Positions 1-64,000 of a stretch of 64,000 bases of DNA are shown piece after piece (positions within the stretch are counted from its first letter, which is position 1; each line of letters begins with the position of its first letter). The DNA is taken from contig NEEC01000014.1 in the NCBI GenBank assembly GCA_002189035.1, positions 868,001 to 932,000 on the forward strand, read 5' to 3'. The translations under genes and the position numbers were made by a program. Source of the stretch: Utricularia gibba (taxonomy: Eukaryota > Plantae > Magnoliophyta). Under the pieces are notes generated by a model that saw only the letters and a list, made by a program, of their open reading frames with translations, made no database searches and was not told the DNA's origin.

Positions 1-3000
1 ATAGCAATATAGGGAAAGAGAATAATTACAACTGAAGCAGCAGCAGCCGCAACTCTTCGACTAACACTTGTTCCCAGTACAAACCTTTCCCTCATTGCAG
101 CAGCTTCAGTCAGGCTGTCCCTAGCTCTTTCCAGGCCTTCAGTTATGTATGAACTGACCTGAAATGGTGAAACAGAAAATGAAGAAGAGAATAATACCCC
201 AGGAAAAAAAATGGGGAATAGAGCTTTGTCTACCTGGCCCAAGAGGCAGGTGAAAACAGCCCGAACATAAGCTGCATGTGCAGCAGGCTACACCAAAATG
301 TGATGTGAGTTACATGCTAAAAGTTACGAAATTAACATAAAGAACAAGCCAAAATCCCATCATTCAAACGCATGTAAACACTTGTGATATATACCTGTGA
401 AGAAAACAAAGATGATCTAGTTATAGCTTCTTCATTCCAGCGCACAAACTCAGCGACAACAGTGACAGATATTTGCTGCTGTGAAGATGATATGGAAGCT
501 CCCTTAGAACGTCCAATAGATCCAGTTGGTTCGGAGGTTTGATAGCTCTCAGCCTGGAGTTCAGCCATCTGCATAACAAGCACAAAATTATAAACCATCC
601 GCTACAGTCTAAGAGAGGAGGTTGCATTGGAAATCAGCTGTTTCCATCCCACCTTCGATTTATAAAGTTGCCTAAGAGAAGCCTGCTCGCATTCTATGTA
701 AATATCCTTGTGGGGAAGAAAGAGAGATTCAATCAAGCCTAAAAAGGATAAAAGGACAATTAGAGAAACTCAACAGCCATATTATATATACCAGCCCAAA
801 TCATGGTCCTGCTCACGCTAGAGATTTTCTGTACCTTCAACGTCCAAGTCACCACAACCGACACTGCGTAAATCTCTAGCAAGGTCCAGAGTCTTTTCGT
901 ATGCTACTGCCAGCAGTCTAAGATACTAATGATAATAAAAAAGTGTTTCAGCCAATGTTGCATGTATACTCATAAGCTGTTAAAAATAATTGAAGGAACT
1001 CACTAATATAAGTCCTCCATCTTCCATGGGAGGTGGATTAGCCAAAGATGGTTTGATCAATAGTTTGTCAAGAAGTTTAGGGACTCTGTCCACCAAGACA
1101 CGCTACCAAAAAACAAAAAAAAAAATAACCAACTCAAGCTTATTAGTAACCATGATTGAACACATGAGAAATTCAAAAACTCAGAGGTGAAATACACATA
1201 ATTTAAAAAAAATGAACTGAAAATTATCCACCATGTAATAATCTACGAGCAATATAATTTGAAAAATGCGAAGCACCTGAACAAGTATTGACATGACGTC
1301 ATTTGGAGAAGGAAAGACAGCCGTTATTGCAGCTGCTTCTTTTCTTATGGTGTCTGAACACATGGCAAGAGTTAATGAGATAGCCGTTGAACATGAAATA
1401 CTCATAAGCACTTGGAGACGTTCAGACCTGTTATTTCTTTGTAAACTGAAGAAAGTCCACGTGAAACATTGCTTGGACTGAGTGGACTACCAGGCTCACC
1501 AAGAACTATTTTTGCATCTTCATTCATTACCTCTGGATCAAACATGGGGCGAAGGCCAACATAATGTTGCATTGCACTCGTGCCCCGATTAAACTGAATC
1601 CAAAAAAATGCCATGTGAGAAGGACGAGGGAATCACCTTACACAATGCTTGTACGAAATAGCCAAGATTATAAGACAGAGACAATTCCTAGTTGCTGTAA
1701 TGTAAAATAAATAATGCCTAGCAAAATACCTATGGGCTTAAACTTTCACGTACATGGTTTTAACCTTCTCAAGTGGAGTCATAACAAGATATAAGAAGAG
1801 TGATGTACTTTCAAATCAGATACCACACTGAAAAATTAACCAATGCACCTTTGACAAGATCTTTGCACATTCTGCCATAGTAGATAGCTCGCGCTTTTGT
1901 GATGCTGAATCAAATCTAGACAATAATCTGTTTTCCAGTTCTACAAGTTTGGATAAGAAATCAGCTCTCTTCCTTTAGTATTTACTGCAAAAATTAAAGT
2001 ATTTTTCTACAAATACCATTGCAGTATTCTTGGAGATTAGCAACTGCCACCTCCAGTCCTCTGCTGGCATTGGCACTCCCCACAACTGCAGAGGATCCAA
2101 TACCTCGTCTTCCAATATCTTCTTCCGCAAATGATCCTTGAAGGTGAAATTTCCAGAATTACCAGACGTTAAATTTATAGTAATTTATTTAAAAGGAAAT
2201 TTTCGAGTTTCAGGGAACTAGTTCATAAAGCTACCCACGGCATTCAACCTTTGACCCTAAAAATTAAAAGGCTATAAATTTCGCTCATGTTAATGCTTAC
2301 TCAATTTCTGTGCAATCGAAGCTGCTTCTGCCACACGGCTATCATCAGAAAAGAGTGGTGAAAGTTCCATCAGGTCACCAGGAGTACTGTTAAACTCCAT
2401 CAAGTACTGCAGAAGTAAATTTTCTCCAGCAATTGGATTCTATGTACGGATAATCAATTGCATCCACACTCAGATAACATTTACAAAAATAATCAAGACG
2501 TACCTTAATTAGATCTATAGTCTGGCTTGCTGTTTCTCGCTGTGCATCAGCACTCTGACGAGTTTAACAAGGAATCAAAATTAATAAAAAATTTGAGGCA
2601 GGAGAGAAGTACAAAAGCAAATGTAATAGCAGAAAACTTATACGAGGCACTTTATTGAATTGCTCAAAAAAGAGATTATTGAATTAATAATCCGATGTTG
2701 CAAGTGCCCTTGATTAGCTAGCTTAAAGGGGAATATCCTAAAACTTAAATTGAGGATTTGAACCTTGATGCAAAAAAAGACATAATATCCTTCTAACCAT
2801 TAATCCACTTGCCTACGAAAAAGAGAAAAGAACCACATGCATAACCTGCAGATGGTCTCCTATCTTGGCTGCAGTTTGCCCGACACTCGATATACGAGAA
2901 TCCAACCTAGCAAAACTGTCAAACAAGCCATCAACACCTTTCTCCAGCTGCAAACAACATGATGGAGGCCAAGATTATTAGCTAGTGTATTCATGCCCAT

Positions 3001-3700
3001 AGACCACAATATGAAAAAAACTCGCGGTTGCATTTGAATGGAGACTCTTTTATTTAATTTAATAGAAACAAAAAAAAGTAAAATGACCTCCCCTAGTGTC
3101 TTCCTGTGCTTGGATTCCTGAGCAGAAACCTCTTTCTTCAGATTAGAAAGGTTCTCGTCAACCTTAATAAGGTAGAAACATTACAAAGGTCATCAAGCAG
3201 GTTATGACAAGTAATCGGTATAAAAAAACCTTAACTTTCACCTGTTTTTTGAGGTCGATCAACTGCATACATGAATTCTTAAACGAAGACAAGAGAGTAT
3301 CAACTTCAGGAAATAAAGGACTTGATTGTCCCTGAGCTACATTCTGATTATCAGAAGTCGCTCGCAAATGCCCATTTGGCAAGAAATCATTAGCACCATG
3401 TCCATCTGAAGTATCAGTGTCTTCATCCAGATAACCAGATAGAAGGTCATTCACTAAGTTTCCAAAAAGCGCATCAAATGAAAAGTCCCCCTACGCAAAC
3501 AGGAACACATCATTCACACGTTTGCATCTTACATTACAGATCACAACCAAGTGGGCTGAACTGAATATAAATCAAACAGAAAACACTAACCACTAATTTC
3601 ACGTTACCTTGAAATCATCAATATCGAGAACAAGCGGACGGGACACAGCCGATGAAGATTTTGATAACCTATCAATCCTCATCCCGTCTTTCTCCTTCAT
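1..3700 (-). CDS. SEC10: Exocyst complex component SEC10 (multi-exon, 3' part continues beyond window start)
   Basis: ATG at 3700; exon 1 3700-3608 [31 protein letters not shown], exon 2 from 3490 [17 protein letters not shown]...[11 protein letters not shown]; later exons [74 protein letters not shown]; GT-AG boundaries where checked. Confidence 0.95.
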
Positions 3701-4480
3701 CAGCAACAATATAAGAATCCGCTGGTACCTTCCGGCAACACTTCTGCTTCCAACCACCGAATCGCGCACAATTCACAGGCAGAAAAGGCATCAATAACAC
3801 TGACCGGAGCTTCAAGAGACCGTACCAAAGATTCGTCTTTTTTTTCTTTTTCTTTTTTTTTCCTTCGAGATGACCAAGCAAAAGGGAAATGGGCCCGGCA
3901 CGAAAAGGCACGGCCCGATGACAACCCATGACTACCGGGCCCAATAATACGCTTTTTGGCTGAGCTTCTTCCGCAGCGCTGCTCTGATTTCTCGTCATCA
4001 AAGTTGACGAGATCTCCCGTTGGCTGCGAAGCTTTTTTTTTTTTTTTTTTGAAAAATAGCTTGAGAAAGTCAAACATTCCAGGGATTGCAAGTCAATTTT
4101 GAAAGAATGATTCTTTACGCAAAAACAGCATAGATGTAGCTGTAATAGAGTTCATTGTGAGGCTTTGTTGACGCTAAATGGCTGTTCAATCAACAATGGA
4201 GGTCAAAGAAACGCTATTCTTTATGCCAGCTATTGTCCAGATGATTGTCACCTTCATCTGTTGGCACCCGCCTTGGAAATTTGGCGGTTTTTCCGAGCTA
4301 TTGATCGTCAACTCCTCCCCGCGTTGTTTCGGAGTTGTGAAATAGTGCTAATTTTTAGGATTTTTTGTGGGCTGTTTCCATCCATGGAGAGCTTTTTCTA
4401 GTTGATTTTCTTGTTTCTTGTTGGTATGGTTTTGTGTTGGATTCCCTATATCTCTTGGAGGGATTCGAAGATTTTGAAAA

Positions 4481-6386
4481 ATGATGGTATGGGAATGCCT
4501 TTTACATCTAATGCTTTGCGGCTCTATTTTCTTGGTAATTGAGGGCTCAAGACTCCTTCCATCTCAACACAATGAGATATTCCAGGGTACGATTATTCTG
4601 TTCTTTTGAGCTCAGCGGGGTTAGAATCCAGATATAAATGAAGTTTTTGTTTCATGTGAAAATAGGGTGTTGTTTCAAACAAATTTGAAATTCGAGATCA
4701 TTTTTTGAAGTTCTAGGAAAATGGCGAGCTTAATTGTCAGGGTTTGTATCTTTATTGGATTTTGTCAATACAGTGGTCTATAAAAATTTCTTCTTCTTCT
4801 TCCTCTTGTGAAATGAAATCATGTGACTGGTTTTAGTTATTTTGGAAATGGTAGCCTGAGTCTGAAGCTGGTATTGCTGATTCATTTTCTCTCGTTTCGC
4901 ATCATTTTCTTCATTTGTGACCATGAACTTAAGAAGAAAAAATCCAGTATCTTATTATATTTCGAAGAGTTCTCTGTGTTTTGCTTGTTTAATTAGTATT
5001 CCTCTACAGAGGGACTTTTTCCTTTTGCATATTCATTGAAATCCTTTTGAGTTTGTACTGAAATGCTCTCACAAAATTATTTAGGTAGTGCTGGTGATGT
5101 CTTGAAAGATGATCCAGTGAGGAGGCTGAAGGTATTTGTGTATGATCTCCCTGGAAAATACAATAAAAAGATGGTACAAAATGATCCCAGATGCCTCAAG
5201 CATATGTTTGCAGCCGAGATTTATATGCACCGGTTCCTTCTTTCAAGCCGCGTTCGCACCCTCAACCCTGATGAAGCCAACTGGTTTTACACACCTGTAT
5301 ATACTACTTGTGATTTAACCCCAATGGGGCACCCAATGCCCTTCAACTCGCCACACCTGATGACAAGTGCTATACAACTAATTGCATCAAAGTGGCCATA
5401 CTGGAACAGAACAAATGGAGCTGATCACTTCTTCATTGTGCCCCATGATTTTGGTGCTTGCTTTCACTATCAGGTAACTTTTACCTTTTCAACATGGTTT
5501 ACACTGATGTTGATGATACTTTGTATTAGGGAGTCAAGTTTTCTGCTCTGTTTGAATTCAGGAAGACAGAGCAATACAAAGAGGGATTCTGAAGTTGCTG
5601 CAACAGGCTACATTAGTCCAAACATTCGGACAAAGAAACCATGTTTGCTTGAAAGATGGCTCAGTTATAATTCCTCCATATGTACCTCCCAAGAAAGTAC
5701 AAGCGCATCTGATTCCTCCCAACACTCCTCGATCAATCTTCGTTTACTTCAGAGGCTTGTTCTACGATCCTGGAAATGATCCAGAAGGTGGCCATTATGC
5801 AAGGTATTCCATTCTCACCTCCATCTCTGTGAACTGAGGATGGTCAAAATAAGTTGTCCTGAGTTTGTTTTTATTTACTCCCTACCAATATTTCAGGGGT
5901 GCTCGTGCAGCACTTTGGGAGAACTTCAAAGACAATCTCCTATTCGACATCTCAACAGATCACCCAAGGACATACTACGAGGACATCCAGAGATCTATTT
6001 TCTGCTTATGCCCACTGGGATGGGCTCCATGGAGCCCAAGGCTGGTTGAGTCAGTAGTATTTGGGTGCATACCTGTGATCATAGCCGACGATATCCTCTT
6101 GCCGTTCGCAGATGCGATACCGTGGGATGAAATCGGAGTTTTTGTCAGGGAGAAAGATGTTCCCAAGCTGGACGAAATCCTCACCTCCATACCCATTGAT
6201 GACATACTCAGGAAGCAAAAGCTACTAGCCGATCCTTCCACTAAACAAGCACTGCTCTTCCCTCAGCCTTCTCAGCCAAAGGATGCATTCCATCAGATTT
6301 TGAATGCGTTGGCGCGTAAGTTGCCACTGGGAGGCGACGAGATCCTCCCATGGACTCCTGAGAAGCCGGATCCGTCATCAGAGTAG
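4481..6386 (+). CDS. IRX10L: GT47 (exostosin family) xylan beta-1,4-xylosyltransferase, IRX10/IRX10L-like, 4 exons
   Basis: Exon 1 4481-4586 encodes a signal/anchor (MMVWECLLHLMLCGSIFLVIEGSRLL...), spliced to 5085 GSAGDVLKDDPVRRLKVFVYDLP; motifs HMFAAEIYMH, DHFFIVPHDFGACFHYQ, IFVYFRGLFYD, FCLCPLGWAPWSPRLVES; stop at 6386. Confidence 0.93.
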
Positions 6387-8590
6387 ACAATGAACCTTCG
6401 AAAACCCCAGCAACAAATCCCCAAAGGACCGCCAACGGCAGAGGATAAACCAGCAGCTGAAGGTTACAGATCCCCTGATATGGAATGATGGAAGTCTAGA
6501 AAGGAAGTTGCTTAAAGTTCTTCAGTCACGTTCTATATTTAGCTATTTCTTTAAAAAAAAGAAAAAAAAAAAGAAATAGATTAAGATTTTTTTTTTTTTA
6601 AAAAAAAGCCTTCCCAGACCGTCGTTGACTTTTCCTGTACGAGAGGGAAGACGTAAATGGGCGTGGCCCAATAAGATCAATTGCATCAGGCCTGTAGGTA
6701 GTGTCTATACAAGGTGCGTTAATGGGCTATAGGCCCAATTTCGAACCTATGTTTTAAAAACCACGATGAAACCGTAAATTGATCATCAAAATGATTAGAT
6801 TAAATTCGAATCGTTTTAAAATACGAAAAAAAATGAATCATGATATGATCATAATAAATCGTTCGTGACAAACAATTCATGTTTATTATTCTTTAATTCT
6901 CAATATGAATGTAATTTTGAGTGGAATTATGGACGAAGACGAGGTATGATGTGTAGTGTATGGTATGGAATGGAATGGGGTTAGGTGGAGCATTATGGTT
7001 GGGAGAAAGGGAGTGAAAACAACAGTTTGTGAAATAGAAATGGATACTGGCAAGTGAAGTCATGGCCAACAAATTTGAATTGAATGATCAGGAGACATGC
7101 CACCACACCCATCGCTTTCAGACAAGCACCCGCCCCGCCCCGACCCGACCCGACCCGACTTCAATTCCATTCCATTTCAACGAGTTATTACCAGCAGCAG
7201 CAGGAGCAGCAAGCAAGCAAGCATGAGCACATGGCGCGCAGCCCAGATATGGATTCCACGTATGCACCACCACCGCCTGCCTGCGTAGTACACATGGGAC
7301 ACGCAACGACCTCCCGCTGTCCAAATTTAAGTCCGATGGATGACGGCCTCCGACCGGGTCGCGAGCCGAGGCAGTTAGTTATAAGATATGCGGGGGCGCT
7401 GGAGAAACGGCCAAACTTGTATGATTGGATCTCGGAGCTGCCAAGACATGATGATAAGAACGCAGACACACACAGGGCCACCCCCACTACAGTCATCACC
7501 TCGCCCTCCTTTTTTTTTTTTTTCCTTTCTTTTGGAAAAACCCCCAAACAAGAGCTTCTTTTTGGGGGCCACCCCCCCAGCTGGGCCATTCAAGCGTAGT
7601 TCTCTGGATTGCGGATTTAGGGTTTATTTTTTATGGGAATCAGAGTGGGCAGGCAGGCAGCCTTTATTTGTCTGTGAGCGGACGGAGGAGAAACTGGATG
7701 ATTCAGTGGGGACTGAGGAGGCTTCTTCTGGGAATCTGCCCACTCCAGATGCTCTACCACTTTTTCCCTGTATTAACATTTCTTTCGTAAAAAAAACAAA
7801 AAAAAAGCATCCCTCTGCTTTTCTCGCTGTGTTACTGCAATTTGGTTCACAAAAACGAGCAAAAGATTGGGGGGAAAAAGGCTTGATTTGAGGTCATCTC
7901 TTCACATGCATGCTCCAGTTTGCCAGCTCTGCGTTTTTCCCCACTTGTCTCCTTCAACCAACTTTCAATGCTACATCAACACCCACACACCAAAGACTCG
8001 GTTCTTTTTTTGCCAGATTGGCCTCACCTTCAGCAAGAGACGGCGACGGCAAGGCCCCTTGAGCCTCACCTCCGCCGCTCCTACTCGTCGGCAACGATAC
8101 CCTCCTCCGTCTGCAATACTCGATCACTTCTTAAAATCAAAAATTCTTTTTTTTTAAAAGGAAATGTGGGAATTTAGAGACGAACTAGGGCACGAAAATC
8201 CAACGGCATCCAAACTGTCGGCTCGCGTCTGGGCGGTGATGAGATGACAAATCTGCATATTACAGCAGACGAATATTTTATCATTATTTGTGAATTAAAA
8301 AAAAGAAAGGAAAATAGTGGCACGTCACAGATAAGTAACTGCTAGTAGATGCACATTAAATTTCTACCCGGTTTAAAATAAAACTCCGATGGGAGACATA
8401 TGCCCCTCCCTGTGTGGCGACTCATCCAACATCGTCCTCAGTCACCCCTTCCGATCCACCACATCCGGCTCCCCTGGACCGGAGCGGGAACCAGACAGAC
8501 AGGGAGCCCTTTTCCAATCGCCATAATGATCCGCAGCAGAGGAAATGAATACCGGTGGTCGGCAAGGCTGCCCCGCCGGGGTTCCACCGG

Positions 8591-8614
8591 GGCTGGCTGG
8601 CTGGCTGGCTGGCT
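8591..8614. repeat. (GGCT)6 microsatellite
   Basis: Direct read of the sequence. Confidence 0.9.
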
Positions 8615-9572
8615 GGCGAGAGGGATGTGCCCACGACAGATATGAAATCAATCAATCCATTTCATGCCTTGCTGTTCGCTATGTCTTCTTATATTATACT
8701 CACTCCTCTCAGCACACCCATTGCCTTTACTCTCATCCAGACCAGTGACCTGCTATGTCCTAGTTCTTACGAGATTAGGATAAAATGAGTTTAATTCATT
8801 CGAATCGAAATAAAATAAGGAAGAACAATATTTTTAACATGTTTGTTTTGATTACTATGAATTCATTCGTTAAATTAAAAATTATAAACTTTTTATAGAG
8901 TATTTTTTTCGAGTTATCTACATTGATTTTTCATAATCTTATCTATCAAACACATAGAACGATTTACTCTTTCTTTACATCAAATAACCTATTTCAAACA
9001 TTTAACTCTCACCGTTTTACTTTCGAAAAAAAGAATTCATACAAAATTTATATGATCATTCTGTTCAATAACATTCTATTTCATGTCTGTAATCAATATG
9101 AAATTTCATTTCGCTGTGGGTACAAAACATCACATTATGTTAAACCTTATGTTGCTAGGGAATGGCATCCTTTCGGGATGTGTTGGGAGGTGAATAGGTG
9201 AAATGATTTTTGGTTAAGACAGGAAAGAAAGAGGGGAGTTGGAGGAAATATCGGTGTCGATGGATGGGGGGAGATGGGGGCCGCGGTGGTTCCAAGGCGT
9301 TAGGACAAGATGAGGGGGAAGTGGGGCAGCCTGGTTTGGGACAAGGCAAGACCCAAATGGACAGGACAGCCTTTTGTTTTTTGTTTCCCTTCGCCGTAGC
9401 CATAGGCCACATACACAACACCACCCCCCCATCGCCATGTGCCGCCATTTAAGACCTCCCTTCCAAAACACCAACTCCCACTCTGCCCTGCCCTCCCACT
9501 TCTCTCCCACCCTAACTACAAACTTAAAACATGCCTTGTCGGCTAAACCCACCCACTTACACCAAAACCCAA

Positions 9573-9596
9573 AACCCGAACCCGAACCCGAACCCG
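9573..9596. repeat. (AACCCG)4 microsatellite
   Basis: Direct read of the sequence. Confidence 0.85.
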
Positions 9597-11416
9597 ATTC
9601 ATATATGGATGATAACGGGGTTAAGGATTGGTGCTGCCATATGTAGCCCCGGCGGACTAACTGCCTTTTCACTAACTGCGGGGACCATGTTCGAATTGGG
9701 AATTCATAAATAATGTGAGGGACCAAAGCCTTCTTCTTTTTTTTTGTTTGAAATTTGCATGGAGTGAGTGAGTAGGGCAGCTATTACACAGTATCGGGGT
9801 TAGGGCAGGAGGTGTACGGGATGTCTTTGATGTATTTATAGTTTTGAAGTAATGGTAATATGAACTGGGGTGGGTGTCTGGTAGGCAGTCGTTAGTGAGA
9901 TCTTTGAGCTGGGGGGTACATGTGTAGTGTAATAAAGAGTTCATTATCGCACAAAACAGCGATTGTGGGGCAGAATCTGGTCCAAACTCTTGAAATCGAA
10001 AAGGACCTGCTGCACATAATTCTGCAATCTCTTCAATCCGGAAACCTATGTCTCAGAAGCCCGTACGCTCTGTATTTATAGAAGTAGTTTTACTTGCAAG
10101 CACTTATGACAACCCAAACCATCCCCACAACCCCAGCTGAATCCCTCTTATCTTATCTCCCCATGTCATGCCCGACGGCGCTGATTCATCATCGACAAAA
10201 CAAAAAAAAAAAGACAGAACTATATATATTACTGTGATTCACAGAGATGCAGGAGTCTTTTCTTTTCTTCTTTTTCTTCAGTAAATGAGGTTTAGGAGAC
10301 TTGTTCAGTTGTGTGAAGCAGAAGAAAGGAATCCCAAAGTGGCACATGGTGGAGTTAGCTTGTCCCATTCACATTATTCCACGATATGAACACAGACTAC
10401 ACACAAAGTAGTGTAAACTCAGCGTTCACATAGTTTATCAGTTAACGCTTTTCCGGAATCCGGTGCCCTTCTGAGAAGACTCCGCCGGCGATCCATCTAG
10501 CCCGCCAACAACAGCACAAGGAGGAGACTGATTTAGGGTTTCTCCCTACTGGAGGAAGAAGAAGAAGAAAACAGACGTCGTCGTATCAGCGTAATTTTGA
10601 TGAAGATGGAATCCCATCATCCCACTTGACGTGCCAACAAACGCGACCTCGCGATCAAAGATTAAATAAAAGGACAGCGGCGTTTAAACGAATCTTAGAC
10701 ATAAGTATGTGTCAAGGAAAGGCTGTCGGGGAGGCCGGGAGGGTCAAACATGCATGTAATGAAGCCTTCCCTGTCTTAACAAATCAATCCACTTATTAAC
10801 ACAAAATAAATAAATAAATAAATAAATTCAGAATTTAATGCCCCCGTCACATTTATTAAGTGTCAGAATAATGTTTTTTTAGCATATGGTCTGAATTAAA
10901 ATAAAATTACAAAACAGCTGGAAAAAACACCTCCTCAACAGTTTAAGTAACAAAGTTGTTGTACATGATATAAATGCCTCATCGACCCACTGCGCTGTGT
11001 CTCACCTCTCCCTCCCCAAAATACACATTTTTTGTTAATTTTTAATTTCTTGTTTTTTGGGTTTTGTGGGTCATAAATCAAATATTTCCAAAAATATTAA
11101 AATAAAAAAAATTGGGAAAGATACGTATCTCTGAGGGCATCACCTGTGTCCTCGTTTCACACCTCAAGTGTGTGAGAGAGAAATGCTATTATAAAAAAAA
11201 TCGATATTTATATAGTATGAAATTATATTATTTATCAAAAAGTGAAGGAAAAAAAGACACAAGTTGACCTTTTAAAGACTTACTAGAAATTTTCTTTTTT
11301 TCTTCGTCTTCTTGGAGTCCTCCTCTTTCTCTCTCTCTCTCCTGGCTGTCTGTATAAAGCCACATTTCTCGGTTTAAGAAGGGATTCCATTTCATTACAT
11401 TACCCAATTGGAGGAA

Positions 11417-13374
11417 ATGGAGAACTGGGTGTTGACTCTCTTCATCTCCTATTTTCTGATGGTCGTCTTCTTCAAAGGGGTGATTCACATTTGGTGGACG
11501 CCGCGAAGGATCGAGAATCATTTCAGGAAACAAGGGATTTTTGGCCCCAAATATCAGCTTCTCCTGGGTAACTTGAGGGAGCTCGCCAGCTTGAACCTCT
11601 CAGCTTCTTCTCAGTCGTTCGCGCTCACCCACAACATTCTTCCCAGAGTGCTGTCGTTTTACAGCCACTGGAAGAAGATTTACGGTCTCTGGTTTTGTGG
11701 TCTCTGTTTTTCTCTAAGAGCATTGTGGTTTTTGTGCTCACAGAATGGTTTCTTTTTTTACTTTGTTCAGGATCGATTTTCATTGTCTGGTTCGGGACGA
11801 CTCCCAGGCTGATGATTTCGGACCCGTCTCTGATTCGGGAGATCTTCATCAACAAATCGGAGTTCTTTGAGAAGAACGAATCTCCGCCGCTCGTTCGGAA
11901 GATTGAAGGCGACGGCTTATTGAGTCTGAAAGGGGAGAAATGGGCTCACCACAGACGAATCATACAGCCAGCTTTTCACGCAGAGAATCTCAAGGTAGTG
12001 TGTGTCTGTGCGGTTTTCGAGTTTTTTGGTGAGGAAAAGTTGGTGAAAACGGAAAAAAGAATGATTTGTTTTGTTGGGTAGCAGATGATGATACCGATGA
12101 TGGCCAAGAGCGTCGAGTCGGCGGTGGCGGAGTGGTCGGAAAAAATAGGCGGCGACGGCGGCGGAAAAGTCGAAGTAGAAGTTTCTAAATGGTTTGAGAA
12201 TCTTGTGGAAGAAGTAATCACTAGAGTTACCTTCTGTAACAGCAGTTACGAAGCCGGCCGCGCCATTTTACAGCTCCAATCTCAGCAAATGGTCCACGCC
12301 ACCGAAGCTTATCAAACCGCCTTCATCCCCGGATACAGGTCTCGCCCCCCATTCCTATTCCCAATTCCAGCATTACCATCATCATACATGAACCAATTTG
12401 TGAATTCCGATCCACCAGATTCATGCCGACCAGGAAGAACATACTGTCCCGGCGACTGGAGATCGAAATCCGTGAGTCGTTGATGAACCTGATCCGCGGG
12501 CGTGGAAAACCGTCGGACTCCGAAACGGGATGGGGGTTGCTGGAGGTGATGCTGTCGGAGAAGAAGGGGATGACGCCGAAGGAGGTGGTGGAGGAGTGCA
12601 AGACGATCTTCTTCGCCGGGAAACACACGACGTCGAATTTGCTGACGTGGACGACGGTGCTGCTAGGCATGCACCCGTATTGGCAGGATCAGGCACGTGA
12701 GGAGGTTATGAGAGTTTGCGGGGCACGTGACACCCCAACTCGAGATGATCTACCCAAGCTAAAAACGGTACCCGTCATAAAAAAGCCAAACTCCTCTTTA
12801 CTCCCCCTCCGCCCCCGTGGTCCCCCCCCCCCCCCCCTCTCCCAAATATTTTCAAAAATAATAAATATTTAAAGAAAAAAAACTCCACGTTTCCTAATAA
12901 ATATTTTTTTAATAGCTGGATTTATGACGTGTCATATTGTGAATGCAGCTGAGCATGATCCTGAACGAGTCCCTACGCCTCTACCCACCGGCGGTGGCGA
13001 TAATCCGACGAGCCGCGGCGGATGTGCAGTTGGGAGCTTTCCGGGTCCCGCGCGGCACGGAGGTGCTCATTCCGATCCTCGCGATACACCATGATCCGAG
13101 CATCTGGTGCAGCGACCCGCAGGAGTTCAACCCGGCACGGTTCGCGAAGGGCGTGGCTCATGCGGCCAAGCATCCGATGGCCCTGATGCCTTTCGGAATG
13201 GGCGCTCGCCGATGCATCGGCCAGAATCTGGCCATCTTGCAGGCCAAGCTGGCGATGGCCATCATCCTGCAACGCTTCTCCTTCGAGCCCGCGCCGAGCT
13301 ATCAGCACGCACCTTCGGTGCAAATACTACTGCACCCTCAACATGGTGCACCCATCGTGTTTAGGAAACTATAA
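11417..13374 (+). CDS. CYP734A: Cytochrome P450, CYP734A (BAS1-type brassinosteroid C-26 hydroxylase)-like, 5 exons
   Basis: HNILPRVLSFYSHWKKIYG, EGDGLLSLKGEKWAHHRR, I-helix FFAGKHTTSNLLTW, ExxR (ESLRLYPP), FNPARF, heme motif FGMGARRCIG, C-terminal HAPSVQILLHPQHGAPIVFRKL; exons about 11417-11684, 11771-11994, 12085-12338, 12420-12767, 12950-13374. Confidence 0.9.
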
Positions 13375-15359
13375 GCAGAAGGGCAGTCTAGGGATGCCAT
13401 GACACCTCTTCTTTTTCCTCTCTGATAAGTCAGAATGAGCCTAACCAGTTTCTTTTCTCGGGTTGGGGTTTCCTTTTTCTTCTAATCATGGGCTTTGCGT
13501 AGGCTTTTTGTCTAACATCTGGGGTGTTGTGTGTAAAGTGCTGGTCTTAGAGGAAGGAAGACGTGTTTGTACATACTTTAGCCTCATCTTGTCATCCAAT
13601 TCGAGAATCCTTTGGATTCCATATCGCAACACAACGCCTTTTCTGATCTTGTTGCTCTCATCACATTAAAACACAGATCGTTTTCTTCGGGTCACAAGAC
13701 AAAACACAGCACATGGCCTGAATATTTTAGGCCTTAAATAGATGCATCGTGTGCTTCCTCATTGGTAAATAATCGATGTGGGATAGATACTCATCTCCAT
13801 CAACAAAAGGGCTTCATGTTCATTGCACGTTCCAATAAGTCATCGAATTTCCAAAATAAAAGCCTAATAAAATCGATAAAAAAAAATAGGATTTTAGTTT
13901 TTGAGAATAGAATTTCTTGTCTTAATAAATATTTTTTTTTATTTCAAAAATATGTGCATAGAAAATACATTAAAAGTGGGTATCAAAGCACGAGACAAAT
14001 AGACCACATGGGCTAATTTGGGCTTTTCACATCGAATCAGCCCATCTACACTGGTCCATTTCTGTGGCTTGTGCTTGTCCAATGACCAATGTGTAACGGT
14101 AACTTTCCTGTGGGAGCATTTCTTTTTCCGCCACCAGCGAAGATCTTCTCGGAGAGTGCTAGTTCATACGATGCTTCGCTGGTAATGTAGTGGCAGGGAT
14201 TGGGTATAGCATGAGTCGTCCAAGAAGCGAGGTCTTGTTATGGTGTGTGCCGCTTGTGTAGCAGGTTCTCGATGGATGGGAAGAGTTTTTCTCGAAACTC
14301 GACTGCGCCATGAGAAAAAAAGGCGAATATTCCGTTCCCACTGTCTGGGCTTTTACCCCTGAGTGAGTTGCAGCAGCCGTTCAGTGTCGGAAATTTCTGG
14401 GTCCCAATTATTGCAAACTTTGACGCCTCAATTTCATCGTTGAAGATAACCTGCATGCGTCAGAGCATCACCCGGGTACGAAGATGAAAACTGTTGCCAC
14501 TCAGTTCTTGTTATAAACTTGAATTTGTTTCATGCAGTTCTCGTTGAATCATTGGTGGAGGTTGAGGTGGAAGCATTACTTCCCCTCTTGGGCTGTGAGC
14601 CAAGAATCCTCCAGCCTTAACGGCTCAGGGAAATTATGAAATGAATGGATAATTTCTAGCGTGTTTTTCTATCTTTTCTGTTTTGCTACTCATTTTCATT
14701 TTTTTTTTGATTTGATGTTGAAAAGTTGGAAGCCTTTTTAGTGTATTTATCTCGCCTTCTTGTTGATGGATGCTTTCATTTGTTCCTTTGTCTTAGCACT
14801 CGTGCAACTCGCTACAGATAAAATATGCCATTCCATTTTAGCAATTCCTTTACTGACCGAGTCTGGTGATGCGTGCATTGTTCAAGAAAAGGTGTGGTTT
14901 CTCAAAATGCGTGCGTATTTGAGTTGGCCAAAAAAAAGCCGTTGATTGCACATCAAGTTGGACACAGCTTGTTATTTATATAATGCATGAAAAAGTGAAC
15001 TATGCTGCCTTCCATCCAATGCTTGTTGGTCTACTCTTCGGAATATCAATGTTGTGATATTTCGAATTATTCAAACTGGTCCATTGCAGGACATATGCTT
15101 CGTTAAGAATATTCCTGGTATGATTTAGCTGATGTTGAGGGAGTAGCTTCTCTATGGCGTGAAAGAATTTGCTCTTTTCCACTTTTTTTAGCCACCTGGC
15201 CAAATGGGCTGCTTTCGTTAGCGTGCTTTGTGGATAAAAAAGCAATCTTGAAGCATAAGCTGCGCATGCAAATGGACCTTTCTGCTGATTGATTACGCGC
15301 ATACATTTAGCTGTATTTTTTCGACAAGAGCAACTTTTCTGAATACTCTCATTCTCCAG

Positions 15360-16320
15360 TTGGCCCCAACTCTTCGAAAGCCTCCCACTTTGGAATGTAA
15401 GTCCCGTTTCTTTTACTCTGTATATCAATTCAACCGCTTTCTTGATTAGTTGTATGAACAGAGCGTTGTTGTTACAGATAAAATGGATATGCCCTGCTCC
15501 AACTCTACCAGTGGCCGTACATTGTGGATTTCCTTGCACTCCTTGCGAGTATAACCTGTGCCATTCACTGACGCCATAATCCGTAAATGTTGAGAGTTGA
15601 GACCTCTCTGAAGGCCGTCCAGCTGATTTTGAAGGTCTGGATGCCTCAGCAGCCATGTAGCAAATTTGCTCTCCACAGAGCCAGCTGGCAATATGCTTTC
15701 AGACTCCATCATCCCCTTCAGCAGCAGAACATTGCTTCTGAGGTTGCATGAAGTAGTAACATGCTCTGTTCAGCACTTGACGTTTCAGTTAAATTAGGAA
15801 TCTCAGGTCTCAGTATGGGTGCAGCGCCTGCATTCTACTCTGCCACTTGCTTCTCTCAAGGTACCCTCTTAGTCTCCACGCTGTGGCTGGCTCCCCTGCG
15901 CCAGCATCAAGGAATCAATGGAAGCCCCAGCAGCCAATAACCTCGATTGTGGCTCTTACTGCAGGAACATGGAGAATAACATAGATGAATCCCATAACTC
16001 CACACGGCGTGCTGCAACTCTTGCCTCACTATCCTATTCTCTTCGTTTTTCCCCTTCAGGCCATCATGTTGTTCCTCACAACCATGGAGAAAAGTCGCGC
16101 GCAGCCCTGAGCTTAGCCGGCTTCTGGAGCCTGCCCTATAAGACATACCAAGTATAGATAGACACCAACACAGCGTTGCCCTCTTCGTTTGGGTTTCAGT
16201 TTTGTTGCGATGAAAGGCGGCGTCCTTTTTACAGCGTCGGGCAATTGACCGTGCAAGGAGATGGAGGAGCTCCAGCAATGGCTGCAATCATGCCGCCTTG
16301 GAGTTTCCCAGTTTTTCTAG
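15360..16320 (+). pseudogene. Acyl-protein thioesterase (APT1/2-like alpha/beta hydrolase) pseudogene
   Basis: Colinear exon remnants WPQLFESLPLWN / IKWICPAPTLPV..GFPCT / DLSEGRPADFEGLDASAA-VANLLSTEPA / KLGISGLSMGAA..YSATCF / GWLPCA / HHVVPHNHGEKS / VGQLTV..EMEELQQWL, with frameshifts, a lost GT donor and deletions. Confidence 0.85.
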
Positions 16321-16656
16321 GAAGAAACCAGACCGTTAAACCTAGTTTTTTATCAGCGTGATTTTTTTTTTGTTTTAAAACATTATATATGAATATAAAG
16401 ATTTTAATTATGTTTTTATATTTATATTTTATGATAATATAATTTTTGGTTTTTGACATTCTGAAAATGTATGTATATATTATTTAATAATTAAATAAAA
16501 AATGCATTAATAAAATTGATATGTTTTATGCGACTAAAAAAGAGTATTTGATCAAAAATTTCTAATATAATACTATATTTCTTTTGTTTTGTTTTTGATT
16601 CGCTGGGGGAGTTTAAATTTCTACCTACTCAGGAAGCAGAGTATTTAATCAATACA

Positions 16657-16686
16657 CATGCATGCATGCCGCATGCTGCATGCATG
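16657..16686. promoter_or_regulatory. Cluster of RY (CATGCA) elements
   Basis: catgcatgcatgccgcatgctgcatgcatg; RY motifs are B3-domain (ABI3/FUS3/VAL) binding sites. Function here is untested. Confidence 0.45.
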
Positions 16687-17725
16687 ATCCATGGGCATCG
16701 ATCCATCCATCATTTAAGGAGAGGGAATCCAGCATTCATAACTGACATTCATTTCTTGGTCACATGAATACTGGGGATTGCGTCCTCCTGATCATCAATT
16801 TCAGTCTCCTTTTCTTCTTCTTCTTCCTACACTCGCTCTGCCAGTGCCACCTCATCATCCCTGTGAGAAGCTAACTAATTTTCCGACGGAAATTTGGCCC
16901 CCGATTGCCTACTACCTATGCCGTGAGTGTTGCTGTTGCCAGCCATTGTGTCACCACATGGGTGTGCTGGTCTCCAGTGCTCCCCGCCTCTGGTTGGAGA
17001 TAAAAGAGACTGAGCATGTTAAATGAACAGTGATGCGCAACTGGTGCTCGTGTCCCCCTGCCCGACGACATCTGCAGCCGTAGGGTGGTACTGTGGGGGT
17101 GCCGGGACAGGACAAAACCCTCTCCTCGGAAGGCCCGGCTGTGAAACCCAAGCCAAGTTAGGGAGGAATGATGATGGATGGATGGATCCGATGCTGTCAT
17201 TAATGAATTCGCATTCGTGATCTGTGGAGCTTCTGTGTGTCTCTCACTTTGCTGCACTCTCCAGGTAAAGGAAGTTTTCCATCCTGGGAGGGAGATGACT
17301 CTGAGAGTGATCGTGAAACTTGGAGGATGGGCTGCTGCTGCATTCATTATTCCATCACACCTTCCATCCACTCCAATGCGCCTACTCTGGCCTCTTGTGC
17401 CTCTGCTTTTGTTTTTGTACCTCAGGAGGGACATTTTGGGGTTCAAAGAGGGCTTTGAATGTCACCAACGCTGTACACATCAGTTCTTCTGGTTTTGAAT
17501 TTTATTGTTGTGGGATCTTTGCTTGTTTTAAATGAAGCTGATTTAAAAATCAATTCTTGAAGGGTTTTTTTTTTATGTGTAAAATGGTTGATAATTCTGA
17601 GGTTGAGTTAGGGATGCCGGTTTGGAAGGGAAACTTCTATAAAAGGATGTTAGTTAACTCCGCCTTGTGTTCCGGTTTCTGCTTCATCTTCTTCTCTGAA
17701 GCTGAAACAAAAAAGGGGGTCTCAA

Positions 17726-18216
17726 ATGGCTTCTTCTTCCGATTCCAACGGCAACCACCCGCTAAACGCACCCCACTTCTCCGTCGGGTTCGACCCCAGT
17801 TCGCTGCCGCACACCACGTTTGTCCAAGCCGACCCCTCAAACTTCCGGGCAGTCGTGCAACGCCTCACGGGTGCCGCAGTCGCGAAACCCGACACGGCAG
17901 CCCGGCGCACGGGCTTCAACCTCCACGAGAGACGCCCCACCGCCAAAAGGCTCGAGATCAAGCTCGGAGGAGCAGCCGCGGCCGCCGCCGGGGTGAGGGC
18001 CGTGTCCCCCGCCGCGGTGATGGCGTCTCCGGTGTCCCCGCTGGAGTGCGCGACGGCGCGTGGGAACAACCCGGGGACGCCGATGGATGAGGAGGAGCGG
18101 GCTATCGCCGGCAAGGGGTTCTATCTCCACCCGAGTACTTCCAGAGGCTCCGACCCCCGGAGCTACTCCCGTTGTTCCCGCTGCATTCTCCCAGAGAAAA
18201 TTCCAATTCATCCTAA
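17726..18216 (+). CDS. VQ motif-containing protein (intronless; apparent 1-bp frameshift near the C-terminus)
   Basis: TTFVQADPSNFRAVVQRLTG (FxxxVQxLTG), FNLHERR, EEERAIAGKGFYLHPS. The family-type tail PELLPLFPLHSPR is in the adjacent frame after the C-run at 18154-18158 and ends at TAA 18214-18216; uncorrected ORF ends at 18250. Confidence 0.92.
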
Positions 18217-19518
18217 CTGCAGCCCCATTCGACCTTTTTTTTTCGTTTAAAAAAAAAGCTTCTATTTATGCATCATAATAGAATAATAAATAGCCCATAA
18301 TCGTCAAATTCCAGTTCTTGGGCCGGTTCACTGCCGCCCTCTTGGGCTTTAGGCCCAATTGCATCCAAGTTCCATCCACGCGTCTCGTGGCAATTGGGCC
18401 ACCATTAATAGAACATCCTCATTTTTTAATGAATTTGGATTATTTTGAAATTCAAAGGCGCAGGATCCACGTGTCTCTTGGGTAGTGGGAGACAGATGGA
18501 ACTGCCGACCGCGTATTGGTTGTCGAAGATACAAAAGCAGCCTCCACTCTCACACGGAAGAATGTACTTTTGGTAATGAGCGTGGTGAAGTCCAAGGCGG
18601 CTGACGTGTTCGTGTAATAACAAGTCTACTGCCAGGAAAAAGTCAAGCCTCTAGGGTTCGCAACTGACCCATTAACTTTCTTTTATTTTTTTAATTATTA
18701 TTGCTTTACCGCTGTCGGCAACATTTTCTTTTTCTTTTTTCTCTTAGGGAGAATTTAAAATGGTAATAAAATGTATTATTGTTCTAAATGCGAAAATCAT
18801 TCTAATAAAATAAAATTTCAATTTTTAATTTTTTACTCTAAAAAGTAGAATATGGAATAGTCAAATTATTTTTGAAACGTTTTTACAAGAATAAAATTAG
18901 GGATATATAATGTTAGTGTAATGCAAGAAAGAAAGCCTCTTGTATGTTCCCATTATTTGTGATAATGTTAGAATTTTGGAAAAATTTCAAAAATTTGAAT
19001 TTGATCCAAAAGATTAAATTTTGGATAAATTTCAAAAAAAAATCAGGGAAATCTTGAAAGTGTTTTATTTCGAAAAATATCCAAAATCTGAAATTTTGTT
19101 TGTGAACATACTACATTGTGAATTGGGAGCTCTAAGATGTCATCATGATTCAATGTAGAGGAAAGTTGGGTGTTTAATATTGGTTTGTGATGGAGTTAGC
19201 AGGAGTATTATAGTATGGCACATCTCATGCCCCCACCTGCTTTTTATTCACTTTTTTGTAAGCATTACAAGCAAGGAACGTGAAGGGTAACCCTACCTTT
19301 CGCCTTACCCTCTGCTAAAGCTGTGTGTTTGGTTATGCTGAATTATGTAGAGTGGTCCTTCTCCACACCAGCCACGCCAAAAATATACATACATCCCTTC
19401 TTCCTTCTCCTCCTCCTTCTCCTTCTGCTTCTGCTTCTTCTTGTTATTATTATTATCATTATGGTTGCTGGTTACCCTCTGCAGCAGATTTTCATGGGAT
19501 CTCCATTTTTTGAATCAG

Positions 19519-19610
19519 GGTCTTGCCTTTCCACAGCTTTCTTGAACTTCCCACTCTGTGATCTCAGTGACTATAAGAAGTTCAAGAATGCTGTGGGAAG
19601 ACATGGCTCT
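19519..19610 (+). ncRNA. MIR396: MIR396 precursor hairpin
   Basis: Mature TTCCACAGCTTTCTTGAACTT at 19529-19549 matches the conserved miR396 sequence; star GTTCAAGAATGCTGTGGGAAG at 19580-19600; flanks also pair. Confidence 0.97.
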
Positions 19611-20069
19611 TGATTCCTTCCTGCATTCCTTCCTTTCTCTACTGGATCTTCTTTCCATGCCCATGATGCGCTTATGGTAATCTCCTTCTTTGCTGGTATG
19701 GAGTCTGAATCTGGATGGAGAATGGTGGGTGGCTGGAGGGCCAATCAATAATCAACCAATGAACAAGCAGGGAATCTAGCTCACTGTCAACAGTAGAAAT
19801 GTAGCAGAATCTGAAAGGAGATCACATCATATTACCTACTCCCCTTGGTAGGTTTCTCCTCCAAGTCCCAAAATTTGAATCCAGAATGCATAGATCTAAA
19901 TGATGGGCTTTGCATACGCTTGTTCCTGATTGCATTTGCATGTTTGCTATGTTTCCCACTTTGTCTCAACGATGATCGAACTTGTGTTTGAAAGCAGTAG
20001 GATGCACACTGATGAAGATGATGAGGATGGCAGTGGCAGCAAAATCACACAGGAGGCTGGAGATAGAGA

Positions 20070-21412
20070 GGCAGCTCTTTATTTTTCATCAAGTTCTGCT
20101 AGCCACCCATGCCGCTGATCTGCTTCAGATTCTGAGGAGGAATGACTTTGTACTTACATGGCTCATTTCTCCCTTTGGGATCTTGACGCCCTTCATCTTG
20201 CTCCACATCTTCGCCATCCCCTTGTGCTCTTCCAGCATTTCCATCAGCACTGTCCAACTCTGCAGGAATGGTGTTTCAACAGATGTAATTTAACTCGTTT
20301 GGATGCATCAGTTGTCAACTACTGATTCCTAGAACTCCTTTGAGAAAGAGCCTGCCTTCTCGGGTCATTGAGTCCATCACTGTCATGTACGTTTCATTTA
20401 GCATTCGCCTGAATTTTCCTTTCATGACCCTGAGGCATCAAGTCCAGACAATCGAAACAAATGCTTTAGATGAACAGAGCATCTGCTATTGAATGATGAT
20501 ACACAGTCGATTGATCAATAAATCACACGCTTGAAAACAATTCCATTGATTCAATATGCACATACGAGGCCTAGACCAGTAGAAACCATAGATAAGGAAT
20601 GAATGCTACACCAACAAGAGAATGGAAACAATAAAACTTAGAAGGTGACACTGCGAATAGATTGCCTTCTGAAAGCTTTTGAAGAAGCTTTGGCTGTTTT
20701 GCCTTCTTTGCGTCACACCTTGGTTGCAACTACAAGAATTCTTTCCAAGCTAAAGTTGAGAGCAAACTTAAAAGACGAGAAACAAGAGGCTTGACATCGC
20801 TCACTGCACATTCATCCACATGTTCACCAGTTCCAATAGCTATAACAGGGTGCTTTGTTGCTGAAACTCTGTAGAATGCAAGGAACTGTAAGATATCATC
20901 ATAGTGATTATTTGCAGCATGCTATAACTACTCAAAAAATTGAGATTCATACAATAAAGATCTATTAAACAGTTCATGCACAAATAATTCACAGAATACA
21001 TTGCAATCAAATAAGGCTCAGCACAGAACCATATGGATCACATAACACATAATTCAGGGTCAAATCAAAGGTATAATGAATCATGTATGGAAAGATTATT
21101 TAGTGTAAGAAGAAGCGAGGACTTGTTACGCAGACAATAAAATTACTTGTTGCCAAATACTGCTCTATCTTCAATTGATAAAAACTCAGCGGCATCAGTT
21201 CCGCAACTAATGAAGCAAACTCAAGAAAAACGAATGAACAAGGAAAAGGGGGCTTCCAAACTCACACGTTGAATGATCTGCGCTCATCGGATTGTGGTAG
21301 AGTGCTGGTGATTGCATTCAAGGCACTCATTCAACACCTTCTCATCGATGATTTTCGCATTGCTCCGCTGAAGAGCCTGGATGATGCTACCGCCTAACCG
21401 CGCGAGCACCAT
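20070..21412 (-). pseudogene. SRP54: SRP54 (signal recognition particle 54 kDa) unprocessed pseudogene
   Basis: ATG at 21412 MVLARLGGSIIQALQRSNAKIIDEKVLNECL, then frameshift to ITSTLPQSD; later fragments [95 protein letters not shown]. Most of the GTPase domain is unrecognisable. Confidence 0.9.
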
Positions 21413-21899
21413 CTTCACGGAATACTAGAGCAACCGAATTCAGGGACTTGGAGAAAACTGAAGCAATTCGCCGGAATAGAAATGGAGAAACACGGGATTC
21501 CGATCAGGGGTGGCCTTGTATTCGTCACCGTTTCCCAAATCCTTTCCTAATATGTTTTTTTTTTCAAAAAATCGTTTCTTTAAGGTTTAAGCTTCATTAC
21601 AGTACTACAGAAATAGAAGATAAAACAGAATGAGATTCTCAGCACATGCCTTTCTCCCTCCCATTTCGGATTCTAAAGTGATAAGCGAGGAAAGAAAGCA
21701 TTTTCTTATTTTAAATGCCCACTTTCTGCAAAGGGACAACGGAGGGCCTTGTCTCGCCGCACGCCTAAACAACAACGGGCCCTCTCTGCTTTGCGGGGAA
21801 ATTCTTGCGTTTCGTTTAGAAAATCTTCAACGCCATCTGTAGGAGAACTCAATTTGCTTAGAGATACAGAACAGGATAAAAACGTATTCTTTTTCCCAC

Positions 21900-23777
21900 A
21901 TGCCTCGGTCATCATCAAGAAAAGGGACTACGAATCTTAAGGAATCCGGGAATTCACCGGTCATGGACCTTTTTCGTGGAGGTTTAATTCTTGTTTTTTT
22001 TTTTTTGAATATTTTGTGCAGATTTGGATCTTTTCGCTGTTTCTGCTTATGGGTATGGCTGATTGTGTTTGTTTTTGAATCTTGGTCTGGATTGAGATGC
22101 CGAGGACAAAGAATTGTTCTTTTCTTGTGATCACCTGGTTGATGGGAGGAATATGTTTTTTGTGGGTATGAATAATTGTGTTAAACAGCCGTAGAATTTT
22201 GCTGTGGATTGAGATTTTGGAACTGGAATATGTGGATCTTCTTTTGGCTCTCTTGCTGTGCGAATTCGCTGGGGGACAAATCATTGTTCTTTTGTTTTGA
22301 TCATTCTCTAAAAATGATATATTGAAACTTGGTGGTGTTTCTTGCCAACTTTTTCCTTTTCTTCTAATGTAATTGTTGCTTTCAGGTTCAAGTAAAGCAT
22401 CTTCAAAAGATGTCGAAAGACAAGATCAGCTATTCTACACATACGCTAACCATTCCTTGAATATGATCGAGTAAGTGTCTGCATCTACTTAACTATTGCT
22501 GCTCATTCTTTGGAGACTACATCTTGGGACTCATGAACCAAATCAAGTGAATGGCATTCTGGGAATGTGCATTTATCATATAGTGAGAGACATCTAGTTT
22601 CAACATAACTGTTGATTGATGAGCTACCAATACCTTGGTCTTCAAAGCCTTAGTAGTTTTACATTTCCTTGGCTTCCATCTCTGCTCATCTTGTCATCTC
22701 TTTGTCTATTACCAGCCCTGATGGAATCGTATCCCTCTGCACAGACATCGGAGTTGAACATACAGATGTTCGGATTCTAATGCTGGCTTGGTGATTCTCT
22801 ACTTTGATATATATTGTTTTGTTGTAACATTGTCTTCTGGATATTGAACGCTGGATGCTTTATTTCAGGAAAATGCAAGCAGAGAAGCAAGGGTACTTCA
22901 CTTTGGTAAGACAGCTTTTCAAACTTTTAGATGCCCTGGATTTTTCACTTATCAACAATAGGAAAGTTGCGGCCCATCATAAATCGTTGATTCGAATTTC
23001 TTTCGTTTTAGCATTGCTGTGTAAACACATCTTCTTGACACTGTGATCTACAGGAAGAGTGGAGAAGAGGACTTAAAGAACTTAGAGCAGATTCAATAAG
23101 CAAACTACAGAAGGCAGTATTCGAGCTTGACAACAAGGTAATTGTTCATCCCTGAGCATTACGGTGGGATGAGTTCCTTGGAGATCATGAGCTGCAACAA
23201 GGTGTACTGATCCTTTTTGATGTCTCAAGGTCAGGAAATCCTCATCCTTCCCGGAGTTCTATTCCTTTGCCTTCCGGTATTGCCTGACCGGTACGCTATA
23301 AACTCGAACCCGATTTTCCGTACTTTTGAGTCTGTATTGCTCCTCACTGATTCTTTTCAGAAGAGAAGCAGAAATCTGTTGACATTGAGAGCATCTGCGA
23401 ACTGCTGGAACTTATTCTAGGACCGCAATTTCCAGCTCAAGTTCATGCACTTACTCAGTACCTGAAGGTATGGCGTCATCTGTTGTTCATCGTTTCCATT
23501 GGATCCTTAGTCACTACTCATTGATGGTTTCAGCAACAAGCTGAGTATAAGGTCATCAACTTGGATCAATGGGATGGTTTCTACCGATTCTGCAATGAAG
23601 TTAGTTTCCAGTTCCTGTGTGAAGTTAACTCAGACATTATATTGCATGAATCCGAACCTGGGGTTTTCGTGGCAGATAAATTTTTCAACCTTTGAGAATT
23701 ATGATCCCGATCTCGCTTGGCCGCTGATCCTGGACAACTTTGTGGAGTGGATGCGATCGAACGGCGGCAGAGCTTAG
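21900..23777 (+). CDS. DCN1: DCN1-like protein (defective in cullin neddylation; PONY domain)
   Basis: Spliced translation PDGIVSLCTDIGVEHTDVRILMLAWKMQAEKQGYFTLEEWRRGL...FYSFAFRYCLTEEKQKSVDIESICELL...VINLDQWDGFYRFCNEI..ENYDPDLAWPLILDNFVEW; GT-AG sites in frame. Confidence 0.93.
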
Positions 23778-24224
23778 TGCCTGCTTTTTAAATAATGTCT
23801 GCTGCTGTTGATTCATATGCTGTGATTGATTTTTAATGCTGCAGCATTTGCATTCTGCTTTGAGCAAATAATTCAAGATATGGGAAGCCAGCATGCACAG
23901 AAGGTGTTATGTTTCAATGCATACGTTTAGTATCATAAAAACACGAGCAAACAACCGCCATCAACAAGCTACTGATGACGCTCAACAAGATGAAATGGAC
24001 CTCAAGAGTTTTTTACAAGAGATACGTGAAAAGATGCAACCAAGCAATCTTGAGTCATAGAGATAACTCACCAGGGGTGTTCCTTCTGAGTTTTTTGGTT
24101 CCATGTCTACATAATGATCCATTACTCCTAGTTGCAAAAAAAATGAACATTGGGCAAGAAAAGGGATCACTTCATGGAAACGAAGAGATAAGTCATAACA
24201 TGGTTTATAGAATAAGATAGGTCA

Positions 24225-25187
24225 TCAAGCTTTGGATGGCCAGCTTGCTTGAGAAGACATGATGATGCCAACAATGACTCCAAACAATCCAAGAGCACTT
24301 CCAAATATCTCTATGACAAGGATCTTCACAAAGAGGGACGAGTTTTGTGCATCAGACAAAGCGCAGCTGCTTCCAATTACCCCGACACAAAGCCTAGTTA
24401 ATACCCAAAAAATAAAAAAAAAATCACAACGTTGAGAAAAAATAAAACTGGGAATTCGCAAGATCTCATTAGGCGTACTGAAGATGCGGCATGAATAGCT
24501 TACCCACAAACAAGGTTCGCAAAACCAACAATTATTCCAGATGCAAAAATGGCATATCCTGCTCTGAGAGATTCAGGGTCATAAATCTGTGACTTTGGCA
24601 CGCTTTCGAGCTTTGTTTGAAGAATGATCGCCACTATAACTCCGTATATGGCCACAGCCTCACAAAAAATGACACTAAAGCACCGGGTAAGAAGTAAGCT
24701 CATAGGCAACAACGTATAAGAAACACCGACACCTAACAAGATATAAAGAAAAATTTTCGATGGATTGAAAATTGCTGCCTTCGTAATGCAGCATAACATG
24801 GCATTCAGACTGTATACCAATATATCTCCACAAAACAGAAAATTGAGAGGAATGGACCAGCAATCGACCAAAACACATTAAAAAACTCATAATTCGAACT
24901 CGAAAAGTACCTGATCAGATTTTTAGACGTGATGCGAGGAGCTTTTATGGCAGCACCAATCAAGCTACTCCCCGTAATATAAATTCCCCTAAATTTCAAA
25001 GAATCTTTCGGATAAGAAAGCAAGCAAAAAAAAAAAAAAAAAAGATTGATCTGCGAATCAAAAATATCACAGAAAGCAAGTACCATGCCGCGCCGAGGAC
25101 CGAGACTCCGATGGAGATAGCGATTCCGATGGCGGAGAAGGTGTACGGAGAAACTCTAACCAAAGCTTGAGACCATGAGCTCGACAT
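24225..25187 (-). CDS. VHA-c'': V-type proton ATPase subunit c'' (proteolipid), 4 exons
   Basis: [82 protein letters not shown].../[44 protein letters not shown]. Confidence 0.97.
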
Positions 25188-25844
25188 CGCTGATATCTGC
25201 ATTCCAGAAAAATCAAAATGAAGAAGTTATTGATGGAGTTTTGGGCCAATAAATGGGCCTAAAACTTGGGTCAATATATTTTATTGAAATGAGCCTAACT
25301 CACTATATGGGCTTTGACTATATTATTTATTAATCTTATAAATTTTATGAGAAGAGAAAATAAATATATGCAGTGAGGGTTGTAATACTGAAAATCTCTT
25401 AGCAGATCCAAAATTTGAACCACAAAAATAGGCATTTTGTACATGAGATGCCAAAGCCAAACAAGAAATACAAGATGCTGCTGGTCTGGTGCTAGGATTG
25501 TAATGAGTCATTTATGTGAAACAATCTTCTCAGAGGAGGCGCTTCAGCTATCCCTGAGCTTTCCAACTGGCTGCTAATAGCATTCATCTTGTCCTCTCAG
25601 GAGGAGCAAGTATCTAGTTCTCACAGAAGGAGGGGAGGAAAGAAAAGGAGAAAAACACCAAAGGCAACTCAGTGGAGGAAGGTATAAATAAATTTACCAG
25701 AACCTTGGAGCTCAGTTTTATGCACCAGATCATATATCAATCTGCCACAAAGAAAGTCTGATGAAATCAGTTATCCATTTCTTCTGTATCTCGCCTGGTT
25801 CCTTCTACTTGGTTTTCTGGATTCAGTAACACTGGGGAGATTCC

Positions 25845-28800
25845 CTAATGCAGCACAATATCCTGGAACTTCTGCAACTTGTCTACATTACCATTGGATG
25901 GCAGGGGAGATGTACTGGGGCTGGTAGATGAGCCGCTTGGGGGCCATTCTCTTGTTGGTGATTCTGGGAGTAGGGTGAAGTGGAGACAGCTGAGCTTAGC
26001 CTGCCCAAGAAGTATGTAGAGTGCGGAAAATATTCGGCACATCGAGTCTTCCATCCTGGGAAAAAACAAGAGATGACACCGTGAATTGAGAAAAGTTTGA
26101 TCTATAGGGATGTTATCAATGCCATAATAACTAGTCCTAAGCTCATGGCAGGACTTAATGTGGAGCAGTTAAGAAAAAGCGAAGTCCTACTTGCGGCAGC
26201 TTCATGGTCAGCCAAAACGGTCTCTAGAAGCTGATGAACGGATATGCAGTCCTTGAGACTCCATTTTTTAGTGGGTCTGACTTCATCGGATCTGAAGCGG
26301 AAAGATCATCAAGAGAAGGCGGAAGACAATTTAATAGCCACAGGAAGCGTCTAAAGAAGCATACGCTGTAACCAGGTCATTAAGTGATTCTTCTATCAGG
26401 TTGAGTGCTTCTTTTTTATTGTTCGGCTCAATAACGAACATCATTTCAGCTGCAGAAGCCCTATGCCTCAACGAGTCTGTTGATTAACGAAACAAAACTA
26501 TGAAATCATGACAAACAAAAAATATGGAAAACCAAAAGTTTTTGGAGTAATTACCTTGATGCTTCTTAAGAAAAAGAGTGTTGACGTCTGCAAGAGATCT
26601 CCCATTAAATTGACTGAAAAGAAAATTGGAGATTAGAGTGCTACACAACTTGGGTGCTATCAGATCACTGGAGAATAAGTGAATATGATGTTAAACAAAA
26701 AAGCTTTCTAGATGAAAGAGTTGGCAGCGAAACACTGTCGTGAAGGAAAAGAAATTGTCTGAAGTGCGATGAGCTAGGGGATAGAAAGATACCTGAATGC
26801 AGGTCTCTCAGCCTCTAACACAGCCCAGATGAGTTTTTCGGCATCAGTTGAAGGTATGCCAAAGGATCCCACTTTATGGAAAAACCTTATCTACATGAAG
26901 TGAAATAAAAGTGAATATATTCGTATGTGAAAACCAGTGTAGAATAAGATGCAGTTCTACTTGTGACGAACTTTTTTCTAGAAACATGAGATATAAAACC
27001 AATTATACCAGGCATCGATGAGTATCTGGGCTATCTGCATCTAGTCGAACCATATTTTTGATAGCCTGCAGAAAATTTGAAACAGAATCTTACAATGGTT
27101 TATGTATTCACCAACAATAAAAAAAAACAAAAAAAACTTATCGAGAAAGCATTATTCAGCCACAAGCTCCATTAACAAACTCTTAGTTCACATATAACTT
27201 GCAACAAGATCCATTAGCATAAGTTTTTACACTATTTAAATAATTTTAGTAGATGCTGATGGAAGGGCCTAGCCCCATGTAAGAAATTCATCAAAAGAAA
27301 AATCAATGTGAAATAAACCTGCAAAGTTAATAGGATTTTCTGCTTCCTCATATTGACTTCAAACGATAGCAAATGGGTCTCTAAAGATTCAGCGGAGTGC
27401 TTCTGGAGTAGCTTCAGGTACTTTGTAGCTTCTCCAAGAGGATCTTCAACCTTTTGTAGTAAGCAATAACCACAACAATACAGAGTAAGCAAGATGACTG
27501 ATCCTATGAAAAGCATTACATACAAAATAATATCCAGAATACAACCAAAGATCAAAGAAAATTTTCCTAGTTACCTGCACCAACTTCTCTCCATGGGGAT
27601 CAGGATCAATTGGCTTCAAATGGCGCTTCCCAGATTTTGAAGATGCTGCATCATTTGAATCTCCTTTGACCACTTCCTACACATGTATGATACTTCTATG
27701 TAAGACTACGAGAAATCATTTTTAAAACCTTGTTGGAAAAAAAAAACTAACCTTCTTAGCACGTGCTTCAGCTTTCCTTTGTTTTTGCCTCAACTTCTTC
27801 CTCTGAGAAGGAGGCAGTTTTGATATTTCTTCTTCTTCTTCAACAGACGACTTGGATGGAGAATCATAGAGCTTCAGGTAGCATCTGGAAAACAGATAAG
27901 TAAACAAACCCAAAGAATCAGTCATCAGCATTAATCATGTTTAGCCAACTTGAGGAAGGATCGCACTGCACAATCTGCACCAAATAGTCTCATGTATAAA
28001 GTAAACAATCCTACGGTAAAAATTATGAGAATATCCTCAATAAAATAAAAAATAAGAAACCATGCCTTATGCAACCAGCAGCCGCTTTTTGGAAATAAGA
28101 AAATGAGTGAAGGCGATCCTGAAATTTCAGCATTTCGACATAGGTGCGCAGGGTCATTTTTCTTAAGCAGTAGGAGTGGAAGTCAAATTGATCTTCAGTA
28201 ATGTCTGCAAAATGCTTTTCAACAGCCAAAAACTTCTTCAAAGCCTGCCCAAGATCCCCCAGGCGAAGATAACCTTCACCAGAAGCCAACTCATACCTTG
28301 AATCCAAAACAGTGAAAGTTTGACATAAAGATAGAGCCTAAATTCATCGAGATATAAACGAAACACAGGGAAACCAAAAAAAAGTAATATCATATACCAC
28401 ATGCACTGCATATCGTGAAGATTATTGTGCTGTTCCCCATCTTTCGTGAATAACAGAGCTGTCTTTTCCGCTAAGTCAACCTTCATGAAAACAATGAATA
28501 TTGATATGAAGTTAAAATCCTTGTAGGAATCCACGTGAAAGATCAATCATAAACGCTTGTGCAAAGAAGAAACAAGCGCCATCATACCTGATTTGCTTGC
28601 AGCATGCGCTTGACACACTTACTGTTCACATAGCGATCTGCAAGATCCATCTTCCTGGCTTCATCAGCCAACGCAGCAGCAGCAACGGGATCACCAGCGT
28701 GTTTCAGTATCCTGCTCTGCAATGTGTCAGAAGTATGTTAACACATATAAGTCAATGTGCCTTATCAGTTGGGTAAATGAGAAGCAACAGGAAGGTCACA

Positions 28801-31800
28801 TCCTCAAGCCCAGCAAACACTAAAAAACATCTGTCGCTCTCAGGTTCACTAAATTAGCCAATGAGAAGGTCAGAAGACTCGGAAACAAAAATCAATTGTT
28901 CACAGAATAGAACATCTAAAGTACCTTTACTGAGTACAAATCTATGACAGTTGGGGTGTGCTCAATGGCTTCATCAATTTTCCCCAGAGCAACATCATAC
29001 CGACCACATCTGTCATAATGCTGCGGAGGCACAAAAACCTCAGTATCTAAGAGATAGAACTACTCACACAAAGGACATCAGAAGCCACAAATAAAATAAG
29101 GAAAAAAGACCTGCGCCAGGAAGAACAGAGTCCACATAAGCGTTGGGGGTGACTCTCTGCCGATCCTGTTTGGCAGCCAAATAACGTCGTTATATCACAT
29201 TGAATCAAAATATGTGAAGAAAAAATGCAACCATAGATGGAAATAGGTGGATTCAACCAAACCCAACCTTAATCCAAAAATTTGGCATTTAAGATCCCAC
29301 ATAATTTCCATAAATAATCATGTAGATGCACCAGTAAATGTAAAAAATGACAGAGGTTCCTAAAACCAAGTATCTGAATACACCTTAATAAACGAAAAAT
29401 TTCAGTGAAACAATATCTTCAACAATCATAAGACTACTGAAAAGTGTGCATTCATTGAAAGCTGTTTTGCAGGTGCCATGCACTAGAGAGAATAAATCAA
29501 ACAGTCAATGCACAGGAAATTCTCAAAAGAAATATCATACCCTCCAGGAAAACCACCAGTTCTTTTAAGAGAGCTCTCCAGGTCAAGAACCAACTGCTCA
29601 AGAATATCTCCCTACAGAAGAATTGAACAAAACATCTTTAACGTAAGTTATGAAATGAAATCTGATTTAAATCACTGACACAGTTATGGTCTATCAAAGA
29701 ATCCACCAACCTTTCCATCATGATCGTATAGAGGAGAAAGATCTGAAAAAAGCGAAGGAACACCCTATAAAAAAAGTCATAAGCCATACAGCATGATTTT
29801 GGTCGATCAATCTTCAATAAGACAGTCGTAAAGAGAACCTTGGCCAGAAAAGGTCGAATATAAACATCAGCAGCCATGCGGAATTTTTCACCACATAAAA
29901 AATCAAGTGGTATCCTCTGTTAAAACAATCAAATTATGAGTAAAGAGTTCAAAAAGCAGATCATGCTAACAAGAAAAAGCAACGATAGCAAAGCGAAGAA
30001 ACATTCACTACCTTGACTGCAGATGACCTATTGTACTGCTGCCTTAGTGATGCATACAGGGCCTCCAATTTATCCAGCTGATCAGGGAATACTGATTGTT
30101 GGAATTGTATAGGCCCTTGCACCTTTGGAGACCTTCATAGTACCTAATACCCACCAAAAACTCATGAGAAATTTTTTATGTAGATCAGTGCGAATGACAG
30201 TGTTTCCATAACTGAATGGAATACTGTGTCACACCTATAATTGTCTGGATTCATGTATAGCAGTTTCTTGTATAATTCTTCTCCTTCATCAAAGTGCCCG
30301 AGCTTTTCCAACAGAGAAACTTCCTGCTCTTTGTAAGATAGCTTATCCACCTGCAGAAGATAAAGCACGAGTTGATGCATCAAAGTTACTGTGTTTATGT
30401 TAGTGCAGAAAACGCCAAAAAAGTACTCACAATTTTTGATTCTTTCCTCCGTAACTCCTGAAGAGCCCTCTCTATCAAACCACACCCTTCTAGTAATGAA
30501 ACCTGAATATAAATACTGACTCACAAGATGAATGGAATAGTATATGGAAAGACCGTTCAAAAATATAAAATACTTTCTTGGGGAAAAAAAAGCAAAATTT
30601 AGAAACATTTCTTGCCAAAAAGAAATCTCAAGGTTGAATTTAAGACGAGTATCCTTGCTAAAGTGAGCCTTACTGGAAACTTCAGTGATATAACAAAAAG
30701 AACCATATTTTATGTAAGGATTACATCATGCAAAGGAAATAAAAAACGGAATGGCAAGTATATTCAATAAAAATAGCAGCAGAACTTGTTGGAATCAGGT
30801 GATTCAAGGCCTATCATCAATAGCATCTGCTGAGACAAATACCTTGTATAAAAGCATCTCTCCATGCTCGCAAGATTCATTCTCCGGAGGGTAATCATCC
30901 TCAAGTGTACCCTCATACGCCTCAAGGATGTCAACTGCCTTTGATACACTGCCATGTAAAAAAAAAAAAGCAAATGTGACATACGGAATGCATATTCCCA
31001 AGAGATCAGCCTCAGATACCATTTCGATGTCCATGCAGCTGGAATACAAGAATTCAGAAAGATGGACATAGACACAAATGTCAGCTACGTTCAGAATGGG
31101 GCATCTTTCAGAAAAATTTATAGTCTAGTCTTAAGCATCTTATTGTACCCCAAAAAGAACTGCAAGGCCCATATACAAGCAATATATATGGGCAGTTCGA
31201 CTTAGTATCTCAAATAACCCGTTAGAATATTTATTTTAAAAAATCAGCAACCTACAGACAATACAAAAGGATACATACAAAAGAGTACATGGAACTAAAT
31301 TTCGTACTTTGAATTCAAGTGCTGAGCAACAGCAAATCCAATCCAATTCATGCGATGATTTGGTTTTAGGGTAAGCAATTGCTGTCTTGTCTCAACAAAA
31401 TCCTCCAAGTCACGCATTTGTGCCTGTAAAATTTCATGGGAACAACATATCAGCTGCACACTGCACAAGAAAAAGCTTGCACATAATAGTATTAAATAAT
31501 AAAAAGCGGTATTTTGGAAACACTGGTAACATGCTTTCTAAATACCAGGAAATTTTGAAAAGTATGATAGTTATGACATACTTTTATTCATCATTTGGTG
31601 AAAAAAACATCATATTTATCGAGAAAAGTACACAACATTTACAGTTTTGGTGAATAATAATGATCTTGCACAGTAGAAGGAAATTTCATGTAGCTAATTA
31701 GGAATAACATTGAAGCAGGCTATGGTAATGTAAAACAAATCCATGGGGTCTAAACAGAAAAACTAACACAGAGGAGACACTTCACGTTCTCTATCCTCTG

Positions 31801-32818
31801 GAATAAGAAAGGAAAAGTGTCTCATAATGGGCATGTAAACTATCGCGTACCTGTAAAAGAGACAGGTCGCGCAAAATTTCAATATTATCAGGATCAATTC
31901 TCAGAGCGTTCCTGTAGCATTTAATCGCCTCCCTGTATTCTCTGTCTGAACGATATAGAAGACCATAAACATGCCAGCAGACATGGCTCTTAAGATCATT
32001 CTGCGGAAAAGATACATTCCAAAACAAGAATGGTCACCGAGTAAACTCACTTACAAGTTATTGCACAGCAAAAAATGTGAACTAACCTTTAATCCCTGTT
32101 TAACAAGCTCATATGCTTCTGACTTGCGGTTCATGCAATTCAAAATCAACCCCTTCATTGACAGAGTTTCTGAAGAACAACAAACAGGCACCCTTCAGCC
32201 ATGCTCACCGAAAAATCGAAACAGAAGAACAGGATACCAAATGATGAGAGTGACATTTTTATAGAAACAACACTGAATAGGGTTCGTGTTCTCCACCTCG
32301 TCCATAACGGAGGAAGTACAAATAACTGGCAAACCATGTTCTTGATAAGATAATTGTATAAAAACTTCCCTACTGAATCAAGATATTCTACAAGTGTAAT
32401 ATTTCTGCATTTATGGACGGAATTCAAATGCTGCTATGAACAATACGTTCTCGTTTCCCAAGTTCCTATAAAGAATTAAGTAGTAGCAACATCAAATCGC
32501 GCGCATACCTCCATGATCAGGGAATTTCTTCAAAATTGAATCAGCAGCCTTTAAGCCCTTTTTGTACTGCTTCGTCTCATACGATTTCTGCAGGTAAAGT
32601 TGTTTCTTGGATAAAAAGCCCCGCCTCGGAAGATTGACGATAAAAATAACGACCAACAATACACAGCAAAAAACAACAGATAATTGCGACCCACCCTCAA
32701 AATCCAACCAACCACAGCAAAATAGCAAGAGTTTGAAAACGGGATTTCCAGCAAAAAAACTTACAACGATGAGCTTGAAGAGGTTGGACTCTTTGGGAGG
32801 AAGTGACGCGCCGCCCAT
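25845..32818 (-). CDS. NAA15: NatA N-terminal acetyltransferase auxiliary subunit (NAA15/NAA16), TPR protein, many exons
   Basis: ATG at 32818 [44 protein letters not shown]; [33 protein letters not shown]; [12 protein letters not shown]; [22 protein letters not shown]; [15 protein letters not shown]; [11 protein letters not shown]. 3' end ambiguous (25883 or 25845) because of a probable 1-bp indel. Confidence 0.95.
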
Positions 32819-33219
32819 TGCAAGGAGTGGCGAGTAGCGGCGCAATCCCGGAGGAGTGTTTCCAAGAGGCTAGACAAAGAGAGAGAGCGAGAGCAGATTT
32901 GGTTGTAGGCAGCGGTGACGTTGGCTTTTATCTGCAGCAACCCTACGGCAATGCAGCTCTCTCTGAAACAGGGGCAACTTCACAAAACAATCCTCACTCT
33001 ACCGTCAAAATTTTTTTTTAAATAAAAAAAAATCTCCTACAAGCAATATTAATTCATTTAAATAAATTTCATTTATTTATACAATCTAATTTCCATATCA
33101 TTATTTTAAATATTTTTATTTTTATTTTCCAACAAAAAAAATTTAAAAAAATACATTATGCAGTACTCAATCCCACTCATTCAATTACATTTCATAATTG
33201 ATTCCAAAGCTATGATAGT

Positions 33220-33365
33220 CCGGGCCCACATTTAATATTTTAGTAACTACGCATCATGGGCCATTGAGCCATGTGGAAGAATTGGGCACATGGGCCTCTT
33301 TACGGGTTTAACCCAGAAAAAGAATGGGCCTGTTTAGGGCCACATTGGACTGGAATTGGGCTCGA
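33220..33365. promoter_or_regulatory. Site II (TGGGCY/GGCCCA) cluster upstream of NAA15
   Basis: Repeated gggccca, tgggcc, gggccac and tgggct motifs about 400-550 bp upstream of the NAA15 ATG; a common TCP-bound housekeeping promoter pattern. Confidence 0.5.
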
Positions 33366-33922
33366 GACCAGTTCGTCAATCGAAATGGTGTGTTTCATCT
33401 CCAATAAATTACACGATTAGAATTTGATATTGAGAACCAATTTTGTTATGATAGAAAATAATGAAATTAATTTTTTAGTGTCTAATTATAATATTTGGAT
33501 AAATATATAAATAATCAAACAGAATTTATTCCATTATAACTGAGTCCCATTCCTAAGTTGTGTACTCCACGAACAACTTTGTGCAGGAAGATTCTTATCC
33601 TGTCTCATTTACAAATCTGATCACCCCACCCCAACAGTGATGTTCCTTTGTTCTTGCGGTAGTGGGCAGCCGAAAGAGGCAACCCGTGAGAGAAAACTAC
33701 AAACGGGTATGATAAAATATCAATTATTGCAATCTTGTGTTTCCGGCACACAGCCTCTGGTTTTGGTCAGATGGGTCTATAAAGGTTAGTGCTTTCGCGT
33801 CGAGACCATTCTGTAAGAGCACTCACATTACTGGGTGGCAAGCTTTCGCCTGTTTTTGTGCTTTGGCATTGAGACCATGAAGGCTTGTCTGAATCTTTGC
33901 TGAGAAAAAAGAGAAGGTGAAT

Positions 33923-34371
33923 ATGAGAAAGATGAGAGCACTTTTGGTTGCAATATCGCTTGTTGGTATCATTCTTTCAGAGGAATCCTCAGCGACCTCA
34001 TTCAGAGACTGCTATACAAACTGTTTCATCTTCTGCATCATCAAGCCTTCGCAGAACCTCTGTACCTGTTCCACCAGTTGCCTCAAAGAATGCATCTTCC
34101 CAGATGTGCCGATCGTTGATGAACTCAATGATACCTACAACCTGGGATTCTGTAAACTTGGATGTGCCTTAGCAAGGTGCTCTGGTTTTAGCTCCTTGGA
34201 GAAGCCAAGTAAGCATCAACTGGCTCTTACAGATACAGTATCTTCATGCTGCAGCACATGTTTCAATAGTTTTGCCGCTGGTTTTTCTTGCGTTTTGTAG
34301 ACGGAGAGGCTGTCGATGCCTGCGTGGAAATGTGCTCGGATAACTGCGACAAGAGCTTCTATTCGCCTTGA
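33923..34371 (+). CDS. Thionin-like secreted cysteine-rich protein, 2 exons
   Basis: Signal peptide MRKMRALLVAISLVGIILSEESSA, then SFRDCYTNCFIFC..CSTSCLKEC..FCKLGCALARCS; intron 34209-34300; exon 2 GEAVDACVEMCSDNC, stop at 34371. Confidence 0.85.
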
Positions 34372-35174
34372 AGAATCATTGAGCAGCAGATGATGTTGAT
34401 CACTTCACTGCGTTTGAGCTATGTACTTCTCTGTGAAGTGTGAACTTCCGTTTCATCCAACTACGAAGCATAATACGCCAATTACCCTGCGCCTTAGCAG
34501 TGATAAAGCAGGAGTTGGTGAAATCCCCAGGGAGAATCAAAATGCTCTGAAGGAGCTTGCAGTTAAGCACAGGTTATACTCTACAAATGCACACAGTTTC
34601 CAACAACAGACTTCTTCCATTTCTCATGAATCTTCTCCAAGGCAGTAGAGAATCAAAATCAGAATCCCTCGTCTTCATCTGGCCTATACCAATCTCTCTT
34701 CAACAAATCCCTCAATTTCTCATCGCCAAATTCAAAAATTCCAGCATATTCAGAATTCTACGAACGCACTCCCATCTCACCTCGTCTGTCCCCTTCTCAC
34801 AGACATTCCGCGATCGGAGCGCCGATAAGAGAATGCGTACAGAAAGTGTGCCGGCGGTTGAAACCGCCAATGTTGATCGGTAAAGCTCAACCAATAAACT
34901 CTAGTAGCAAGACGCCCTTTCTGGGCCTGATGATACTGGGCCATCAAGACAAAACAATTGGGCCTTGTCCGAAATTAAATATAAAATATTACAACTAAAT
35001 AATCGGTCCCCATATTAAAAAAAAATATCACTGTTCCACACGTCATCACTAGTCTGAGGGCATAGTAGAGAAATAAATGTAGGTCTAGATAACGCATGCC
35101 ATCCAAACAGGAGTCAGATGAAGAGCTGATATGCACATGGGAAAAGGAATCATAAATGCTCAACAGCAACATGC

Positions 35175-35762
35175 CTACAGCTTAAGAGGACCAAGACTTC
35201 TCATTGAACCATGAAGGCTATTATTTTTACCTGGTTTCCTCATTGAACTGCCAAGACTCCTTGATGGATAATTCTGATAAAATTCTAGATACATATCCAT
35301 AAAGAACTTGTCAACAATTTGTTGATATGCAGGGCAAGTAAGCTTGGAGTAGTAGCCCAAAGCCTCCTCAATGTCCAACACATGATCCATGTCATTCACA
35401 TCCATCATATCCAACTCCTTCATCTTCCTTGCCAAACCATCGGCACCCCGGTTGCGCTGCTTTGCCTCAAGCTCATCGTTGAATTTGGAACAACTTCTTG
35501 AGCTACTAATGTGATCTTGTTTCATGTCTACTGGTTCAGCATCACATTTTTCGGAGAAACTTGTGTTGAAGCCATCCATCTTCTGAGTCGTGTTTCTGCC
35601 AACTTGATGTGGGAGAGGAGACTTGGGAAGTTTGCTGCAACCAATGACAGCTAACGATGTAAGACTTCTAACAGCTCTGTTGAACATGCTCTTCGTCTTT
35701 GAGATTGTTTCTTTGATTCCCTTATCTGATCTCGCACTTTTTTTGTTGCTCTTGCTACTCAT
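35175..35762 (-). CDS. Plant-specific protein with OVATE-like C-terminal domain (intronless, 195 aa)
   Basis: Clean single ORF; motif LARKMKELDMMDVNDMDHVLDIEEALGYYSKLTCPAYQQIVDKFFMDMY resembles OVATE-related proteins. The gene is well supported; the family call is from recall only. Confidence 0.7.
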   Translation of the reverse strand: MSSKSNKKSARSDKGIKETISKTKSMFNRAVRSLTSLAVIGCSKLPKSPLPHQVGRNTTQKMDGFNTSFSEKCDAEPVDMKQDHISSSRSCSKFNDELEAKQRNRGADGLARKMKELDMMDVNDMDHVLDIEEALGYYSKLTCPAYQQIVDKFFMDMYLEFYQNYPSRSLGSSMRKPGKNNSLHGSMRSLGPLKL

Positions 35763-37099
35763 CTTCTTCTCTCTCTGCAGCTGTTTGAAGCCACAACCAC
35801 CAACAAAAAACCTCAGTTCACGGTACGTTCAATGCCGAGGAAGAATTCTTGTTCTTGGGTACCCTGAAACAACAACAGAATGAAATTGGGGAGTTGCGGT
35901 TTCTCTACTCATATAGAAATGAAGATGGTCCTTTATTTAATATTCACCACCAACTCAAGTATTAAGTAGACTGGAACTGTAAATTGGGAGGGATATAAAT
36001 GCAAAGTAGTATGAAAAAAAAAAAACTGTACTGTTTCCTTTCATCAAGGAAAAGCTTAAAATATTATTGAGTCAACTGATAAAAGCACTTCAAAAAAAGA
36101 TGGCTATACAGATGGTACACTTAACCCTTTCGACAGGGGATTCATCGTTATATTTCCCTTGCTTTATCCAAGGTCTCACATTTCACACACAACCTATCGA
36201 CTACCTTAAGGATTAGATTTAGAATCTTACCAGTTAAATTGAGCGGGTTCAAGGTGGAGGGTCGGGAGCACACCAGCGGTGTCACTCTCGGTCAGAGTGG
36301 GCTACATAATGAGGAAGACACAGGATGGTGCGCAGAATCAACCCCGTGTACTTGCATAACTATATGAACGATAAAATATCACATTAAATAAGAGTATGTA
36401 GCGTAGGGAAGAGGGATCTTTGGACCCCCACAAAGTTAGGCACCTCAGCCTCATGTTGGTTGAAAGGTGAGAGATATGGGACCAGACCCTATCCCAAATC
36501 TGCTCTGTCCAGTCACCTTCATACAGTTAAACCCGCCAACCCTATCCTAGCTACACATACAAGGTGTTTATTGTTTTTTTTCATTAAAATTTCGATTTTT
36601 TTAAGGAGCCTTATACAAAGATTCCATTGGTTAAAGTGTAGAAACCGATAGCAAACTAATGCTTGAGAAAGTGTAAAGTGGAGCTCCTTACAAGCCTCTT
36701 AATAGAGCATTTAGTACCAATTGAATCTGTTGATCCAACAACCTTACATTTTACCGAGTCAATATTGGTGCACCAGACACAACACGTAACGCCTTCCCTG
36801 TCCCTGCAACAAAAAGCCCAAAAGCTCGTCATTTAACAAAAGAAAGCGCTACGCATTACCTAAAAAACACAAATTTTCAAGAACAAGCAAGCGCCAACCG
36901 TTTGACATTCGCGCATTGAAATTCCCTCTCTTTCTGCTGATCGATGGAGAAATTTCACGAAATCTATTTGGATGGAGCAGGAGAAACGCAAGGAAATTCG
37001 CTTCGTCGTTCTCCATTGACTCCACTTCAACCTCCTCAGTTCTCCCGCGAGGAAGTCTGTTTGTACTTGTGTTAGTAAAGGATCGTGAGCCCAATTTCA

Positions 37100-37211
37100 T
37101 GGGAGGCCCAATAAGGATCTTGTCTGTAGTTGTTTTTATACTAAAAATAAGCCCTGCAGTGTTTCTCGGCCCAATTTAACGGGCCCATTCGTTATCGATA
37201 CGAAACCCTAA
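37100..37211 (+). promoter_or_regulatory. Site II motifs plus telo-box in the RPL37 promoter
   Basis: GGCCCA three times (about 37105, 37168, 37182) followed by AAACCCTAA at 37203-37211, the classic plant ribosomal-protein promoter module. Confidence 0.75.
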
Positions 37212-37286
37212 CTTCTGATATTCATTCTTCCACTCGTATTTAGGTGCAGACGCAGCCGCGTAGACTCTCCGAGCTAACTTTCCAGG

Positions 37287-38285
<999 letters not shown>

Positions 38286-38755
38286 ACCCCTGCTGCGAAT
38301 GGCTATTTTCCAAATCCCAGACTGCTTTCAGAATTTTTTTGTTCTGCGTTATGATCCATGACAGTGGCATTACCGAGACCTTTTGCTATCCATTTTGGTT
38401 CACAACGACTGTTTTTTGTTCTGTTCCCCAGCGCAATCACTAGAATCAGTTGTTTTTCACTGCATGCCTGTTGCAAAACGTAGCCATAAAACCCTGTTAG
38501 CTCGCCGTGTCACTCAAAATTCCTGTTATCGCTAACAGAACAAGCTCTAGTGACTGGGGTAATTGGGTAGAGTTAATCCGTGCTGTGTGCGAGAAGTCTC
38601 TAGAGGAAATCTGTCTTCAAGGGTCTGGTTTACAGTGTTTCATCGAAAGTGTGGGTATTTGTTGATGACTAAATTTGCATTCATGGGGATTTGATAAGTG
38701 AGTGATCGACGGCGATAAACCTCGGCGGCGAAGCGTAACCCTAAAACCCTGAAGA

Positions 38756-41700
38756 ATGTCCAGGAAAACCTCGACTGCTTTCTGCGTCCGCCTGATCTTC
38801 CTCCGCCGTATGGGCGGTGGTCCTCGGACTTTTCCGGGTGGACTCAACAAGTGGCAATGGAAAAGGATGCATGAGAAAAAGGCACGGGAGAAGGAGAAAC
38901 GTCTACTTGAACAAGAAAAGCAGATATATGAGGCACGAGTTCGGTCGCAAATACGAGCAAAGCTCGCTCCTTCTGATAATCAGGTAGCGAGACCTGAAGC
39001 CGCCGGGGGGGTGCCGCCGAATTATGGCCCTTTAACGCCTGAAGAACATATCAAGGTGCTTGCCGATCGGTTCATAAAGGAAGGAGCGGAGGATTTGTGG
39101 AATGAGCGCGATGGTACTATAGAAATGCCGCTGAATAAGCCGGAGAAGAGTCGTGTTATTGGTCAGCCCATTGATTTGCAGAAATTGATAACGAAAGGAT
39201 CTTGCTCTAATGACGATGGAGCGAGTAGCCCTGGTGAGCACTCCAGATTTAGTAAAGGGGGCACTTCAAGGAGTTACTCAACGTACTGTGGGCTCAGATC
39301 GATATTTCAAGGAAATTTTGAGGATTTGCGGTCTGGCAGTGGATTTGGTATGTGGAGAAATTGTCAAGATGGGATTTTGTTGGGGTTCCAGCATGTGCTG
39401 AAGCTACAGCATTACTCCTCCATGGCTCCTCGGAGTACAGAAAATGGTTCGAATGCCAGAGCGAGACCTCGTGGTGGGAGAAGCATTGCGTGGCCAAAGT
39501 TTCATGGCAATGAAATGGACTCATCTGATGACGATGACGATGATAGTGATGATGAGGAAGATGTGCCAGGGAATGTTTTCGGTAATAGGGCTTCATTAGG
39601 AAAGTATGACATGAAGGCAAAGAAACGAGTGCCATTAAAATTCTTGGAAGCTGAAGATGACTTGTCCCAACATGTGGAGGCCATCAGGATGGAGGTTATA
39701 CAGAGAAAGGACGTGAAAGAAGATGATCTGCAGTCCTCTGAAGAGCAATACCGTCTTAGTACAAAAAGGTTTGTAGAACGCTTGTCTGGCTATGAATCCA
39801 TTTGATATTGTTCTGTATACCCTTAGTTTGAGTTGTCTTTCCAAAATGTTTCTTTGCAGGTTTGATGAGTGTAATGTATCGCTGTTGACAGTGCGTGCTC
39901 TTACAGAGGCTGGTTACATACAAATGACTAGGATACAGGAGGAAACTTTATTAGCATTTCTCGATGGTTAGTTTTTATGATCATCTAGTTCCCCTGGATT
40001 CACATTTCTATAGGTTTTGGATGTAACACTCAAACTATGATGATGGTTACAATCTTGTCTTAACTTTTTAGGCTCGTACATTTTTTTTTCCTTATGCTTC
40101 GACTTTCTTAAATTTTTCAAAGGGAAAGATGCTATGGTGAAAGCTGGGGCCGGAAGGGGCAAGAGCATTGCATTTTTGGTAAGGTGCAGTTGTGGAATAT
40201 GAATCTGATATTGTTGCACCATGTTACCCTTTGTTTACTATTCTGCTAAATGTATACAGCTTCCTGCTATTGAAACAGTTCTAAGGGCATCAACATCAAG
40301 AAATGGTGCTAGTAAACGGATCCCCCCAATATATGTCCTCATACTTTGCCCGACAAGGGAACTTGCGAGTCAAGTAACTGCAGAAGCAAATGTGCTCCTA
40401 AAGCACTATAATGGCATAGGATTGCAGACATTAGCAGGAGGGACACGCTTCAAAGTCGATCAAAGGAGGCTAGAATCAGAGCCTTGCCATATACTTGTTG
40501 GCACACCGTGTATCTTATTGGATCACATTGAGAACAAGTCTAGCATCTCATTGCACTTAATGCAACTGCAAATGCTTATTGTTGATGAAGCAGACCGCCT
40601 TCTAGATCTGGGATTCCGAAGAGACATTGAAAAAATTCTTGACTGTTTGCCTCAACAACGCCAGTCTTTGCTTTTTTCTGCAAGAATTCCAAGGGAGGTT
40701 AGAATTTTCATTCTTTTAGTCTCATCAAAGGCTCTGGTCAAATTTTCTCATTTGATGTATGATTTAAGATCTACGTAGATGCTTGATAGGATGTGTTTAG
40801 ATTGGCTTTTCCAGCAACTTATTATACCTTTCCCTCTCATAATTATATAAGCACCAATAAGCACTTCTGACCACATCCTGGTTTTCTTCTACTTTTATTC
40901 TTTTTCAGGTCCGTCGATTATGTCAACTTGTTCTAAAAAAGGATCATACCTGTATAGATATAGTGGGCCATGGACATTTGGATGGCAATGCATTGGTATA
41001 TACACTACGTTCTTACTTTAATTCATTTATATCTTTTTATTCATCCCGCTCAATCGTTCAGGTTAAGCAATCTTATCTTATTGCACCGCAAACGGAGCTC
41101 TTTGAAATGGTATACTACATAATAAAGAAACATATGTCAGAAGTTCTAGATTACAAGGTGAAACCTATATTCTTCTGGCATGCAAACTCTCCTTTCATGC
41201 GTTCTTATAATCTAAAGAATTTTATTGCTTGAATGACTTGTCAGGTTGTTATTTTCTGTGCAACTGCGATGATGGCCTCACTTTTGCATTCTCTTTTCCA
41301 TGGACTGCGATTAAATGTTAGAGAAATCCATTCAAACAAGCCTCCCCTGGTCCGTGCTCGGATTTCTGATGAATTCAAGGCCTCCAAACAGTTGATTCTG
41401 ATAACTTCAGATGTTTCAACGAGTGGAATGAACTATCCTGATGTTACGCAAGTCATTCAGGTACGAATATCACTTAGTGCCATACTCTTCCTTGGCGATC
41501 TTACATTGTTGACTCTAAACCACTCAATCTTGTTTTCTTAGATAGTGATCATTATTGTTAAACCTTACTTTTGGGACTGTTCTTGCTACCATCAGGTAGG
41601 AATCCCCTATGATAGAGGTCAGTATATTCGAAGACTTGGGAAAACAGGACGCGAAGGGAAAGAGAGTGAAGGGATTCTTTTACTTGCACCATGGGAAGAC

Positions 41701-42147
41701 TACTTTCTGAATGATCTGAAGGGACTTCATCTTGACAAGTTACCCTCCCCAAATCCAGATCCTGATCGAAAAGCAAAGGTCAGAACTTCATATCTTAAAA
41801 GTAGCATTCTTTCAATAAAAAAAAAAAAAGCAAAGACCAAAAACTGCTTGCTTCTTGTTTGGGATGCAATCTGTAGTTTCTAAGTTAGATTGCTGCTTTC
41901 ATTAATGCGAATGTAGGTAGATGAGTCCATGAACAGAGTGGATAGGAACCTCAAGGAAGCAGCTTATCACGCGTGGCTGGGGTACTACAACACGATCTAC
42001 ACCATCTCCAGAGACAAGACATTGTTGGTGGAGTCCGCCAACGAGTTCGCTACTTCAATCGGCTTGGAAAAGCCACCGGCTTTGTATCGGAAAACTGCCC
42101 TGAAAATGGGCTTGAAAGATACCCCCGGTATTCGAGTACGAAGTTAG
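38756..42147 (+). CDS. RH48: DEAD-box RNA helicase RH48-like protein with degenerate helicase motifs
   Basis: N-terminal MGGGPRTFPGGLNKWQWKRMHEKKAREKE, LILCPTRELASQ, IVDEADRLLDLGF, C-terminal EAAYHAWLGYYN..IGLEKPPALYRKTALKMGL; all introns traced are in frame. Confidence 0.92.
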
Positions 42148-43069
42148 GCAGCCCTCTGGTCTGTTCAGTGGAACAGGTACGAGTTTTGTATTTCTTTCAT
42201 TAGTTGCAACCACACAAATGGTTGCATTTCTGTACATAAACCATGAACAGAGACCTGCGCTTCACCAAAAGTCTCTGATGGCTTCTTGTAACTTTTTAAA
42301 AGTTAGAATTTGATCTCGTCTGAGAAATGGTGGTTAGTGTTTCCATTAAAGATGGAGACCCCTGGCCCCAAGAAGGCTCCTCACTTTCCACGGCACGTTT
42401 AAAGTATGCCCGAGTCCCTGTTGGTGAAGGCGTGCAAGCTTTGATTCAAGCAGCATGCTGATGCTGACGCCTCGAGCTCTTGTCTTCTTCCATCAGTGCA
42501 GGCTACTGTTCTCTTTGTCCTTCATCAGATGAGCTCTAGATGGGGAACAAACCCCTTCAAACGACAGTGCCCCGCAACACACTTAATCTGCCTTTTCTGA
42601 AGCATTAGCAGGCAATCAAGCAGTCATATCACCCTAACTAACTGGCCAAGGTTCAACGCTAGCAGACACTGAAGTGCTTCAGAATCACACAGTTACATGT
42701 AGCTAACTAAGCTAGCAGACGAAGATTCTGAAGACCAGTCATTTAAAAATTGTTCTTCTTCATGGGTCGATCGGGATTGGAAAAGAGACCCCTTTTTGTG
42801 GATCCCGGTCGGAAAGGGATAGGATCTGAGTTGGGGTGGACGACGCTACTTCATTCTGACAGCAAACGAGGAGAACTGGAACTGGGAGTGGGCAATCCCG
42901 TAATTTGAGCAGGTGCTGCTGCTCCTGCATAAAGTGGGACTCTGTCTGTGCTGTGCGTCATCATTATTTCCAATTCCCCAAAACCCCACTCGCCATTTAC
43001 TTCTCTTCCTCGACGCCTCTCCCCAGCAACCCGAGTCCTTACCTACAACATTACATGCTTTTGTCGAGT

Positions 43070-43314
43070 ATGAAAGTATACCGACGACTCCTCCTCCTCC
43101 CCACTGTATTCCTCCTCCTCCTGCTGCTCTTCCTCTCCATTTCCCTCTCGAATCGCCTCGTCCCGAAGACGCGTTCCGGCCTGATCCGGTTCCCCTCCCC
43201 CCAGACTCCTCTCCCTCTCCGGCGAGACCCAGAGCCCCCGCCGCCGCTCCGGAGTTCAGATTCAGAGTCTCCCACAGAAGAACTCCCGCCGGCCCCAATC
43301 CACTCCATAACTGA
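43070..43314 (+). CDS. CLE: CLE (CLAVATA3/ESR-related) peptide precursor split by a 1-bp frameshift
   Basis: ATG at 43070 opens the signal peptide MKVYRRLLLLPTVFLLLLLLFLSISLS; the adjacent frame ends VSH-RRTPAGPNPLHN-TGA (43312-43314), a 12-aa CLE box. 245 nt plus one base gives 82 codons. Confidence 0.85.
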
Positions 43315-44427
43315 TACCTCAATCCCGTTCTTCAGGTTTGCATTTACGTTCCACCAACAATCACTATTCTCATTCAGGACAACAGTTTGCTTCTCTCTTG
43401 ATCATACATATCTTCTCATTCTTGTTATTACATACCTGTTACCCTCTTGCAATGAATAAATACCATAATCAATTTTCAATTTTTTTTTTTGAAAAATATA
43501 ATCAAACACACCCAACATGAATTTAGTGAAAAAACTTTGGTTGTTGTGACTTTAAATGCAAATTCATGAAATATGGCAGAATTCAATTTTTATTTTCATT
43601 TTTTAAATTCAAATTTTAAAAATATTTTTATTTCAGAATAAAAAACAATCCGAGGAGCAATAATTTAGTCGGAGAAGTGGACATGGAACCCGCTTCATCA
43701 ATCATACAATCTCGTGAAGTTACGTGTCGGGATCAGAATTTAGAAGATAATGATTTAACATACGCGACATTCTTTTATATCCAAAGTTTATTAATTCATG
43801 TCACAAAAAGCCATATTTTTTTCTGTTTACCAAAAATAGAAATTCAATATCTACAATTTATTAAGAATTTAGAAATTTATGTTATTTTTAAGATAAAAAT
43901 CTTTCGTATTTAATAATAAAATATTTTTTTAAAATTTATTTTTAAAATAACATGATTAGTGTGTATAGTTGACCATTCTTTCAATTGTACATGGATTATT
44001 CAAGAATAATATTACCATTAATATTAAAAAATGATATCATTATCAATCATATGTAGATATTATTTAGTAGAGAATATAAAAAATTGAATGAATGTGAAAA
44101 AAATGAATCTATATGCCCTTCCGAAAAAAATGAATCTTTTTTCGAAATTGGAATGTATAATATCACACCGACCATTTTTAATTTGAATTTAAAATATAAA
44201 TAAATTTGAAATTATACCCGTAATACCTAATTTACCACTATTAATTTTAATCATAAGCTTGAATTGTTATTGAAAAAATTAGATAATTTGAATAAAATTT
44301 TATTTATCTTAGGATAAGAAAGATAAATTGATAATGATTAAAAATAAATTAATTTAATTCTTAAAAAATAAGCAGATATAAAATGGTTGTCCGATCCTTT
44401 TCTTTTCTTGGTACCTGTCGTGGTCAT

Positions 44428-47400
44428 TCATGGCCGGAAACCGGGGACCTGGTCCGCGGATGTGTTGAGCGCCTGAAAGAGGGTTCGATCGAGGAGGGTT
44501 CGATAGGGATCTTCTGTCCTCTTCCTCAGCAAGAACGCCATGTTCGCCTCCACCTGGGATTTTACATTCAGGTACAGCTCTCGCGCCTTCTCCTTGTCGT
44601 TCACTCCGTCCAGGAGTCCTCTTGTGTCGATTGCCTTACCGAAGTAGTAGTAGAGGCGGCCGGGAATCTTGGGGAGGAGAAGAGGGACGTGGACGCGCTG
44701 ATTCGCCACCTCTCCGCTCATTCCAGCCCTAGGAGGAGGACGCAATTTCATCGCATTCTTTTGCTTGCCGGCGACGGGTTAAGAGGGAAATGAGGTACCT
44801 ACCTGATGTTGGATACGGTTCCGTCGTTCAACTTCCTGATTTCGTCGCTCAGAATTGGGATTTTCATCAGGTCGTCGTAGTCCAGTGCCATCTGTGAACG
44901 ATGAAAAGGTGAGAACTTGGGGCTGGCCTCATGGCAAATTTGTGTAGTTTCGAGGATTTTGAAGGTCTTTCAGTGTTTGAAAACACTGAAAACTGTGTAG
45001 GAGAGGCTACCTCTGCTATGTCATCTTCTCCGACGGCTCCAAAGGGTACAATCTTGGCTCCAAATCTTGCGGCCATACGGACGAACTCCGGCTGTTCCGG
45101 CCAGAACAGCTTATACTCTTCACCCTGACAAAGAAGAGTGGGTGCTTCTGGGCATGCCATCGCTTTTGTTAAGATCAGATAAGGGAATGGAGACGGCAAC
45201 TCGTACCTTTCTGTGGCATGCCTCACGAGCACCGCCGGGGTAGAGCAGGACGTGCGATCCCGCTTCGAGCAGTTTGAAAAGATTGGTTGGAGTCGCCGGC
45301 ACGCCGCCGAAGAGTCTGATGTTGTCCAAAAATGTGACACTTGACATCACTGAAGACTCTTGGTTTCCATCGTCAAGACCAGTGAAGAGGGAAGGATGAG
45401 CCATGCCACGAACCATGATCTTCTTCTGCTTCAGAAATTCTGCGAGCAGTGGAATGATTTCTAGGCCGAGAAGCATGTGGTAACCTACGAGCAAAACCGG
45501 CCCCTCCGTCGGAACACCTTCCAGCCCTCTCACTATGCTTCCATCTTCAGTAGTAGAATACATCACTGGAGATGTGATGCGTTGAAACCATTGATATCTG
45601 GATTCAGGATACACATCCCAGACATTGTTACAGACACAACCGAAAAAACTGTCACATGCTTTGCTCTATGCAAGAATTCAAAAGTACCAGCATTTGCCTT
45701 CAAAATGACAGAGATTGGCAGGTCTTATCCAAATGGAAGCACAAGATGCAAGCAAGGAAATTCTGGAAGTTCAAGGACACAGAACGGCAAGGAAATTTAC
45801 CCGATTCTGTCCTGCTTAAATTCAGACAGACTGGGAGGTATGAAATCATGGACATAATCTCGTTTCCTTGAACGGCGGTAGAAGGAAGTGCTTTTGATGA
45901 CACTCAATAGATTAACACCATCCTCCTGCGTCATCCAAAGCCGGCTCTAAATCGAAAATGAGGTACAAGCTGACTACTCCGAAATAACAGAGTCACATCT
46001 TACCAATAGAATGGCATGGCCATTGTCTTTGAAATACCGTACATTGCAATTCTTTAATGACCTGAGAAGCCTCCAAGCTTCTTCACCACTGGGAAGCATC
46101 CTATCCTTGCCACTGCAGCAACAGAAAATATTTCCATGGAAGATGAAGAATTGTTTTTTTTTCTTTTTTCAGGAAGAGAAGTCATACTTTCCTAAGGAAG
46201 AGCAAGCAAGCAAATGAAATGGACCACAGACAGGAAATGTTGAATGATCTTTAACTCTAGTAGAAAATGGGACTAGATGAAAGATAGATATGCAGCAACC
46301 TTGCAAGAACAAGGACTTCTGCAGTAATGGATCGAAGACGAGAATTAGCATATGCTGAACCAGTTTTGAGCAGCTTCAGTTTCCAATCAAGGTTTTCTTT
46401 GGGTATGAGATCAGCCATGATCTGCCACATTCATGAGAAATTAGCAAGTGAGAATAATGTATACATACACTTTTCAGTTTTCGTAGATTTTCTTTTTATT
46501 GCATTGTGTCCGTGAATGTTTTCAACTTAAACATCAGAACGCCGAGCAGGACTGATATGTCCCTGAAATGGGAAAAAAAAAAGAAAATGAAAGAATTTGC
46601 TTACAGAAAGCCTAGGAACTAGGGATGCAAGATTTGTGGCAAACTCTTCAAAATAGCTTGTAGGCATTACCGATTCGATACCTACTGCAGCCATTTTTAT
46701 GGGATCGCCTGGTTTTGTAGGAGAGTAGCAGTGTTTATAAGATAAGTTGAAGTTAACAAGCTATAACCATTGTATTCATCACACTGTATGCGTACCCATA
46801 ACCAAGGACAGCAAATAAGGAACAGATACATGTAGCTCCTCAGGAATGGACACCAACAGAGGGAGCAGGGGCTGCAGCTCTGACCTGCCAAATGAAGTTG
46901 CTGAAAGAATAAATGACAAGTCAAATTCCAACTCCACGAATTTGGGCATAGCATGAAACTCCAAAGATAACTTGAATACTGTATGGAATTATACTGTTTT
47001 TGAAGGACCTGGATTAGATAATATCACTACAAGGTCAATATCAGGATTTCTCGCTGCTACTGCTAGAGCCAGGCATCCACCAAAAGAATCTCCGACAAGA
47101 TAGATCGGCTTATTTGGGGATAATTTGTGCTGAGCAAGCACAGTTTCTTCAACTAAGCTCACCAAACCTGCAGAAAGAATCCACTTCTCCATAAAAGCTA
47201 GAGCATCACTACAAAACTGTTGGAACTTTCACCAGTATTTCACAAAAATTCAGTTATAACAATAATGAGCAGCATAAAGCCCAAACCTGAAAATGAGGTT
47301 CGGTCTTTCAGCGGGATATGCAAGCACCAAACATCAAAGACCCTAAAACAAGGACCAAGCTTCTGAAACACGAAAAAATGCCAAATTTGATTCAAGTAGC

Positions 47401-47993
47401 AAGGCTAGCTTCATCTCATTAGAACTTACTTTCCCATAGACTTATGATGCAAAATAAGACCTAGTCCAACACCATCAAGACCTGCAAAAGGTATCAAAGT
47501 ATACGAAAATGTACTTAAACATCATGAAATGAACCAAAGTAAAAAAAAAAAAAAAAAAAACATATGAGCAGTAGAAAAGTGCAACAAGTACCCGCCATGA
47601 AGAGCAGAACAGGGAATCCTTCAAATGAGGGCCGCAAGCGATTGGTGTGAACCATCGAGGCGGCCCATTGTCATGTTTAATCAAATCGGCCGCATAATCA
47701 AAAAAATCCCTCACAGTAGTGTCACCATAGCCATCATCCCACAAAGGTTCCAACTTTTCCACTTTCTTGGTCCTCCTTTCAACTTTGACACTTACATGCT
47801 CTTCCCCAGACTTTTCTGTCGCATCCTTTGTAAGAGAAGAAACTCCACGGGTTGCTTCATTTACTCTCAAATGATCATCTGAAGCTGTGTCCCTGACAGA
47901 ACACTTTATTGAAATCCTAGACTGAGCCCTTTTCTCTGATTTCAAAACCATACAAGGAGGCCATAGCGTGTTGGGAGTTAGACCTGAAGCCAT
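44428..47993 (-). CDS. PES1: Phytyl ester synthase / esterase-lipase-thioesterase acyltransferase (PES1-like), plastid-targeted
   Basis: Transit-peptide-like N-terminus; LEPLWDDGYG..GPPRWFTP; hydrolase motif VGDSFGGCLALAVAARNP; acyltransferase domain GPVLLVGYHMLLGLE, LLYPGGAREA, LFWPEQPEFVRMAARFGAKIVPFG, PGRLYYYFGK. 1-bp frameshift at the end of exon 1. Confidence 0.92.
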
Positions 47994-49282
47994 GGAACAG
48001 ATCCTGAGGCTTCGCTACAGACAGAAGGACCTTGGGGGTTCGCCTCCTGGTATCTCTCGTTTTAAGCACAGCTTTGATGTTTGAAGTAAACAAAAAAAAA
48101 ACGAAGAAAAAAGTGGGAGGGCTACGAAGTGAGTCAAAGTCTCCAATCAAACTAATACAAGGTGTTACGTTACGAGTTCAACTAGCGGTGGCCCCCTAAA
48201 GCACTCAACATTGCTTTCGTATGCTGTTTGCGTGTGAGTAAAAGCTAAAAACATTGCTTCTTTCTATGAAGCCAATTGGAATAAAAATTGCATCTTTCTG
48301 TGAAGTCTTAAACTTAAGGCAGCAATGGAAATTGGTGAACAAGTCTGAACTCTAGAAGAAAGAAGATGAGTTGTCAACCCATCGAATACCCGCAATTGGA
48401 GAAGCAGATATCAATCGATACAAAAGTAGTCTAATCTCCTTCCCTCAGCACACTTTGTCCAGCATGTGCTACTTACCTACCAAATGGGAGGTAGCTAGAG
48501 CGACATGAAGCGTAATTTTCTACCGCTTCATCTTTCCTGAAAAAAAAAAAAAAACTTTATACGACAGAGTGACGTTTGCTTTCAATCCACAACTCCAAAA
48601 TTGAAGAAACAATCCGATCTTTTGTTTTCCAAAAAAAAAAAGTCCATTTTCGCAACTTTTCGTAACAGGCTGCAATTTCGTATATTCATTACTCACCCCA
48701 GATGTAACCTAGATTGGCATTTCAATGGTCGCGCGCTTCGATTCATGAATTCTACTTGCAGTGGGAGATGCGATGTTGGTTTGCTGGCTTCGCAGTTGAC
48801 ATTGTAAAGGGGTATGTAATTGATGGAAGAAACCATCGAAGTTAGAAGCTTCTACTTACTGGGCTGCTGTTTTTGTCTCATTAAACCATCCACGACGCAG
48901 TACACGTCTGTTGAGGTTGATGATGATCTACCGTCTTCAGGGTCATAAAGAAGAGTTGCCATAGTTTGAACCAATCTTTACCAAGATCATCTTTTTAGAA
49001 ATTCCCATTCTTCGAATTCCTAATAAGCGTGGGAATTGCTTCCTCATCCGGTTAGTCGTGAAGTGCAATGGAGTTGTTCATGACGACGATGACCGTCGGG
49101 CTTGGTACTTATGGATTTGAGGGCGTCGCAAGCTTTCGGGGTACCCAAGATTTAGTCTTTGTGTGGTTACACAACGGGACACTTCAGACAAAAAGACAAC
49201 GTTAGCTATTACTTCTCATCTTCACTAATCATAAGATACACTTGTGACTGGAGACAGTGACTAACTTAGTAGCAAGTTCCTT

Positions 49283-52231
49283 CTACTGGCATCTGCGCCA
49301 ATGGCTGCTGATGGGCATTCCTAACCTGTCCAAAAGACCAGACCCAGGATAGTCTCTGTTATCAAATGTCTCCAATCCTGTCTGCATCATCGGCCCAGAA
49401 TCACCGTAAACATTATACCTCTTCGTGGAAGAGTATGATCTCTCCAGCGGTTGATACCTCAGCTTAGGGACACTGAGAGACCTCACTTTGGCCTTTGATG
49501 ATTCTGTGTAAGCCATATAGTTTGGATGCACCAGATAACCACTCTGGTAGCAGCTGCTGGTTCCATCGCTCCTTGTTGGGGTGTACATTCCCTTCCTGGA
49601 GCTCTTACCCCTCGACGAATAGAACGTGGGACTGAGAGTATCTTCATCATAGTCATCGGCGTAATGAGCGTACTCGAAATGGCCAAGAGATTGAACTTCA
49701 ACAGATGATGGACTCATCATGGTGTCTTTGGACATTGAGAAGCTCTTGCATTTTCTGTCTCTGCGCGTGCTGTTGTAGTAAGATGGATAGTTGAATCTCC
49801 TACTCTTGAGCATCGTTTTCGGAATTCCACTGTCCACTTCTAGAATCTTGATGTTTCTTTCATCATCTCTTAGAATGCGTGCTCTCTCTGCATCGTAGTA
49901 CTCACTTTCTGTTAAGAACGAGCCAGTTTTCTGCATTGCAGGCAAAAGGGGTGAATCACAGTGACAAAGAAGGATCAAGTATTCGCGACAGAGGAGAAGA
50001 CAAAATGAAACCTTGACACACAATGGCTCTCCATATTTCATACTCCTTGCTCTGTAGTCGTATTTCTCAGGAGTTACAGGCCCCTGCCAACACAATTGCA
50101 CAAGGCAGTCAAATTAAGCTCCATCCCTCATTGGATTAGTCATGGAGAGTAATACAATACAACATAATACACGGAAAAATATGTTTTTCAGTCGTACCAA
50201 ATGTCTGAGATATGAAGAATTCTTAATACCCAACTCAGAGCTGAAGGCTCTACAGTCACAGGCTTTTGCTTGCACTCTTACAAGTGTCTGCAGCCGCTGC
50301 AGAAACTGCGCAGTCTGTTTTCTCACAAGGTAGCCTCTAACCAGTGCTTGAATCTTCACTAGCCCTTTAAGTGCACGTAGTGCTCTCCTCGACTACAGAC
50401 ACAGTTTAAAAAAATCAACTTTTGTGTTTGTACAAGGAAAACAGTACGAGACACAACTTTAATACACTGTCAAAGAGAACAAGCTCAAAAACAAACATCA
50501 TTAAGAAGCAGCATTAATGACTCGATGAATCAGACAGACGATCCCTGCAACCAATGAAGAGTTGGAGGTTTTGTGATTAGACTCCCAAGGAAAGGGCTGC
50601 CCCCTCATAAAATCTAACTGCTTATCAATTATTAGCAAAGCGCAGAGGACAGAATCTGGTTTTATGAAGAGTTTCAATTTTTTTTTCAAATGAAAGCAGG
50701 CGTTCGATGAAAAGTGAGGAGTTTTGAAGTTTGTGATTTTCTACTCAAGTAAAAAGTGGGAGTGTGCAGGAAAGAGAGAGACATGCTATCCAGCTTTGTG
50801 TTCCTATGGAGCAGAAAAAAGCACCTCAGAGTAAAAAAAAATAAAACTTACCAGTTCATCTACCGACTTTCACGGTAAAGAAATGTGAAGTCAAGAAAAC
50901 AGTGGAGTGAAAATGATAATTACAGCGGTGTGAAAAAAACTTGGCTGTCAAAGGTGAAACACATCTACCCAAGAGTCCAAGTCCCATATATAAAGCAAAT
51001 ACACAAGGGATCACAGAGTTGGCAGGTCTCACTAGAAGAATCCCAAGTTTTTTCACAAGTTTCATAAGTGGATCACAAAACATCTCTTTCAAATGCCTCT
51101 ACAAAGTCAACAAGCTCAACTTTTACTTCACATCTAGCAGTACATGTGAAAATTACAGCTGAAACTTTACCTACAGTTTTTGTATCCTGTGGTTGTACAT
51201 ACAAATGAGCTCCAAAACAGCACTCCCATTCCCCTCATGGTACATCAAAGCAAATGATCCGTATTCACCCCACCAAAAAAAAAAACTTGATTTTGACCGT
51301 ACAGAGCTTTTTACCCCACCCACTAAAATTTACGATTATTCGTTTTGACTGCTTAAAAGCTACACTAACCCACCGGACCCTTATTAAAATGCAAGTCGGC
51401 ATCTCATTAACGCACAGTATCTTTTTAGCTCAACTTTTTTTTACCCAAACAGCAGTAAAACCCACCAACCGTTGCTTTTCTTTTACCTCATCCACCGTGA
51501 TTTTTTCACTCAGATTAAACAAAAAGAAGAAAAAATCTTTCCTTTAGTTAATATTCCCCTGATCTTCCTCAGCATTCCTAGTAAGACATCTAAACATACC
51601 AGATCCCATAAAATATTTGCAAATATGCGTTTTAAATTAATATTAATTTCCAATTGATGGCAGAAAAAAAGAAATACAGTTTCCTGCAAAGAATCTCTGA
51701 AAACCCATTTCACACACAATCCAGAGCCTCAACTCCCATCACGCAGTCCAGAGAAATCACATGGAAATACTGGAAAGTCGAAGGGAGTCGTTAAAGTTTT
51801 ATTTTTTTCAACTGACACGAATTTCTGTCAGCATCAAACAATGTGCAAAGAAAGAGAGAAAAATGAAAAATGATACTGGAAACTAACCAAGTAACCGCGA
51901 AATTGCGACTGAATCATAACCGCCGCTGCCCATTCCTTCCGCATAGCGACGGAGGGGGAGGAGGTAATAGCATTCGTATTACTATTACTATTCGCATCAA
52001 CCTTCCCAGGGGCCGTGAGTTTCACCACTGCCGCAGCCGCGTGGCGGCGGCGACTGCGGCTTCCGCCGCTGCGGCGGTTGCAGCAGCGACGGCGATGGCT
52101 CGTCTTCTGGCTTCTTCTTCTTCCTCTTCTTCTTCAAATCCCGATTTCGAGTGGCCTTTCTCCTTTCGGCTGCATTTCTTTTTCGTTTTGATGCCGAAAA
52201 GGCCTTTCAGCCATCTCGCAGCTACACCCAT
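49283..52231 (-). CDS. IQD: IQ67-domain (IQD) calmodulin-binding protein, IQD22/23/24-like, with DUF4005
   Basis: [31 protein letters not shown] motifs [66 protein letters not shown]. 1-bp frameshift at about 52043. Confidence 0.92.
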
Positions 52232-55200
52232 TTCGGTGAAATCGGAGCAACGCCCCCACGGTCTGCTCTGTGCAGGCACAGTGATGGGAAACACGTTAAC
52301 ACGGGAAGACGATTTATAGAACCTGTATTTTGTATTTATTCCTTAAAAAAAACAAAATAATGTTCAAACTAAATAAATAATCATATTTTACTTATTCCGC
52401 GTAATGACGTCATTTCACCCAAAAAACAATTATCATTTACAAAAATAGACACGCATCTATTATTTATCATACATTAAGTCAAAAAATTTTAATTGAGAAT
52501 ACCAATTTTTTTTTCACACATTTCACCAACTATTGTCAAATTTATAATCTACACCAAAAAAACACCCCTAGTTTGTAAATTTCCCTATGGCATAAACTAG
52601 TCACTAATATCTTGAATACCTGCAATAATCAAACAAGCCCCAAAATCATCCCTTTTACCAAATTTAATCCAATAATAATAAACTTGACAACATTTACCAA
52701 CTTAATATATCAAAAGTAATTTCGAATTCAAATACGAAATCCCAAATTTTTTCGAATATTGGTTTGGGGATGAGGATTGATTTGGTTTGTTATGCTCATC
52801 AAATTGATGTATTCAATTCCAGAGCTTAATCAAATGCCATTATTGAGAGAGTGATTTCATGTGGTTATTCAATGGTATTCATTCCCATGTTCATCTGCAA
52901 TCTGCATTCACCACCACACCATTTGATTAATGCAAATTGGGCCAACCCAAATCCCCAACTACACTCCCAATTGTCAATATGCTCTGTTTAATTTTGCTTC
53001 CAAAGGTATTAATAATAAAATATAACTCAAATTTATAGATATATTTTAAAAATAGTCTTTTTTTCAAACCCAAGTCAATCATAACTGTTTTTAAAGTAGA
53101 TATTAAATATTAAAATATTTAAAAGTATTCGCTTTGATGAGAATAAGATAAAAATTAATTTACCTGAATCAAATAAATTAAAAAAACACTTGTTATCTCG
53201 AATTTATTTAACCTCATAGAATAATATACGTTGTATAAATCCAATCAAACACTACCTTATAGATTTATATCAATATTTTTTTCTTCATATTGTATACATT
53301 TTTAATTGTAAATTTTTTAAATTAAAATATTTAGAAAACGGTGTACGGCTTTTATTATTCTTTCTCATATAAAAAGAATGAACATACATTTGTTTATGAA
53401 TGGATAAGATAATAATATAATAATTGAAAAATATATTTTTTTAATTACCTTATTTTAAAAGACACATAAATTAATATCAAATTAAAATTATTAACATCTT
53501 GTTTCCCACAAGATTAAAAAAATATATAAATTTTGTTCTCGTTTTTTTTTCAATTATTTTGATGGATGGGCATTTATTATTGAAGCACGCGCTTTAAAAA
53601 ACATACCTATTTTCTCAGCCTTTCATGTAACACGCCGCAGCATCCGCGGTTTCTAGTTATTATTAATTCCATTTTTCTAATTATTTATTTATTTATCGCC
53701 CTGTGTTGTCATACGTAAGTCACAACCTTTATTTGGGCAACATGGTCACAATAATTCCCTAATTATTTATTTACATTTAGGGCGAAAGCAATATCCTGAA
53801 TAAAAAATTATTCAATTTCAGAATTCTAAATTAAAAATGTCTTAATCAAAATAACCATTCTATTTTAATTTATTTAAGAAATAATTATTTATTACATATT
53901 GTATATTAAAATTTTCTAATTAGGTTTATATATATATATAAGAATATTATATTTTATCCCAACAAAAGTAACTAAACTCTTCTAATGATTGATTGGATAA
54001 AAAGAATTATTTAAGTATACTAAATATATTATTTAGTATTCTATTAGGTTACGTTTTTTAAAAAATAATGAATTTTTATAAATTTTAATTTTTTAAATAG
54101 AATTCGTTCATATTTGATCATATTTACTTTTTTATTAATGAAAACTAGTCAAAATCTAATTTGACCTATGTGTGCGTGATAAAAAGTTACTGATGGGTTA
54201 TTTTTCCACCAAATCCACCAAACCAGACCTCATTTGCTTGCATTCATTATCAGGAGGGGGTTAAACAGAGTTTTACTGTGCGTAAAAAATATGTGAAGGG
54301 CGTGGACGGAGATTCTGCGGGGGGGATTGATTGATTGGGTTGGATTGGATTCAGTCTGTGGCGGCTGACCCGGTGATTTTCTGCTGGTACTTTGTTTTTT
54401 TACTGTGGATAATTTACCCAGATTCTGTGGCGATCGAGACCCGTGTGTCTTTGTTTCATGTACCCGCATCTCCCCCTTGGGTTAACCTGCTTTCACTTTG
54501 CCAGGCGGGGGATGGGATGGGGACCTGAATTTATGTCACCAACTAATCCATTAAAAAAATGGATTAATTTAAAATAATTTATCTATAGTTTATATTCTTA
54601 AAATAATAATAATAATAGAGGTTTTTTTGTCGTCTTCTTGTGTTCGTTACTGGGGTGGGGCCCGGACGGGAGGAGATTGCGGGCCCGAAAGGAGGGCCCA
54701 TGGGCGACCCGAAAAGCCCAGACCAAAAACCGACAATATTGTAATGTACATTTTTTTAGAATTCTAGAAGAAAGAGCATCGGGCTCGGGCTCGGGTACGG
54801 ACGGGTCGGATGGATGATGATGATTTCTGAAGTAGAAATGCAGCTCACGCCGAGCTGGATCTAATCAATGCTTGTGGCGCTGTCTGAATGAGCTGGATGG
54901 CGATCTGTTGTGGTTTGTCGTTTAGTGGACGCGGACACGTGTCCAGTCTCAACGGCTAGTGGCCACCGGGGTTAAAAGTCTTACCTAGTTATTTAGTAGT
55001 AACCACCCCCATAATCCCAGATTAATCATTTCATTAAAATATTCATATTTCAGAAGATGCACAGAAGCAAGTCAAGTACATATTCTCCCCTGGAAAAGCT
55101 CACTCTTCCCTGTTTCTTCTTCTTCTTCTTCTTCTTTCCCACTCAACTCCACATGGCGACTGTGTATGCCTCTGGGTTGGTTTAAGTATTTGGAATTTGG

Positions 55201-55445
55201 GGAAAAAGGTTGGGTTTTTCCATCTGGGTGGGTGCATTAATCATGTGTTGTTTGATGGGTTGGGGCTTTTCTGCTACTTTCAAAGTAACCAAACTAATCA
55301 TGTGTTGATTTGAGTGAGAGGGTTACTACAGTGTGAGTTCTATAAATACATGGGGCACATGTCTGCTGTCCCAGGGAAGGAAGGAAGCTCGCAGAAGCAA
55401 CGCGTTATGAGCGTAGACTGTCATCACCTTCACCACCATTCTGGG

Positions 55446-56376
55446 ATGCGGGGGCTAAGGCTACCGGGGTTTCTGAGAGCTGCGATTTCCGGCCGGGGGG
55501 GATGATGGTCCAGCGGAGGAGCTCCGACGCAAGCCACCAGAGTAATGCCGTTTGCCTGATCTCATTCATGGTGCGTCTCAGATCATGATTTGGGTTGGGG
55601 ACCCTTTTGCAGGAGATGCAAGGAGGGGGGCGGAGGAGGAGGACATGGGTGTTAAGGAGGAGAGGCGCTGGGGGGCTTATCACCATAACGTCTCCGGCTC
55701 CGACGAGGACCACCTCCGCCGCGAGTCGCGGAAGGCGGCGGAGGAGATCGCCGCCATCGCCGCCGAGATCGACATGCTTGCTCGAAAGGTAATGCTATTT
55801 CGATCTTAAGGCCGTCATTAGGCTCCCTCCATTATTCCTTCATATTTGCTATTTTGGGTCAGTTTCAAACAAACCAACAAAAAAAAAAAAAAGAAATCAC
55901 CAATCACCATACCCTGAAAGCTTTCATGGGGTGCCAGCTGTGCCTCAAATGTCAGGTCGCGTCGGAGGCTGCACCGACGCGCTTTCGACACGTATCGCCA
56001 TCGTCTTCCCCAACTATCTGACACGTCATAAGTTCAATCTATTGATGACAAAGCAAGCTGTTCATAATAATAATATTCCACGCAGGTGGGAGCCATTGAA
56101 ATGCGAGTGAGTTGCGGGGAGAAGGTGGAGGAGAGAGCTGTGATGAATCTGATCGAATTGCTCATGAACCAGCTGATAAAACTGGACGCAGTCGCAGCTC
56201 AGGGAGATGCGAAATCCCAAAGAAGATCGCAGGTACCTACCTACCTAACCAGTCTCCTTATCTGAAGAAGCTAGCAGAAGAAGTAACTGAAAGTTTGGGT
56301 GAAGGTGAAGAGGGTGCAGAAGTACTTGGAAACTCTTGACATGCTCAAAACCAGCACTTCTGCTTCACGGCGATGA
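55446..56376 (+). CDS. BAG: BAG family molecular chaperone regulator (BAG1-3 clade) with truncated or eroded ubiquitin-like domain
   Basis: RPGGMMVQRR at 55490-55519; AAEEIAAIAAEIDMLARK / VGAIEMRV..NLIELLMNQLIKLDAVAAQGDAKSQRRSQ / VKRVQKYLETLDMLK; TGA at 56374-56376. Start codon uncertain (55407, 55446 or 55502). Confidence 0.8.
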
Positions 56377-58564
56377 CGATGAGTTCCGGCTCCGATCCGG
56401 TGGACCGGAGGAGAGCAGGAGGTGCTTGAGAATCTAAATGCACTTCAAGAGCAAGTTAACCAGAGCCTGTGTCATGGGCTATTTGTAGTTTTTCAGTTGT
56501 TGGAATGGACCGACCATTGAGCATATTTCAGAACACCCCCGGCCCATTTTCAAAATTAATAAATGATTTTTAACTAAACGCCCAAATAAAAAAAAAAAAG
56601 AAAACGAACAATGGATGCATTTAAACGTTAGCAGAATCAGTTATATTTTGATAGAATTATTTATGTATTCTATTTTACAAGCATTAATTTTTTAGAATAA
56701 TTTTAATTCTATTAAAAATCATGAAATGATTCTTTTTTCATGAAAATAGATTTTTAATAATTATTTCAAAAATTAAAATTACAGTTATATATATATATAT
56801 ATATATATTATTTATTTAAAAATAATTTTAAAAATTTAGAAGTATTTTTTGTAAGAAGGTATACATGTTTCATAAATAATTCTTAAAAATTATATGAAAA
56901 ATAGCCTAAATCTTAATTTAAAATAGATTTTTTTCTACAATAATGCTACATAAATAGTTTTATTAAATGTAGAAGATATAGAATTCAATTTCCATTTGAT
57001 TAAAAATGATTTTTGAAAAAAAAAAAAAAATAAAGCCTCCATGATGTGGGGTTTCAATCAGTGGGAGGGCCAGACGAATGTCGGGTTTTGTCGAATCATC
57101 ATCGCCATTTGTTCATTTGAAATAAAAAAAGGAAAATGTAATATGTTATTACACATGTTGAAGATCATGGTACAGTGAGTTTTCTGCTAACAGACACGAC
57201 CCAACTGAGTTTATCTAAAACAGTAACCTTGTCAAGTGGGTGTCATAAATGGAACTTCATCATTAATGGAGGGAGATGAGAGATCAAGGTCCAAATGCCA
57301 ACCCCTCATTGCTCCCAATAACAAGGACACTGGTAACCGTCCAAGGTTGGTGTAAGCACTAATCCCATCAATCATTTTGGTGCTTAGGAAACTTGGGGTT
57401 GGTGAAGTGGTGGTCTTTATCCAGGCAACCGGGTGATGATTGTCTTTGGGCTGTAATTTTGTTTTTACGTCTGTGAAAAAAAAGAAGAAGATGACTATCA
57501 TTGAGTAATTGAAATAATGGAGAGGCGGGTTGGGTGGCAGTGGCACATGACTCGAAGGTTTCATGCTTTGGGTGCGGGCCTATCGCTCTGCTTCCACCTT
57601 TCTGTCATCCAGCGTCACACATATCTATTCATCGCCGTCGTCTCTGCGTATGGATACAGACACGGGCGAAGCTTGCCCATCGTGATACATCGTTGAATCT
57701 TGAATTCCCGTATCGAAACTCTCCTCGTGGTTTCATAGATTCTTTGATTCTTGATTCTTGATTCATTGTCCCCGCCCCGCCCCAACAAATCCTTGTTTAC
57801 GATACAAGGTTCGGATACAGCGTTTATTGCATTTTTTGTTTGAAGAGTCGGCATGCAATTCAATACTCTCCCCGCTTTATCCTATTTTTGCATGTGCGTT
57901 TGAATTTTTCAAGGTCGGGGAGCGGCTATTGCCATTTTCCACTCTGAAAGTTATATTCTTCTTCGCTCTAAGTGTTGTTCAATGGTCCACTAATCGTGCT
58001 TCTGATTTCGGGATTGTGATGGCCGGCGGATAACTTGGCCTTTTCTCGTCGGGTTTATGTGGAAAAGTTGTCAACTTTTTTGGAGTAGTTGTGGTGGAGA
58101 GGGATATAAAAATTGCGCCTTTATCGAGATAAGGGTGATCGTGAGGCCTGTAGTTTGGTGGGCTCCTGAAAGCTTTGAATGCATAATTGAGTTTTTAAGC
58201 AAGTGGATATCTCCAGGATTGATATTGTTCATGAAAAGAACTGTTTGCGGAGGCTTCTGAACAGTTCTGGTACATGCAGTGCCAAGAAATTTGAGTGATA
58301 GCGCTGTTGACTTCTATAATATCAGCTTGTTGAAGTATGCGTATGAATTTATTCAACTAGTTGTGATTGTGGTCATAGCGGGTGAAGAAGATGTTTCATA
58401 TTCAGGAAAACCAACATTTTAGGAAAGTTATATGTTGGTTGATGAGTGTATAGAGAAGGATGTTTGTTCTTGGGAGTTCTTATGTTTTAGTTTACAGCTC
58501 TTAATATAGCTGATATGTATACTACTTCCTGACCCTTTCATGAACTTGTCAACAGAAGATAGAG

Positions 58565-61500
58565 ATGGTTGCCTTCGGGAAAAAGCTGAAGGAGAGGCAA
58601 ATTCAACAATGGTGTAGGTATGTAAAACCGACCCAAAATCAGCAACTTCAGCCCTTTTTTATTTTAGAAATACTGCAGGTTCTCCTAGATAGTCGTTGAA
58701 ATTGTATGTTATTAGGATTGTCTTTTGCTTGTGACAGCATTATTTGCAAACTGAGGCAAAGACTGTAGAGATGGCAGTGTTAAACAGTAGTTTTGGTATA
58801 TACACATGATTCTTGCTGTTGCTGTCCTTTCTGAGCACATGTGACTAGAATGGGTTGGCCGTTGAACTTTGTCTGATCTTTGCTGCAATGATCTCAGGTA
58901 CTACATCAACTACAAACTAATGAAGAAGAAAGTGAAGCAGTATGCCAGTCAAATTGAGACGGGAGCACTGGATCATCGACATATTCTCAAAGACTTCTGT
59001 AGGATGCTGGATAATCAGGAAAAGTTCCTACCTTTAACCTTCATATCTGCACTTCTGTAACTACTTGTTTTTGCATGAGATTGCTTCCAGTACATGTTGC
59101 TCTTGCTCAAACTTTTCAGATGGATCATAAATTTTTCTGTTTTGCAGATAGAGAAAATAGTTCTCTTTATGTTGGAACAGCAGGGTCTTATTGCAAACAG
59201 GATAGCTGAGTTGAATCAACACCATCATTCGCTTAGGGACCAGCCTGACTTCGCCAGAGTATCTGAGCTTCGAGAAGCTTACAGAGCAGTGGGACAGGAT
59301 CTCTTACAGCTCCTCCTTTTTGTTGAGATGAATGCAGTTGGTATTCGGAAGATCCTTAAGAAGTTTGACAAGCGGTTGGGGTACAAATTCACAGATTATT
59401 ACGTCAAAACCCGTGCTAATCATCCTTACTCCCAGCTTCAGCAAGTATTCAAGCATGTGGTAAGGCCACGCAGTCTCACTGCTTCCTTTTTGCCTTGCCC
59501 TTTCTACACTTCTTTCATAGCTTCCAATAATGAAAGTGATGGTTCAAGTCACTTGCTTTTTATGCTAACTGCAGGGTTTAGGTGCAGTTGTTGGAGCAAT
59601 ATCTCGCAATATTGCAGATCTTCAGGATCGCCAGGGAAGTTACTTATCAATATATGATGAGCCATCCTTACTTCCTCTCCAGGTATGTACATTCTATTTC
59701 TTGACTTTACTATCATCTTTTTGTCATCAATTCTCACAATGATATCTGTGCAGGATCCAGTAGTAGACTCACTGAAGTCTGCTGTTGACAGATTAACCCA
59801 CTCAACAAACTTCCTTGAGTTTTTGGGCCAACATGCACTGATCATGCCAGAGGAGCTACCATTTCCTGTGGAAGAACCAGTCGATGAGCAGCGATATCAC
59901 TTCATGTCACTTCTTCTGAACTTGGTGAATACTTTCCTCTACATGGTCAATACATACATTATTGTTCCCACAGCTGATGACTACTCCATGAGTCTTGGTG
60001 CACCAGCAACTGTGTGTGGCATTGTGATTGGTGCAATGGCAGTTGCACAAATATTTTCTTCTGTGTACTTCAGCGCTTGGTCCAATAGGTCATATTTCAG
60101 GCCCTTGGTATTTAGTAGCATTGTTCTTTTTGTCGGTAATGCGATGTATGCTATGGCATATGACTGCCATTCTATCAGCATACTTTTGCTTGGCCGAGTC
60201 TTTTGCGGGTATGAAGCCTGTCTCCTCTGAATTCATAATGTGCTTCCATGTTTACATGCCACACTTTTTATTTTCTAAACCCCAACATTCTCTTGCAGTT
60301 TGGGTTCTGCCAGAGCAGTCAACCGGCGTTACATCAGTGACTGTGTGCCACTTAGAGTAAGGATGAAGGCCTCAGCTGGATTCGTCAGTGCTAGTGCTTT
60401 GGGAATGGCTTGTGGCCCTGCATTGGCTGGACTGCTTCAGATTAAGTTTAAGCTCTTCAATATCACCTTTGATCAGGACACTTTGCCTGGCTGGGTAATG
60501 TCAATGGCATGGCTGATCTATTTAGTCTGGTTGTGGATCTGCTTCAGAGAACCTGATCATCCCACAGAAGCCATCCCCCCAGCCCAAGAAGTTAAGGCAG
60601 GTATGCGCATGAAATTCCCTTCTAGTTTATTGTTACAGGATGCTGGTGCATAGCCAGAATGATGGATTTGATTCCATACAGTTTCAAGAAATTCCCTTCT
60701 TCATCATTCTGTATTCCTGTGTTTAACAGTTGAGGGTGATAATCTGGAGAAGGGGCTTGTACAGCCTCTACTTCAGTCAGCAGAAGCTGAAAACTACAAT
60801 GAAGGTGAACAAGATTATGAGGATCAAGAATGTGATGTTAGCGAAGATGCCACTGAAGAATCTCGTCTCCCAGCCAACTCACTGGGATCAGCATACAGAC
60901 TCCTCACCCCATCTGTGAAGGTTCAGTTGCTGATCTACTTCATGCTGAAATATGCAATGGAAATTCTGCTCTCAGAATCGAGTGTTGTGACATCACACTA
61001 CTTCAACTGGACAACCAGCTCCGTATCCATATTCCTTGCTTGCCTCGGCCTGACGGTTCTTCCAGTAAACATCCTCGTTGGACATTATCTGAGCAACATG
61101 TATGAAGACAGGTACATTTTCATCCCAAGACGCTTACTTTCTGATCACCCCTTTGAGAATCCTGCTCATCAGTTTCACCATCCACAGGCAAATGCTGATA
61201 GCATCAGAGATAGTTGTTCTCCTTGGCATACTCTTCAGCTTCAATTTTTTCATCAAATACTCTGTGCTGCAGTATGTCTGCTCCGGGCTCATCATGTTCG
61301 TCGCTGCTGAAGTTCTGGAAGGCATGCTCCATATTTCCCGTTACTCAATTGATACTCAGATTCATGACATGCTTCCCTTCCTTTTCTTCCCACAGGCGTG
61401 AACTTGTCATTGCTGTCCAGAGTGATGTCTTCCAGGCTCTCTCGTGGAACCTTCAACGGCGGCCTTCTGTCGACGGAAGCCGGAACGCTTGCGCGAGTGA

Positions 61501-61634
61501 TCGCCGATGCGATGATCACGTTGGCAGGGTACTTGGGTGAGAGCATGCTTTTGAACATCACCCTGCTTCCCTCTCTCGTGATCTGCATTGCCTCCATTGT
61601 TGCCACTTTTTGCACCTACAATACTCTGTACTGA
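58565..61634 (+). CDS. PHT5: SPX-MFS vacuolar phosphate transporter (PHT5/VPT1-like)
   Basis: [40 protein letters not shown] (SPX domain); MFS part [96 protein letters not shown]. Confidence 0.95.
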
Positions 61635-62790
61635 GGTCTGATGAGGAAGATGACTGCATATAGAAGGAATGAATGATCCTCTTCCTCAGCCTCGGTGATC
61701 TACTCACACTTTATATTTATTACTTTTATTATAAAAAATTAATAAAATGAATAAAATTAGTTTTAAACAAGTGTTTATTAATAATAACTTAATGATTCAG
61801 GTACGAGGTTATTATCAATTCATTGTCTTGGAGAACAGTTACAAACATTGTCTTTCTTGAATCAAACGGATGTGAGTTGGTATTTTCCATTTTATTCTTC
61901 TTCGAAATTCACAGAAATTAGTCAGTTATTCATTAATCTTCATATTATAAATATTAGAAAAAAAATCTGCATTATTTATTTAATTTAACAAATAATTATG
62001 TTCACATGTGAATCACGTTTGGGAAATGTTGTTTTTGGGTTGGGTTATGAGAGAAATGGGCTTTGTAGAGGAAGAAAATATGGGCCCGGCCCGGTAAAGT
62101 TGGGCTCAATTGGACAAAGAGGTGCGGTTATGGCCTATTCGACCATTGATGCTTTGAAGACGGCGAGTCCCTTCTTTTCTACGTATCCTCTGAGTTCAGT
62201 CACCTTCTTCCAGTGCCGTCGTTGACGGTACAGCAGGAGTTCAAGTCCTCATTGGCATCTTCGTCGTGTCGGACGCCGAGTGCGTGTCCTTTGTACGTTC
62301 TCTTCTCCTTCTTAAACAGATGATGACTTTTGAACTCGTTCCTCTGTAGATAATAAAGAGTTAAAAATGTAGTTTTTTTATAGTGCCTGTGAAAGTTTAG
62401 TCGTTTAAAGGAGTATTATCGAGAAACAAATGCGTAGTGGCTTGAAACGAAGCATTCAGGGATATAACTTGCTAAGCTTTATCAGAAGAGAGCGGTTAAT
62501 CGGATGACTTTTTGCGTAGCGTTTGATGAATTACAGTTCCCCTATAAGTACTAGATTCAGTTAATGTTTTTTTTTTTCTTTTGAGAAGTGGTTGAGCCTG
62601 ACGAGTTGGGGGGGGGGGGGGGACTGTTTCTATGTACATGTTCTTTGGGGAAATATTTTAGATATGTAAATAGTTGATTTGGCACTGGTTTGTATCAGAG
62701 ATTAGACTGGCTTCGAACCGTGCCAGTATTTGCACTAATCTTTTTGGTGGACGACAAACTCCCTGCTCTTGAAGCCCTTTGGTTGGAAAA

Positions 62791-63748
62791 ATGATGAGTA
62801 GGCCTCAAGCGGCTTTGCGGTTCACGAAGGAGCCATATATTGAAGATGCTGGCCCTCGAAGGATGTAAGTCCGTTTAGTACTTTCCTCTGGTTAATTTCG
62901 AAGCCAGAAATGTTATGCTTTTTTATTTACCACGGAGAAGTGTAGGATGGTCCACATAGAGTTTTTTTTTTAGGATGATACATATGATGAGGCATATGAT
63001 ACAATGCTAAAGGAGAAACACATTAAGTTGGGAACCAAGAACCTTCGACATAGTTTTTTAAACTGGAGCTTGTGGTTCTTGTCGATTCCTGTAATTGGTC
63101 TCTAATATGAATCACATGCTTGTGTTTCTCATCTTTGTATTCGAGAATTCTTGGAATGGAAAGAAGAAGAGCATGTGATGCCTTTGATAAAACCGTCAAC
63201 TTGATATATTTTTTAGCAAACTCTTGAACTTCAGGGGGAAGTTTTGAATAGAATAAGGTGTGCAAAATTTCCAAAATGCTAGGCTGAAGGGAGTGGGTGG
63301 ATTTAAATGTCTTTTACAATGTGATGTGCATTTTGCATATCTCGGATTCATTTATACTCATTTTCGTCTCATCATATTTAGAGGAAAATATTATTAGCAT
63401 GAATAAGTAACGAGGACTGCCTACATAAAAGTTTTAGTTTCTTGCAGTATGTTCGGTCAAGAGAAGAAATTTTAATAATAGGAATGATTAGTTGTGATGC
63501 AAGCTACTGGACACCAGCTTTTGGAACTGTGATATTTACTACTATAGAAATAAAGTTGAATATCATCACTTTCTCTGGATTTTTGATACCTTAAACCCTG
63601 TATTTATCATTATTCCAGAGAAAGTATTCAGTTTTCTACGCTCTCTGGAGCTGAAGTGCTAAAATCTGCTGAAGTCCAAGTTTACAGGGGATCCTATTAT
63701 GACCCCCAAAGGAAACCTGTCAGCAATGGCTTGCTGGACTCACATATG
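62791..63748 (+). CDS. NRPC1: DNA-directed RNA polymerase III largest subunit, first two coding exons (continues beyond window)
   Basis: Exon 62791-62864 MMSRPQAALRFTKEPYIEDAGPRRI; exon 63619-63748 ESIQFSTLSGAEVLKSAEVQVYRGSYYDPQRKPVSNGLLDSHM; matches the RPC1 N-terminus (FTKEPYIED..GLLD..M). Confidence 0.88.
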
Positions 63749-64000
63749 GTAATGGTTATGGTTTCTCAATTAATCATTTCTGTGTAAGCATTGGATGAAC
63801 CCTTGGAAGGTAGTTCTTGCTGCATGTGTGTGTTTGCTGTGGATGTCTCGGATTTTGCAATATGAATGTTGTGGCACCTTGTTTTGATACTTTCATATAG
63901 TTTGCTTTGTTGCGTTCGAAGTATTCAGTGTCTATCAGACAATTAGCATCTCCTAATGAGCTACAAATTTGCTGCTATCTCGCTGATTCCCTCTAGACTA

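Follow-up and report, generated by a model that had tools for sequence, protein, structure and literature searches.

The CLE peptide hormones are characterized by the CLE box, a stretch of 12–13 residues at or near the C-terminus of the precursor with R1, P4, G6, P7, N/D8, P9, H11 and N/H12 as its typical positions. After processing, the peptides carry hydroxyproline or arabinose and act through receptors. Within this family, Arabidopsis CLE14 is known to arrest the root meristem during phosphate starvation. Two reports describe CLE14 as a peptide whose action in the root meristem runs via CLV2/CRN and PEPR2 and which, in addition, restrains leaf senescence (PMC2940047, PMC10904329). CLE14 corresponds to the locus At1g63245 (PMC2940047), and the helicase RH48 to At1g63250 (PMC11122041).

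The locus described here lies on the plus strand of a 64-kb stretch of plant DNA (the window) and resembles the CLE genes in every part except for the continuity of its reading frame. Judged from its sequence and its genomic position, it is a genuine plant CLE peptide-hormone gene that has escaped annotation. This identity, already proposed in an earlier note on the same DNA, is now supported by uninterrupted orthologues, which two other lineages carry at the syntenic site.

Architecture of the CLE locus

The following features of the window are relevant for the locus:

38756–42147, plus strand: RH48-like DEAD-box helicase gene, used as synteny anchor, with 922 nt between its 3' end and the CLE start codon further downstream
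43070–43201, plus strand: frame A piece with start codon, signal peptide (about residues 1–27) and first part of the variable spacer, assigned by translation, hydropathy and alignment to the N-terminal third of orthologous precursors
43192–43202, plus strand: C4 and C6 runs, likeliest site of the missing base and of the switch from frame A to frame B, assigned by break-point scan and DNA alignment
43204–43275, plus strand: frame B piece, Pro/Ser-rich spacer preceding the CLE box, with the conserved R-V-S-H flank, assigned by break-point scan and alignments to orthologues
43276–43311, plus strand: coding sequence of the CLE dodecapeptide RRTPAGPNPLHN, assigned by translation and by match to the CLE peptides listed in PMC4776436 and PMC5538625
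43312–43314, plus strand: TGA stop codon that immediately follows the CLE box, a feature shared with the orthologues, assigned by translation

The frame opened by ATG 43070 (frame A) starts with M-K-V-Y-R-R, continues into a Leu-rich core and then reads S-L-S-N-R-L. Within residues 7–20 the Kyte-Doolittle mean over nine residues reaches up to 3.6, and by hydropathy the basic n-region, a hydrophobic core about 15 residues long and the small-residue S-L-S site together have the outline expected for the signal peptide of a CLE precursor. A second in-frame ATG, situated five codons further 5' at 43055, has a weaker start context. Beyond the signal peptide, frame A remains open as far as 43459 and carries no CLE motif along this length. 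Frame B, which is shifted by one base relative to frame A, has its open stretch from 42913 onwards, lacks an ATG throughout and offers GTG as its only start. It ends at 43276–43314 with the C-terminal CLE box RRTPAGPNPLHN followed by TGA. Translation and hydropathy confirm in this respect the description given in the earlier note, namely a signal peptide that runs into non-CLE sequence and an adjacent frame that contains the CLE box but no start codon.

In the assembly, the two halves do not form the one small ORF (less than about 150 residues) that combines signal peptide and CLE box, being offset by one base. The span from ATG to TGA comprises 245 nt, which is one base less than 81 codons plus stop, and addition of a single base would give the 81-residue precursor that had been postulated. 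No Pfam profile matches the pieces of the window or the orthologous ORFs. When the 64-kb window is translated in six frames, the CLE motif is encountered a single time, and none of 300 block shuffles contained it, even when searched as a loose 7-mer. Chance proximity of a signal-peptide-like ORF and a CLE-like 12-mer, without any gene, is therefore practically out of the question: beyond the broken frame nothing speaks for it, and it is refuted by the syntenic orthologues, which share the R-V-S-H-R flank, the CLE box and the stop with the window.

Intact orthologues next to the RH48-like gene

Neither half of the precursor gave a match in word-index protein searches, because the CLE ORFs are not gene-called. 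Orthologues were sought by synteny instead, by collecting contigs with an RH48-like helicase gene and inspecting the region 3' of this gene. Three contigs from three samples of one Logan group (L003, L007 and L008) extend from exon 1 of the helicase gene through its last exon and contain, about 1.85 kb further and on the same strand, a continuous 88-residue ORF with signal peptide, spacer and the ending RVSHRTTPGGPNPLHN followed by stop. This ORF is identical across the three independent read assemblies (L003:8037-8303, L007:8027-8293, L008:7085-7351). In Escallonia herrerae (L020:20535-20783), a continuous ORF of 82 residues with the ending VSNRKVPSGPNPLHN and a stop follows 1.9 kb after the helicase gene, again on the same strand. 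The lack of any orthologue with a contiguous ORF for signal peptide and CLE box had been named beforehand, together with the lack of a transcript, as the outcome that would refute a functional CLE gene; such ORFs are present in all four contigs. At all five places (the window, L003, L007, L008 and L020) the CLE ORF is without a gene call, which bears out the expectation that ORF-based annotation would miss the gene.

The search also covered contigs without a CLE gene. Within 10 kb of the RH48-like gene no CLE was found in Capsicum, Helianthus, Dioscorea and Musa, the IQD22-like loci of Erythranthe and Salvia have other neighbours and revealed no CLE, and the contigs of a second Logan group (L015–L019) break off about 900 bp past the end of the helicase gene. 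A look-up with the last helicase exon gave no contig extending beyond the CLE gene. The L003 contig (8259–8352) and the ends of L007 and L008 run into a simple repeat of the GAA/TTC type, and the contigs stop about 50 bp past the CLE stop codon. Due to these contig ends, the downstream neighbour of the CLE gene is not visible in L003, L007 and L008.

The CLE ORFs of the L003 group and of Escallonia resemble the window locus in position and strand relative to the RH48-like gene, in overall architecture and in the flank preceding the box; in the alignment, the pieces of frame A and frame B tile along the orthologous precursors. The last 20 residues of frame B are 75% identical to L003, and the R-V-S-H-R flank, the CLE box and the stop are common to the window and its syntenic orthologues. 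In contrast to the window, the orthologous ORFs are continuous and, with 88 and 82 residues, have longer spacers, whose motifs C-R-D-I-R-R and K-S-R-N are only faintly recognisable in the window. The remainder of the window precursor is strongly diverged from the L003 orthologue, whereas the invariant CLE positions and the position of the stop codon have been retained. This pattern indicates that the window gene was under purifying selection until now or very recently.

Relationship to CLE14

By position, the window gene is the orthologue of the CLE genes located downstream of the RH48-like helicase gene in related plants, and it is probably of the CLE14 type. A CLE gene beside an RH48 helicase gene is found in the window, in the L003 group and in Escallonia. 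The same neighbourhood probably exists in Arabidopsis too, where physical adjacency is suggested by the neighbouring locus codes of RH48 and CLE14 given in the papers. It is the combination of this synteny with the Arabidopsis locus codes that makes a CLE14-type orthologue probable, and the RH48-to-CLE neighbourhood appears to be conserved between Lentibulariaceae and Escallonia and, going by the locus codes, in Arabidopsis as well.

Arabidopsis CLE14, with the peptide RLVPKGPNPLHN, shares with the window locus a precursor of about 80 residues that has a signal peptide and carries the CLE box at its C-terminus, and 9 of the 12 residues of the peptide are identical. The differences are confined to positions 2, 3 and 5, where R-T-A of the window peptide is replaced by L-V-K in CLE14. 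Moreover, the box of CLE14 is followed by one further residue, whereas the stop follows the box directly in the window. Since the window peptide is equally identical (9/12) to CLE9/10, CLE8 and CLE21 (list in PMC5538625), the similarity of the peptides does not by itself distinguish CLE14 from the others. A closer match is PtCLE10 of Populus trichocarpa (Potri.002G226300; KRRVPAGPNPLHN, 74 residues), which is identical at 11 of 12 positions and has a precursor of similar size (PMC4776436); its dodecapeptide RRVPAGPNPLHN carries Val at position 3, where the window peptide has Thr. Thr at position 3 is also present in the L003 peptide RTTPGGPNPLHN. With these two peptides at hand, the R-R-T-P-A half, which the earlier note had regarded as less usual, turns out to be not very unusual.

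Position of the frame break

Three C runs come into consideration as site of the frame break, C4 at 43192–43195, C6 at 43197–43202 and C5 at 43235–43239. For the break-point scan, the window was read through with an X at the break, which was placed at every codon position, and the resulting translations were aligned to two orthologues. The score forms a plateau between about 43145 and 43217, peaks at 43199–43213 and drops from 43220 onwards. In the DNA alignment, positions 43214–43233 of the window, read in frame B, pair with the codons that specify the conserved P-x-K-S-R-N stretch in Escallonia and L003. As frame B is already homologous to the orthologues from about 43216, the break is expected before that point. 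Within the spacer, this alignment of three CLE loci is not reliable, and it does not locate the missing base to a single nucleotide. The break most likely lies upstream of about 43216, with the C4 and C6 runs at 43192–43202 as best candidates, and the C5 run at 43235–43239 is disfavoured. Thus, the previous proposal of a missing C between about 43193 and 43240 holds with regard to the C runs, but is better narrowed to 43190–43216 and loses the C5 run.

A correct sequence with a gene that functions by other means, be it a frame-restoring short intron, initiation in frame B at a codon other than AUG or ribosomal frameshifting, is very improbable. Altogether 12 GT..AG combinations of length 3n+2 would link the signal peptide to the CLE box; however, all of these candidates are 32–179 nt long and contain only 26–34% A+T, which is unlike plant introns, and the orthologues are single-exon ORFs. 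On account of size and composition of the candidates, rescue by an intron was rejected. A non-AUG start in frame B would leave the product without signal peptide, since none is encoded in frame B upstream of the break. To our knowledge, no rescue by intron, non-AUG start or frameshifting has been described for CLE genes.

Similar lesions in other genes of the window

Besides the helicase and CLE genes, the window contains:

5063–6386: GT47 exostosin gene
17726–18250: VQ-motif (VQ4-like) gene
44428–47993, minus strand: acyltransferase-like gene
49283–52342, minus strand: IQD22-like gene
from 59079: SPX-MFS transporter gene

Two of these genes are interrupted in the same way as the CLE gene. ATG 17726 of the VQ4-like gene opens the frame that contains the VQ motif, whereas the conserved C-terminal P-P-E-L-L-P-L-F-P-L-H-S-P-R, whose counterpart in Arabidopsis VQ4 is the peptide LLPLFPVTSPR (PMC3567860), is encoded in the -1 frame, as after loss of one base. 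The break falls into 18138–18160, a segment that includes a C5 run, and looks like an assembly error of the same type as the CLE break. In exon 1 of the IQD22-like gene, the frame switches at about 52040–52050 within a conserved Ala-rich helix encoded by GCC repeats. Here, too, the shift is the one expected if a single base were lost from a G/C repeat, and this lesion sits in a very short run. In total, single-base deletions were found in 3 of about 8 window genes examined (CLE, VQ4-like and IQD22-like).

No frameshift was detected in the RH48-like, GT47 and SPX-MFS genes of the window; this counts against an artefact, as artefacts are evidently not everywhere. An apparent frameshift of the acyltransferase-like gene at 45120–45340 was discarded, the overlap being an ordinary GT-AG intron. 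A reference-free count of open frames in the vicinity of G/C runs gave too much noise to be of use. At 7084–7891, two overlapping ORFs of about 170 residues are found in different frames, with many G/C runs of 5–7 bases and without Pfam match; this segment may represent another homopolymer-broken gene or merely a GC-rich stretch with several open frames.

Lineage of the window

In a representative search, exon 1 of the helicase gene (window 38810–39802) has its best match in Genlisea aurea. In the tree calculated for this exon, the window is sister to Genlisea aurea (support 87/83), the Logan group (SRR30296716 and others) forms the next branch, and the clade is supported by 100/99. The IQD exon matches Lamiales proteins at about 50% identity. 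The helicase tree, which represents one gene, suggests that the window genome belongs to Lentibulariaceae, on the Utricularia/Genlisea side. This lineage is without true roots.

The exon structure of the RH48-like gene (38756–42147) is intact, and compared to the Helianthus and Logan orthologues substitutions are observed in core motifs of the protein, with G-R-G-K-S for G-T-G-K-S, S-A-R for S-A-T and R-R-L-G-K-T-G-R for H/N-R-L-G-R-T-G-R.

Assembly undercall or null allele

The split frame is likely a one-base undercall of the assembly in the C runs at 43192–43202, with the CLE gene of the living plant being uninterrupted. Apart from the offset, the locus has no defect: start codon, signal peptide, invariant CLE residues and stop position are all kept. 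This, in combination with the same type of lesion in the VQ4-like and IQD22-like genes, favours an undercall over a null allele. The choice between functional gene and natural null allele, as formulated in the earlier note, still comprises both possibilities, and the evidence favours the former, a gene that functions although its sequence looks one base too short.

Unlikely, but with some biological appeal, is a real frameshift, by which a CLE14-type gene would have been recently inactivated, or would segregate as null allele, through slippage in the C runs in a rootless carnivorous lineage that does not need the peptide. Homopolymer slippage is the commonest natural indel, and the helicase tree places the window with Genlisea aurea in a Lentibulariaceae-like clade. 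CLE14 is described as active in roots, where it triggers differentiation of the meristem (PMC2940047; references in PMC10904329), so that the loss of the gene in a rootless lineage would be plausible. Against a real frameshift stands the single lesion in a locus of a very fast-evolving lineage that has otherwise preserved start, signal peptide, invariant residues and stop position, as well as the fact that two unrelated conserved genes of the same 64 kb display the same type of single-base deletion. Moreover, CLE14 also acts in leaf senescence, and rootlessness would therefore not make it dispensable. Lower still has to be rated the specific scenario that the break is real and that a rootless carnivore of the bladderwort family silenced its CLE14-type peptide very recently. 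If true, this would provide a datable case of the loss of a signalling peptide after the loss of an organ.

Predicted hormone and implications

Provided that the preferred explanation, an undercall in the C runs, is correct, the living plant would produce one uninterrupted precursor of about 81 residues, composed of signal peptide, a short spacer rich in Pro and Ser and, ending at the stop codon, the CLE box of 12 residues. By analogy to studied CLE genes, the precursor would enter the secretory pathway and be cut to a peptide of 12–13 residues. The mature peptide would then be expected to be hydroxylated on prolines and to signal via LRR receptor kinases of the CLV1/BAM/CLV2-CRN type.

For genome annotation, the locus illustrates that short CLE genes go uncalled and that a likely homopolymer error hides the window copy even further. 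As a by-product, the interrupted genes of the window add to the evidence for homopolymer errors in this assembly. If the frameshift were real, the loss of a root-active peptide would be tied to the loss of roots; the evidence points the other way. For the family, the synteny between helicase and CLE gene offers a simple route to the same CLE gene in other asterids.
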